Sequence record: OQ417976.1
DNA: 52,874 nt
DNA from: Mycobacterium phage prophiT46-1
Reading direction: 5' to 3' (one strand)
In this document: piece after piece, positions 1 to 52,874 of the stretch
Numbering within the stretch: position 1 is the first letter of the stretch
Layout of the letters: every line of letters starts with the position of its first letter
The notes under the pieces: model-generated
Databases searched by the model: none
Told to the model about the DNA's origin: nothing
What the model saw: the letters and a program-made list of their open reading frames with translations, nothing else
Position numbers and translations under genes: made by a program

Positions 1-24
1 CGGGTTCAATTCCCGGCAGCTCCA
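1..24 (+). tRNA. 3'-terminal fragment of a tRNA gene (T-arm plus acceptor strand); body is outside the window
   Basis: GGGTTCAATTCCC matches a T-stem/loop (T-loop TTCAATT fits TTCRANY), followed by a 7-nt acceptor strand and a discriminator A. No CCA is encoded. The identity of the tRNA cannot be determined from this fragment. Confidence 0.35.
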
Positions 25-25
25 C
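1..25. repeat. attL core (direct repeat, 3' end of a tRNA gene)
   Basis: CGGGTTCAATTCCCGGCAGCTCCAC recurs exactly at 52850..52874. It contains a T-loop-like TTCAATT flanked by GGG/CCC followed by an acceptor 3' strand CAGCTCCA; the tRNA body would lie upstream of the window. Confidence 0.7.
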
Positions 26-60
26 GGAAAACGGCAGGTCAACCGGTAGATTTTTACCGG

Positions 61-1197
61 ATGGCCTGCCGTCAACAGTTCCGTCAACATATTATTGATT
101 GCGTGGCATCACTTCGCACGCGATACCGGGGCGACGGCAGCCCCTATTTCTCGGTCCTGTACCGGCTCGACGGCAAGCAGACCTCCCTGTCAGTTAACGA
201 TCAGCAGGAAGCCGAATACGCCTGCGAGCTAATGAACCGCCTCGGTCCCGCGCGGGCGCTGGAGATACTGAAAGTCAGCAGAGCGCCCCGCACGAAGCTG
301 ACCGTCGACGGATGGATCCGGCACCACATCGACCACCTGACAGGCGTCGACAAACGCACCATCGAGGACTACAACCGGTACCTGCGTAACGACATAGGGC
401 CTGCGCTCGGACCGGTCCCGCTGGATGACCTCACACGGGACGACATCGCGGGGTGGGTGCTGCAGATGCAGGACGATGAAGCCAGCCCGAAGACCATCGC
501 GAACAAACACGGGTTCCTGTCAGGGGCGTTGGCCGGCGCGGTTGCTTCGGGGAAGCTGAAGGCCAACCCGGCCGCAGGTATCCGGTTGCCGCAGAGCCAC
601 GCCAAGGAAATGGTGTTCCTGACGCGCGATCAGTTCGCCCACCTGAACAGTCATGTGACCGAGCCGTGGCAGCCGTTCGTCGAATTCCTGGTCGCTTCTG
701 GCTGCCGCCTCTCAGAGGCCACAGCGCTGCGCCCTGACGACGTTGATCGGGATGCGGGAACCGTGAGGATCTGGCAGTCGTGGCGCCGCGGCGGTGGAGG
801 GTATCGACTCGCGCCACCGAAGACAGAGCGGTCAAAACGAACGATCAACGTAGGCAAGGCGACCTTGGACAAGCTGACCTACACGGGGGAGTGGTTGTTC
901 ACCAACCCCGGCCGAGGCCGACGCGCCGAGGGTGGCCCGGTTCGGCCACCGAATCTGCGGGCAAACGTGTGGGCGCCTGCTGTGCAGCGGGCCGCGCTGC
1001 CGCAGAGCCCGCGTATCCACGACCTGCGACACACCTGTGCATCGTGGATGATTCTGGCCGGCGTCCCGCTGCCGGTCATCCAACGCCATCTCGGCCACGA
1101 ATCCATACAGACGACCGTCGACCTGTACGGCCACATAGACCGATCAAGCGCGGAGGCTGCCGCCAACGCCATCGCGAACATGCTCGCTACGGGGTGA
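61..1197 (+). CDS. int: Tyrosine integrase (phage integrase family)
   Basis: 378 aa. The C-terminal catalytic signature is present: R in ...GCRLSEATALRP..., the HxxR box HDLRHTCASW, and ...LGHESIQTTVDLYGH with the catalytic Tyr. It lies adjacent to attL. Confidence 0.9.
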   Translation: MACRQQFRQHIIDCVASLRTRYRGDGSPYFSVLYRLDGKQTSLSVNDQQEAEYACELMNRLGPARALEILKVSRAPRTKLTVDGWIRHHIDHLTGVDKRTIEDYNRYLRNDIGPALGPVPLDDLTRDDIAGWVLQMQDDEASPKTIANKHGFLSGALAGAVASGKLKANPAAGIRLPQSHAKEMVFLTRDQFAHLNSHVTEPWQPFVEFLVASGCRLSEATALRPDDVDRDAGTVRIWQSWRRGGGGYRLAPPKTERSKRTINVGKATLDKLTYTGEWLFTNPGRGRRAEGGPVRPPNLRANVWAPAVQRAALPQSPRIHDLRHTCASWMILAGVPLPVIQRHLGHESIQTTVDLYGHIDRSSAEAAANAIANMLATG

Positions 1198-1233
1198 GCT
1201 GACCACGCAAAGTCGATGCGGCCGGTCTCACGG

Positions 1234-2112
1234 TCACTCGAATAATCCCGGCTCCGTGGGGCGGTCGGTCAGCGCCAGCAGCCGGTATGCCCATCGGCCA
1301 GGCTTACCGGTATTTCGGACTAGTCGCACTCTCTCGATCTGTGCTTGGACCGGCTTGTCGACGTGTCGAATGACAGCGTCGGAAAGCTCTGGGTCGTATA
1401 CGCCTTCGTAGTCGCGGCCCTGTGCTTCGAGATAGAAAATCCTCCGACGGGTCCGCATTCCATCGAGTCGGCCTTCGACAGGAATTACGTCGCGCTCGTA
1501 TTTGCCATCGAGCAGGTCCGTGTTGATGGTCGCCGCCTGATCGCGCGTCATCACCCCGCCCGTGAGGGCTCCCGAGGAGGTGCTGACCGTGAGATCTACG
1601 GCAGCGGCAGCCTGCACCGCTTCAACTACATCTTTGACAACATTGAGCAGCGCTCGATCGTGAGCTGCAAGTGGCGCCACCGCCTCCGGGTCTGCCGATT
1701 CGGGGAGTATATTGACAAGCTCGATTGCCGCCCGTTCTGCTGGTGTCTCCGTGTGTGAGACGAACAACTGAGGGTTGGCGATGTCCAGGTTTTCAAACCC
1801 GAACTCGATGCGCCTGCCTATCTGGCGACGCGGGTAGAGACGTGCTCGGTCTTTGTCAGACTCTTGGACGATGTTTGCTTGCGAGAGTGGATCATGTAAA
1901 TGCTTTCCCATCCGTGCGACCGCATTCTGCATGTGGCGCGCGACAGCAGACAGCACATCGGCGTCGATATCACGATTAACGTCGACCGCCAAGAATGCAG
2001 GTTTGCGGCGACTGCCGAACTTGGTATCAGCTGCGGTCAGTGAAGCTCGGGCGAGTTTGTCGAGCCATGAGTCACCGTCGATCTGTGCCTGAGCTTCCTC
2101 AAATCTGCTCAT
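1234..2112 (-). CDS. Hypothetical protein; distal gene of the leftward lysogeny operon (unknown function)
   Basis: 292-aa ORF. Its start overlaps the stop of the upstream gene by 4 nt (ATGA coupling). It is convergent with int. No recognisable motif was found. Confidence 0.6.
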   Translation of the reverse strand: MSRFEEAQAQIDGDSWLDKLARASLTAADTKFGSRRKPAFLAVDVNRDIDADVLSAVARHMQNAVARMGKHLHDPLSQANIVQESDKDRARLYPRRQIGRRIEFGFENLDIANPQLFVSHTETPAERAAIELVNILPESADPEAVAPLAAHDRALLNVVKDVVEAVQAAAAVDLTVSTSSGALTGGVMTRDQAATINTDLLDGKYERDVIPVEGRLDGMRTRRRIFYLEAQGRDYEGVYDPELSDAVIRHVDKPVQAQIERVRLVRNTGKPGRWAYRLLALTDRPTEPGLFE

Positions 2113-2621
2113 AGCGCCACCTCGATATATCCCTTGACTGCGCCTTCAATTATCTCACCGTCATCGCCCTTTACCGCGGACCAGGTGTCGTGCCAAACAT
2201 CGTCTTGTCCGGGGTAACACAGGAAGGCGTCAAGCTCTCCAGCAAGCGGTTGTATGCGTTCGAAGCCAAGGTACAGCGGCTCACCGACAACTACATCTTG
2301 AAGCGTGAGCATCCCAAAGACACGGTCCCTCTCGCGTCCGGTGTAGGAGCGCAGATGGTCCCAGCTACCCGGCTTGATCACGACATCAACATCGAATGGG
2401 GCATGAGCCTTCGCCGTGACGAACCCTCCGTCAACCCACAGTTGGCATGGACCGATGATCCGTTTAGCCAGCTCAGTGAACGTGATGAGTGACCCAAATA
2501 GCTCTTGCCTGCGGGCGGTGTTGGGTGCTCCGATGACGCATCGGTCGTGGACGTCATCCATGGTGCCAGTGTGACGTCCGGGTGGAAGTAGCCCCTGGCT
2601 AGTCCACTCGGGCAGGCTCAC
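2109..2621 (-). CDS. Hypothetical protein with Pol-beta-type nucleotidyltransferase-like motifs (ELFGS ... DVDVVI); middle gene of the leftward operon
   Basis: 170-aa ORF, coupled at both ends by 4-nt ATGA overlaps. It contains an hFGS motif followed by DhDh (FDVDVVI), but the spacing is longer than in minimal nucleotidyltransferases, so the fold assignment is tentative. Confidence 0.6.
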   Translation of the reverse strand: MSLPEWTSQGLLPPGRHTGTMDDVHDRCVIGAPNTARRQELFGSLITFTELAKRIIGPCQLWVDGGFVTAKAHAPFDVDVVIKPGSWDHLRSYTGRERDRVFGMLTLQDVVVGEPLYLGFERIQPLAGELDAFLCYPGQDDVWHDTWSAVKGDDGEIIEGAVKGYIEVAL

Positions 2622-3778
2622 CGATGTTGCCTCTCGCCCCGCTTGGCGGTCTTTCGTTGGTGGATATCGGGGCCGGATTGCGCTAACCGACTGATCGGAT
2701 CGCCTGATGCGCCCTCGGACACCTCATCCCCCTCCCTACCCTTTGCCGGACTACTTTGCCCGATTTCCGTACTACTGTCTCGGTTTTCGGTCTCGACGGG
2801 GTCACGGGCGTGTCCAAGATTGGACTCGGCAGCTCGCTGGGCGCCTCGGAACAACCCGCCGCTACCTATCGCGGGGTCAGCATCCTGGTCTTCGTTAGCT
2901 TGCGGCGATGAAGGGCGCCTCAAATCCTCGATCGACGTAACGTCTCTGCCGACGGTCGGCCCCAGCATCCACTTCGAAGGCTCCAACCCGAGGCGTTCGG
3001 CTGCGGCGACTCCATCTGGTTCCCACCACCAATGCGCCCGCCACGGCTCGTCCTCTTCATCAAACTCGGCGCCGGGATCCCAGGGGGGCGTCCAGGGGCG
3101 CCCGTAGGTGACATCGTTAGTCATCTGTTGAACGGCGTCGAGTTCGGATTGTGCTTTAGCGAAGGGGATCGCCCGTGCACGCGCATACCCGAGCACTAGG
3201 TTCAGCATGCGGTTGCGTGCTTGCACCCACTCGGCGAAAACAGCTTCGGCTGATAGAAACTCGCCGTCTGGCCCAACGCCGAGATTTGGGTCCGGGCGTC
3301 TACGAATCTCCCGAGGCGGTAGTGGCGGATCGCCCTCTTGAGCGGGCAATCCCGCTGCCTGCCGCAGACGTGCAGCAGTACGCCGAGCAGATTCTTTCTG
3401 CTGAATGAGATCCTGAAGTTCCTCGACTGCGTCCTCGCGGCCTACATCGCGCAGCTCATCCGCAGTGGCACCGACCACTAGAGCCATTCGAGCCAGGGTT
3501 ACGGCGGGAGCGCGCACAGGGACGCGAAGATCCGCCGTTTCTTGCCTGTACCCCTTGATGATCTGACGCCAGCGAGAGTCGGACATATCCGCAGCCCTTG
3601 CTGCACTGCGTACCGACAGCTTTGGCCGGAACTGGGTACGCAGACGTTCTATCAACTCCGCTTCAGGTGGCTGCGTTGGTTCGCTCACCTGCACAGTGTC
3701 ACGCCTAACGGGGTGCGAAGTCCATCGGGCGCACCTTTCGTGGACTTTCGCAATTACACGCTTGTGATATTCGAACAC
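2618..3778 (-). CDS. HTH-containing protein, candidate immunity repressor/regulator with a long acidic Trp-rich C-terminal region
   Basis: 386 aa. It is transcribed divergently from the early lytic operon. Helix-turn-helix-like segments are LSVRSAARAADMSDSRWRQIIKGY and VTLARMALVVGATADEL. The C-terminus contains EEDEPWRAHWWWEPDG. It is the first gene of the coupled three-gene operon. Confidence 0.6.
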   Translation of the reverse strand: MFEYHKRVIAKVHERCARWTSHPVRRDTVQVSEPTQPPEAELIERLRTQFRPKLSVRSAARAADMSDSRWRQIIKGYRQETADLRVPVRAPAVTLARMALVVGATADELRDVGREDAVEELQDLIQQKESARRTAARLRQAAGLPAQEGDPPLPPREIRRRPDPNLGVGPDGEFLSAEAVFAEWVQARNRMLNLVLGYARARAIPFAKAQSELDAVQQMTNDVTYGRPWTPPWDPGAEFDEEDEPWRAHWWWEPDGVAAAERLGLEPSKWMLGPTVGRDVTSIEDLRRPSSPQANEDQDADPAIGSGGLFRGAQRAAESNLGHARDPVETENRDSSTEIGQSSPAKGREGDEVSEGASGDPISRLAQSGPDIHQRKTAKRGERQHR

Positions 3779-3820
3779 GCCTGATCGCGATACGTTTCCG
3801 CGTCAATCCGAAGACGTGTG

Positions 3821-3858
3821 TTGACGTACGCAGATGTGCGCACTATCTTTATGCGTAC
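3821..3858 (+). promoter_or_regulatory. Putative early rightward promoter with operator-like palindromes
   Basis: A -35-like TTGACG (3821..3826) and a -10-like TATCTT (3844..3849) are separated by a 17-nt spacer. The spacer holds the perfect 8-bp palindrome GTGCGCAC (3836..3843), nested inside the inverted repeats GTACGCA (3826..3832) and TGCGTAC (3852..3858). The element lies in the 114-bp divergent intergenic region. Confidence 0.4.
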
Positions 3859-3892
3859 CGAATCACCTCGGTGTAAGCCTCAAGGAGAGTTC

Positions 3893-4618
3893 ATGAGCGC
3901 ACCGCAGCTCTTCACAAATGGGGAGTTCGAACTCCCCGTCCTCCCGGACGGCGACAGCTTCCGCGTAAACGGAATGGTCGTCGCCCGCCAGCTGGGATTC
4001 CGATACGCGGCCGACATGGTCCGCACCCTCGCCGATGACGAAAAGGTCTTCATCGAAAAGCCCAGCTCGCCCCAGCACGCGAATTTGCGTGCTGGGGGTG
4101 ACCGGGGGGTTTGGTTCGTTACCGAGCCTGGCTTCTATAGGGCTGTCGGCCAGCGCAATGTCAACCTGATCAAGGACCGCAAGGTTCGAGACGCCGTCGC
4201 CCGCTTTCAGCGGTGGGTGTTCCACGAAGTCGTCCCCGCGATGGTCCGCAGCGGTCAAGTCGACGAATGCATGCTGTCCGGCACTACCTGGTCATGGGTT
4301 GATGTGTCTTTCGAGATCAGGCAGCGCTACGGGCTGGACTACTCGCCGTCGCGGACAGTCCGGAATGCCCGTGCGGCCGGATGGCTACGCAACGACGGCG
4401 CCGTTCCGAAGCACGCGCATCGGGGCCAATTCTGGTTTACAGGCACCGCGTACCACCTTCTGCCGCATGCGCTTCCGGACCTGGTGTCCGAAATGCTGCC
4501 AAAGCTACAGCAGATCGGCGACCCACAGGCGAACCAGTACCAACTGAACATTCTTCCATCACTTCGCGCGGTACCGGGCGGCGAATCAATCAATGACCGA
4601 GGGGAGGTCGAGTTCTGA
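3893..4618 (+). CDS. Bro-N domain antirepressor-like protein
   Basis: The RBS AAGGAGAG precedes the ATG at 3893. The N-terminus (LFTNGEFELPV...FRVNGMVVARQLGF...VWFVTEPGFYRAV...RFQRWVFHEVVP) matches the Bro-N/AntA pattern. The 3818 start in the ORF track looks like a 5' extension. Confidence 0.7.
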   Translation: MSAPQLFTNGEFELPVLPDGDSFRVNGMVVARQLGFRYAADMVRTLADDEKVFIEKPSSPQHANLRAGGDRGVWFVTEPGFYRAVGQRNVNLIKDRKVRDAVARFQRWVFHEVVPAMVRSGQVDECMLSGTTWSWVDVSFEIRQRYGLDYSPSRTVRNARAAGWLRNDGAVPKHAHRGQFWFTGTAYHLLPHALPDLVSEMLPKLQQIGDPQANQYQLNILPSLRAVPGGESINDRGEVEF

Positions 4619-4944
4619 TGGCGCAGAAGAGAATCAGTGAGTACGGCGTTTGGCAGGAACTCCGTGTCATTCGCACCAAAGACGGCCAGAGTCTGGCCGA
4701 GTTGTCCCGCACAAGCGGCATTAGCTTGGGCTACCTGTCTGATCTGGAAGGTGGACATCGCTGGCCGAATCCAACTCAGGTCAAGAAGGTCGCACTCGCC
4801 CTGAACTGCCCAGTCTCCGTTCTGGAGCGAACTCGAAGTGTCACTAGCGACGGAGAATCGGTCGCTTTGCGTGAACTGATCCGTGACGTTGTGCGCGAGG
4901 TGCTCGACGAACGTGCGGTCGAAAAGCTGGTGGTGTCGGCATGA
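4618..4944 (+). CDS. XRE-family HTH transcriptional regulator (Cro/C1-type)
   Basis: 108 aa. The HTH is QSLAELSRTSGISLGYLSDLEGG. The gene is coupled to the upstream gene by an ATGA overlap. Confidence 0.75.
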   Translation: MAQKRISEYGVWQELRVIRTKDGQSLAELSRTSGISLGYLSDLEGGHRWPNPTQVKKVALALNCPVSVLERTRSVTSDGESVALRELIRDVVREVLDERAVEKLVVSA

Positions 4945-5189
4945 CCGTGGCGACCTATCCGCTTGAGGAGGCGGCGGAACACTTCGGAAATTCGCCTGAA
5001 TGGCTCGCCCAACAGCTGAGGTCCGGGCGGTTCTCCGGGTACAAGGTCGGCCGGAAGTGGCGGATGTCCGATGCGGACATCGCCGATGCCCTGGAGAAGT
5101 GCCGTCGTGACGCGCGGCCTTCCGCGATCACGTCTGTCGGACCTCTGCTGAGTGCGACGGCGACAACACAGCGCCGATTCGCGTCTTAA
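4941..5189 (+). CDS. Excisionase-like / MerR-type HTH DNA-binding protein
   Basis: 82 aa. The small protein carries a winged-HTH-like segment (YKVGRKWRMSDADIADALE) and is coupled to the regulator gene. Confidence 0.55.
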   Translation: MTVATYPLEEAAEHFGNSPEWLAQQLRSGRFSGYKVGRKWRMSDADIADALEKCRRDARPSAITSVGPLLSATATTQRRFAS

Positions 5190-5210
5190 GACAACTGCCC
5201 CACCTGAAAA

Positions 5211-5250
5211 CGCTGGCGGTGCCTAACCGCCAAGAAAGCCACCGCCAGCG
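5211..5250 (+). terminator. Stable 11-bp stem hairpin (terminator or RNA structural element) between the immediate-early genes and the downstream operon
   Basis: CGCTGGCGGTG (5211..5221) and CACCGCCAGCG (5240..5250) are perfect reverse complements with an 18-nt loop. No U-tract follows. Confidence 0.35.
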
Positions 5251-5281
5251 TCCCTACCACCAACTCTACAAGGGAGTCGGC

Positions 5282-5653
5282 ATGCAACACCGTAGTTCTG
5301 CTCGTCCTACCCGTCTACTGATTGCCGCTGGTGTCGGCGCCACGGTGGCCGCGCTGGCCAGCCCAGCGCCCGCGCACGCCGATCCGGTCATCGACTACAC
5401 CGGCAAGACCGCGCCGACCGTGTGCGCGCTGCTGGACAGCACCCCGACATTCGGCGGGATCGCGGTCGTCGGGCAGCTGATCCATAACGACGGCCTCACC
5501 TACGAGGCGGCGGGCCGTGTCATCAAGCTCTCGATCGAAGCGTTCTGCCCGCGCCATGTCGCGTTGTGGAACCGGTTCGTGGACTCGGCGAACAGCCAAA
5601 CCCCCGACCACACACCCGCCGTTCCCGCACCCGCGCCCACTCGGGTCGCCTGA
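5282..5653 (+). CDS. Secreted protein with signal peptide (DUF732-like mycobacterial secreted protein)
   Basis: The RBS AAGGGAG precedes the ATG at 5282. The N-terminus (RLLIAAGVGATVAALASPAPAHA) is a typical Sec signal with an AxA cleavage site. The mature domain contains two Cys residues. Confidence 0.6.
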   Translation: MQHRSSARPTRLLIAAGVGATVAALASPAPAHADPVIDYTGKTAPTVCALLDSTPTFGGIAVVGQLIHNDGLTYEAAGRVIKLSIEAFCPRHVALWNRFVDSANSQTPDHTPAVPAPAPTRVA

Positions 5654-5862
5654 TGAGCACCGCCGTTGCCGAGTGCCCGCGTGAGGCGGTGCCGGAAACC
5701 TTGGACTGCCCGCGTGGTTGCGGATACCAGGTGCTCGCGAAACCCGTGACCGCCCAAGGCGTGTGGAATGCAGGGCCGTGGCGGATGCAGGTACATAACC
5801 GTGTCGCAGAGATTTTTGGGCGCTGCCCGGTGCCGCCGATGGTGGGGAAGGGGCAGCGCTGA
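5653..5862 (+). CDS. Hypothetical small Cys-containing protein
   Basis: Coupled by a TGATG overlap. 69 aa with CPRGCG. Confidence 0.4.
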   Translation: MSTAVAECPREAVPETLDCPRGCGYQVLAKPVTAQGVWNAGPWRMQVHNRVAEIFGRCPVPPMVGKGQR

Positions 5863-6194
5863 TGGGATTCGGACCCAACCCGGCTGATGTGCGTGCCGCA
5901 GAGGTCGCCGCGCAGGAGGCGCGCGACCGGCTCACGTCGAAACCGTTGACACCATTCGAAACTGAACTACTGGCCGTGCTCGGCGAAATCCGGGACGCGC
6001 TCAACGCAGCCGGAAACAGCGCTGGGGCTGTGACCGGACCAGGCGACGGCGGTGAAACGTCCCGCCGTCGCCAACCAAACGCGCCCGCCGCGCGTTCGAA
6101 ACAGTGCCCGTGCGGCCGGCAGGTCTACCTGGGCAGCGCTTCGGGTAAGTGGGTGCACATCGATGACGCCACACCTGCATGCGAGGTGGTCTGA
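5862..6194 (+). CDS. Hypothetical protein with C-terminal zinc-ribbon-like CPCG...C
   Basis: 110-aa ORF, translationally coupled. Confidence 0.5.
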   Translation: MGFGPNPADVRAAEVAAQEARDRLTSKPLTPFETELLAVLGEIRDALNAAGNSAGAVTGPGDGGETSRRRQPNAPAARSKQCPCGRQVYLGSASGKWVHIDDATPACEVV

Positions 6195-6395
6195 ATGCCT
6201 CGGCGTCCACCGCCGCCGGATACCGCGGACAAGATGTGGCGCGCTGCGGCGCTGCTGGCCGAGGTCAACCACGTGTACGGCGAAGACGTCCATTTCTCGT
6301 GGAGTGTTTTCGAGCTTCGGTTGACCGCGCAGCTGTTGGAGCATGCGCACGCGACGAGACGTAAGCCCAACGCCCGGAAACGGAAAACGTCATGA
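6195..6395 (+). CDS. Hypothetical protein
   Basis: 66 aa. The ATG follows the upstream stop by 1 nt. Confidence 0.4.
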   Translation: MPRRPPPPDTADKMWRAAALLAEVNHVYGEDVHFSWSVFELRLTAQLLEHAHATRRKPNARKRKTS

Positions 6396-6718
6396 CCGCC
6401 CCGGCGCTCGACGTCGATATCGCGGATCTGGTTGGCGCTATGCCGCAGCAGGTGTGCGAATGCGAACACTGCGAATCCCACCGACGCAGTGACGGACGCG
6501 GCTGTGACCGCACACCCAAGTGGGCGGTACGCATTCACACTCTGGCATGCATGTCCACGCTGGCTGAGCCGGACGAAATACAGGTGATGCTCTGTGGTCC
6601 GTGTTTCGAAGCCACTAACGCTTGGGCACTCGGTGCCGTCCATCGGCGCGTCAGGTGCGGATGCGGCAAGCGAGTTCAGGCTGTCGCCGATCTAGTTGGC
6701 CCGGTGGTGCACCTATGA
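6392..6718 (+). CDS. Hypothetical Cys-rich protein (CECEHCE...C...CGPC...CGCG)
   Basis: 108 aa with ATGA coupling. Several CxxC pairs suggest metal binding. Confidence 0.5.
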   Translation: MTAPALDVDIADLVGAMPQQVCECEHCESHRRSDGRGCDRTPKWAVRIHTLACMSTLAEPDEIQVMLCGPCFEATNAWALGAVHRRVRCGCGKRVQAVADLVGPVVHL

Positions 6719-7674
6719 CCGCGAACCCCACCACCGGAATCACCGGTATCTACACCAAACGCGATCCCGAGTTCCTGCAACCAGGTTCGGCGCAGTGGTC
6801 GAAGGTCATCACACCATCGAAAGTCGCTGCGATCCTCGGGGTTTCCCGCTACGAGTCGGCATACCGGCTATGGCACCGCATGCAGGGCATGGTCGATCCG
6901 GAACCACCCAAAGAGGTTTTCGACATCGGCCACGACCTCGAAGCGTATGCGGCGAACCGGTGGCGTCGCCGTAATCTCGGTTGGCGCCTTTCCGAAGGTG
7001 AAGTGCAGGTGCACATCGACCCCGACAAGTTCGGGTTTCCGTGCGTGGCCACAGTTGACCGGCGTGGTGTGCGGGGCCGATCGCGTCGGGTGGTCGAGTT
7101 CAAGTCGGCGCGGCACTTCAACGATCTGGAACTGTTCGGCGATGACCTGACCGGTGATTGCCCGGAGGACTATGCCGCTCAGGTGATGACGCAAATGTTG
7201 TTCACCGGCTGGACGGATCTGCCAGGGCATCTGCTGGTGGTGGGCCCGTACTACAACGAACGCATCTACGAAATCGAGTTCGACGCGAGCACCGCGGCGT
7301 GGATCCTCGATGAAGCGCAGAAGTTCTGGGGGCTGCTGAGGTCCGACAAGGTGCCGGACCTCGATAACACGGTGCACACCTACAGCTGCATCCGCGAGAT
7401 GAACCCCGAAATCGATGCGGACGCGACCACGGTCCTGGATGCGGCCGAGGCCCTGCAATTCGTCACGGCCAGACAGGAATTCGACCGCGCTGAAGAGAAC
7501 TATCAGGGCGCGAAAAACATGCTGATGAAACGCATGGAACGCGACAAGCGCGCCGAATTCGGCGGCGTCAAGATCGCGCACCGCCAGAAATCTAGAGGCT
7601 CGGTCGCGCTGCATGCGGCCAAAGGTGTCACCCCCGAACAAATCCGATTCCTGAACGGAGACAACCAGTCATGA
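6715..7674 (+). CDS. recE: RecE-like exonuclease (YqaJ / lambda-exonuclease-like viral recombinase nuclease)
   Basis: The N-terminus (WSKVITPSKVAAILGVSRYESAYRLW) matches the YqaJ family start. It lies immediately upstream of recT, as in the Che9c gp60/gp61 module. The internal ATG at 6715 is coupled to the preceding stop. Confidence 0.75.
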   Translation: MTANPTTGITGIYTKRDPEFLQPGSAQWSKVITPSKVAAILGVSRYESAYRLWHRMQGMVDPEPPKEVFDIGHDLEAYAANRWRRRNLGWRLSEGEVQVHIDPDKFGFPCVATVDRRGVRGRSRRVVEFKSARHFNDLELFGDDLTGDCPEDYAAQVMTQMLFTGWTDLPGHLLVVGPYYNERIYEIEFDASTAAWILDEAQKFWGLLRSDKVPDLDNTVHTYSCIREMNPEIDADATTVLDAAEALQFVTARQEFDRAEENYQGAKNMLMKRMERDKRAEFGGVKIAHRQKSRGSVALHAAKGVTPEQIRFLNGDNQS

Positions 7675-8885
7675 CCGAAACCACCACGAAGGTTGCCAAT
7701 GAACACGCCGCGCAGATCTGGCCGGATCCGTTGGTGCAGGCTGCCGGCGAGATAGCGGTGTCTGCGCCGCTCGGAACGGAGCTCGCGATCCACACAGGGC
7801 AAGCCCGATTCAGCGAAGCCCAACGCGCTGCATTGCGGCAGCTCGGTATCGAGGACGCTACCGACGGCGATCTGGACGTGTTCTTTCACGTCTGCCAAAC
7901 CACCGGTCTCGATCCGTTCCGCAAAGAGATCTACATGATCGGCCGCAACACCAAGGTCACCGAGTGGCTAGACAACGGAGAAGGCGGACGCCGCAAGGTT
8001 GAACGCTACGTCACGAAGTACACGATCCAAACCGGTATCGACGGGTTCCGCCGCAAGGTCCGCGAGTACGCGCACCAGAACGGCGACACGCTGGCTGTTG
8101 AAGGCCCGCTCTATTGCGGCGATGACGGGGAGTGGAAAGAGGTTTGGCCCGGCAAAACCCCGCCGGTCGCCGCGAAGTACACCGTCATCCGAAACGGCGA
8201 ACCATTCACCGCAGTAGCGCATTTCGATGAATTCGTGCAGACGAACAACGTCTACGAAGGCAGCGGCCAGGGGCGCAAGGTTGTCGGGCAGGAACCAAAC
8301 TCGATGTGGGCGAAGATGCCCCGCAACCAGATAGGCAAATGCGCGGAAGCCGCCGCATGCCGCCGCGCCTACCCGAATGAGTTCGCCGGCCTGATCCTCG
8401 CTGACGCGGCGCAGCCGACCGTGATCGACGGCGAGGTCGTCGAGGAACGCCAAGCCCCGCCGCAGCGCGCGAAGGGAGCGAGTCGACTCCGTGAGCGCGC
8501 AGCCGAAGCTGCCGCGCAGCAGAGTGCGCAAGCGGCAGAGACCGCGGGGGAACTCAGCGCCGACGCCCGCGAGAAGTGGCTCAAGGCGATGTTCGCCGCA
8601 CTGAACAAAGCCGAATGCACCGACCGCGACGAACAGCTCATCGTCATCGCCGGAATCCTCGGACGAACCGAGCTATTCGAGCACCGCGCCGACGTGACCG
8701 ACCAGGAACTACGCACCATCGTCAACGCCCTCAACGGCTTCAAGGAAGCGGGCAGGCTCGATCAGCAGATCAACGAGTACGTCAACGCCTGGTCGCTACG
8801 GGAAGCCGACGAACTCGACGCCGTCGCCAACACCGACACCGATGGCGAGCAAGGCGAACTCGGCCTCGAAAGCGACCAGAACTGA
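7671..8885 (+). CDS. recT: RecT-family ssDNA annealing recombinase
   Basis: 404 aa. It carries the conserved GLDPFRKEIYMIG region of RecT and is coupled to recE by an ATGA overlap. Confidence 0.8.
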   Translation: MTETTTKVANEHAAQIWPDPLVQAAGEIAVSAPLGTELAIHTGQARFSEAQRAALRQLGIEDATDGDLDVFFHVCQTTGLDPFRKEIYMIGRNTKVTEWLDNGEGGRRKVERYVTKYTIQTGIDGFRRKVREYAHQNGDTLAVEGPLYCGDDGEWKEVWPGKTPPVAAKYTVIRNGEPFTAVAHFDEFVQTNNVYEGSGQGRKVVGQEPNSMWAKMPRNQIGKCAEAAACRRAYPNEFAGLILADAAQPTVIDGEVVEERQAPPQRAKGASRLRERAAEAAAQQSAQAAETAGELSADAREKWLKAMFAALNKAECTDRDEQLIVIAGILGRTELFEHRADVTDQELRTIVNALNGFKEAGRLDQQINEYVNAWSLREADELDAVANTDTDGEQGELGLESDQN

Positions 8886-9124
8886 TGTCGCGCACCGGAA
8901 AGTTCACCGCCAAAGGCGGGTTGACGCTCGGTGCCGTGCACATGTTCGCCACCAACGCCATTCAGGCCGGATACGGCCCTGACGCGACGGTTTGGGTGTC
9001 CAAGCCTGACCAAGACGGCGACGTCATCTTGACCGTCACCGATCCCCACCTAGACCCGGCCGACAACTCGTCGGACGCAACCGACCCGACCGGGCCGGAA
9101 AACACCACCACCGCAAGGAGATAA
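8885..9124 (+). CDS. Hypothetical protein
   Basis: 79 aa. The ATG overlaps the recT stop (TGATG). Confidence 0.4.
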   Translation: MSRTGKFTAKGGLTLGAVHMFATNAIQAGYGPDATVWVSKPDQDGDVILTVTDPHLDPADNSSDATDPTGPENTTTARR

Positions 9125-9131
9125 CACCGCC

Positions 9132-9551
9132 ATGGGAGCCACCACCAAACCCAAGGATCTGAAGTCCACCAACGCGCTCGACGACATCGACGACGGAGAA
9201 CCGCACGCGTACATCGGGTTCCGCGCCACCAACATCAAGATCAACAACCCGCCCTGCCTCAAAGAGGGCGGCACCCTGCTCGTGAAGTACCGGTGCATCG
9301 AGTCGAAGGTCGTAGAGGCCGCAGACGGCGAAATGCGCGACAAACGCACCCTCAAGGTCGAATGGGTCGGACTGCCAGGGCAGAAGGCGCCGGCAGGTGC
9401 GGACGAGAACCAGGGCTCGATGCTGGACGTGGTTGACGGCAACCCGGTCCCGTCCGCCGAGGCCACGGGCGACGAGAGCGTCGTCGACGCCGAGGTCATC
9501 GACGACGAAGACGATGCGGAGACGGGCCCGGAGTTCAGCGATGAGGGGTAA
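9132..9551 (+). CDS. Hypothetical protein with acidic C-terminal tail
   Basis: 139-aa ORF with a plausible ATG start after a short spacer. Confidence 0.5.
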   Translation: MGATTKPKDLKSTNALDDIDDGEPHAYIGFRATNIKINNPPCLKEGGTLLVKYRCIESKVVEAADGEMRDKRTLKVEWVGLPGQKAPAGADENQGSMLDVVDGNPVPSAEATGDESVVDAEVIDDEDDAETGPEFSDEG

Positions 9552-9603
9552 TCCGAGCCGTGCTCGGCGCCGGGCCGCGCGTGCGGTCCGGCAGCCGTCA
9601 CGG

Positions 9604-10101
9604 ATGACCGACTATCAGCGGCACCGCCAAGCCGAGCAGCTGCACGGCGTCGACAAGATCCGCGACTACCTGCACGACATCGACCTCGAAGTCCTCAACG
9701 AACTAGCCCACTCGGACACCCACGGTGAGCAGGATGTATGCGACCAGGTGGACGACTCTGCCGAGGATGGGGCTGAAGTAGTCCACCCCACCACGCACCA
9801 CCACGCCGACACCGAACCCGTGCGGGAACCCAACGCCTACGAACTGGCGATCCTCGGTGCGCTGCAGCACAAGAGCGTGTACCAGGGCAGCGTTCCGGTC
9901 GACGATATCCGGCGCCGACGTCTACGGAACCGGGATTCGAAACGTGCTCGCCGACTGCAGCGCCGCAGCAAGGTACGGCGGATGCGGCGCCGCCACCAGG
10001 CAGCCGCCGGCAACGCTGCCGCCTTCGCGCTGTTCATGCTGGCCTCGGCATTCATCGGCGCCGTCACGATGCTCGCCTCGCCCGGCTGGTGGGTCTCATG
10101 A
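9604..10101 (+). CDS. Hypothetical tail-anchored membrane protein with an Arg-rich segment
   Basis: An internal ATG gives 165 aa. An extremely basic stretch (RRRRLRNRDSKRARRLQRRSKVRRMRRR) is followed by a C-terminal transmembrane helix (AAFALFMLASAFIGAVTMLA). Confidence 0.45.
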   Translation: MTDYQRHRQAEQLHGVDKIRDYLHDIDLEVLNELAHSDTHGEQDVCDQVDDSAEDGAEVVHPTTHHHADTEPVREPNAYELAILGALQHKSVYQGSVPVDDIRRRRLRNRDSKRARRLQRRSKVRRMRRRHQAAAGNAAAFALFMLASAFIGAVTMLASPGWWVS

Positions 10102-10505
10102 CCAGCGTCGAGCCACGCGAGTTCCCGATCGGTGTCGTCGTCACCCTCGCCATCGGGAACCCCGACCGCATCTTCTGCCTGCTGTCACAGGTGTACGACG
10201 TGTTGGGGCACATGCTCGGCTACGTGCCGCTCGTGTCCGAGATGGCGCCAGCGTTCGAAGCGTGCAGAACCGCGGTGCGCGAACAGCATCCGGTGCTGGC
10301 CGAAGCGATCGACCCCGGCAGGACACCGGCGTTCGGCACGCTCGCCGTCGACACGGAAATCCTGCAATGGCTCAGCAATTTAGCGCGTGAACACGGCGAA
10401 ATGTTCGCCTTGACACCGCTATCGGCGCCCGCGCTGCCCGACGAGCTGCCACCGCAGCCCACGGCCGAACCGCTGGTCGTGGCCGAACCGGGCAGCGGCA
10501 CGTGA
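10098..10505 (+). CDS. Hypothetical protein
   Basis: ATGA coupling. 135 aa. Confidence 0.45.
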   Translation: MTSVEPREFPIGVVVTLAIGNPDRIFCLLSQVYDVLGHMLGYVPLVSEMAPAFEACRTAVREQHPVLAEAIDPGRTPAFGTLAVDTEILQWLSNLAREHGEMFALTPLSAPALPDELPPQPTAEPLVVAEPGSGT

Positions 10506-10762
10506 GGTGCGCGAAGTTCGTCGGCGACCGCACCGACGAGTTCACCATCGGCCAGCAGTTCGGCGAAACCCTCGAAGGCCGTCCGGTCCGGGTCGTATCC
10601 GTCACATACGACCCGGACACGGACCGAACCATGGTCGAAGGCGAACCACTGGCACCAGATGCGCCAGAAGGGTTGCGGCTGCGCTACTTCGGTGGCCGCG
10701 ACCCCAACATCGAACCCCCTGACAGTGTCCAACCCCTCACCGACGAGGTAACCCCACAATGA
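10502..10762 (+). CDS. Hypothetical protein
   Basis: The GTG start overlaps the upstream stop (GTGA). 86 aa. Confidence 0.45.
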   Translation: MRCAKFVGDRTDEFTIGQQFGETLEGRPVRVVSVTYDPDTDRTMVEGEPLAPDAPEGLRLRYFGGRDPNIEPPDSVQPLTDEVTPQ

Positions 10763-11343
10763 CCGAAACACCAGACCTGACCTTGCGCCAGTGGTTCGGC
10801 AAGCTCATCCGAGGCCAGCACCACCTAGCGATCGGCGGCGAAGACGACCCCTACCTGCTGCGCTGGTACCTGATCCCACGCAACAAACGGCTGAACATCT
10901 ACCTGCACCAATTCATCCGATCCGACGACGACCGCGCCCTACACGACCACCCATGGTGGTTCTGGTCATTCGTCCTGGCCGGCCACTACTACGAACACCG
11001 CGCAGACGGCCGACGCATCAAACGGCACTGGGCGTCCATCGCCTACCGGGCAGCGAAAACCCGGCACCGCGTGGAGCTACCCAAGTCCAACGACCCGATG
11101 TCGCTGCTGGAACGCGAAGACTGCTGCTGGACCATCGTCGTCACCGGACCCCGAACCCGCGACTGGGGATTCTGGTGCCCCGGAGGCCGATTCATCATCA
11201 CCGAGCAGGGCGAAACCAGCACCCTCGACGTCGACCGGTTCATCCCGCACACCGCTTGGGGCGCCGCCGGATGCGGCGAACCATTCACCGGCACATTCCA
11301 CGCTCGCACACCAATCTGGAAGCGGGTGCCCGCCCGTGATTGA
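10759..11343 (+). CDS. Hypothetical protein with His-rich HQF..D...HDHPW motif (possible cupin/metal-binding fold)
   Basis: 194-aa ORF with ATGA coupling. The motif assignment is speculative. Confidence 0.5.
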   Translation: MTETPDLTLRQWFGKLIRGQHHLAIGGEDDPYLLRWYLIPRNKRLNIYLHQFIRSDDDRALHDHPWWFWSFVLAGHYYEHRADGRRIKRHWASIAYRAAKTRHRVELPKSNDPMSLLEREDCCWTIVVTGPRTRDWGFWCPGGRFIITEQGETSTLDVDRFIPHTAWGAAGCGEPFTGTFHARTPIWKRVPARD

Positions 11344-11359
11344 CCAGGCGTTGACGGCG

Positions 11360-12061
11360 TCAGCCCCCACTCTCCGTGATCATGGCGGCTATCGTCGGGC
11401 TCAACTCAAGGGCAGCCTTGGTTACGTCCTTCCAAGTGAAGAGTTCTTTGAGCCTCGCCCACATTCCCTTGTGATCTTCGTCGGTTGCTTCATACGCAGT
11501 ATCTATCGAGGTCTTGAGAAGGGTTGCAGCCCTGAACAAGTCGTAATCGCCGCGCATGTTGAGTCGATATTCCTCGATGACCAGCTTCATGTGGATGATC
11601 AAGCCAAGCATGTATTTCTTGACGTTCAGCTCGATGCTGGAGTCGTCCTTCAAAGCGGTGAGTACTTCATCGAGTGCTTTTTCGAAAGCGTCTGCTGCAT
11701 CAGTGGGGAGTTTGCGGACGAGCGGATCAAGCTGATGTCCCAGCGTGCTCAGCATCTGCATCGACGGAGAGTCGAAGTAGTAGATGTTTCGCCACCCGTC
11801 CGGATACGACAACACCATCCTTCCCCAGGCCGGGAGATACCCCCGATAGAGCTCGATGACATCGCTGGGCATGAGTTCAAGTTTTTCAGCTTCGTCCAGA
11901 AGCTCACCTACGGCGCGCAAGTTGGAGAGGGCGGCCTCGTGCCGGCGTATCGCCATCGTGAGGTCTTTGTTAAGAGCCCGGCGCTGCTCTGCGTTCTGTT
12001 GACTTCCTGCCAGGTCCCACGCCTTGAGCTGCCGATAAAGAAGTTCCGCAGGGTTTGCCAT
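11360..12061 (-). CDS. Reverse-oriented low-GC gene of unknown function (candidate defence/abortive-infection gene) embedded in the early operon
   Basis: 233 aa from MANPAELLY. The coding sequence has clearly lower G+C than its flanks, about 50% by eye against about 65%. The translated protein has a balanced K/E/L-rich composition. The antisense + ORF (11336..12118) is Cys/Arg-rich junk. The gene lies on the opposite strand to all its neighbours. Confidence 0.55.
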   Translation of the reverse strand: MANPAELLYRQLKAWDLAGSQQNAEQRRALNKDLTMAIRRHEAALSNLRAVGELLDEAEKLELMPSDVIELYRGYLPAWGRMVLSYPDGWRNIYYFDSPSMQMLSTLGHQLDPLVRKLPTDAADAFEKALDEVLTALKDDSSIELNVKKYMLGLIIHMKLVIEEYRLNMRGDYDLFRAATLLKTSIDTAYEATDEDHKGMWARLKELFTWKDVTKAALELSPTIAAMITESGG

Positions 12062-12114
12062 TGCCGAATCGTAAGGCAGCGGTACTGCGGCTTGGAGCGA
12101 AATAGAGCAGGCGC

Positions 12115-12324
12115 ATGACGGCGTTGCCGGTCGCGCGGTACGACCAAACCCGCGCACCCGCCCTCGGTAAGCAGCCGCGCCCGTGGTTCACGTTCCAATG
12201 CCAGCGCTGCGGCAAGGACTTCCGTGCCCGGTTCATCGCCCGCGAATGCCGCGACTGCTGGGCCGAAACCGCAGCCATCTACCCAACACTCTGGCCCGGC
12301 ACCGGCGAGGCCAGCGGCTCATGA
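12115..12324 (+). CDS. Small zinc-ribbon protein (CQRCG...CRDC)
   Basis: 69 aa. Its stop overlaps the ATG of the downstream PAPS-reductase-like gene (ATGA). Confidence 0.45.
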   Translation: MTALPVARYDQTRAPALGKQPRPWFTFQCQRCGKDFRARFIARECRDCWAETAAIYPTLWPGTGEASGS

Positions 12325-13442
12325 AAGGCACACCCGCGATTCGCATCTTGTCCCTCGGCGCTGGTGTCCAGTCGACGGTGTTGGCACTCATGGCCTGCGA
12401 CGGCACGCTGCCTGGTCTGGATGCTGCGGTGTTCGCCGATACCGGCTGGGAACCGCCCGCGGTCTATGAGCAGGTGGACCGGCTCGCCGCCGAGCTTGCC
12501 CGGGTGGATATCCCGTTGTACCGGGTTTCGTCGGGGAACCTGCGGGCCGACACCCTCGACCCGGAAGCGCGATTCGTTTCGGTGCCATGGTTCACCTTGG
12601 CGCCCAAGGCTACCGAGGTGCCTGTTTATGGCGTATGCGCACCCTGCGGCGGCTCCGGCCGTGGACCATCTGACGAGCCTGATTCATGTTCGGTGTGCGG
12701 TGGCGACGGCCGTGGGTCGATCGTGGGCACCAGGCTAGCCACTGCCACTGAACGGCACGGCATGGGCCGTCGCCAGTGCACCAGCGAGTACAAGCTCAAG
12801 CCGATCAAGGTCAAGGTGCGCGAGCTGCTGGGCTACCCGCATCCGACACCGGTACCGCGTGATGTGTTCGCCGAGCAGTGGATCGGATTCTCCACGGACG
12901 AGATTCACCGGGTGCGTGACCGGCTGGACGTGAACTATTCCCGGCCGCGTTACCCGCTGTTGGATCTGGGCATGTCCCGCAAGGACTGCCAGCGCTGGCT
13001 GGAGCGCGCAGGGTGGGGCCACACCGCCAAGAGCGCCTGCATTGGGTGCCCGTTCCACGGCAACGCCCAGTGGCGCGCGCTGCGCGACACATGCGAGTGC
13101 GGACACCATCGCGACGCACACAACGTCGACGGTTGGTGCGAATACCGGCTACCGCCGGACGCGGACTACTCCGACGTACATCGTTGCGAGTGCCCACGGT
13201 TCCGAGCACCGCAGTGGGCCGACGCCGTCGACTTCGATCGGCGCATTCGCAAGGGTGGCGCTTCGGCGAGTCCGCTAGACGGTGAGGCATTCCTGCACCG
13301 CTCACGAGTTCCGTTGGACCTGGCGCCAATCGACCGCGTGACACGTGCCGAGTACGCCGACATGCAGCTCGACCTATTTGAGGACGGTGACCCGGACGGC
13401 TGCTCGCCCTACGGCTGCCGCAGCGGGGAGGTAGTCGCATGA
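12321..13442 (+). CDS. Phosphoadenosine phosphosulfate (PAPS) reductase-family protein (PP-loop ATP pyrophosphatase fold) with Cys-rich insertions
   Basis: 373 aa from the ATG at 12321. The PP-loop-like ILSLGAGVQSTVLALMA and the family-typical GCPFHGNAQWRALRD are present. Extra CxxC clusters are CAPCGG...CSVCGG and CECGHH...CECP. Confidence 0.7.
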   Translation: MKGTPAIRILSLGAGVQSTVLALMACDGTLPGLDAAVFADTGWEPPAVYEQVDRLAAELARVDIPLYRVSSGNLRADTLDPEARFVSVPWFTLAPKATEVPVYGVCAPCGGSGRGPSDEPDSCSVCGGDGRGSIVGTRLATATERHGMGRRQCTSEYKLKPIKVKVRELLGYPHPTPVPRDVFAEQWIGFSTDEIHRVRDRLDVNYSRPRYPLLDLGMSRKDCQRWLERAGWGHTAKSACIGCPFHGNAQWRALRDTCECGHHRDAHNVDGWCEYRLPPDADYSDVHRCECPRFRAPQWADAVDFDRRIRKGGASASPLDGEAFLHRSRVPLDLAPIDRVTRAEYADMQLDLFEDGDPDGCSPYGCRSGEVVA

Positions 13443-13615
13443 GTTATAGGCGGCGTCGGTTCCCTCGCTGCAGGGTGTGCGGCGAGCCTGTGACCTGCGG
13501 TCAGGGTGACCGTCATCTCTCGTGCTCGCCGCTCTGCAAGGTCGACGGCTGCTGGGAACCGATTCCGTCCACCGGACACAAATGCAACGTCAAGAAAGCG
13601 AACGAACATGCCTGA
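13439..13615 (+). CDS. Small zinc-finger protein (58 aa, CRVCGEP...C...C...C)
   Basis: Not in the ORF track because it is under 60 aa. The ATG overlaps the upstream stop. Its stop overlaps the NrdH-like start. Confidence 0.35.
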   Translation: MSYRRRRFPRCRVCGEPVTCGQGDRHLSCSPLCKVDGCWEPIPSTGHKCNVKKANEHA

Positions 13616-13865
13616 ACTCACCGTCACCGTCTACACAGCGGGCCCATCATGCCAGCCCTGCCGAATGACCTTGCGGCACCTTGACCGTCTCGGAATTGCC
13701 TACACCACAATCCCGATCGACTCCGATGACGCAATACGCGAGGCCGCGATCGAACTCGGCATGCGTACCGCACCGATCGTGTGTGTCGCCACCCCGGCCG
13801 GTGAGGACCACTGGGACGGATACCGGCCCGACAAACTCGACGCGCTGACAGAGAGGGCCGCGTGA
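13608..13865 (+). CDS. NrdH/glutaredoxin-like thioredoxin-fold redoxin
   Basis: 85 aa. The N-terminal TVYTAGPSCQPC has a CxxC active site at the end of beta-strand 1, typical of NrdH redoxins. Confidence 0.55.
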   Translation: MPELTVTVYTAGPSCQPCRMTLRHLDRLGIAYTTIPIDSDDAIREAAIELGMRTAPIVCVATPAGEDHWDGYRPDKLDALTERAA

Positions 13866-14230
13866 TTGACGTGCGTAAACCTCGAAGCGTCGAGATTCGT
13901 ATCGGGGGAGACGGATTCGCCTCCCAATTGGGTAGACCCGATATCCCGGCATTCCACTACCTGGACGACGGGACGGTCGAACTGCGGAACATTCCGACCG
14001 CGACCGTCATCACCTGTGAAACCGCGTCTCAGACCGAATCTGCCGGCGGGATGAATTGGCAGGGCGTGTGGATGACGATCACCCGCGACAACGACGGCAT
14101 GCAACTGAACGCCGCGGCGAGCAACGGGGTGTTCCGCTGGGAGCTGCACCCGGCTCACTTCTGGGACGGCGAAGGCCCCGCGATGTATATCGGGCGCCTG
14201 ATCGAAACCGGGGCGAAGCCGAATGCCTAA
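13862..14230 (+). CDS. Hypothetical protein
   Basis: 122-aa ORF, coupled. Confidence 0.45.
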   Translation: MIDVRKPRSVEIRIGGDGFASQLGRPDIPAFHYLDDGTVELRNIPTATVITCETASQTESAGGMNWQGVWMTITRDNDGMQLNAAASNGVFRWELHPAHFWDGEGPAMYIGRLIETGAKPNA

Positions 14231-15167
14231 CGTCACCACCACAACCGAGCTGCTGGCGTTGCTGCGGCGCCACTACATCAAGCCCGGCCTGGACCTGCCG
14301 GGTGGTGTGTTCGTACCGGAGGTTGGCGGTAACGGATCGTGGGGTGCCAGTGCGCGCGCCGACGCCATCTATGTCGGGTTCACAACATCCAGTGGCCGCA
14401 TCCTGGTCGGGCACGAGCTGAAGATCAGTCGCGCCGACTGGCTGAACGAACTGAACAAGCCCGGCAAGACCGATCAGTGGGCCGACCAATGCCACGCCTG
14501 GTATCTCGTCGTCAACGACCCCGCGATCGTGAAGCCCGGTGAGCTACCACCCGGTTGGGGACTCATGTCACCCGGCGCCAGCCGTACCCGCATGACCGTT
14601 CACACGCCCGCAGCCGTGAAGCCCGACCACACCCCTTCATGGGACGCCGTGCGTTCCGTCATGGGCCGCATAGACACCCTGCGCGCCAACGAGGTTGCCG
14701 CAGCCGTTGAGTCGCGCGACCAAGCAAGGCGCCGGAAGTACCAAAAGGATGTAAACGAGGCGGTCGAGCTGCGTATGAAGTCCATGCCGGAAACGGGGGA
14801 GGCGGCGAAGCGCCTCAAGCTCATCGAGGACGCGATCGGCGCCCCGATCGATTGGAGCGACAACGTCTGGTCGCCTGATCGCACGGTCGACCCGGAGCTG
14901 CTGGGACGTATCGGCAAGGCTGCGTTGGCCCTTGGCGGCATCGAATCGGCTATCCGTCAGCTCGGTAGGGGTTACAACAGCACGAAGGAAGTACGACGTC
15001 TCATCGACGAATACGACGCCAAGCTCGCCGAGTTCCTGGCCCCCGCCAAGGCTGTGTGCGCGTGGTGCCCAACAGCCGCGGGCGGGACTGCCGAGCACAA
15101 CGACGGCACTCGTTACCCGTCATGCGGGAACACAGGGCACGGCATGAACTGGGAGGTGTCCGAGTAG
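14223..15167 (+). CDS. PD-(D/E)XK-type nuclease-like protein (MmcB-like) with long C-terminal helical extension
   Basis: The N-terminus (LLRRHY...ADAIYVGF...GHELKISRADWL) has a D...ExK arrangement consistent with the PD-(D/E)XK fold. Confidence 0.5.
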   Translation: MPNVTTTTELLALLRRHYIKPGLDLPGGVFVPEVGGNGSWGASARADAIYVGFTTSSGRILVGHELKISRADWLNELNKPGKTDQWADQCHAWYLVVNDPAIVKPGELPPGWGLMSPGASRTRMTVHTPAAVKPDHTPSWDAVRSVMGRIDTLRANEVAAAVESRDQARRRKYQKDVNEAVELRMKSMPETGEAAKRLKLIEDAIGAPIDWSDNVWSPDRTVDPELLGRIGKAALALGGIESAIRQLGRGYNSTKEVRRLIDEYDAKLAEFLAPAKAVCAWCPTAAGGTAEHNDGTRYPSCGNTGHGMNWEVSE

Positions 15168-15943
15168 TGGCGTGGTTCTACGTCGATGACGGGTTCAGCG
15201 ATTCGAAGCCAATCATGAACCTGCCCACGACCCCTGTCCGTGTCCCGATGCGGATCGCGGTCGCCGGTGCGTGGGTTCTCGGCGGGTCGTGGTCAGCAAA
15301 GGAAGAACTCGACGGGTTCATCCCGCACGCGAAGCTGAAATCCCTTCTCGTACCGCGGTCGGTCGTCGCCGCCCTCACGGCCCCCGGACCCCTCGACGCC
15401 CCGCTGTGCTGCCCAGAAAGTGACGGAATTTTGGTCAGAAATTGGGCAAAATGGCAGCGAACTAAGGCAGAAAACGAGGCCAACCGCAAACGCGAAGCCG
15501 AGAAGAAACGGAACCAAAGACGGCGCGGCCGAAACTTTGTGACCGGCATAGATGACCAAATGTCCCCAGGGGACAACGGCGGGGACACCGCAGAACCCGG
15601 CGAAAACGTGTCCCCTGGGGAGTCCCGTGGTCCCACCCCACCCCACCCCTTAGTAGTTACTTCCAGTGGGGATAGTCCGGTAGGGAGCCGCCCGGCCGAG
15701 CACTGCCCCCAACACCCCGGCGGAACCGAACAGCCCTGCGGCGCCTGCTTTAACGCGCGGCGCAACGCAAACACCTGGGACGCCCAACAGCTCCAAGCTG
15801 CCGCCGACCAGCGCGCAGCCACGCTCGCCGCGATCCGCGCATGCCCCGACTGCGACCCCAACGGCCTGCGCTACTCCGACCCGGAAGACCCCGAGTCGCC
15901 GCTCATCCGCTGCACCCACCCCCGATTGGAGAACACCGCATGA
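15167..15943 (+). CDS. Hypothetical DNA-binding protein with a C-terminal Cys cluster (candidate replication initiator)
   Basis: The GTG start overlaps the upstream TAG. A basic NWAKWQRTKAENEANRKREAEKKRNQRRR segment is followed by CGAC...CPDC...C. Iteron-like repeats and a G4 motif lie inside its coding sequence. Confidence 0.45.
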   Translation: MAWFYVDDGFSDSKPIMNLPTTPVRVPMRIAVAGAWVLGGSWSAKEELDGFIPHAKLKSLLVPRSVVAALTAPGPLDAPLCCPESDGILVRNWAKWQRTKAENEANRKREAEKKRNQRRRGRNFVTGIDDQMSPGDNGGDTAEPGENVSPGESRGPTPPHPLVVTSSGDSPVGSRPAEHCPQHPGGTEQPCGACFNARRNANTWDAQQLQAAADQRAATLAAIRACPDCDPNGLRYSDPEDPESPLIRCTHPRLENTA

Positions 15944-16314
15944 AAACCACCACACCCGCACAAGCCACTAACGGCACCGGACGCTGGGAAGTCCGCATAG
16001 CACCAAATCCCGACCTTGGTTCCGAGTGCACCAAGGTCATGACGCTTGCCGAAGCTGCCGAAGCCGGCAGAACTCGGTTCGTGGTCAAATCCCCACGCGG
16101 ACAAGAAACATTCAGCAGCACCCGGCAAGGCGACGCGATGTCAGTCGCACTCAGTATGGCCAACATCGACGAACTATTGGCCCGCGTGAACCGTATCGAG
16201 CACGGGCTCTGGGGCAACCACCCCGCACTGCGAGCGCAGATGACCAACAAGCGCAACGGCGCCAAAACCGCTAGTCGGGGGACACTCACGCTGCTGCAGG
16301 ATCCCCACGCATGA
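15940..16314 (+). CDS. Hypothetical protein
   Basis: ATGA coupling. 124 aa. Confidence 0.45.
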   Translation: MKTTTPAQATNGTGRWEVRIAPNPDLGSECTKVMTLAEAAEAGRTRFVVKSPRGQETFSSTRQGDAMSVALSMANIDELLARVNRIEHGLWGNHPALRAQMTNKRNGAKTASRGTLTLLQDPHA

Positions 16315-16553
16315 GCCACATACCGCCCGCCATTGCGGCCACAGCCGACCAGCTGGTCGCAGCCGCCGACAAGGTGCTCGACCAGTTCATCGCCGAATTT
16401 CGAGCGCACCTGGTCGAACACGACGGTGACCCGCTATGCCCGATCGGTGTGCTCGCCGTCGGCGCCGAAGGCCAGGACGCCGAAGACGTCGCCTTCCTGT
16501 TCGCCGTCGCCGTCAAACGACTAGCCGTGCCACGCAAGGAGATTCAGCTATGA
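16311..16553 (+). CDS. Hypothetical protein
   Basis: 80 aa, coupled. Confidence 0.4.
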   Translation: MSHIPPAIAATADQLVAAADKVLDQFIAEFRAHLVEHDGDPLCPIGVLAVGAEGQDAEDVAFLFAVAVKRLAVPRKEIQL

Positions 16554-17167
16554 CCGGCCCCGAAGCCGTACTCGGCCTAGACCCATCACTCGCGCGCGCT
16601 GGAATCGCCGCGATCGTCCGCGACAACCCCGGCAGCATCGCCCGACCAGGCGTGATCACGCACGTCGGATACTCGCTACGCGAAGGTGTTCCATGGTGGC
16701 GCCGCAGCCGACGCATCATCACCGAAGCACGCGAAATCGCCGCCATCATCGGTGAAGTCCACACCGCAACACCCATAGCCCGCGCCGTCATCGAAGGCCC
16801 CGCATGGGCATCGAACCTGCCCAGCAAGTTCGACCGCGACGGCCTCTGGTGGGCACTGTTCTCAATCCTCGACGCGAAACGAATACCCGTCACCGTCGTA
16901 AACCCCACCACCCGAGGCAAATTCATCACCGGACGCGCCCCGAACGGCATGAAACCCGGCGAACACAAGAAACTGGTACTCGCAGAATCCCAAGCCACAT
17001 GGTTCGACGACCAACACCGCATCAAGAACCACGACCAAGCCGACGCCCTCGGCCTCGCACACATGGGCGCCCTAGACCTCGGCTGGCGCCTACCCGTGGA
17101 CACCCGCCGCCGCCACGTCGAAAACATCGCCCTCGTCGACTGGGAAACCGAATGGCTGGCCTCGTAA
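16550..17167 (+). CDS. RuvC-like Holliday junction resolvase
   Basis: The RBS AAGGAG precedes the ATG at 16550. The N-terminus (VLGLDPSLARAGIAAI) matches the RuvC-family start containing the catalytic Asp. Confidence 0.7.
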   Translation: MTGPEAVLGLDPSLARAGIAAIVRDNPGSIARPGVITHVGYSLREGVPWWRRSRRIITEAREIAAIIGEVHTATPIARAVIEGPAWASNLPSKFDRDGLWWALFSILDAKRIPVTVVNPTTRGKFITGRAPNGMKPGEHKKLVLAESQATWFDDQHRIKNHDQADALGLAHMGALDLGWRLPVDTRRRHVENIALVDWETEWLAS

Positions 17168-17506
17168 ATGTCCGGCGGCGCGATCTTCCCGAACAAGGGC
17201 CGGATCGAACGCCGGCTCGCCGAAATCGGCGGCGAACTGGACGAAACCTGGAAACTACGCGCCGCGTGCCGAGGGCACCCACGGCCAGACATTTTCTTCC
17301 CGCCGCCCGCACGGTCCGAAGCCACGATCAAACGGTCGAAATCGGAACTGGCGCGACGCCTGGTCATCGCCGAAGCGAAACGCGTCTGCGGGCACTGCCC
17401 AGTCCGCGCCGAATGCGGCGACTACGCCGACCAAATCGGCGACTACCACGGCATCTGGGGAGGACAAACCGGCCGCGAACGCGGACGCAAACGCGACGAA
17501 TTCTGA
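17168..17506 (+). CDS. whiB: WhiB-family (Wbl) Fe-S transcription factor
   Basis: Four conserved Cys (AACRG...VCGHCPVRAEC) and the GIWGG turn motif typical of WhiB proteins. Confidence 0.8.
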   Translation: MSGGAIFPNKGRIERRLAEIGGELDETWKLRAACRGHPRPDIFFPPPARSEATIKRSKSELARRLVIAEAKRVCGHCPVRAECGDYADQIGDYHGIWGGQTGRERGRKRDEF

Positions 17507-17549
17507 ACCACCACAACAACAAACCCGACCAACCGAAGGACTCACCGAA

Positions 17550-18227
17550 ATGCCCGACTACCCACCCAACATGACACTTCGACCCATCGAAACATGGCCC
17601 CACGGCCTCACCCGCGACCGCCGCCGCTCGAATTTCTCGGCACAGTGGAGCGACACCCTCACCCGGCTCGAACGCGAACTCTGGTACCTCGGGAAAGACC
17701 AGCAGTACGCCGCCGCGGTACTTCAAATCGCGATGCGCGAGCAAGACTTCCGAATCACTGACGGCATGCCGCGCGCCAACGCCACAGCACAGCACCCCGG
17801 CGTGATCCTGAACATCGAATCCCGCCACGGACCGCTGTCGTACCCGTGTGACACGTTCACCCGCTGGCAAGACAACCTGCGCGCCATCGCACTCGGCCTC
17901 GAAGCGCTACGCAAGGTCGAACGCTACGGAATCACCCAAACCGGCCAGCAGTACCGCGGATGGCAGGCCATTGAAGCCAAGGCCACGCCGATCGCTCAGA
18001 CCCCGGCAGGTGCCGCCGTCTATCTCGCGAAAGCCGCGCAAGGCAACGACGACAGCGTCTCCGATTGGGCACACCGCATCCTGCACGACCCCGAGACCGC
18101 CCGGACCACCTACCGGAAAGCGCGCGCCAACACCCACCCCGACCGGCACGGCGGCGCCCGAACAGCCTGGGACGCCGTCGAAGCCGCCGCCGACATCCTC
18201 CGCGACGCCGGCGCCCCCATCGAATAG
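17550..18227 (+). CDS. Hypothetical protein with C-terminal DnaJ-like J-domain (HPD motif)
   Basis: The C-terminal segment TYRKARANTHPDRHGGARTAWDAVEAA carries the HPD tripeptide in the context of a J-domain helix II-III. Confidence 0.5.
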   Translation: MPDYPPNMTLRPIETWPHGLTRDRRRSNFSAQWSDTLTRLERELWYLGKDQQYAAAVLQIAMREQDFRITDGMPRANATAQHPGVILNIESRHGPLSYPCDTFTRWQDNLRAIALGLEALRKVERYGITQTGQQYRGWQAIEAKATPIAQTPAGAAVYLAKAAQGNDDSVSDWAHRILHDPETARTTYRKARANTHPDRHGGARTAWDAVEAAADILRDAGAPIE

Positions 18228-18242
18228 GGAGACACCGCCACC

Positions 18243-18437
18243 ATGACCACCACCACCATCACAAAACGCGCAACCATCACCTTCTACAAGCCGCCGACCG
18301 TCACCGAACTAATCCAAGAGCTGCAGAAGCTCCCCGACGAGTGGCAGGCAGGCACGGTGACCGTCCAACAGTCCGACAGTCTGCGTGACGGCATCACCAT
18401 CACATTCCACGTCAACGCCGGAAGCCTGAGCCAGTGA
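18243..18437 (+). CDS. Hypothetical protein
   Basis: 64-aa ORF in the operon. Confidence 0.4.
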   Translation: MTTTTITKRATITFYKPPTVTELIQELQKLPDEWQAGTVTVQQSDSLRDGITITFHVNAGSLSQ

Positions 18438-18838
18438 CCGCGCCGGAACAGCACATGCGGAACGTGCTGGTGCGGTACATGTCCGACGCGCTCAACGAAG
18501 TTGGGGGAGCACTCATACCCGACGTGTTCCGGCGCCCCACCATCCCGCTACGCGTCCGGACCCGCGGCAGCCTCGACCGATCCGAAATCACCATGCCCGG
18601 CATCGAGTTGGCCGGCGGACCCGACATGGAACCACTGGCCCGCAACGTCGGCAAGCTGATCCTGAAAATCATGCGCACCGACGAAGTGTTGTGGGTCGCG
18701 GTCAACGCACACCAGGACTTCGGGGGCTGGAGCATCGACTGCGTCCCGCTGGTCGATCACATGAGGTTGTCCACACCAACCGATGAGCAGACGTTGAACG
18801 CCAACGGCATCAACCCCGAAACCGGGAAACCACGATGA
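18434..18838 (+). CDS. Hypothetical protein
   Basis: The GTG start overlaps the upstream stop. 134 aa. Confidence 0.45.
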   Translation: MTAPEQHMRNVLVRYMSDALNEVGGALIPDVFRRPTIPLRVRTRGSLDRSEITMPGIELAGGPDMEPLARNVGKLILKIMRTDEVLWVAVNAHQDFGGWSIDCVPLVDHMRLSTPTDEQTLNANGINPETGKPR

Positions 18839-18984
18839 CCGACAACCCGATATGCGTATGCGGACACCGCAGAAGCGACCACGACATCCAAGCCAACCCG
18901 AAGTGCCTCCAGCAGGACGTCGACTGGCCGTGGCGGTGCGACTGTCCCGGATTCGAAGCCGACCCGAAAGCGATCAACCTATGA
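18835..18984 (+). CDS. Small Cys-rich protein (49 aa, CVCGH...C...CDCP)
   Basis: Below the ORF-track cut-off. ATGA coupling at both ends. Confidence 0.3.
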   Translation: MTDNPICVCGHRRSDHDIQANPKCLQQDVDWPWRCDCPGFEADPKAINL

Positions 18985-19157
18985 GCGATATCTCCACACT
19001 GCAGGAAGCCGCGAAAATTCTGAACCGCCACGGTCTCGGCAACGCCGCCGAACTCTGCACCCGCCTCATAGGCAGGTTGGCGGTCGACGAAGCACTCGGC
19101 GGCGCAACAGAACCCGAACCCGCACCCGGAAAACGACTCACCCGAATCACACCATGA
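18981..19157 (+). CDS. Hypothetical protein
   Basis: 58 aa, coupled. Confidence 0.3.
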   Translation: MSDISTLQEAAKILNRHGLGNAAELCTRLIGRLAVDEALGGATEPEPAPGKRLTRITP

Positions 19158-19344
19158 ACGGGCTGCCCGACATCACCGCCCCAACCCCGTTACCGTCACC
19201 GACATCTGGTGGGCGTCAAACCGGGAACCAAAGCGGTGTTTCGCTCGGCAAGCGCGGCCCATGACCCCGTTTATCGGTCGGGCGAGGCCACAGCTGCGCC
19301 CACCAGAACCAAACCACCACAACACCAAAGGAGACACCGCCACC

Positions 19345-20133
19345 ATGACCACCATCGAGGAGAACGTCGCCGCCGCGCAACACGAAGTCGAACGCCGCAA
19401 GGCCGACTATGAACATGCGCGTGACCTGTACCGGCGCGCTGTCACGGTCCGCGACGACCTAGACGCCGTCGCCCGCGCACACAAAGCCACCAAGAACATC
19501 TATGACGCCGTCCAAACCCTCACCGAACAGCCCGCGCCCGAACCGTCACCGACACTGGACAGCGACCCGCGCACACCCGCCGACCAGGCACACGAATTCT
19601 TCACCCGGCCAGGCGACTTCTACCACGTAGCCCTGGCTCTGCCAGCGCCCACGAACGGCGCAAAACTCGGCGCCGGCTTCATCGTGAAAGCCGACGACAC
19701 GCAACTCCCGTACCTGCTGGAAGTGCTACGCCAACTACGCGGCGCACTCGGCGACGACACCCGCGTCGAATTGAGCAAAGCGGAGATCGGGCTGCCCGTT
19801 GGACCACCCACCGTCGGCACGATGCCTCGCTACACCGAGGTATTCGCGCCACCCGAGCCGTCAATCTCGGAACAGATCACCGAAATAGCGGAACAGCAAG
19901 GCGTGAAACCGGAACAAGTACAGGCAATTCCGGTACGCGGAGGCGGACACGCGTTCACCATCAAGCCCGAACCCCAACCCGAGCAGGGCAGGCACGCACG
20001 ACCCGACGACTGGGAGAGTAGCCCCAAACCGCAACACCTTGCCGCAGACGACGACTACGACGACGAAGGATGCTGCGCTGGTTGCGGAGTGCCACACACC
20101 AACGGCACGCATTCCCCAGACTGCGAAGCATAG
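19345..20133 (+). CDS. Hypothetical protein
   Basis: The RBS AAAGGAG precedes the ATG at 19345. 262 aa. Confidence 0.55.
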   Translation: MTTIEENVAAAQHEVERRKADYEHARDLYRRAVTVRDDLDAVARAHKATKNIYDAVQTLTEQPAPEPSPTLDSDPRTPADQAHEFFTRPGDFYHVALALPAPTNGAKLGAGFIVKADDTQLPYLLEVLRQLRGALGDDTRVELSKAEIGLPVGPPTVGTMPRYTEVFAPPEPSISEQITEIAEQQGVKPEQVQAIPVRGGGHAFTIKPEPQPEQGRHARPDDWESSPKPQHLAADDDYDDEGCCAGCGVPHTNGTHSPDCEA

Positions 20134-20144
20134 GTCGGCCGCTC

Positions 20145-20531
20145 ATGCCGAACCGCACCCCCAGAACAACCACGCAGAAACGGCTAGGCCACGACCACCA
20201 ACAACAACGCGACCGGCTACTCGCGCGCCACGTCGACGGCCAACCCTGCTGGTGGTGCGGAAAACCCATGTACCGCGACCGCACCCGCAACTGGGACCAC
20301 AACCCCAAAGCCACACGCCGCGACGGAAAGCCCGACACCAGCAGCGGCAGCCTCGCCGCCGACCACAGCACAGCCCGCGCCCAATCCACCACCAGCCGCG
20401 CAGACCGACTCTTGCACGGCACCTGCAACAAACAACGCCAAGGAGGCCACCGTGACGACCAACGACCAGCCCTCACCAACCCACCCGACACAGACCCCGC
20501 ACTCGGAACCCGAATCTTCAACTGGCCCTGA
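20145..20531 (+). CDS. HNH endonuclease
   Basis: CWWCGKPM ... NWDHNP ... H ... C motif pattern. It sits in the usual position upstream of the terminase genes. Confidence 0.65.
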   Translation: MPNRTPRTTTQKRLGHDHQQQRDRLLARHVDGQPCWWCGKPMYRDRTRNWDHNPKATRRDGKPDTSSGSLAADHSTARAQSTTSRADRLLHGTCNKQRQGGHRDDQRPALTNPPDTDPALGTRIFNWP

Positions 20532-20898
20532 CCAACTCGAATGGGACGAACAGGCAGGCGGATACCATCTGACCGCCAAAGTCAGCCACGGAAACTACGC
20601 TGCCTACTTCGGCGACGCATTCGAGAACCCCCACCGATGGCACGCCGTCTATTGGCGAGAAGAACAGAGCATCTACAACCCCGCCACCACCACCTGCCAC
20701 CTGTACCGAGGCGACGACCTCGACGAAGCACTAGCCGCGGCCCAGCAGCACCACCAGGCCACGTTACGTCGCATCGCATGGGAGCAGTACATGCGCGACA
20801 ACGACCCGCCCAACCGGCCGATCGACATCCTGTTGACGCAGTGCGACAAGGCCACAGTCGAAGCCAACATCGCAGGCCGAGCCTTGGGGCTGTGGTGA
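20452..20898 (+). CDS. Hypothetical protein
   Basis: The strong RBS AAGGAGG lies 5 nt upstream of the GTG at 20452. The gene overlaps the HNH 3' end by 80 nt. Confidence 0.45.
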   Translation: MTTNDQPSPTHPTQTPHSEPESSTGPDQLEWDEQAGGYHLTAKVSHGNYAAYFGDAFENPHRWHAVYWREEQSIYNPATTTCHLYRGDDLDEALAAAQQHHQATLRRIAWEQYMRDNDPPNRPIDILLTQCDKATVEANIAGRALGLW

Positions 20899-21161
20899 TC
20901 CCGCGATACCACCGAGGCGTCACCCTCGGGATACGAGCCCAACGCGTGCTCGCCTACCTCGCAGTCGGCGCATCACTGATCATCGAAACAGCAGCGCTCA
21001 TCGCCACCATCGAGAACGGAATCGGCTGGCACACAGCAGGAATACTGTTCGCGGCCCCAGGATGGGCACTGGCAGAAGGACTCGCCGCGACCGTCCCCGC
21101 GCCGTGTCCCGGCTGCCAGCATCCCACACATGACGACATGTGCTGGTGCGGCCATGTCTGA
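20895..21161 (+). CDS. Small membrane protein (two predicted TM helices) with C-terminal CPGC...CWCGH
   Basis: The GTG overlaps the upstream stop. Two hydrophobic stretches. Confidence 0.4.
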   Translation: MIPRYHRGVTLGIRAQRVLAYLAVGASLIIETAALIATIENGIGWHTAGILFAAPGWALAEGLAATVPAPCPGCQHPTHDDMCWCGHV

Positions 21162-21432
21162 GAAACCCGATTCTGAAATCGCCGCCTGCGGCGGAACAAC
21201 CCCGCTCGACCCCCGCGATATGACACCCGACGAGCTGTTCGCGACACTCGGACTATCCGACATGGACGACCGCGAACGACTCGAATTCGTGCACTACATG
21301 AACGCATGGTCACGCCACCACCTACCCGGACCCAACCACTGGTGGCGACACGCACTCATCTACGCCAACCTCTGGAAACGCACCATCACCGCACACGTCG
21401 ACCAACTCATCACCCAAGCACTAGGCCAATGA
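21154..21432 (+). CDS. Hypothetical protein
   Basis: The ATG at 21154 gives 92 aa. Confidence 0.4.
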   Translation: MSEKPDSEIAACGGTTPLDPRDMTPDELFATLGLSDMDDRERLEFVHYMNAWSRHHLPGPNHWWRHALIYANLWKRTITAHVDQLITQALGQ

Positions 21433-21569
21433 CCATGACCGACACAAGCAAACCCCTCGACCACACGACCTGCGGAGATACCACATACGCCCAGCTCGTC
21501 GCCTCTGATCCTCTCGTGTGCCCCGAGTAGAGCCGCCGCCATGTCACACCATCCGAGTAGAACCAACAC

Positions 21570-21851
21570 ATGGCACGCCCGCCACGCGACCGATTCCCCA
21601 ACGCCTGCGTCGGCGACCTCGTCGAAACCCCCACAGGCTGGACCGTCGTCAGCCCGACCTACTGCCCCAACTGGCACAGCATCGAAGAACCCGGCTGGAA
21701 ACACTCAACCGCAACATGCGCATGCAAGACACGGCACTACACCTGGACATGCCACTGCGGCGCCACCACCTACGCCCCCAAGCTCGGACCCAACTGCCAG
21801 ATCCGCGGCGGATGCGAAGGCGTCATGCCACCCGACCACAGCCGCACCTAA
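21570..21851 (+). CDS. Hypothetical Cys/His-rich protein
   Basis: 93 aa. It is preferred over the overlapping low-complexity ORF 21541..22029. Confidence 0.4.
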   Translation: MARPPRDRFPNACVGDLVETPTGWTVVSPTYCPNWHSIEEPGWKHSTATCACKTRHYTWTCHCGATTYAPKLGPNCQIRGGCEGVMPPDHSRT

Positions 21852-21961
21852 CCGTTTGCTACACCACATCATCGCAGGTCACAGCCTCGGCGACGTTAAC
21901 TCGAAAACAGCTCTGACCAGCACGTATGCCACCCCCAATTTTCCTAGCAACCCCACCCCGG

Positions 21962-21992
21962 CTGACTCCGGAGGTAGTCAGGAATTTTTTTT
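21962..21992 (+). terminator. Rho-independent terminator separating early and late operons
   Basis: Stem CTGACT (21962..21967) pairs with AGTCAG (21976..21981) across an 8-nt loop. An 8-T tract follows. The surrounding intergenic segment is lower in G+C. Confidence 0.6.
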
Positions 21993-22022
21993 GGACGGCT
22001 CTGAAAATTTCGGGGGTATGGC

Positions 22023-22556
22023 GTGGTGACGGCCAAGCGGACATCGGGACGGACAGCCAAGCGGCCCGTAAGTGCAGCCGGTGGCGGCGAATCGGCGGCT
22101 GACCTGGGGCCGGTGAAGGCTACGAAGCGGACAGCGGCGGGGACCAAACGGACGGCCACGGGCACCGGGCGGGTCACGGTAAGTACCGAACCGGGTGCGG
22201 GGGAGCGGCTGCGGGCGCAGCTGGAACGTAAGGAGGATGGGCCGGGTTTGACCGCGCTGATACGGCAGGCCGCGCGCGTGGCTGATCGGCTGGAGATGTT
22301 GGCCGGTATCAATTCGGGTGTCGAATCGTCGTGGGTGCGTTTGGATCTGCGCGGCATCGTCGCGGCTGCTGACGACAATGGCAAGAACCCGGTGACCGTG
22401 ATTGTCGAAGCGAAGATCGATTCCACGATCGCCGAAGAGAGACAACAGACCACGTTGTTACGGCATTTGCTCGCTGAGATTCACAAACAGCGCGCGGGAT
22501 CGATGGGACCGAATGGTGGCGGCGGCGCGGAAGACGACGACCTCGACGACATCTAG
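22023..22556 (+). CDS. Putative terminase small subunit
   Basis: 177 aa with a basic N-terminus, immediately upstream of and overlapping the large terminase gene. The assignment is positional. Confidence 0.4.
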   Translation: MVTAKRTSGRTAKRPVSAAGGGESAADLGPVKATKRTAAGTKRTATGTGRVTVSTEPGAGERLRAQLERKEDGPGLTALIRQAARVADRLEMLAGINSGVESSWVRLDLRGIVAAADDNGKNPVTVIVEAKIDSTIAEERQQTTLLRHLLAEIHKQRAGSMGPNGGGGAEDDDLDDI

Positions 22557-24186
22557 GTCGCCGGCCAAACGCGCGACCGGGCGGCGACCGAAAGCCGGTG
22601 CCCCGCCGAACAAACAGGACACGCCGCCATGGGTCGGTGAGTGGCCGCGACTGACCGGGCGGCAGGAACCCAAGCACGAGCATTCGTTCACCGGTGATGA
22701 AACCGACGGCGACCGTTGCGCGCGGTTCGGGCACCGCATCACCAAACAGCGGTCGCTGCCGTGGCAATGGCGCACGATGCGCAAGATCTTGAGTCGCCGT
22801 CCAGACTATCTATGGACGCATCCGGACGTGGTGCTGGTCTGCACCCGCCAGCAGGGCAAGACCCTGATTCTGGTGCTGCGCATCCTGTTCGGGCTGTTCA
22901 TCCTCGGCGAGAACATCGCCTACACCGCGCAGCGCGGCAACACCTCCGACGCGGTGTTCAAACGCGTCAAGGCGATCATCAATTCGCGGCCGTCGCTGAA
23001 AAACCGTGTGGTCTCGATGACCGGCGGAAAACAGGGCTTCGGCGAAATCGTTGTCCGGTCGAAACTGGGCACCGAAGTCACGGTGCAGTTCGGCGTTCGA
23101 TCTGGCGACAAGGGCCGTGGTCTTGATCGGATTGACCTGGCGATTTTCGATGAGGCGTACAACCTGACACAGGACGAAGTATCTGCGCTGCAGGGTGCAC
23201 AGGTCGCGTCGGCGAACTCCCAAACCATCTACACGTCCACAGCGCCCGTGGAATCCGAGCACCCGAACTGCCACGTGTTCGCGGGCATGAGGCGCCGCGG
23301 GCTGAACAAAGACACAGATCTGTTGTTCATCGAGTTCGCAGCACCGGACCCGCCCAAGGATGCAGTCGAGCGCAAAGCTGCGCGTGAAGACCGCGAGAAC
23401 TGGCGTCTGGCCGAGCCGTCATACGGGGTGATTTCGAAAGAACGCGATATCGAACGGTTTTACAAGACAGCGGTCGAGAGTCGCGAGGCATCGAAGGTCG
23501 CTCTGTGGGAAGCCGACTTTCTCGGGTGGGGCGAGTGGCCGGCGGACGCGCGCTTCATTGACCCGGTCATCCCAATCAAGGAGGTGTGGGAGCCGTTGAC
23601 CGACTATGCGCCCGAACTTGTCGGGCAGAAGGTTTTGGCGGTGTCCCGTACACGTGATCTGGCACGGTGGGCTATCGCGGTGGGGCAGCGCACGATCGAA
23701 GGCCGGGTGCAGATCGAAATCGGCTACTACCAGAAAGCCACGATCGGGCAGGTCGCCGCGTATGTGGTGCGGCTGGTCGAGCTGTGGGATCCGGCCACGA
23801 TCGTGATTGACGATCACGACCCGGCTAAACCGCTGGCGCCGTATCTGAAAAAGCTGGACGTCGATGTCACGTTGACGACGACGGGACAGATCGCGGTGGC
23901 GTTCCAGGGGTTCGTAGACGCCGCAATGTCCGGTGACCTGGGACACACCAACCAGCCGATTCTGACCGAAGGGTTGGAGGTCGCTATGACCCGCGAACTG
24001 CCTCGGGGAGACAAGGTTTGGGACGACCGCGAAGGATCAATTGCGCAGGTCATAGCCGCAACGATGGCGCACTGGGGTGTTCTGGAATTCGCCGAGGAAG
24101 ACTCGCCGGCCGCGCTGCCCTCGATGGGCTCCGGAAATCCCGAAACAACAAGTAGCCACCTGGACGTCCTGGGAGCCGCATTCTAA
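22513..24186 (+). CDS. Terminase large subunit
   Basis: ATPase Walker-A-like VLVCTRQQGKT and Walker-B-like LAIFDEAY are followed by a nuclease domain. The true start is uncertain: the open frame extends to 22402. Confidence 0.85.
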   Translation: MVAAARKTTTSTTSRSPAKRATGRRPKAGAPPNKQDTPPWVGEWPRLTGRQEPKHEHSFTGDETDGDRCARFGHRITKQRSLPWQWRTMRKILSRRPDYLWTHPDVVLVCTRQQGKTLILVLRILFGLFILGENIAYTAQRGNTSDAVFKRVKAIINSRPSLKNRVVSMTGGKQGFGEIVVRSKLGTEVTVQFGVRSGDKGRGLDRIDLAIFDEAYNLTQDEVSALQGAQVASANSQTIYTSTAPVESEHPNCHVFAGMRRRGLNKDTDLLFIEFAAPDPPKDAVERKAAREDRENWRLAEPSYGVISKERDIERFYKTAVESREASKVALWEADFLGWGEWPADARFIDPVIPIKEVWEPLTDYAPELVGQKVLAVSRTRDLARWAIAVGQRTIEGRVQIEIGYYQKATIGQVAAYVVRLVELWDPATIVIDDHDPAKPLAPYLKKLDVDVTLTTTGQIAVAFQGFVDAAMSGDLGHTNQPILTEGLEVAMTRELPRGDKVWDDREGSIAQVIAATMAHWGVLEFAEEDSPAALPSMGSGNPETTSSHLDVLGAAF

Positions 24187-24237
24187 ATCCGCAGGTGCGG
24201 CGTTGTGTCGCAGCATGTTCGGATTTGAGGGAGGCCG

Positions 24238-25617
24238 GTGACCAAGCGGGTCAAGACGGCTATGCCGGTCGGCGAATCGGGCTACGTGACCCCGTTCGTC
24301 GACGGCTGGGTCAATTGGGATCCGTACGAAAAGGTTCCGGATCTGCAGCACCCGGCGTCGGTGGCGGTGTTCCTGGAGATGGACAACAACGACTCGCGTG
24401 TGTCCTCGCTGCTGGAGGCGATCAGCTTGCCGATCGTCGAAACCGGTTGGCGTATCGACCCGAACGGCGCCGACGCCGAGGTTGTGCAGTTCATTTCGCG
24501 GAACATGAATCTTCCGGTTGTCGGGTTCGATGAGGTCGACGACCCCGGCCGCTCGCGGGGCCGGTTTTCGTGGATTGACCATCTGCGCGAGGTCGCCTCG
24601 CCGACAGCGCAGTTCGGGCACGCCGTATTCGAGCAGGTGTATCGGCGAGAGGCGGACGGGCGGTTCGTGCTGCGCAAGCTGGGGCCGCGCCCGCAGTGGA
24701 CGATTCAGAAGTTCAACGTCGCGATGGATGGCGGGCTGGATTCGATCACGCAGCTGGCGCCGGCGTCTTCGGGGCGCACCATGTACGGGCCGACGCCGCT
24801 GGATATTCCGATCAATCGGCTTGTGGTGTACACGCGCAACAAGCGACCGGGCTACTGGCAGGGCCGTTCGATTCTGCGATCGAGCTACAAGCATTGGCTG
24901 CTGAAAAACGAGCTGCTGCGCATCGAGGTTGTGGCCGCGCGCCGCAACGGTATGGGTGTGCCGGTCGGTACCGCATCCAAGCCGAACGACGACGCCGAGG
25001 TCAAGGCGATGCAGAAGGTGGCCTCGGAGTTTCAGGGCGGCATGGGATCCGGTGTCGGCCTCGCCCAGGGACAGTCGCTGGCGCTGCTGGGCGTGCAGGG
25101 CAACCTGCCCGACATCCGGGCGGCAATCGTGTACCACGACAAGGCAATCGCGCTGGCCGGGCTGGCGCAATACATGAACCTGGATACCGGCGGAAGCTAC
25201 GCGCTGGCCGCGGTGCAGGAACGACCGTTCGTGCAGGCCGAGAATGCTGCCGCCAAGTCGTATCGCGACATCGGGCAGGCGCACATCATCGAGGATCTGG
25301 TCGATATCAACTTCGGTGTCGAGGCCCGCACCCCGCGGCTGGTGTTCGACAAGATCGGATCGCAGCAGGACGCGACCGCCGCGGCGCTGAAGATGTTCGT
25401 CGAGGCTGGGCTATTGGCGCCGGATCTGCGGATCGAACGCGCCTTGCGTCAATCGCTGGACCTGCCGGCCAAACCCGACGTGAACGACCCGGACGCCGCG
25501 CCCCCGAAAGAACCTGACGCGCCAGCACTCCCGTCCCCGGTCGAGACCGACACCGCCCAGAGCGCCGAGGACACCGAAGCACAGGCGCTCGCGTTCGCGA
25601 AAGGACGGCTGTTCTGA
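24238..25617 (+). CDS. Portal protein
   Basis: 459 aa immediately after the terminase. RBS GAGGGAGG before the GTG start. Confidence 0.75.
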   Translation: MTKRVKTAMPVGESGYVTPFVDGWVNWDPYEKVPDLQHPASVAVFLEMDNNDSRVSSLLEAISLPIVETGWRIDPNGADAEVVQFISRNMNLPVVGFDEVDDPGRSRGRFSWIDHLREVASPTAQFGHAVFEQVYRREADGRFVLRKLGPRPQWTIQKFNVAMDGGLDSITQLAPASSGRTMYGPTPLDIPINRLVVYTRNKRPGYWQGRSILRSSYKHWLLKNELLRIEVVAARRNGMGVPVGTASKPNDDAEVKAMQKVASEFQGGMGSGVGLAQGQSLALLGVQGNLPDIRAAIVYHDKAIALAGLAQYMNLDTGGSYALAAVQERPFVQAENAAAKSYRDIGQAHIIEDLVDINFGVEARTPRLVFDKIGSQQDATAAALKMFVEAGLLAPDLRIERALRQSLDLPAKPDVNDPDAAPPKEPDAPALPSPVETDTAQSAEDTEAQALAFAKGRLF

Positions 25618-26873
25618 TGGCCCGTGAAAACCGTGAGTGGTACAAGTTCACCGTCGCGAAAGCCGCATCGGCTGAGGATAAGCCGACGGCCACGCTGCAC
25701 ATCTACGACGAAATCGACTCATGGTTCGGTGTCAACGCCGAAGCGCTGGTCGTCGAAATCTCAGCACTTGATCCGGAAACCGAACTGACCGTCCGGGTCA
25801 ACTCGCCGGGCGGCAACGCGTTCGACGGCATCAACATCGCCAACGCCATCATGCGCCACCCCGGTAAGACCACCACCTACATCGACGGGCTGGCCGCGTC
25901 GGCTGCCAGCGTGATCGCGGTCGCCAGCGATGAGGTCGTGGTCTCCAAGTACGGACAGGCCATGGTGCATGATGCCCGCTCTGGACAGTACGGCACCGCG
26001 AAGGACCTACGCAGCGTCGCCGATCACCTGGAGAAACTGTCGGCCAGTTACGCGAAGCTGTACGCCGACCGTGCCGGCGGGACCGTCGAGGACTGGGCGC
26101 AGGCGATGGCGGACGAAACCTGGTACACCGCTGAAGAAATGGTCGCCGCTGGACTTGCCAGCCGTGTCGATGATTCGGGGGCTCGCGCCGATACCGAGAA
26201 GGCAGTCGCGTCGGCGCTGGCCTGCTCGTCTTACAAGTTCAAGTACTTCGGCCGTCCGGCCGCACCCGCGCCGGTGGCGCGGGCCGACAACGCTGGGGCG
26301 TGTGCTTCGGCGAATATCTCGAAGGAGGGCCCCGTGCCTGACATCAAGGAGGACGTCGCCAAGCGGCTCGGTCTAGGACCGGACGCCACCGACGAAGAGG
26401 TGCTAGCCGCACTCGACAAGCTGGCCAGTACCGAACAGGAAGACACCGACGAAGACGCCACCACCACCGAGGACGACTCCGCCGAGGTCGGTGCCGGAAC
26501 CGCCGTCGACGGTAAGGAACTGGTTGCCGCGGCAGCCAAGGCCGGTTTGGTGCTGATGGATCCGGCGCGGGTAGCCAAGCTCGAATCCGATGCTGCCGCA
26601 GGCGCACTGGCACGCCAGACGCAGGTAGCGGAGGCGCACGCCAAGGTCGTCGATTCCGCGGTCGCCAAGGGCAAGATCACGGCGCCTCGCCGCGACCATT
26701 TCCTGGCGCTGATGAAGGCGGACCCGGAAGGCACTACAGCCCTGCTGGATTCGATTCCGGCTGAGACCGCAGTACCGCTGACCGAAGTCGGTCACGGTAC
26801 CGAAGCGCAGGCATCGGCCAGCGCCGAAGACGAAATCCGCAACGACCCTCGATTCAAGAATTGGAGATTCTGA
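25617..26873 (+). CDS. Capsid maturation protease (ClpP/S14-like) fused to a scaffold-like C-terminal domain
   Basis: The N-terminal domain (HIYDEI ... VRVNSPGGNAFDGINIANAIMRH ... ASAASVIA) is ClpP-like with a catalytic Ser context. The C-terminal half is Ala/Glu-rich and helical. Confidence 0.75.
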   Translation: MARENREWYKFTVAKAASAEDKPTATLHIYDEIDSWFGVNAEALVVEISALDPETELTVRVNSPGGNAFDGINIANAIMRHPGKTTTYIDGLAASAASVIAVASDEVVVSKYGQAMVHDARSGQYGTAKDLRSVADHLEKLSASYAKLYADRAGGTVEDWAQAMADETWYTAEEMVAAGLASRVDDSGARADTEKAVASALACSSYKFKYFGRPAAPAPVARADNAGACASANISKEGPVPDIKEDVAKRLGLGPDATDEEVLAALDKLASTEQEDTDEDATTTEDDSAEVGAGTAVDGKELVAAAAKAGLVLMDPARVAKLESDAAAGALARQTQVAEAHAKVVDSAVAKGKITAPRRDHFLALMKADPEGTTALLDSIPAETAVPLTEVGHGTEAQASASAEDEIRNDPRFKNWRF

Positions 26874-26875
26874 CA

Positions 26876-27327
26876 TGCCCGGAATTCCTCAGGTCACCAA
26901 GACCGGACCGCGGACATACACCCCAAAGGCTGGCGTTTCGATCAAGGGCGGACAGCTCGTAGAAGGTGTCACCGGTGGCCGGATTCAGCCCGCCGCAGCG
27001 GGTTCGTTCAAGGTTGTCGGCGTCGCATTGACGGACGCGATCGCGCCCGAAGACCTGGTGCTGGCGCCGACCACTGGCAGCGACGGGCGCCCTGTGCTGA
27101 ACACAGCGGTGCTGCCGACCAAGGTGGCGTGCGCATATGGCGGGGCCGAAGTGCCTGTCACCTATGCGGCGGACGCGGCGTTCGGAGAGCTGCTGATCGC
27201 AGCTGCGAACGGCACCGTGACGCCCGCCGGTGCGACACCGGACGCCCGAACCATCGTCGGGCGCTGCACCGAACCGGGTGGCGTCGTGGTAGCAACCAAG
27301 GCCGTCGGCCTCATCCGGACCGTCTGA
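26876..27327 (+). CDS. Putative head decoration/accessory capsid protein
   Basis: 150 aa between the protease and the major capsid gene. Gly/Ala/Val-rich beta-type composition. The assignment is positional. Confidence 0.35.
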
Positions 27328-27359
27328 GCCGGACTGAAATAGCAAGGGAGACAGAAACA

Positions 27360-28304
27360 ATGCCTACAACCCCTATCGTCAGCATCAGCGACGGGCCCCG
27401 GCTCACAGTGTCGGAAATGGTCGGAAATCCGCTGTTCATTCCGACGAAGATCAAGGAGCTGCTGACCAACGTTTTCATCACGCAAACGTTGTTCCGTAAC
27501 GGCGGCGGCAATAAGAACGGCCTGGTTGCCTACCGGCAGGGCGACCCGATCTTCCTGGACGGTGAGCCTGAGGACGTCGCCGAGTTCGGCGAAATCCCGG
27601 TCGCGGCCGTCCGCAAGGGCACCGCACTGTTCGCCGTGGCGAACAAGAAGGGCCTGGGCGTCCGAGTCTCGAAGGAGATGCGGGACGAGGATGACATCGA
27701 CAGCGTCAACCTGCAGATCACGCAGTTGGTCAACACGTTCAAGCGTTCCGATGATCGTGTGTTCCGTGCGTTGACCCAGTCCAGCGCGGTACCGACGATG
27801 GCGGTTTCTGCGGCGTGGGATACCGCCAACGGCAACCCGCGTGGCGACATCGCGCGTGCGATCGAAAAGGTCATCAACGCGGCTCCATCGATCGCCGAAG
27901 GTGGAAGCGCCGAGGAATGGTACGGGTTCCAGCCCGACACGATGGTGATGAACCCCGGCCTGTTGCCGGTGCTGTTGGACAACGACAAGTTCAACAAGGT
28001 CTACCAGGGCAACGTCGCCAATGAGCACATCGCCTACACCGGCAAGCTGCCCGGCAAGGTGTACGACCTGGACATCCTGGGCGCACGCGGATATCCCACT
28101 GACCGGATCTGGATCGGACAGAAGGGCGTCACAGGGTTTTACTCGGATACCCGTCCGTTCCAAGTCACCGGCCTGTACCCGGAGGGTAACGGACCCAACG
28201 GTGGACCGACCGAGTCGTTCCGTTGCGATGCGACCCGCAAGACCGCTTACGCGCTGGATCAGCCGAAGGCGGGTATCTGGCTGACCGGGTTGGTGACCCC
28301 GTGA
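27360..28304 (+). CDS. Major capsid protein (HK97-fold)
   Basis: RBS AAGGGAGACAG before the ATG at 27360. 314 aa in the canonical position. Confidence 0.7.
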   Translation: MPTTPIVSISDGPRLTVSEMVGNPLFIPTKIKELLTNVFITQTLFRNGGGNKNGLVAYRQGDPIFLDGEPEDVAEFGEIPVAAVRKGTALFAVANKKGLGVRVSKEMRDEDDIDSVNLQITQLVNTFKRSDDRVFRALTQSSAVPTMAVSAAWDTANGNPRGDIARAIEKVINAAPSIAEGGSAEEWYGFQPDTMVMNPGLLPVLLDNDKFNKVYQGNVANEHIAYTGKLPGKVYDLDILGARGYPTDRIWIGQKGVTGFYSDTRPFQVTGLYPEGNGPNGGPTESFRCDATRKTAYALDQPKAGIWLTGLVTP

Positions 28305-28711
28305 CAGCCGAATACGTTCTGACAGCGGATTTCCTGCACCGCCTGGACGACAAGGGAGTGTGGCGCGAGCTTAAGCGCGGCGCCGTCCTCTCTGACCTCG
28401 ATGACGACGACGTCCGCCGCCTCACCGCGGCGGGCGCCATCGTCGACCGCGAGTCGTACGAACGGGCACAGGCCGAAGCCGAGGCGGCGCAGGTCGATGA
28501 CGGCGACGCCGGTGACGCACCGGATGGTATCGACGGTGCCACCGGTGACCTGCTCGACGGGCTGGCCGCGCTGATCCCTGCTGAGGGGATCGAGCGGCCC
28601 AAGTCGGCGCACTCCACTGAGGTGTGGCGGCAGTACGCCATCGCACGCGGTATCCCCGCCGATCAGGCCGCGAAGATGAGCAAAACTCAGATCAAGGCCG
28701 CGACAAGGTAA
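28301..28711 (+). CDS. Hypothetical head-associated protein
   Basis: GTGA coupling to the capsid gene. Acidic middle region. Confidence 0.4.
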   Translation: MTAEYVLTADFLHRLDDKGVWRELKRGAVLSDLDDDDVRRLTAAGAIVDRESYERAQAEAEAAQVDDGDAGDAPDGIDGATGDLLDGLAALIPAEGIERPKSAHSTEVWRQYAIARGIPADQAAKMSKTQIKAATR

Positions 28712-28717
28712 CTGGCC

Positions 28718-29113
28718 GTGGCAGAGGTAACGCCGTTCCTGACCGTCACCGAATTCGAGGGCATGTTCCGCCCTCTGTCGGCGACGGAACAGGCACTCGC
28801 CGAGATATTGGTTCGGGCAGCCGCCGCATGGATCCGTGATCCGTCGCGGCTGCCCGACCTGCCGGCGTCCGACGAGCGCGGCAAGCTCGTCACCTACGAC
28901 GTCGTCAAAGCCATGTTCGGACCCGAAGGCGTCACCGACTCTCGGGTGACGGAACTGACCCGCACCACCGATGACCGCACTCTCACGGTCAAATTGGCGC
29001 AAGCCGCCGAAATGTTGGACTTCACCGAACGCCACCTACAGATGCTTGGCCTATCACTGACCGCGGCGCCGCAAGCCACATTCACCGGATACGCGCAGGC
29101 CGAGCCATGGTGA
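28718..29113 (+). CDS. Head-to-tail connector/adaptor protein
   Basis: 131 aa in the connector position. The assignment is positional. Confidence 0.45.
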   Translation: MAEVTPFLTVTEFEGMFRPLSATEQALAEILVRAAAAWIRDPSRLPDLPASDERGKLVTYDVVKAMFGPEGVTDSRVTELTRTTDDRTLTVKLAQAAEMLDFTERHLQMLGLSLTAAPQATFTGYAQAEPW

Positions 29114-29793
29114 GCATGTTTGATCCTGGACCCGACACCGTCACGCTGGTCAAGCGCGACCCGGTAACCGACGCTGGCGCACCGGTCGTCGACGCCTGGG
29201 GCCGGCCCACCTACACCGAGCGCCGTATCCCGAAGGGCCGGTGCAGCTGGGCTGAGCACCCGGCGTTCGAAGACATTGCCGGCACTCAGGTTGCGGTCGT
29301 CAACGCAGTCGGCCACCTGATCGTGGACACGGATACCGAAACGCTCACTGCTCGTGACGCCGTCGAATTCGGTGACCGACTGTTCGAAATGCAGGGGCCC
29401 GGTGTGCGCCGCGTCGACTTGGACGGCAACCCTAGTCATGTGCGGGCAGAGGCCCGGTTCTGTGAAGACGTCAGCCTCGGCGAACAGGTCACCATCATCG
29501 CGGCCGGCCGACGCGGCGACCGCGGCACCGTTGAGCCCGACGGCGATCCGGTCACGGTGATCGCCCGCGCTGTCCTGGTGGGTAATCAGCGGCAGCGGTT
29601 CGGGGACACCGGTGAAGTCATCGCCGCAGCATTCACTGTCGTCCTGGACCTCGATATGCAGATCCGCGACAACGACTGGCTGATCATTCGCGGCCGCGAG
29701 TGCCGCGCGCTGGTTGGTGTGCAGCTGTCCCAGTGGGCCGACCGCAATCAGCTGGTGGTGCTGGCGCAATCAGCGAAGGGCGGTATCGGCTGA
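29107..29793 (+). CDS. Head-tail joining (head closure) protein
   Basis: 228-aa ORF in the connector region. It may be shorter if an internal start is used. Confidence 0.4.
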   Translation: MVSMFDPGPDTVTLVKRDPVTDAGAPVVDAWGRPTYTERRIPKGRCSWAEHPAFEDIAGTQVAVVNAVGHLIVDTDTETLTARDAVEFGDRLFEMQGPGVRRVDLDGNPSHVRAEARFCEDVSLGEQVTIIAAGRRGDRGTVEPDGDPVTVIARAVLVGNQRQRFGDTGEVIAAAFTVVLDLDMQIRDNDWLIIRGRECRALVGVQLSQWADRNQLVVLAQSAKGGIG

Positions 29794-30035
29794 TGGCACC
29801 GCAAGGCAAGTTCCGGCTGAACAAAAAGACGATCGCCTATATCGCGAAGTACGACAAGGGCCTCGGCGCGGCGCTGGACGCGGTCGCGAACCCGGCAGCA
29901 CAGAACGCCGGCGCCACGGTCGATGAGTACGTCACCGACCGGCAAGTCCGCGGCATCTACGGCAAAAAGGAAGACCAGGCCAAACACGGTGCGGTGTCGA
30001 AAGCGTTCGGCCGCTTGGGGTTGAGGCTGCGATGA
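29793..30035 (+). CDS. Hypothetical protein
   Basis: The ATG overlaps the upstream stop. 80 aa. Confidence 0.4.
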   Translation: MAPQGKFRLNKKTIAYIAKYDKGLGAALDAVANPAAQNAGATVDEYVTDRQVRGIYGKKEDQAKHGAVSKAFGRLGLRLR

Positions 30036-30454
30036 GAGAGCACGCAGATATCCGCAACGCCTTCGCCGACGCGCTGGAGGCGTTCGTGGCGCTGCCGCCG
30101 AACGTTGCCCTATTCGGCGGCGTGTGCCGGGTATCGGTTGAGGAAGTGCCCCAAGACTGGAGCCTGCGCACCGGCCCGCCGCTGATCACCGTGCATGACG
30201 ACGGTGGCCCCGAACAGTGGCCCATCAAACGCGACCCGACGATCCGGATCACTGTGCGTGCCCGCGGCGCTGATCTGGCCGACCGGGTCGCGCGCCGCGT
30301 GCACGGCTATCTGCACGACAACCGCCCGCCAGGGGCCGCGCACATTTTCCGCACCGGCGGAAGCGTGTTCGTCACCGCGCGGGACACCGACACCGGCGCC
30401 GACATGGCGTCGTTCACCGTCACAGCGGCGGTGCGCACCATCGAAACCGTCTAA
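30032..30454 (+). CDS. Tail terminator/completion-like protein
   Basis: 140 aa immediately upstream of the major tail protein gene. The assignment is positional. Confidence 0.4.
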   Translation: MREHADIRNAFADALEAFVALPPNVALFGGVCRVSVEEVPQDWSLRTGPPLITVHDDGGPEQWPIKRDPTIRITVRARGADLADRVARRVHGYLHDNRPPGAAHIFRTGGSVFVTARDTDTGADMASFTVTAAVRTIETV

Positions 30455-30474
30455 GAGACAAGGAGACAGCACCA

Positions 30475-31017
30475 ATGGCTGGCAATCCCGACAATGTGAA
30501 GCTCTATACAGAGGCCGACGTACTGCTGTGGATGGGTTCGGCGGCACCGACTGCGGCCGACCTGCCTGCGGCCATCACCGATCCGTTCGTGACGACCACC
30601 GGCAAGTGGGCGTTCCTCGGTCTGCTGGTGGGCGATGCGGGTATCGATACTCAGCGCGAATGGGACGAGAAGGACATCCCGGCATGGGGTTACGGCACGA
30701 TCATCGTCGCATCGAAGGACTTCAAGCTCACCCGCAAGGTGTCCGCGCTGGAGGACAACCCGGCGATGCAGCGGATCCTGTGGAACGGCTCGACCGAAAC
30801 CGAAATCGTTGTGCCGAATCCGCTGTACGAGTACGTGGCGTTCGAGAAGCGCACCGCCAGCGGCGAAATCCGGCGCGAGATTTCCAAGCGGCCGGCGCGG
30901 TTCTGGACGCCGAACATCAAGGACGCCGAGGGCGACGCTACTCCCCGCGAAATCGAGTGCCGGATCTTCCCGGACTCTGCCCGCAAGCTGTTCGCCGCGC
31001 AGCAGACCGCCGCATAG
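30475..31017 (+). CDS. Major tail protein
   Basis: RBS AAGGAGACAG before the ATG. 180 aa in the canonical position before the chaperones and tape measure. Confidence 0.6.
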   Translation: MAGNPDNVKLYTEADVLLWMGSAAPTAADLPAAITDPFVTTTGKWAFLGLLVGDAGIDTQREWDEKDIPAWGYGTIIVASKDFKLTRKVSALEDNPAMQRILWNGSTETEIVVPNPLYEYVAFEKRTASGEIRREISKRPARFWTPNIKDAEGDATPREIECRIFPDSARKLFAAQQTAA

Positions 31018-31032
31018 AAAGGGGCACTCGAA

Positions 31033-31320
31033 GTGAAGACAATCGAGTTGCTTGTCAACAAGCCCGAATTCCTTAAGGGCTCGATCATCACGGTCGACGA
31101 CCTGTCGGCTGCGGTGCTGATCGATAAGGAAGAGGCCAAGCCCTACGAGCCGGCCGCAGACGCAGAGGACACCGACGCCGCACAGCCGAAGGTTAAGCGG
31201 GGGCGTCGCAGCCGCGGCACGTCGCAGTCGGTGAACGTGGCCGAAGCGGATATGCCGAACACCGAAGCCGATACCGGCGACGGTGAGGTCGACGGTGAAG
31301 GTGGCGGCGAAAACGTCTGA
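31033..31320 (+). CDS. Hypothetical acidic protein
   Basis: 95 aa with an acidic C-terminus. Confidence 0.4.
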   Translation: MKTIELLVNKPEFLKGSIITVDDLSAAVLIDKEEAKPYEPAADAEDTDAAQPKVKRGRRSRGTSQSVNVAEADMPNTEADTGDGEVDGEGGGENV

Positions 31321-32035
31321 GGCTGCACGGCTAGAAGCGCTGGGCGCCACCGAAGCCGAAGCACTGTTCCGCGGCCACACCATCCGGGTTCCCCTGAACC
31401 TGGAGGTGTGGCCGCTCAATCTTGTACGCGAACACCCTTTCAACGCTGTCGATTACCTGCTGGACGGGCAGGAATGCGGACTGTACGACGACGCGACGGT
31501 CGATGACTACCGCGAGCTGTCCGACGCGATGGCCGACGCCGTGGGGGTGTCGCGGCTGCCGGAAACACCGGCCGCGCCGGATCAATGGTTCGGCGGGATA
31601 CCGACTTTGGTCAACATCTTGGACCGATTCGAGGACGATCTAGCCAGCGATCTGCGGCGCTTCTGGGGTGTGGAGTATGCCGAACGGTTCACGGGCACTT
31701 TGTCGTTGCGCCGGATTTGGACCTACATTCGCCGTCTCGATCCGGCGTCTTCGATCGTGCGAGCCCAGAACGGTGGCAAAGAACAATGGACAGAACAGAT
31801 GTTCATTCTGGCGTCCGTATATCAAGCGCTTACAGGGGAAATCTATCCCGGTCGCCCGCTGCGGCCTCATGAGGTAGCAAAAGCTCTCGAAGCTATGCAA
31901 GCGAAAGCTGATCATGTCGCTAACTTGAAGGAACGCCAAGCCGCGTACGCCGCGAAATCGTCGCCCGCAGCGTCAGCGGTCTCGGCTATGGAACAGGCAG
32001 TAGCGAACCGGCGACACGAACTAGGAAAACGCTGA
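31283..32035 (+). CDS. Tail assembly chaperone (G-like)
   Basis: Located upstream of the tape measure gene. A -1-frame ORF overlaps its 3' end. Confidence 0.5.
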   Translation: MRSTVKVAAKTSEAARLEALGATEAEALFRGHTIRVPLNLEVWPLNLVREHPFNAVDYLLDGQECGLYDDATVDDYRELSDAMADAVGVSRLPETPAAPDQWFGGIPTLVNILDRFEDDLASDLRRFWGVEYAERFTGTLSLRRIWTYIRRLDPASSIVRAQNGGKEQWTEQMFILASVYQALTGEIYPGRPLRPHEVAKALEAMQAKADHVANLKERQAAYAAKSSPAASAVSAMEQAVANRRHELGKR

Positions 32036-32040
32036 ACACC

Positions 32041-32340
32041 ATGGCCAACAACACCCGCAACAAGTCCGCAGAAACCGCCGACGACCAGACCGACCCCGAT
32101 AAGGCGACCGTCGATCTGATCTGGGAGGGACTGAAGTTCACCATCCCGAAGCGTCGTGGCCGCTGGCCCGTCAGTGCCCTACGCGATTTCGCGCGCGGAC
32201 GGAACTACGAAGCCGTGGTGACCCTGCTCGGCGGCGAGGAACAATGGCAGCAACTAGTCGAGAAATGCCCGACCGGCGACGACTTCGACAAGTTCGTCGA
32301 CTACGTGCGCGACGTCGTCAAGAAGGAGTGCACGCTGTGA
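32041..32340 (+). CDS. Tail assembly chaperone (T-like segment; may be expressed by -1 frameshift as a fusion)
   Basis: Its frame is -1 relative to the upstream chaperone gene and is open from 31924. The A-rich AGGAAAAC lies near the upstream stop. Confidence 0.45.
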   Translation: MANNTRNKSAETADDQTDPDKATVDLIWEGLKFTIPKRRGRWPVSALRDFARGRNYEAVVTLLGGEEQWQQLVEKCPTGDDFDKFVDYVRDVVKKECTL

Positions 32341-32522
32341 AGCCCGGCGCCACGCGGTATCCGTGGCGCCGAATCAGAAGCCGCCCACGCATCCGTCTGT
32401 GGGACAACCAATTCCAATACATCACCGAAATCGAAACACCTCTGTATGTCGAGCCGTGGCCGATGTGGCTACGGCGGATTGTGCGGCACGCGCTGCACCT
32501 GAGGTAAGGCGGAAGCCACACC

Positions 32523-35500
32523 GTGGCGCAAGGCATGGATTTCGGGTACTACACCCTCCCCGTCATCCCGTCGTTTGTCGACATCGAATCGAAGTCGCAG
32601 ACGGCGCTGAACCGCTCCGTGGGCGCACTCGGAACCAAGGTCGGTAAGACCTTCGGAAAGAACCTCGCAGACGGTGTCGTGTCCGCCGAAGCGCAATTGA
32701 CCCGCGCCTACGACAACGTCATCAAAATTCAAGACAAGGCCGCTGACGCGACCGGCAAGCTGGCCACCGCCGAAGCCAAACTCCAGCGGCTACAGAAGAT
32801 CGGCGCATCCAACGACCGGATCGTCGCGGCCACCGAAGCCCGAAACAAGGCCCGCCGCGACGAAATTCGCGCCGTCAAAGAGGCCACCGCCGCCCAAGAC
32901 GACTACGAGCGGTCGCTCAAACGGCACAACAGCGGAGCCGATGCCCTCGACAACTTGGGTCTTAGCTACGAAGGGTTGGCGGGCAAGGCTTCACTGGCTG
33001 CCGCGGCCTTGGGCACAGCGGTCGGCGCGGGGATGGCTGCGGCAGCCGCCGGCGCGATCAAACTCGGCCGCGAGTTGTACGACCTAGGCGCGCAGTTCGA
33101 CGAAACCTTCGACCAGCTGCAGATCACCACCGGCGCCAGCGGCGGTGCGCTCGACGCGCTCGAGGTGTCGGTGAAGAACCTTGGACGTTCGGTGCCGCTG
33201 CCGTTCGCCGAACTCGGCAAGGTTGTCGGCGAGGTCAACCGCGACCTGCACCTGACCGGCCCCACGCTCGACGCGGTATCGAAATCGGTCGCCAACTTGG
33301 GCAGGCTCACCGGTGAGGCGGTCGACGTGCGCGGGCTGGGCCGGGCGTTCCGATCCTTCGGGGTCGAAGGCAAAGACCAGGTCGCAACCCTGGATTCGTT
33401 GTTCGGGGCCTGGCAGCGCACCGGCATTCCCATCAACGAGCTGTTGTCCACGGTCACCAAGGGTGGCCCGCAGCTTCGCCAATTCGGGTTCACATTCGGC
33501 CAGTCCGCCGCACTCATCGGCATGTTGGACGAGCGCGGGTTGGACGCCGACAAGGCGGTCATGGCGCTGACCAAGAGCCTGGGCACCCTGGCCAAGACGC
33601 AGGGTGTCACCGGGCCGGACGCGTTGCGGCAAACCGTTTCCCAGATCAAGGCGTTGACTGATGCTGGCCGCGACGCCGAGGCGCTGAACCTGACCAACAA
33701 GATCTTCGGCGCCAAGGGCGGCGTGCAGTTCTTCGACGCCATCAAGTCCGGTGCGCTGGATTTGCAGACGTTGCAGTCGGCGCTGGATTCGACCGGCACC
33801 TCGATCAACGACACCGCATCCGATACCGACGACTTCGAACAGAAGTGGCAGATCTTCAAAAACAACACCGCGGCAGCGCTAGAACCGTTGGCGTCCAGTC
33901 TGTTCGCGTTCGTCAACGATGGTCTGGGCTCGCTCGCTGTGTGGGTCCAAGCCCACCAACCCGAGGTCATCGGATTCTTCAGCACCGCCACACAAGGCGT
34001 CATCTTGTTCGGCGAAACCATCCTGCGGATGGCCTCGGACGCACTCGATGCGCTGTCGCTGTTGGTCGGTGGGCTGGGCAACACAGTCGGATTCACGCTC
34101 AAGGCAGCCTCGGCGTTCGCATCGCTGACCGGGGACAAGGTCGGCGCACAACGGATGCACGACTTGTCCGAGGACGCGTTCTCGTGGGGCGAGAACATGC
34201 GGGGCCTGGCCGACAAGCTCGACGGCACAGCCGACGGCCTGTTCAACTTGCGCAAACGCATTCAGGCCACCGGCGAAGAGATGGCCACGGCAGCCAGATT
34301 CACGTCCGCGCTCGGTGAAGCGACAGCAAGTATCCCGGACGGCAAGACCATCCAAATTTCGGAGAACACACCTGAGGTTCGCCGCAAGCTGGCCGATATC
34401 GGTGTGCAGGTCGAAACCTTGCCTGATGGCACGGTGACGGTTACCGCCAACACCGATCAGGGCAAGAAAGTCCTTGAGTCGTGGCGCAAGTCGATCGAGC
34501 GCGACAAGCCCGCCGAGGTGTCGATCACGGCCGACACTTCGGAGGCTGAGCATAAGTGGGCGCTGTTCCGCGACATGCTGCAGAACCCCGGACCCACCCC
34601 GGTTACGGGCCCGTTCGTGGGCGGTAACGCCAACGTCAGCGCGCCGTGGATTCCGTTCCTGCCGCCGCCGCGGGCCCGTGGCGGGATCTTCGACGTGTGG
34701 GATTCGGTCGCCTCATTCGCGCTGGGCGGCACCCTGCCGAAGCGGGCGCTCATCCAGCCGCCCGTGTCCGGTGCAGGTCTAGTGCAATGGGCCGAACCAT
34801 CCACGCGCGGAGAGGCATTCATCCCGCTGGGCGGCGGTCAACGCTCGATCGATATCTGGATGGAAACCGGGCGGCGCCTCGGGGCTATCCGGGGATTTGA
34901 AACTGGCGGGTTCCGCGGGCCCGATGTGATCGCCGCGTTGAGCTTGACGGGTACCCCGTATAGCCAGGGCAGCCGCAATGACTGCTCAGGCATGGCCGCT
35001 CGCGTCATCAACCGGGCGATGGGCCTTCCGGATGACTCGCTGATGACCACCAAGAACGCTGAGCAGTGGCTATCGGCGCGCGGTTTCCGGCGCGGAATGG
35101 GCGGGCCCGGAACGATCACGGTCGGCTGGTACGACCACGGCCCGAACCCCAACGACGGCCACATGGCATTGACGCTGTCGGACGGGACACCCGCCGAATC
35201 CGGTGGCTCACACGGCGACTTCCGGGTGGGCGCCGGCGCTGCTGGCGCGGACAGCCCGCAATTCGACCAACACATGTACCTGCCGAACCTCTACGGCGAA
35301 GGTGTCGGCGGATCCGGTGGCCTCGGTGGCGGTTCTCTACTTTTCGGTGGTGGCGGCGGTGCGGGCGGTGGCCGCGGCGGCGGCAGCGTGTTCGGGGCCG
35401 GGTATCAGACCGGCCGCGGGACACCGGGCTACGACGAAGACGGCCGGCCCGGCTACTACGCCCCGGACCCGAAGCAAGTCCGTGAAGCCGAAGAACGCGC

Positions 35501-36239
35501 CGCCGATGCACAGCAGCGCATCAAGGATGCGGACGCGCAGGTCAAGATCGCCGAGGCCCGTAAAAGCGAACTCGATTTCGACGCCTCGGAATCGCAGAAG
35601 CTGTCCGCCGATAACGCGCTGGAAAAGGCGAAGGCCGATGCGGCCAAGGCGCGCCGCGAAGCCCAGGACACACAAGCCGACCTGGCCGAGGCGCAGCGCG
35701 GAAAGTTCACTGCCGCCAAGGAATCCAAGAAAGGCAAGGGCGGCGACGACCTGTCCGACATCGGCAAGATCATCGGCGGCGGTTTCGCCGAAACATTCGG
35801 CCTGGACGGTTCGGTGTTCCCGAACATTGAAGAGTTGGGCATCGTCAAGTTGGCCAAGGCCATCTTGGGTATCAAGTACACCCCGCAGGGCACCGGGTTC
35901 GCAGGCGGGCTCCTTGCCGGTGGTGGTGGCGGGGGTGGCCTGGGCGGTCCCAGTGGTGCGTTCGGTGGCGCGGCCTTCGACGGGGGCGGGGCCACATCTG
36001 GTTTGCCGTTCGGGATGGTGCCCGAAGTGTCGTCGATGCTGCCGTCGCTCAGTGGCGTGTCGGCGCATCCGGGGTCGGGGATGCCTCCGGGTGTCGGCAA
36101 CGGGCCCGTCGATCAGTCGCTGAACGTCACGATCAATAACCCGCAGGGCGACGAGCGGTCGATCGCCGACCGCACCCGCCGTGTCCTGCTGAACACACCG
36201 CGGCAGATGACCCACGAACCCATCGGCGGTGGCCCGTAA
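32523..36239 (+). CDS. Tape measure protein
   Basis: 1238 aa in the canonical position. It is Ala/Gly-rich and helical, with an embedded NlpC/P60-like Cys...His motif. Confidence 0.9.
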   Translation: MAQGMDFGYYTLPVIPSFVDIESKSQTALNRSVGALGTKVGKTFGKNLADGVVSAEAQLTRAYDNVIKIQDKAADATGKLATAEAKLQRLQKIGASNDRIVAATEARNKARRDEIRAVKEATAAQDDYERSLKRHNSGADALDNLGLSYEGLAGKASLAAAALGTAVGAGMAAAAAGAIKLGRELYDLGAQFDETFDQLQITTGASGGALDALEVSVKNLGRSVPLPFAELGKVVGEVNRDLHLTGPTLDAVSKSVANLGRLTGEAVDVRGLGRAFRSFGVEGKDQVATLDSLFGAWQRTGIPINELLSTVTKGGPQLRQFGFTFGQSAALIGMLDERGLDADKAVMALTKSLGTLAKTQGVTGPDALRQTVSQIKALTDAGRDAEALNLTNKIFGAKGGVQFFDAIKSGALDLQTLQSALDSTGTSINDTASDTDDFEQKWQIFKNNTAAALEPLASSLFAFVNDGLGSLAVWVQAHQPEVIGFFSTATQGVILFGETILRMASDALDALSLLVGGLGNTVGFTLKAASAFASLTGDKVGAQRMHDLSEDAFSWGENMRGLADKLDGTADGLFNLRKRIQATGEEMATAARFTSALGEATASIPDGKTIQISENTPEVRRKLADIGVQVETLPDGTVTVTANTDQGKKVLESWRKSIERDKPAEVSITADTSEAEHKWALFRDMLQNPGPTPVTGPFVGGNANVSAPWIPFLPPPRARGGIFDVWDSVASFALGGTLPKRALIQPPVSGAGLVQWAEPSTRGEAFIPLGGGQRSIDIWMETGRRLGAIRGFETGGFRGPDVIAALSLTGTPYSQGSRNDCSGMAARVINRAMGLPDDSLMTTKNAEQWLSARGFRRGMGGPGTITVGWYDHGPNPNDGHMALTLSDGTPAESGGSHGDFRVGAGAAGADSPQFDQHMYLPNLYGEGVGGSGGLGGGSLLFGGGGGAGGGRGGGSVFGAGYQTGRGTPGYDEDGRPGYYAPDPKQVREAEERAADAQQRIKDADAQVKIAEARKSELDFDASESQKLSADNALEKAKADAAKARREAQDTQADLAEAQRGKFTAAKESKKGKGGDDLSDIGKIIGGGFAETFGLDGSVFPNIEELGIVKLAKAILGIKYTPQGTGFAGGLLAGGGGGGGLGGPSGAFGGAAFDGGGATSGLPFGMVPEVSSMLPSLSGVSAHPGSGMPPGVGNGPVDQSLNVTINNPQGDERSIADRTRRVLLNTPRQMTHEPIGGGP

Positions 36240-37345
36240 TGACGAGCGCACAACTGACCGGGCCACGCCGTAACGTGCCCTGGTCGCAGCTGTCCGAAGC
36301 CGCGCGCGGCGAAGCGGTCTCGTGCGCATGGATCGGCTCGGACGGCCAGTATTGGCCCCTCACTGGGCAACTCGCCGGCAGCGAGGGCGCATTCATCACC
36401 GGCCCCATCGACGGCATGGTGCACGTCCCGTTCGAAGGGATATGGACCACCCCCGCCTACGGCCCGCCGCGCTTCGAACGCACCGTCGACGGCCGACGCG
36501 AAATCTCGTTCACGTTGGGCCTGATGTCCGATTCGTCGCTGGGCTGGTACGACACCGAGGCCCGGTTCTGGCGCGGCTGCCGCAAGGACGCGACCGGATA
36601 CTTCACGGTCACCACACGCCGGCACGGCCAGCTGTGGATTCCGATGCAGCTGTTGGAGGCGCCCAAATGCGCGCTCCCGGATGATCCGGCGCTGCAACGC
36701 GTCGCGCTACACGAAATCATCTTGGCCGCGGACGGTGAACCGCGCTGGCACCGTCCGGACACCTCGCCGCCGCCGTTCGTGCGCCCACCCGGTGGGCCGA
36801 GCCTGGGATTCATCCGGATCGCGAACCGCTCCACCGAGCCGGCGTGGCCCATTTTCTTTGTGCAGGCATCCAAGACGGCGCCGTCGAAGGTGCGTCTTGG
36901 TGATGGTCCGAACGCGATCGTGTCGGGCGAAGAGAACCCGTTCGATGACTGGCCGAAGCTCTCGCGGCTGTTCGGGATCCCGTTCGTCGACGAATTGCTG
37001 GGCACGTTCACCCGCACCCGTGACGCGAACATGATCGATGTGCCGGAACTCAATCCCGGCGAGCACTGCATTATCGACACCGATCCCGCGCACCGGATCG
37101 CGATCACAGCCCAGGATCCGCCCGACAACCTGCTCAAGAAATTCATCCGCAATAGCGAGCTTCTGAACTGGATTTTGGGGGAGTACGGCGACACCGGGTT
37201 GCCGCTGCTGCAGCGGTTCCGGGGCCAAGGGTTCTCGATTCCGATCCCGCCGCGCACGGTCGCGACGATCCCGGTCTCACATAACCAGCCCGGCGGCAAG
37301 ATCTGGTGCCAGCTGCCGCAACGCTTCGAAAGCGCTCTGGCATGA
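36239..37345 (+). CDS. Minor tail protein (distal tail protein-like)
   Basis: 368 aa immediately after the tape measure gene, with ATGA coupling. Confidence 0.65.
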   Translation: MTSAQLTGPRRNVPWSQLSEAARGEAVSCAWIGSDGQYWPLTGQLAGSEGAFITGPIDGMVHVPFEGIWTTPAYGPPRFERTVDGRREISFTLGLMSDSSLGWYDTEARFWRGCRKDATGYFTVTTRRHGQLWIPMQLLEAPKCALPDDPALQRVALHEIILAADGEPRWHRPDTSPPPFVRPPGGPSLGFIRIANRSTEPAWPIFFVQASKTAPSKVRLGDGPNAIVSGEENPFDDWPKLSRLFGIPFVDELLGTFTRTRDANMIDVPELNPGEHCIIDTDPAHRIAITAQDPPDNLLKKFIRNSELLNWILGEYGDTGLPLLQRFRGQGFSIPIPPRTVATIPVSHNQPGGKIWCQLPQRFESALA

Positions 37346-39060
37346 CCGCGCCCACACTCACCCTGGACCCCAAGACACTCGCCGGTGAGTTCACCCCTGA
37401 GATGCGGATGCATCTGCTGGAGCGCCGCTGGGCGTACATGAACCGGCGCACCAAAGCCCCGCTGGTTCGACTGTGGGACAAAGAGTTCCGGTATATCGCG
37501 CGCGTCGAAAACCTTGATAAGTGGGATTGGGAAGAGCTGGCCACCGAGGACGGCGAAGCCAACATCACGTTTTCCGGCAAGGCCAACGACTGGCTACGGG
37601 AAATCATCACCTACCAGATCGGCGACGACGAAGACGTTCACATCACGATCGACCCCGACCCGGACAAGCCGCACGATTTCCGGACCCGCTGGGGCGGCAA
37701 GGTCATGGTCATCGAGGACGACGAGGAGGCCGGAAAGGCTGCCGTCACAACGCTTAAGTGCATTTCCAATCGACGCCACCTCAAGGGAATTTACCTGGCG
37801 GCAAACCCCATTTTTCCCATGGAGGTGCAGCTGCCCAAGATGTTCCTGTGGGGTGGCCCCACGGTCACCACCTGCGCAACGGCCATGTTCTTCAACTGCA
37901 TTCGGCTGTTCACGCTCAACGGATTCTTCCCGGTACCGCGCAACATCTTCGCCCCGGAAACATGGCTGCAAAATCTCTCACCGCTCAATTGGCCGGTGCA
38001 GATCATGCCTGTGGCTGGGCTGTTCGACCAATCACGTTGGTGCACAATCGGTTCGCGCTGGAAGGACGCGCACACCGTGTTGTCGCCGGTGATGAAGGAC
38101 GCCGGCGTCATCTGCCGCGCTTACACCTGGCTTCCCGGCGATCCGGCCCCGTACACGATGTTCGGCCCCGAACTGGCCGAAATTCTCAAGCCCACACGCG
38201 CCTGCGTGATCCTGAGTTTCGAAGACAAGTCCGGTGTGACCGGCCCGACGGGCACCATGCTCGACGGCGCGATCAACCTGTTCGCCGCGACCCTCGATGA
38301 CCTGATCACCGAGACGCTGATCCCGATCGACGCCGACCACGACGGCGAGGTCGACCCGTTCTTCCGGAAACTGATGCTGGTTTCCCCGAAGCCGCCGCCG
38401 TTCGTGTACCGGGACGTCGGCTACGGCAACATCCGGCGTCGCAAACTGCGGATCTACAAGAGCCGCGCCACCGACATCATCGTCGGCGGCAAGAGCCCCC
38501 AATGGGTCAACCAGGCAATCACATTCGCGATCCGCTACGGCATATCCCAACTGGCCCAAGTGATCATGGGCGTCGAGGCCGCTGGCGTCGAAGGTTTGGA
38601 CAACCTTTATCAAGGCCAGCTCGACGATGTGTTCCTGGCGTTCATGCGCTACGTCAACCCGCTGCGATCGGCCAAGGCCGGAAGTTACGCGTTCCGTGAG
38701 TATTTCAAGAATCCGGGCGGCAGCGCCTACGTCATCAACGCCATACAAGAGCTAGCCGCCGGCGATTTCGAAATGAAGGCGTACCGGTCGATGAAGTTCG
38801 ACGTCGGTGACGGACAGCCCTACATCCTCGGCGAGGACTTCTGGCTCGGCGACCGCGTCTCGGCGGAAATCCGGGGTGTGGTCTACACCGACCAAATCAT
38901 GGCGATCAAGGGCGAAGGCGACCGCACCACGGCAGGACGGCCCACGGTGTCGTTCGGCGACGACTCCCGCGACGAAGACCCGGTCGCCCGCGGGTTCCGC
39001 ACTATCGGCAACGTCGCGAATTTCGCGGCCCTCCTGGCAGGAAGCGGGGACATGTTCTGA
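37342..39060 (+). CDS. Minor tail protein (tail-associated lysin / baseplate hub-like)
   Basis: 572 aa in the second position after the tape measure gene. The ATG at 37342 is coupled. Confidence 0.65.
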   Translation: MTAPTLTLDPKTLAGEFTPEMRMHLLERRWAYMNRRTKAPLVRLWDKEFRYIARVENLDKWDWEELATEDGEANITFSGKANDWLREIITYQIGDDEDVHITIDPDPDKPHDFRTRWGGKVMVIEDDEEAGKAAVTTLKCISNRRHLKGIYLAANPIFPMEVQLPKMFLWGGPTVTTCATAMFFNCIRLFTLNGFFPVPRNIFAPETWLQNLSPLNWPVQIMPVAGLFDQSRWCTIGSRWKDAHTVLSPVMKDAGVICRAYTWLPGDPAPYTMFGPELAEILKPTRACVILSFEDKSGVTGPTGTMLDGAINLFAATLDDLITETLIPIDADHDGEVDPFFRKLMLVSPKPPPFVYRDVGYGNIRRRKLRIYKSRATDIIVGGKSPQWVNQAITFAIRYGISQLAQVIMGVEAAGVEGLDNLYQGQLDDVFLAFMRYVNPLRSAKAGSYAFREYFKNPGGSAYVINAIQELAAGDFEMKAYRSMKFDVGDGQPYILGEDFWLGDRVSAEIRGVVYTDQIMAIKGEGDRTTAGRPTVSFGDDSRDEDPVARGFRTIGNVANFAALLAGSGDMF

Positions 39061-39614
39061 TGAGCAGACGAAACCAGAAGCAACGCAAGGTATTCCCGAA
39101 ATTTCCGTATGACCGCAAGTTCACGAAATCTGAGCTTGAAGAGATTTTCGCGAAGCAAGACCGGCTGTGCGCGGCGTTCCGCGACGCGGTCGGCCCGAAC
39201 GGATGCGGCCTGGGAATGCCGGAAGACCACCTGCAGCTGTTGATGTTTCACGGCGCGCTGGTCGGCGCGGACGTCGACGAAGACAAGGCGTTCATTCGCG
39301 CGCGGCGGCTGCCGGATGAAACTGGGCGACTGGTCGACGCTGTCGAGTGGGTCGTGAAAAAGGACGACACACCGCGAGACCGCAACAGGGATGCGCGCCG
39401 TGAGGCACGTGCCCGCGCCCGCGAGATTGACGAGCTGGATCCGGAAGTGCGCGACGCGCTGATCGACATGGTCAAACGCAAGGGACAACGCGTCTACGAC
39501 CGTGGCCACGCCGAGGTTCCGGCCGAGGACCGCGACGAGTACTCCGGGCGGCTGGCCGACACCGACGACGAACAACCCGAAGACCTGGGCGACACCAAGG
39601 AGGACATGTCGTGA
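39060..39614 (+). CDS. Hypothetical highly charged protein inserted among minor tail genes
   Basis: 184 aa. The N-terminal coding region has lower G+C than its neighbours. The C-terminus is Arg/Asp/Glu-rich. Confidence 0.5.
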   Translation: MSRRNQKQRKVFPKFPYDRKFTKSELEEIFAKQDRLCAAFRDAVGPNGCGLGMPEDHLQLLMFHGALVGADVDEDKAFIRARRLPDETGRLVDAVEWVVKKDDTPRDRNRDARREARARAREIDELDPEVRDALIDMVKRKGQRVYDRGHAEVPAEDRDEYSGRLADTDDEQPEDLGDTKEDMS

Positions 39615-40717
39615 CGTCTGCACTCATCCCCACCGAGCCAATCTTTCTGGGCGAAAGAGTAATCCGCACCCTGTTCTATGCGGCGCCCCGCAATCCCGGC
39701 GACCCGCAAACGATCATCGGCACCTTCACGCTGATGCCCGGCGAAGACAACATCGTCTTGGACGCCATCAAGGGCGAGAAGGGTGACCGCGGCGACATGT
39801 CGCCGTTCTGGCGTCCGCAGTGGGGTTCGACCATCAACTTGCCCGTGGATCTGCCCGACGACCTCGGCGACGCCGACGCCGGAATGGCCTGGTACATCGC
39901 CGGTTACTGGCATGTCTGGGACGGCAACGGCTGGCGAATCATCTTGGGCGCGATCCCCGGACCGCCCGGACCCACCCCGAACCTGCACATGACTGCACGC
40001 GGTGTGGCGCCGCCCTCTGGCGGCATCACCTACCCGCTGAACCTGAACGTCACACCCGGTGGTACCACGCTGGAGCCGACGTTCGCGATCGACATCCCGC
40101 TCATTCCCGGACCCAAGGGCGACAACGCGAAAATCCTCGAGGCCGATGATTTCGTCGGGCCGATCGAGGACGGTCAATCTCTGATCTACGACTCGACCCT
40201 GGCCGGCGGCGCGGGCGGTATCCGCGGCGGCAGCCCGGTCGGCACCGTCAAGAAACTCAGCATTCCCGAGCAGTCGTTTACCGGCGGCACCTACGGATCG
40301 ACCTGGAATATCGTTGCCACGCTCATCGTTCCGGGGCAGCCGCTGCCGTACTATCCCGCGTTCGACGGGCATCTGCGGTGGAAACGAAGCGGCCTGTTCA
40401 ACAACGCGCAGATCGAAGTTCAGGTGCGGGCCCTGCCGCAAGGCTCTACCAGCGCACCGGAAACCGGAACCCTGTGCGCTCGCGCCTTGTACGACCCGAG
40501 CACCCTGGACGCCGAAACCATCGCGCACGTGCGTGAACAGTGGTCAGACACCGGCTATCCGGCGCGCGCGATCGGCCCCGACTCCGGTGAAGGCCGCATC
40601 CCCGCCAACACGTCCATGGTCTATTACGTGCTGCTGTACCGGATTGGCGGTAGCGGGTCGGTGGTGTTCTCCACTCCTGGCGCCCACATGTCGATGAGCA
40701 TGTTCCCGGTGAGCTGA
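39611..40717 (+). CDS. Minor tail protein with collagen-like Gly-X-Y repeats
   Basis: GEKGDRGDM, GPPGPTPN and GPKGDN triplet repeats. Confidence 0.6.
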   Translation: MTSALIPTEPIFLGERVIRTLFYAAPRNPGDPQTIIGTFTLMPGEDNIVLDAIKGEKGDRGDMSPFWRPQWGSTINLPVDLPDDLGDADAGMAWYIAGYWHVWDGNGWRIILGAIPGPPGPTPNLHMTARGVAPPSGGITYPLNLNVTPGGTTLEPTFAIDIPLIPGPKGDNAKILEADDFVGPIEDGQSLIYDSTLAGGAGGIRGGSPVGTVKKLSIPEQSFTGGTYGSTWNIVATLIVPGQPLPYYPAFDGHLRWKRSGLFNNAQIEVQVRALPQGSTSAPETGTLCARALYDPSTLDAETIAHVREQWSDTGYPARAIGPDSGEGRIPANTSMVYYVLLYRIGGSGSVVFSTPGAHMSMSMFPVS

Positions 40718-42843
40718 TGCCACGCAGCGTCGATAAGTTCCCAGAGAAGCGGGGTGCTGGTGCCACCTCGCTACACAATCCGCTGCGTTCGCAGCTGGAT
40801 TATGAATCGGCGCTTGCTGATACCGCCAGACAGGCCGGCGACAAGATCCGTGGCGCCATCTCGGGGGCGCTGGATGACATCGTCGATGTCATCCACGAAT
40901 TCACCGGTCTAGATCTTGACGAACTGAAAAGCGCGCTCGATGGGATCGACCTTGGCAATCCCGGCGCGATCCTGGCCAAGATCGTTGAGTTGGCCGGTAA
41001 TGCGCTCGGGTTCAATGGACTGCTGCCGTCGTCGTGGATCGCCGATGTCGTTGAGGACTTGACGCGCGGGGCCGGGGAATTCCTGACCGCGGACAGTGTC
41101 GCTGGGAACCCCTTCATGCAGTGGGATCCGGGCGCCGCTGGCTGGGAATCCGGCGGTGCCGGCAAGATGACAGCCAACGGCACACAGCAGTCGGTGCGTG
41201 GCGAAATCTTCGACGTCGTACCCGGTAACGTCGTTAAACTGCCCGCAGGCACACGCTGGTCGGGCCTCACCGCCGCACCGGGTTCGAATCCGATCAAGGT
41301 CGGGTTCGCGGTGTGGGACGCGGCCGGCAACGTGCTGCCAGATGTGATCCGAGGACAGATTCAGCCGTCGACACCGTCCTCGTCATGGCAAGGGATCCCC
41401 ACCACGGATTGGATCGTGCCGACTGGGGTAGCACGGGCCGCGGCGCTGATCGAGCTTGATTCGGGCGCCCTGTCCGGGGACGTGTGGTTCTCGAATGTGA
41501 CCCCGCACAAGACGAACAAGATCCCACCGGACTTACTGAAAAGCCTGGTCGAGGGCGGGCAGGACTTCGCCGAGGATGTACAGAAGACCTGGGATGCGTT
41601 CTGGAACGGGGTTTTTGGTGCCAACGCCACCGGCAAGACCCCCGATGATGTCAAGACCGCGTCGGCACATGTCACCGCGGTCGCCAGCGACGCGAACGCC
41701 GCGGCGCAGTTCGCCTCGTCGATGGTAATCCGGCCGCGTCGCAGCCCGAGGTGGGTTTCCACTGGAACCCACGACGACGTGTCGTTCGCGATTGCCATGG
41801 CGCAAACGATGTTCACCCCGGCCTTGGGGGACATCACCTACATTCCGATCACCCCGGACACCGACCGGGTCTACAAGGCCCTCAAGTTCGGGCTGGTCGG
41901 CAACGCCATGACCAACCTCTATGTCGGGGTGTACAAGATCGAGTACGACGGAACACTGACCCGCACAGTCGATCTCGGCGATAAGAAATCAGCACTGACC
42001 GCCTCGAAAGTGCAGACGTTCGCCATTCCCGGCGGTGTGTCGGTCGGGCGCGGTGAAACGGTGTTCATCGCCGTACGCCAGGTTGGCGGCACCGCTGGGC
42101 AGATGTTCACCACGCCCTCGCTGCTGCAAGTGACCGAGGTGGTGCAGCCGGTCCCGACCTACATCACCGAGAAGAACAACACGGGCACGGGGCTTCCGGC
42201 CACCATCTCGGGGGCGATCGTGCGGTCGGAGTCCGCGCCTGCCTGGGGTGCACTCGGAGAGACCTTGGAGGATTCGCCGTGGACTGACTACACCGCGCCG
42301 GGCTGGTACACCTACCTGTTCGGCGCCGAGTCACGGTACGTCTACATCGCGGGATCGAGCGCCGGTGGCGGCGGCGGTGGCGGCGACGGCGGCTGGGACA
42401 AGCCAGGCGAAGGCGGGCGCCGGGGCACCTGGTCGGCGCTGAGTCTGGAGCGCGGTGTCGGGATTCCCTGGGACGTGCCTGGTTTGGATGTGTACGTTCC
42501 GGCGCCGGGTGCGGGATCGCCGAGCCGGGAAACCAACGGCAGCCCCGGTGAGGCGTTGATTGTGCGGCTGTCGACCGCGCCGGGCACGGTGCTGTTGAAC
42601 ATTCCGGGCGGCAACGGCGGGCGCCTGGCCTATGGCGGGTTCTTCAACCGCGATCCCGTTGGCGAGGCGCAGACCAATTACCCGTTCTTCGGGCGTCTAT
42701 TCGTCGGCGGCTTGGCGGCACCGAAAGACGCCAACGGCAACAGCCCCGGTGGCGGTGGTGGTGGCGGTGACGGCGGTGTCGGCGGCAATGCGCGGGCGGG
42801 CCGTCCGGGCGGGGCTGGTTTCTGCGCGATAAGGACGGCGTGA
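40717..42843 (+). CDS. Minor tail protein, glycine-rich
   Basis: 708 aa with C-terminal poly-Gly tracts (GGGGGGGDGGW, GGGGGGDGGVGG). Confidence 0.6.
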   Translation: MPRSVDKFPEKRGAGATSLHNPLRSQLDYESALADTARQAGDKIRGAISGALDDIVDVIHEFTGLDLDELKSALDGIDLGNPGAILAKIVELAGNALGFNGLLPSSWIADVVEDLTRGAGEFLTADSVAGNPFMQWDPGAAGWESGGAGKMTANGTQQSVRGEIFDVVPGNVVKLPAGTRWSGLTAAPGSNPIKVGFAVWDAAGNVLPDVIRGQIQPSTPSSSWQGIPTTDWIVPTGVARAAALIELDSGALSGDVWFSNVTPHKTNKIPPDLLKSLVEGGQDFAEDVQKTWDAFWNGVFGANATGKTPDDVKTASAHVTAVASDANAAAQFASSMVIRPRRSPRWVSTGTHDDVSFAIAMAQTMFTPALGDITYIPITPDTDRVYKALKFGLVGNAMTNLYVGVYKIEYDGTLTRTVDLGDKKSALTASKVQTFAIPGGVSVGRGETVFIAVRQVGGTAGQMFTTPSLLQVTEVVQPVPTYITEKNNTGTGLPATISGAIVRSESAPAWGALGETLEDSPWTDYTAPGWYTYLFGAESRYVYIAGSSAGGGGGGGDGGWDKPGEGGRRGTWSALSLERGVGIPWDVPGLDVYVPAPGAGSPSRETNGSPGEALIVRLSTAPGTVLLNIPGGNGGRLAYGGFFNRDPVGEAQTNYPFFGRLFVGGLAAPKDANGNSPGGGGGGGDGGVGGNARAGRPGGAGFCAIRTA

Positions 42844-44579
42844 TGACCACAACGAGTGCGCGTACCGGCGGCAAATGGTATGGCCGATTCCGCATCACGC
42901 CCACCAGTGTTCCGTCGCGGGTGGCGGTCGGTACCCCGACGATCACAACAGGGCCACTGACGATCCGACCTACGAGCGTTGCCTCGCGGGTGGCGGTGGG
43001 AACCCCGACTATTACCTGGCCGCAAGACATCCGGCCCACGAGCGTTCCGTCACGCGTCGCGGTCGGTACCCCGAGCTTGATCGCGGTCGTCGCCCCGGCC
43101 AGCGTCCCGTCGCGGGCCGCGGTGGGCACCCCAACTGTCACCGTCGGGCCGGTCACGATCAGTCCGACCGCCGTGCCCTCGCGGGTGGCGGTCGGTACCC
43201 CGAGCCTGGCGCAGGTCATCAAGCCTGCCGCCGTGCCCTCGCGCGTCGCGGTGGGTACCCCGAGCGTTGCGTACGTCGTCAAGCCGACCGCCGTCCCGTC
43301 ACGTGCCGCTGTCGGAACCCCGACCCTGACACCAGGCCCGGTCACGATTGCACCCACGAGTGTTGCCTCGCGGGTGGCGGTCGGTACCCCGACGATCACT
43401 CAGCCCGCCTCGGTGAACTACAACACCCAAGGCGTGGGCACCGAGACAACCAGCTCGCCGACAACGTGCACCATTTCACCGAACGCTGGTGATGACGTGC
43501 TGGTTTTCTACTCGCTGGGCTCCGGGGCGGTCTCGTCGGCGACCTACGGGGCGAGCAACCTGCCGATGATCTGCGCCGGGCAAGCACTGTCCAACGGTGT
43601 GTTGATCGCGGCCTACCTCATCAGGAACGTCGCATCCGGCAGCGCCACGATCAACGTCAACAAGACCGGTTCGAGCTGGGGACAGGCCGTGGCCGTGTCC
43701 TACGCCGGCGCGCAGGGATTCCGGCCCGCGAAATCCGCTGTCGGCAACGGAACATCGTTCTCCCTGCCCGTCACCGTGCCGCTCAACGGGCGCACCGTGC
43801 ACGCGTTCACCCCCGGACAGAACAGCACCACCTTGTCGGCGCTGTCCGGCGGCACCAGCCGCTACCTCGACAACGTGGGGTTCTTGACCCAATCGGTACG
43901 CGACGCCGACGCGGCCACAACATTCGGCGGCACGCTCAGCGCGACCCGCGACTGGGCCGCACTCGGCGTCCCCCTGTGCGCGGTAGCACCCACCGGGCCT
44001 ATCCCGAAGTACAGCACTGGCACGGACGCCGACGGCATCAACGGCACCAAGACATTCGACGTCTACACCGCAGTCGGCGATTACGTCTACGCGATCGTCG
44101 GACAAACCGGGCCGGGCGATCCCTCTGCGGTCACCTGCGCCGGTACCGCGATGACGTTGATGGACACCCTGACCTGGAACGCCGGATCGGCCACGGGATT
44201 CATCAAGATCTACCGCAGCGCCGCAGCGATGGTTTCGGCGGGCGCCAAGACCGTATCTGTCACAGCCACCGGCGGCAACTGGTGGCGTGCCTTCGGATTG
44301 GCCGTATCCGGGGTCACCAGCCCGTCAGGCACGGTGACCAAGACCTCGGCGACCTCATCGCAACCCACACAGTCCATCACCTGTGCAGCCGATCAACTGA
44401 TCCTGCAGATATTCATCACCAGCGCAGCGGCGACCGGGACAGCGGGCGGAGCGGCTTTGTGGCTGACGCCCGCTGCCGGCCAGGTCTTCATGACCGTCAA
44501 TGTTGCCGACGAGTCCACAACTTTCACTATCGCCAACACCTCCGTGAACTGGGGCGCGGCAGCCGTCGTGCTCAGTTGA
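42840..44579 (+). CDS. Minor tail protein with N-terminal tandem peptide repeats (candidate fibre/receptor-binding protein)
   Basis: About ten imperfect repeats of P[TA][SA]VPSR[VA]AVGTP[TS][IVL]. The C-terminal region is beta-rich. Confidence 0.6.
   Translation: MMTTTSARTGGKWYGRFRITPTSVPSRVAVGTPTITTGPLTIRPTSVASRVAVGTPTITWPQDIRPTSVPSRVAVGTPSLIAVVAPASVPSRAAVGTPTVTVGPVTISPTAVPSRVAVGTPSLAQVIKPAAVPSRVAVGTPSVAYVVKPTAVPSRAAVGTPTLTPGPVTIAPTSVASRVAVGTPTITQPASVNYNTQGVGTETTSSPTTCTISPNAGDDVLVFYSLGSGAVSSATYGASNLPMICAGQALSNGVLIAAYLIRNVASGSATINVNKTGSSWGQAVAVSYAGAQGFRPAKSAVGNGTSFSLPVTVPLNGRTVHAFTPGQNSTTLSALSGGTSRYLDNVGFLTQSVRDADAATTFGGTLSATRDWAALGVPLCAVAPTGPIPKYSTGTDADGINGTKTFDVYTAVGDYVYAIVGQTGPGDPSAVTCAGTAMTLMDTLTWNAGSATGFIKIYRSAAAMVSAGAKTVSVTATGGNWWRAFGLAVSGVTSPSGTVTKTSATSSQPTQSITCAADQLILQIFITSAAATGTAGGAALWLTPAAGQVFMTVNVADESTTFTIANTSVNWGAAAVVLS
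42891..43400 (+). repeat. In-frame imperfect tandem DNA repeats (about 60-69-nt units, about 10 copies) inside the minor tail gene
   Basis: Repeated ...CCGTCGCGGGTGGCGGTCGGTACCCCGAC... units encode the VPSRVAVGTP motif. Confidence 0.6.
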
Positions 44580-44606
44580 CACAACCAGAAAGAGAGAAGA
44601 ATCCAA

Positions 44607-45014
44607 ATGGCAAACATCATGTACGACAAGGCATATGAGGCATTCGGCAACGCCCAAATCAACTGGCCTGCCGACACCATCAAGGCCGTCCTTGTCGACA
44701 CCGGCACCTACACCCTGAACGCGGCCACCCACGAATTCCTGTCGGACATCCCCAGCGGTGCCCGTATCGTCACCTCGGCCGCGCTCACGGGCAAGACGAA
44801 CGTCCTCGGCGTGCTCGACGCCGCCGATGCTTCCTGGCCCGCTGTCACCGGGCTCAGCGGCGAAGCGGTCGTAATCTTCAAAGACACCGGCACGGCAGGA
44901 ACCTCCCGGCTGATCTACTACCTAGACACCGCCTCAGGGCTGCCCGTAACCCCCAACGGCGGCGACATCAACATCGCCTGGGACAACGGCGCCAACAAGA
45001 TTGGCCGGCTCTGA
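44607..45014 (+). CDS. Hypothetical protein (possible minor tail/virion protein)
   Basis: The RBS AGAAAGAGAGAAG is followed by the ATG. 135 aa. Confidence 0.5.
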   Translation: MANIMYDKAYEAFGNAQINWPADTIKAVLVDTGTYTLNAATHEFLSDIPSGARIVTSAALTGKTNVLGVLDAADASWPAVTGLSGEAVVIFKDTGTAGTSRLIYYLDTASGLPVTPNGGDINIAWDNGANKIGRL

Positions 45015-45166
45015 TGTCCCCGACAGTGGTCAAGGCCGCCGCCTTGTGCCTGGCCTTCGCCGGGGCCACCGGAGTTGCGACATTCGTTGTCGTAACCCGC
45101 TTTGCGCCCGGCGAGCGCCCCCGCGATCCGCGAATCACCGCGGCACGAGGCCGGTTCGGCTGGTGA
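45014..45166 (+). CDS. Small membrane protein (50 aa, one TM helix), not in the ORF track
   Basis: The ATG overlaps the upstream TGA. MSPTVVKAAALCLAFAGATGVATFVVVTRFAPGERPRDPRITAARGRFGW. Confidence 0.35.
   Translation: MSPTVVKAAALCLAFAGATGVATFVVVTRFAPGERPRDPRITAARGRFGW

Positions 45167-52874: not shown

Follow-up and report, generated by a model that had tools for sequence, protein, structure and literature searches.

A repressor-linked operon in a Mycobacterium abscessus prophage carries a nucleotidyltransferase and OB-fold gene pair, a candidate exclusion module

Every lysogen expresses the genes that share a transcript with its prophage repressor, and these often determine which further phages are able to infect it. 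What, then, is encoded by the three-gene leftward operon next to the integrase gene of Mycobacterium phage prophiT46-1 (OQ417976.1; the whole 52,874-nucleotide stretch is called the window here)? The question has practical weight in M. abscessus, because differences in susceptibility between strains restrict phage therapy there. Taking the claims on identity and context together, we regard it as highly probable that these genes form the leftward, lysogenic operon of an M. abscessus MabG prophage. Our account as a whole, a repressor operon with a co-expressed, nucleic-acid-directed exclusion module formed by its two downstream genes, is tentative, and we give it slightly less than an even chance.

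Operon layout and the probable repressor gene

The open reading frame (ORF) listing confirmed the three minus-strand genes described in an earlier sequence-only reading, at 2618..3778 (386 aa, GTG start), 2109..2621 (170 aa, GTG) and 1234..2112 (292 aa, ATG), here called A, B and C. Their orientation was borne out by the ORF map: the operon is convergent with int (61..1197, plus strand) and divergent from the rightward early genes, which begin at 3818 or 3893, the divergent block opposite gene A being Ant/HTH/Xis. Two ATGA overlaps had been described; the junction between B and C is indeed ATGA, whereas that between A and B is GTGA.

2618..2621, minus strand: overlap of the A stop and B start codons, GTGA (tcac on the plus strand)
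2109..2112, minus strand: overlap of the B stop and C start codons, ATGA (tcat on the plus strand)

The junctions leave no gap, and no promoter-like site was predicted on the minus strand. Such codon overlap with A should place B and C under its lysogenic promoter, as the sequence-only reading had supposed, and they would be produced in lysogens from the repressor promoter. The GC content of B-C is below that of its surroundings. The interval from int to the repressor is a slot whose cargo varies within cluster MabG, which supports the earlier placement of the genes as cargo between int and the immunity region. Rfam, tRNA and tandem-repeat scans detected no RNA element or repeat tied to the operon.

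2618..3688, minus strand: gene A, very probable immunity repressor, assigned by homology and homologue starts (longest ORF to the GTG at 3778)
3404..3685, minus strand: N-terminal DNA-binding domain of A (residues 32-125), conserved in an alignment of 21 homologues
3551..3619, minus strand: helix-turn-helix of A, LSVRSAARAADMSDSRWRQIIKG, within the N-terminal domain
3299..3937, no strand: immunity segment differing from prophi58-1, from blastn of the window against prophi58-1
3754..3768, minus strand: candidate operator, ATCACAAGCGTGTAA, match to ATCAC-N4-GTGTAA and also inverted repeat I2
3862..3876, plus strand: second copy of the candidate operator, ATCACCTCGGTGTAA, match to ATCAC-N4-GTGTAA

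Judged by its homologues, gene A very probably encodes an immunity repressor. The N-terminal region matches the annotated immunity repressors of Gordonia phages Squiddly (64%), TinyDot, CheeseTouch and Holliday and of M. abscessus prophi102-2, and GenBank annotates the prophi58-1 counterpart as 'immunity repressor'. S66, R69, W70, Q72, I73 and G76 (numbered here on the 386-aa ORF) are nearly invariant in the alignment of 21 homologues, one of which (P0205) bears Pfam HTH_31. The 386-aa ORF is probably over-extended at its 5' end, since the majority of its homologues begin at 'MSEPTQPPEA', as does a 97%-identical NCBI protein of 356 aa; this corresponds to the GTG at 3688, the probable start of a 356-aa product. 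The extra 5' stretch contains one of the two candidate operators. The 341-aa start given for prophi58-1 was rejected, the N-terminal halves of the two proteins being unrelated. A search of A against PDB sequences gave nothing meaningful, and its matches to lambda integrase were weak (E about 0.01) and were discarded as chance.

When the window was aligned with prophi58-1 by blastn, identity was 98% over 1-3298 and 97% from 3938 on, and nothing aligned between. The intervening segment runs from the DNA-binding half of A across the divergent regulatory region into the beginning of the first rightward gene, and by tblastn only residues 166-386 of A are common to both prophages. As these alignments read, the DNA-binding half and the intergenic region have been exchanged as one block relative to the 98%-identical prophi58-1. 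This swap, the helix-turn-helix and the annotated homologues all support the earlier suggestion that the first gene could be the repressor, in which an N-terminal helix-turn-helix domain setting immunity specificity would be followed by a middle domain and a disordered tail. The two candidate operators are inverted 15-mers inside the swapped region, and no other site in the 52.9-kb window matches ATCAC-N4-GTGTAA, for which 0.43 matches would be expected. The copy at 3862..3876 closely precedes the ribosome-binding site and ATG (3893) of the first rightward gene, and a promoter-like TTGACG-17-TATCTT is found at 3821-3849.

The predicted nucleotidyltransferase and its OB-fold partner

2109..2621, minus strand: gene B, 170-aa DUF6932 predicted minimal nucleotidyltransferase (PADLOC PDC-M63A), from Pfam, PADLOC and the model
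2382..2393, minus strand: DVDV (residues 77-80, with D77 and D79), predicted metal-binding motif of B, from invariance and the model
2229..2231, minus strand: D131, predicted third carboxylate of B, from invariance and the model
1234..2112, minus strand: gene C, 292-aa partner, assigned to an actinobacterial branch of PDC-M63B from homologues, profiles and the model
1264..1506, minus strand: C-terminal OB-fold domain of C, residues 203-283, from the predicted structure
1435..1473, minus strand: most conserved stretch of C, GRLDGMRTRRRIFYLE, G214-F226, inside the OB fold

B matched Pfam DUF6932 (PF22014) with 66.1 bits (gathering cut-off, 27 bits; E 6e-18), residues 4-168 covering positions 1-141 of the 142-position model, and PADLOC PDC-M63A (PDLC04744) at E 3.9e-11 over residues 10-83 only. 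The earlier statement that no known family matches convincingly thus fails for this protein. GenBank labels the near-identical prophi58-1 gene 'nucleotidyltransferase'; among PDB sequences, neither B nor its family profile found anything meaningful. The predicted structure is a minimal Pol-beta fold with an intact GG...DxD...D, and its strand and helix order fits hG[GS]...DhDh...D: the hG[GS]-x(9-13)-DhDh signature and a later-strand acidic residue lie in an alpha-beta-alpha-beta-alpha-beta core. The model and the family alignment place the glycine motif at G65-G66, with D77xD79 10 residues later and D131 as the third carboxylate. Across 23 B sequences M1, P4, G15, H17, W62, G65, D77, D79 and D131 are invariant, among others, and mobile copies without exception keep G65, D77, D79 and D131. 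Among solved structures B comes closest to minimal nucleotidyltransferases, MNT antitoxins (1ylq, HI0073, 8xeh, 7ae2 and 5yep) among them. On this model B is predicted to be a nucleotidyltransferase with an intact site. The Pol-beta fold proposed from the letters is thereby supported, and the DhDh motif is real, as DVDV; the proposed hFGS motif (ELFGS, residues 40-44) is not the glycine motif and was rejected as such.

C had been described as having no recognisable domain. In sequence families this stands, with no match in Pfam, PHROG, NCBIfam (noise only) or PDB sequences, where the family profile of C likewise gave nothing meaningful, but the model (pLDDT 88) ends in an OB fold. Foldseek of the model against the PDB returned OB-fold matches only, none below E 1e-3, with SilF at the top; OB folds also bind metals, as in SilF, and sugars. 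The first ~200 residues, an alpha/beta region, matched nothing known in the structure search. The most conserved residues cluster in the basic beta1-beta2 loop of the OB fold (RTRRR), and the family alignment contains no invariant catalytic-type residue. The fold and the basic loop, which give a first structural handle on this protein, suggest that C may bind nucleic acid. C has 18 close homologues, and its family is a rare one: 1.84 billion proteins yielded 228 cluster representatives.

The Foldseek and PADLOC searches suggested in the sequence-only reading gave a Pol-beta fold and PDC-M63A for B; for C they gave the OB fold alone, the window's protein matching no PADLOC PDC-M63B HMM at E<=0.1. 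A ThsB/TIR match of C (PADLOC E 0.055, no stretch passing alone) was discarded as chance. Nine of 76 diverse members of the C family do match PDC-M63B, the best at 2.6e-13, and hhalign aligned the family profile over its full length with the PDC-M63B of Erwinia phage 59 (1.6e-43) at a probability of 90% and E 1.4e-6. By these profile comparisons the pair is very probably a divergent actinobacterial member of PDC-M63AB. The description of the locus as undescribed has therefore to be dropped, since DUF6932/PDC-M63A, the link of the C family to PDC-M63B and the GenBank labels of prophi58-1 already exist.

Distribution and possible roles of the pair

Related loci were collected with an alignment of close C homologues as the query. 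In 93 of the 94 fetched loci B directly precedes C on the same strand, and in all 65 untruncated viral contigs a C-family gene directly follows B, which goes beyond a chance arrangement; B and C are an obligate pair. The upstream neighbours in viral contigs (47 unique) include 19 HTH_3, 15 Peptidase_S24 and 6 Phage_CI_repr proteins, and in temperate phages of Actinobacteria and Proteobacteria alike the pair recurs immediately after the gene of a CI/LexA-type repressor. The order is cI-gp42-gp41-nutL-N in coliphage mEpX1, cI-M63A-M63B-...-N in Erwinia phage 59 (whose B homologue matches PDC-M63A at 1.9e-31) and repressor-g53-g52 in Gordonia phage Holliday, while prophages of P. equi and G. alkaliphila show the repressor-B-C layout beside int, as in the window. 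The pair is thus a habitual occupant of the classic rexAB position, and mEpX1 offers a tractable model for it; the mEpX1 literature does not mention gp42/gp41, and a full-text literature search for DUF6932 returned nothing.

In Mycobacteriales prophages the pair is also accompanied by a motif in the repressor protein.

2660..2701, minus strand: C-terminal tail motif of A, DPISRLAQSGPDIH, residues 360-373, kept in genes upstream of B

The motif (consensus [IL]xx[LIM]A[QK][SA]GPxI[HY]) is common to the upstream-of-B genes of four Mycobacteriales prophage lineages, in which it lies 13-18 residues from the C-terminus and its codons vary synonymously at third positions; it is absent elsewhere in 12,247 ORFs. 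Lambda RexA modulates the CI-Cro switch, and B and C might likewise be accessories of the lysis-lysogeny switch, with the repressor as their target or partner; they could, for instance, sense or modify it, or influence induction. The association of the pair with repressor genes across phyla would fit, as would its travelling with the selected tail motif even where the helix-turn-helix domain is unrelated, and the inheritance of the C-terminal 220 residues of A and B-C as one block between the window prophage and prophi58-1. However, the CI-type repressors upstream of the pair in Proteobacteria have no tail motif, and the pair also occurs without a repressor, at an Amycolatopsis chromosomal site, in an Arthrobacter island and reportedly in BREX/RM loci. 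We strongly doubt a switch role on this balance.

A role of B-C in defence or exclusion, by comparison, is a reading that we hold tentatively, at not quite an even chance. PDC-M63AB is itself a bioinformatic phage-defence candidate in PADLOC (cassette CAS_00189; Payne et al., bioRxiv 10.1101/2024.01.29.577857), nominated by 'guilt-by-embedding' because homologues lie inside BREX, DISARM or type I RM loci. The family had thus been flagged independently, in support of the defence role first proposed for the operon. Against that role stand the only published test, in which deletion of PDC-M63AB in E. coli NILS69 had no effect against 10 phages, and the non-phage site of the pair in Pseudonocardiaceae. 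Besides the embedding of homologues, the variable MabG cargo, the low GC of B-C and the neighbours of the Arthrobacter copy, which adjoins GmrSD and a PLD-helicase in a defence island, lean towards defence. The Arthrobacter B has lost all three carboxylates, which, like the lack of an invariant catalytic-type residue in C, counts against our main account.

As to mechanism, B and C might form a two-subunit, nucleic-acid-directed enzyme. The OB fold of C would bind single-stranded nucleic acid, either invading or replicating phage DNA or RNA or a tRNA-like 3' end, and C would present it to the B nucleotidyltransferase or be controlled by B. Superinfecting phages would then be excluded, either abortively or through a block to replication, and the resident prophage would benefit. 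This specific two-subunit scheme is rather unlikely as it stands.

The Pseudonocardiaceae copies raise a further alternative. In dozens of species the pair occupies one syntenic, non-phage, non-island chromosomal site, with GDSL lipase, OmpA, a SARP regulator, ectD and ectC as neighbours, and both genes are under purifying selection (dN/dS 0.27 and 0.17). Of the 94 fetched B homologues, 64 have G or S in place of D77, and all of these are chromosomal Pseudonocardiaceae copies. Such a pattern resembles a cellular function, or a B that acts non-catalytically, more than it does a typical patchy defence system. The pair might accordingly belong to cellular nucleic-acid metabolism (repair, end-processing or tRNA handling) and have been captured by phages as a moron, with defence incidental or absent, a proposal to which the vertical inheritance, the housekeeping-type neighbourhood and the NILS69 result lend weight. 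Outside Pseudonocardiaceae, however, the pair is patchy and mobile, being found in prophages, in IS-flanked loci, in the defence island and, as one allele, in 99 of 5,426 complete E. coli genomes (1.8%). The rarity of the family argues the same way, and a regular position behind prophage repressors is what one expects of lysogenic-conversion or exclusion cargo, so that we consider a primarily cellular role quite unlikely. If the pair does not serve exclusion, the conserved chromosomal copies point to a cellular role of a nucleotidyltransferase-like protein.

A joint reading can be framed in which the pair represents a new mechanistic class of prophage-encoded immunity in the 'rex slot' across phyla. 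The OB-fold subunit of a two-subunit nucleotidyltransferase would recognise single-stranded ends of nucleic acids from incoming or replicating phages, the Mycobacteriales pair would be tethered to the repressor through the tail motif and guard both the repressor state and the invader, and the Pseudonocardiaceae copies would be domesticated and non-enzymatic. So composite a scheme is, in our estimate, improbable.

Comparison with known systems

The sequence-only reading had likened the operon to MNT/HEPN, AbiE/MenT and CBASS systems; the partner features that define these systems are absent from the pair. The likeness to MNT-HEPN (MntA-HepT, type VII) is the closeness of B to MNT antitoxins of HEPN-MNT pairs and the order of a small nucleotidyltransferase followed by a larger partner with overlapping codons. 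The pair could on this basis be a toxin-antitoxin or addiction module, in which C is silenced by B through nucleotidylation or binding and, once freed, coats an essential nucleic acid and blocks growth, the module stabilising the prophage; the small HTH regulators before the pair and the IS elements flanking it in metagenomic actinobacterial loci would suit such a module. C, however, is an alpha/beta region with an OB fold; it has no Pfam HEPN match, and the family alignment shows neither a conserved Rx4-6H motif nor an invariant catalytic residue. A Xylanimonas genome has an intact C beside a disrupted B, and one viral contig an intact B beside a split C, so neither looks lethal alone, and the catalytic Asp of B has been lost in clades that keep an intact C. 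An addiction module is therefore unlikely.

AbiE/MenAT and the CBASS CD-NTases share with B the Pol-beta nucleotidyltransferase superfamily and serve in conflict systems. In contrast, their partner proteins are unrelated to C, and A, B and C have no Pfam or PADLOC match to AbiEii/DUF1814, MenT, the AbiEi or MenA antitoxins (E<=0.1 for the AbiE and MenAT types) or SMODS; the SMODS CD-NTase with a recognised effector that marks CBASS is not found in the pair. Hailong (HalA/HalB) is a two-gene system of a nucleotidyltransferase and a DNA-gated partner (PMC13434031), and its pairing with a single-stranded-oligonucleotide binder offers a possible logic for a nucleotidyltransferase next to an OB fold. 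B and C could accordingly act by nucleotide or oligonucleotide signalling, either CBASS-like, with a signal made by B activating C, or Hailong-like, with C holding an oligonucleotide made constitutively by B until phage nucleases release C. The nucleotidyltransferase fold of B with its intact triad, the oligonucleotide-binding fold of C and the Hailong precedent speak for signalling. Unlike C, which is soluble, HalA spans the membrane as an ion channel; the two genes stand in the opposite order, and we saw neither a structural nor a sequence link to HalB. Signalling of either kind is highly improbable.

With lambda RexAB the pair shares the genomic slot and the presumed expression logic, lying between cI and nutL/N in mEpX1 and Erwinia phage 59, and both are two-gene cargo dispensable for lytic growth. 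Only this position is shared: the pair has no Pfam or PADLOC Rex match, and RexB is a membrane protein, whereas no transmembrane segment was found in B, with its nucleotidyltransferase fold, or in C, with its OB fold.

PDC-M63AB is the system to which the profiles assign the pair. B matches the M63A HMM, while the C family reaches the M63B HMMs and can be aligned along its entire length with a genuine member. Both are same-strand gene pairs with overlapping codons, M63A of about 150-170 aa preceding M63B of about 300 aa. The window's pair differs in that its C is too diverged for any M63B HMM, and in being codon-overlapped with a repressor gene whose tail bears a clade-specific motif. An unannotated mycobacterial gene pair is now tied to a candidate system that spans Actinobacteria to E. 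coli and, if it does act in exclusion, would bring a new enzymatic logic to prophage-encoded immunity.

Operon layout and gene A, the probable repressor

The three consecutive minus-strand ORFs proposed by the sequence-only reading, as well as their convergence with int and divergence from the early operon, were confirmed, and its coordinates were exact. The features of the region are as follows:

61..1197, tyrosine integrase, convergent with the A-B-C operon
1234..2112, minus strand, C, 292-aa ORF with an ATG start
2109..2621, minus strand, B, 170-aa ORF with a GTG start
2618..3778, minus strand, A, 386-aa ORF with a GTG start
2660-2701, minus strand, tail motif of A, also found in three loci fetched for comparison (L003, L010, L091)
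3754-3768, minus strand, candidate operator ATCAC-N4-GTGTAA, inside the 5' extension of the 386-aa ORF
3862-3876, plus strand, candidate operator ATCAC-N4-GTGTAA, inverted relative to the 3754-3768 copy

The rightward block divergent from the operon encodes a Bro-N/Ant-like antirepressor, an HTH_3 protein and an excisionase-like HTH_17 protein. ATGA overlaps had been described at both gene junctions; this is correct for B/C, whereas the A/B junction is GTGA. The GC content of B-C (0.56-0.60) is below that of the surroundings, and no transmembrane segments were found in A, B or C. The window opens (1-45) with cgggttcaattcccggcagctccac, which resembles the 3' end of a tRNA-like gene, and a scan of the window with ARAGORN detected neither a complete tRNA gene nor a complete tmRNA gene. 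This start is consistent with the published location of attB-11, the site of prophiGD21-3 (cluster MabG), inside the host tmRNA gene (Table 1, Dedrick et al. 2021, PMC8092301). The same paper provides a map of prophiGD21-3, with genes 2-4 left without discussion.

A is predicted to be the immunity repressor, a role previously suggested as possible and now supported by its HTH domain, its homology to annotated repressors and an immunity-region swap. Residues 32-125 of the 386-aa ORF form a strongly conserved domain including the helix-turn-helix LSVRxAAxxAGISDSRWRQIIKG. In tblastn searches, residues 1-129 matched annotated immunity repressors of the Gordonia phages Squiddly (64%), TinyDot, CheeseTouch and Holliday and of M. 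abscessus prophi102-2, and residues 178-263 matched BaxterFox-group repressors. The first 5.2 kb of the window showed 98.5% identity, over 87% of its length, to the M. abscessus prophage prophi58-1 (MW584168), in which the matching genes 2, 3 and 4 are annotated as "hypothetical protein", "nucleotidyltransferase" and "immunity repressor", respectively. Identity is 98% at 1-3298 and again from 3938 onward, whereas 3299-3937, spanning the DNA-binding half of A together with the divergent intergenic region and the beginning of the first rightward gene, is unalignable, and the alignment reads as a classic immunity-region swap. The corresponding prophi58-1 segment (L001, 3299-5032) is about 1.1 kb longer; the first rightward gene is Ant-like in the window, and prophi58-1 instead carries an additional HTH gene of the cro-like type, and its antirepressor is a different one.

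The motif ATCAC-N4-GTGTAA has two matches in the entire 52.9-kb window (0.43 expected), both within the segment swapped in prophi58-1 and flanking the divergent promoter region; we regard them as candidate repressor operators. Since one of them lies inside the extension of the 386-aa ORF, and since MSEPTQPPEA begins both most A homologues and a 97%-identical 356-aa NCBI protein, the true start of A is probably the GTG at 3688.

In prophiGD03-1 (L097), a cluster MabG prophage with the same integrase, the int-repressor interval (1188-4695) carries unrelated genes. They encode a hypothetical protein, an esterase, an HTH protein and another hypothetical protein, followed by a small 148-aa repressor. 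Judging from this comparison, the interval is variable cargo within the cluster and an accessory-gene hot spot. The earlier interpretation of the operon as a repressor with co-transcribed cargo is supported.

The B-C pair and the PDC-M63 family

B matches Pfam DUF6932 (6e-18), phrog_9194 and PDC-M63A (3.9e-11), the first component of the PADLOC two-gene phage defence candidate PDC-M63AB, contrary to the statement that no known family matches convincingly. Its AlphaFold model, built from 23 homologues, has a pLDDT of 94, and the catalytic signature G65-G66, D77xD79 and D131 is invariant in mobile copies. Of the motifs named in the sequence-only reading, DhDh was correct; the glycine motif is G65-G66, not hFGS.

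Searches of C against Pfam, PHROGs, NCBIfam, PADLOC and PDB sequences returned zero matches. Its 18 close homologues are all actinobacterial, and 228 relatives, nearly all of about 300 aa, were retrieved when 1.84 billion cluster representatives were searched with a profile. In an alignment of 76 diverse members, the nearly invariant positions (L200, G214, G218, R223, F226, G237 and L278) all lie in or adjoin the OB fold and centre on the basic loop GRLDGMRTRRRIFYLE. Nine of these 76 matched the PADLOC PDC-M63B HMMs (best 2.6e-13). In addition, the C family profile aligned over its full length (hhalign probability 90%) with the partner encoded by Erwinia phage vB_EhrS_59, a clear PDC-M63B (1.6e-43) adjoining a clear PDC-M63A (1.9e-31).

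A B homologue ends at the start of C on the same strand in 93 of the 94 fetched C-containing loci, the exception being Xylanimonas, in which B is disrupted. Likewise, a C-family gene with overlapping codons follows B in all 65 untruncated IMG/VR contigs found via B (GC 0.38-0.67). As judged by gene order, B and C form an obligate pair, and profile comparisons place the window pair as a divergent member of the already catalogued PDC-M63 candidate family, so that the locus cannot be called undescribed.

Payne et al. nominated the PDC ("phage defence candidate") systems, among them PDC-M63 (their cassette CAS_00189), because homologues lie within loci for BREX, DISARM or type I RM. In the sole experiment found, removing PDC-M63AB from an E. 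coli NILS69 prophage left susceptibility to 10 phages unchanged. Added here are the tie between the actinobacterial pair and PDC-M63, the pair's occupation of the rex slot across phyla, the partner's OB fold, the motif in the repressor tail and a chromosomal lineage with degenerate copies.

Genomic settings of the pair

The pair recurs directly downstream of prophage repressors. The coliphage mEpX1 (NC_019709; L164:1228-3433) has the order cII, cro-like gene, PR, cI, gp42, gp41, nutL, N. Phage lambda carries rexA and rexB between cI and nutL/N, and this slot is occupied by gp42/gp41 in mEpX1 and by the pair in Erwinia phage vB_EhrS_59 (L009). All of these pair genes are annotated as hypothetical, and mEpX1 offers a convenient experimental model. 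In Gordonia phage Holliday, the immunity repressor g54 is accompanied by the DUF6932-like g53 and by g52, which hhalign aligned to the C family with a probability of 95%, and prophages of Prescottella equi and Gordonia alkaliphila have the order HTH gene, B, C, int. The upstream neighbours in viral contigs (47 unique) included HTH_3 (19), Peptidase_S24 (15), HTH_31 (14) and Phage_CI_repr (6).

Other settings were also found. The Arthrobacter oryzae pair (CP132204, L002:5576-8272) adjoins GmrSD and a PLD/DEAD-helicase/DUF3427 gene, a setting that looks like a defence island from its gene content; there, the B homologue is coupled to an intact C homologue, followed by 163-aa and 277-aa HTH_3 genes. 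One E. coli allele, annotated merely as "DUF6932 family protein" and "hypothetical protein", is present in 99 of 5,426 complete genomes and chromosomal in every case. Three metagenomic actinobacterial contigs (L005, L006 and L007) have a small GntR-type winged-helix gene (82-88 aa) before the pair and a DDE transposase after it, an arrangement suggestive of a three-gene version of the module that is autonomous and associated with IS elements.

In Pseudonocardiaceae (Amycolatopsis, Saccharomonospora, Prauserella and others; L011-L089, e.g. L050:5516-6867), the pair lies at one syntenic site with flanks alignable across dozens of species. There it is flanked by GDSL lipase and OmpA-family genes on one side and by a SARP/NB-ARC/TPR regulator with ectD and ectC on the other, and the site is neither phage nor defence island. 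D77 is replaced by G or S in these B proteins (64 of the 94 fetched), and their C-terminal ~12 residues are absent. The pair is nevertheless under purifying selection (median dN/dS 0.27 for B and 0.17 for C), and Arthrobacter B has lost all three carboxylates, which argues that the first catalytic Asp is dispensable for whatever retains these genes. A captured cellular function is one rival explanation to be weighed here.

Close to its end, 13-18 residues before the stop codon, the gene preceding B carries the tail motif [IL]xx[LIM]A[QK][SA]GPxI[HY] in four lineages of Mycobacteriales prophages: the M. abscessus window, P. equi, G. alkaliphila and one IMG/VR contig. Since the N-terminal HTH domains and remaining tails are unalignable between lineages, the motif has no other occurrence among the 12,247 ORFs examined and its codons differ synonymously between lineages, the tail of the repressor seems to be functionally linked to B-C in this clade. 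One rival reading accordingly takes the pair as a lysis-lysogeny accessory working with the repressor. Both the Pseudonocardiaceae copies and the tail motif complicate the defence reading.

Proposed function and comparison with known systems

Minimal nucleotidyltransferases usually need a partner for substrate binding, and the modelled OB fold of C, with its conserved basic loop, is an obvious candidate holder of single-stranded nucleic acid. For these two reasons, we favour a model in which B-C would be a two-subunit, nucleic-acid-directed nucleotidyltransferase. Lysogens would express it from the repressor promoter, and it may serve the prophage as a module for exclusion or of the abortive type.

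The sequence-only reading had likened the operon to MNT/HEPN, AbiE/MenT and CBASS, and these likenesses failed on the defining partner features. An MNT-style toxin-antitoxin pair is a rival to the two-subunit model; the HEPN domain that characterizes the partner in MNT-HEPN is absent from this locus, as is the DUF1814/AbiEii feature of AbiE/MenT. Another rival is CBASS-like or Hailong-like signalling, and the locus lacks the SMODS feature of CBASS. With lambda Rex there is no homology beyond position, but the position itself is shared.

Follow-up and report, generated by a model that had tools for sequence, protein, structure and literature searches.

A probable moron with its own candidate leaderless promoter, inserted backwards in the early lytic operon of an M. 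abscessus prophage

The window analyzed here, a stretch of 52,874 nucleotides from the Mycobacterium phage prophiT46-1 (OQ417976.1), carries on its minus strand, at 11360..12061, an ATG-started open reading frame of 233 aa, equivalent to gene 21 of prophiGD21-3, that judged by its pattern of conservation is a real protein-coding gene under purifying selection. This cargo gene would probably be a self-contained moron, that is, a gene inserted backwards in the early lytic operon of a MabG prophage together with its own short promoter, forming an autonomous transcription unit. A moron was already proposed in the initial annotation of this DNA, and that reading is now strongly supported by the exchange of the gene with about 55 nt of upstream DNA as a unit, by a -10 element found family-wide at leaderless spacing, and by relatives that are counter-oriented, associated with immunity genes, or placed at element junctions. 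The feature is of a kind already known, a moron or prophage accessory gene, whereas the protein belongs to an uncharacterized family from mobile elements of Actinomycetota.

A longer, GTG-started form of the reverse reading frame extends to 12157. In an alignment of 86 relatives, the N-terminus M-x-N-P-A-x-L-L is kept from residue 1 (MANPAELLY...W in the window peptide), which establishes the ATG at 12061 as the true start. Compared with four orthologues at 50-71% protein identity, the gene shows a dN/dS of 0.16-0.24, and this value, the N-terminal motif, and the conservation within the family all fit the minus-strand frame, so a 260-aa reading frame on the plus strand (11336..12118) was rejected as a real gene. 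At least 139 contigs (203 index blocks) encode the identical 233-aa protein, which in M. abscessus is recorded as a "hypothetical protein", and gene 21 of prophiGD21-3 is also hypothetical and is not discussed in the report of that prophage (PMC8092301). According to the annotation of prophi58-1 and to public gene calls, the neighbors of the reverse gene are all on the plus strand. The other minus-strand call in the early region, a 74-aa reading frame at 20217-20441, looks spurious because it overlaps a forward HNH-like reading frame and its translation is typical of antisense. Thus, the earlier statement that the gene is the only one of its orientation in the rightward early region of approximately 18 kb is borne out, in the sense that it is the sole credible minus-strand gene there.

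The first 25 kb of the window is 95.7% identical, over 87%, to prophi58-1, an M. abscessus prophage of cluster MabG. Also, the gene order around the reverse gene, with a gene 20 bearing cysteine-dioxygenase motifs and a gene 23 that is PAPS-reductase-like (DndC/PAPS-reductase-like), matches that of prophiGD21-3 (MW584178), in which most genes are rightward and genes 5-43 correspond to the early lytic genes (PMC8092301). The gene lies between genes of DNA-modification type. Elsewhere, the same prophage has a cassette for a secreted polymorphic toxin, implicated in virulence, and, beside the repressor, a DUF6932 nucleotidyltransferase gene at 2109-2621.

A comparison of the window with prophi58-1 by blastn reveals that the similarity stops at 11334 and restarts at 12107, which delimits a mosaic segment at 11335..12106 with sharp boundaries. 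In prophi58-1, the same slot lacks the reverse gene and holds instead a hypothetical gene (gp24) and two DNA methyltransferase genes, all of them forward. Moreover, the otherwise unrelated prophage contig L010 shares with the window positions 11357-12119 only, at 75% identity, its protein being 71% identical to that of the window. From this blastn comparison and the junction alignments, the minimal exchanged module spans 11357..12119, exactly from the stop codon of the reverse gene to the start codon of its divergent neighbor, and it consists of the coding sequence and about 55 nt of upstream DNA, with one open reading frame inside. These 55 nt are conserved in L010 and in L012 despite different neighboring genes, the part up to about 12106-12119 traveling with the gene. 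In turn, the gene is also found at the corresponding slot in L008, a MabG variant whose immunity arm differs. On the upstream side, the module includes the divergent intergenic region at 12062..12114, 53 nt that separate the start codons of the reverse gene and the forward gene 22, which contains the candidate promoter; on the other side, a convergent spacer of 16 nt at 11344..11359 separates the stop codons of the forward gene 20 and the reverse gene. The mosaic junctions, and not the G+C content, are what demonstrate a horizontal exchange of the module.

Regarding composition, the G+C content of the reverse gene is 55.1%, in comparison with 63.7% for the whole window and 64.6% for the flanks of ±4 kb, and the minimum for 300 nt is 50.0%, at 11400-11699. 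Only 1.3% of the 702-nt windows have a G+C content as low as that of the gene, which is approximately 3 SD under the mean, so a windowed calculation gives a profile that is far from uniform. The initial annotation had estimated by eye about 50% for the gene against about 65% for its surroundings; the gene is indeed AT-richer than its context, although the difference is of about 9 points and not of about 15, and the gene as a whole does not fall to about 50%. The values of GC1, GC2, and GC3 are 0.59, 0.38, and 0.68, respectively, with a GC3 of 0.74-0.86 in the neighboring lytic genes, and in this respect the gene resembles the leftward lysogeny cassette genes by the integrase (GC3 of about 0.62) and not the lytic genes. 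The dip thus derives in part from amino acid composition, which is reflected in GC2, and in part from synonymous sites. Also, the AT skew flips sign across the gene. However, each of the homologues examined has a G+C content 1-8 points under its own flanks, so that a depressed G+C is a constant trait of the family, due partly to amino acid composition. Low G+C was therefore rejected as a proof of recent transfer: horizontal acquisition, which had been deduced from it, stands on the mosaic junctions, but the deficit, common to all the homologues, does not demonstrate it.

The initial annotation had proposed to look for an outward-facing promoter in the intergenic region at 12062..12114, and a candidate is found there. 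The hexamer TACGAT, of the form TANNNT, can be read on the minus strand at 12068..12073, ending 6 nt before the A of the ATG, and no Shine-Dalgarno sequence is present upstream of the gene. In leaderless mycobacterial transcripts, a TANNNT -10 element occupies the positions from -12 to -7, and the start codon is itself the point where transcription begins. The spacing of TACGAT and the lack of a ribosome-binding site thus suggest that the host RNA polymerase would recognize this hexamer, start at the ATG, and produce a leaderless mRNA. A generic two-hexamer sigma-70 scan gave no promoter for the reverse gene, and no -35 element is evident.

Support for this candidate comes from the relatives, whose starts were set by the conserved N-terminal motif and not by the promoter. 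In 12 of the 15 independent homologous lineages, the start codon is preceded at 6-7 nt by a TANNNT hexamer; this spacing is observed in L004, L005, L010, L012, L016, L018, L019, L022/25, L023, L024, L026, L029, and L030, and in L021 the distance is 8 nt. The clear exceptions to this layout are the homologue of the Gordonia phage Vasanti and that of L013, each of which has a Shine-Dalgarno sequence. With a background of 0.0015 per position for TANNNT in the homologous loci, the binomial probability of this spacing is approximately 2e-14, a value computed at six of eight lineages scored. On the other hand, none of the 18 forward genes of the window has TANNNT at the 6-7-nt spacing. The gene would then have a promoter of its own, as far as can be read at the sequence level.

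Just upstream of the -10 hexamer there is an imperfect palindrome, CAGCGGTACTGCGG, at 12077..12090, symmetric at 10 of its 14 positions, with partial conservation in L010 and weaker conservation in L012. With low confidence, it could possibly be an operator. No copy of the palindrome is found in the immunity intergenic region (3600-3830), and for this reason an operator common to the reverse gene and the immunity region was rejected. Downstream of the gene, a terminator scan gave no site for the minus strand, only 16 nt lying between the gene and its convergent neighbor, and the downstream RNA fold is not more stable than shuffled sequence (z = 0.10). Since no downstream terminator was found, the classical moron layout of promoter, gene, and terminator is incomplete in this case.

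The protein is rich in leucine (15%), alanine (11%), and aspartate and glutamate (7.7% each), with 6% each of lysine and arginine; it is acidic (pI 5.1, net charge of about -8) and has no cysteine. The initial annotation described it as helical, K/E/L-rich, and devoid of a recognizable domain, of which the helical character and the lack of a domain (in Pfam and PHROGs) are sustained, whereas the lysine richness has to be replaced by L/A/D/E richness. Neither a transmembrane segment nor a signal peptide is predicted, the maximum 19-residue hydropathy being 0.91, so the product is predicted to be soluble and a membrane protein for superinfection exclusion was rejected. The AlphaFold2 model, built with the alignment of 86 sequences, is all-alpha (pLDDT of 91.4, pTM of 0.84), with approximately ten helices and a disordered C-terminal tail of 25 residues, and the second half of the chain seems to form an up-down bundle of four helices. 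Residues N3, P4, A5, L8, W15, R28, A44, W79, W90, L104, L107, and L182 are conserved family-wide; in the 86-sequence alignment, N3, P4, A5, L8, and W15 reach at least 94% conservation, whereas D140, G171, A178, and W201 are conserved at 83-87%. These are mostly Trp, Leu, and Ala residues together with N3, R28, and D140, and no catalytic constellation can be recognized among the positions conserved family-wide. This suggests a binding, sensing, or scaffolding protein rather than an enzyme, and the conserved positions make it most likely that the product acts by binding another macromolecule.

Searches of the window protein and 87 family members against Pfam, PHROGs, NCBIfam, and PADLOC gave no consistent family. 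For example, among the 5027 models of PADLOC-DB v2 none matches the window protein, and the 87 members yield only three different single-member matches at chance level (E of 0.001-0.004); the sequence-profile search of the PDB also gave only chance-level matches (E of at least 0.017). Structure searches returned only generic helical bundles and, with Foldseek against viral models, one uncharacterized match with a TM of 0.48. A HEPN ribonuclease was considered and rejected because there is no family-wide Arg/His pair for the R-x(4-6)-H motif, an R-x4-H string being present in one sub-clade only and the window protein having E...N. Likewise, the label of peptidase given to Vasanti gp40 was rejected, as no Pfam peptidase family is matched by gp40 or by the 87 members and the catalytic constellation is absent.

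A profile search of 1.84 billion representatives retrieved 270 relatives at E ≤ 1e-3, 107 of them at E ≤ 1e-10; with few exceptions they consist of a single domain and measure 220-235 aa. The taxa named by the sources are Mycobacteroides, Corynebacterium, a Gordonia phage, and uncultured Actinomycetota, the relatives being found mainly in environmental Actinomycetota metagenomes and in the soil Gordonia phage. Vasanti has the only homologue in a collection of 50,697 phage records, and no homologue was found in the plasmid collection. Scans of genome, viral, and metagenome sets gave 0, 1, 2, 1, and 2 loci. For locus scanning, the family-wide alignment proved too divergent.

The genomic contexts of these relatives are diverse. 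In at least six independent prophage lineages, the homologue is counter-oriented inside a lytic operon. For example, it lies against the lytic block between RusA/RecT and WhiB genes in L010, adjoining Dam in L005, within the prophage lytic block of L016/17, and just upstream of the terminase block in L030/31, whereas in the Corynebacterium prophage (L026-28) it is counter-oriented between an antirepressor and the excise/YqaJ/SSB genes and co-oriented with a block of repressor, M78 peptidase, and integrase. Vasanti gp40 belongs to a repressor operon, right after the immunity repressor and upstream of and co-oriented with the integrase. Other homologues reside in small integrative or phage-like elements, together with capsid genes and a serine recombinase (L004), with a resolvase and a D5-type primase (L019/20), with a resolvase and a Prim-Pol (L018), or with an AAA_25 primase-helicase (L021). 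In L024, at an element-host junction, the homologue closes a low-G+C element with terminase, portal, and capsid genes and is followed directly by the host rplM and glmM, and in L013-15 it adjoins a resolvase and a pair formed by a DNA methylase and a ResIII helicase. In all, more than 15 contexts were compared, and no partner gene is conserved among them. In this regard, a conserved upstream partner was rejected, given that the reading frames of approximately 200 aa upstream of the L003, L013, L018, and L019 homologues are mutually unrelated; as these neighbors are unrelated and the exchanged unit has one reading frame, the gene does not form a two-gene toxin-antitoxin module either.

Because the gene has its own candidate promoter and faces against an early operon that is repressed in the prophage, we infer that it would probably be transcribed in the lysogen. 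During lytic growth, on the contrary, convergent early transcription would likely damp it. A precedent is given by toxin-antitoxin pairs located on the opposite strand within the early lytic region of M. abscessus prophages, which in lysogens show strong transcription next to silent flanking genes (PMC8092301). In the same study, RNA-seq of strain GD21 (GEO GSE161710) showed that prophiGD21-1 expresses its repressor only and that most prophage genes are silent (PMC8092301), and this silence counts against lysogenic expression.

As to what the protein would do, the most likely role, which the initial annotation had already put forward and which is plausible although its odds are less than even, is that of a single-gene, prophage-expressed function for defense or exclusion in the conflict between mobile elements. 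For this role, the soluble, acidic, all-helical product would sense or sequester a phage or host protein, and this event would lead to defense or exclusion against heterotypic phages. A broader proposal, to which we give still less credence, is that the relatives constitute an undescribed single-gene immunity or conflict family of Actinomycetota mobile elements, in which an orphan all-alpha fold, almost always leaderless, self-promoted, and counter-lytic, would be on in the lysogen and turned off in the lytic phase by convergent transcription, sequestering or sensing a phage protein. Some observations go against defense: the gene is here neither att- nor repressor-proximal, unlike known mycobacteriophage defense genes, there is no PADLOC match beyond chance, and the structure searches lead only to generic helical bundles. 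Also, the methyltransferases in the prophi58-1 slot fit an anti-restriction role equally well.

That last role, an anti-defense or anti-restriction protein made upon DNA entry and in the lysogen from a constitutive promoter recognized by the host, which would bind and neutralize restriction or another immune system of the host, is unlikely, although several features agree with it. The two DNA methyltransferases of prophi58-1 are self-protection functions, the flanking genes are of DNA-modification type, the protein is small, acidic, soluble, and non-enzymatic in appearance, its homologues occur in many kinds of mobile elements, small integrative ones included, and a leaderless constitutive promoter would permit immediate expression. 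However, a net charge of about -8 and a pI of 5.1 are far from those of typical DNA mimics, and one relative adjoins a restriction-like methylase/helicase pair, an unexpected site for an anti-restriction gene. Moreover, the orientation against the early operon and the placement in the Vasanti repressor operon fit expression in the prophage state better than a function at entry. This same placement could suggest instead a regulator or sensor of the life cycle of the element, for instance a modulator of repressor stability or of induction, since gp40 is flanked by the immunity repressor and by a protein with a weak resemblance to M78/ImmA, with the integrase downstream, in an arrangement that recalls the ImmR-ImmA-Int cassettes; the orientation of the Corynebacterium homologue with its repressor, M78 peptidase, and integrase block points in the same direction, as do conserved residues suggestive of a binding protein. 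Nonetheless, the gene is missing from close MabG relatives and is exchanged on its own between phages with different immunity systems (L008, L010), which disfavors a core regulatory role. With a position relative to the immunity region that is very variable and without a constant partner in those contexts, a regulator seems quite improbable.

A lysogenic-conversion gene that acts on host physiology or virulence (stress tolerance, intracellular growth, or antibiotic response) and plays no part in phage conflict is equally hard to favor. The presence of the identical protein in clinical M. abscessus assemblies, where it is widespread (at least 139 contigs), the secreted toxin cassette implicated in virulence in the same prophage, and the combination of own promoter and low G+C typical of conversion genes would support it, but the relatives come mainly from environmental metagenomes and a soil phage and are not specific to pathogens, and the lack of signal peptide and transmembrane segment leaves no secreted or envelope role evident. 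Finally, a very remote alternative is an orphan toxin or antitoxin from a degenerate toxin-antitoxin or abortive-infection pair, such as a HEPN-like RNase with a nucleotidyltransferase acting in trans from beside the repressor. In its favor are the opposite-strand pairs documented in early regions of M. abscessus prophages (PMC8092301), the apparent four-helix bundle of the C-terminal half, a fold also adopted by HEPN domains, the R-x4-H string of one sub-clade, and the DUF6932 gene; against it are the want of a family-wide HEPN motif and the single reading frame of the exchanged unit. Defense or exclusion therefore remains the role to which we give most weight.

Compassionate-use phage therapy has M. 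abscessus among its targets, and the functions encoded by prophages are suspected to influence the effectiveness of individual therapeutic phages on individual isolates. If the gene were a defense gene, it would provide a diagnostic marker for the choice of phages and a new defense family of Actinomycetota; if the broader proposal of an undescribed immunity family were true, lysogens, clinical M. abscessus lineages included, would be protected against unrelated phages. If, on the other hand, the gene were silent or free of phenotype, it would simply add to the hypothetical genes of a prophage that has already been published. The family also illustrates cleanly a genomic rule, that of a single gene with a leaderless promoter of its own counter-oriented in lytic operons, and with this rule further cargo genes expressed from prophages could be sought in high-G+C bacteria.

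The concept of morons was defined for the lambdoid phages HK97 and HK022. Like them, the reverse gene is an extra gene absent from the same slot in a close relative, with boundaries at gene junctions, a candidate promoter of its own, and a deviant composition, and it is placed for transcription while the neighboring lytic genes are repressed. However, no terminator was found, its promoter is of the leaderless mycobacterial type with only a -10 element, its expression in the prophage state is deduced from this layout, and it lies inside an early operon, whereas many classic morons are located in the late or tail region. The opposite-strand toxin-antitoxin modules of M. abscessus prophages (PMC8092301) share with it the host species, the location inside the early lytic genes, and the orientation, but they are two-gene pairs of recognizable families, whereas the reverse gene is single, without a partner or a recognizable family.

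Heterotypic defense in actinobacteriophages is represented by cluster N phages, gp30/31 of Sbash, gp30/31 of Butters, and gp44 of the Gordonia phage CarolAnn (PMC9934374, PMC7542560). As in these cases, the reverse gene belongs to the accessory, variable content of a temperate phage and has no evident lytic function, although its only sequence match among the 50,697 phage records is in Vasanti, it has no membrane partner, and in the window it is far from the immunity and attachment regions. Vasanti gp40 is a true homologue with 23.6% identity over 99% of the length (tblastn E = 6e-10), which has the near-invariant W79, P87, G89, W90, L104, and L107 and the N-terminal NPA motif of the family. 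It differs from the window gene in having a Shine-Dalgarno sequence and in starting 2 nt downstream of the repressor gene, so that in this phage the gene forms part of an operon rather than an autonomous unit. Then, through this homologue, the family reaches the repressor-integrase interval, the typical site of actinobacteriophage defense genes.

The 233-aa gene encoded on the minus strand at 11360-12061 is accompanied in the early region by a single other call on that strand, a 74-aa gene at 20217-20441 that appears in the public gene calls on identical prophages. On the plus strand, this call overlaps an ORF of 153 aa (20070-20531) whose sequence contains CWWCG...DHN...H, an HNH-like motif; translated, the 74-aa call resembles antisense sequence. 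It is probably a mis-call. The 11360-12061 gene therefore remains the sole credible reverse gene of the early region.

The slot around this gene is a hot-spot for DNA-modification-type genes (window 10759-11343 and 12115-13442; locus L011 of the sister prophage prophi58-1, 12601-16761). In the window, a cysteine-dioxygenase-like gene flanks it on one side and a DndC/PAPS-reductase-like gene on the other. The equivalent region of prophi58-1 has neither the PAPS reductase nor the reverse gene; in their place it encodes a pair of DNA methyltransferases plus an 'RNA methyltransferase'.

Low GC3 is also found elsewhere in the window. The three leftward genes after the integrase (1234-3643, minus strand), which encode the repressor, a DUF6932 nucleotidyltransferase (2109-2621, minus) and a 292-aa hypothetical protein (1234-2112, minus), all have a GC3 of about 0.62, being similarly low to the reverse gene. 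Together with the gene downstream of it, the nucleotidyltransferase could form a pair of the MNT type, either toxin-antitoxin or defence, that shares a transcript with the repressor. The lowest G+C of the window lies at 49000-51100 (51.4% in the 702-nt window from 49851 and 54.6% across 49701-50400), a stretch that contains a forward ORF of 184 aa (49493-50047, GC3 0.61) and also takes in the beginning of an ORF of 607 aa on the minus strand (50450-52273). A polymorphic toxin, immunity and WXG-100 cassette is reported near attR in prophiGD21-3 (PMC8092301), and the 49000-51100 stretch matches this cassette.

Across the homologues of the reverse-gene protein, an M-[A/G/S]-N-P-A-x-L-L N-terminus, encoded by the first 8 codons, is conserved from residue 1, alongside the leaderless layout (a TANNNT -10 hexamer 6-7 nt upstream of the start codon in 12 of 15 independent lineages). 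A joint constraint may act on the mRNA 5' end and the protein N-terminus; its source could be, for instance, the initiation of leaderless translation or recognition of the N-terminus.

Regarding the settings of these homologues, positions 1-6666 of locus L024 form a low-G+C island (56-61% versus 66-72% downstream) with terminase, portal and capsid protein genes, whose final gene, the family homologue, directly abuts host rplM and glmM. The island is a small element, phage-like or satellite-like, that has the homologue at its junction; L004 shows a comparable small element, which carries a serine recombinase and a capsid gene. Moreover, locus L013 (1676-7956) carries a 734-aa N6/N4 DNA methylase, an 852-aa ResIII helicase, a 199-aa ORF with hydrophobic stretches apparent by eye and then the family homologue, preceded by a Shine-Dalgarno sequence and followed by a resolvase; the setting is that of a restriction-like locus or a defence island.

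Finally, in Gordonia phage Vasanti, genes 41-38 (L003 4363-6398) run from the repressor through the family homologue gp40, gp39 and a DUF3263 protein to the integrase. The 'peptidase' label of gp40 is unsupported in Pfam, and gp39 is weakly M78/ImmA-like (E = 0.027). This layout is similar to that of an ImmR-ImmA-Int cassette into which the family homologue has been inserted.
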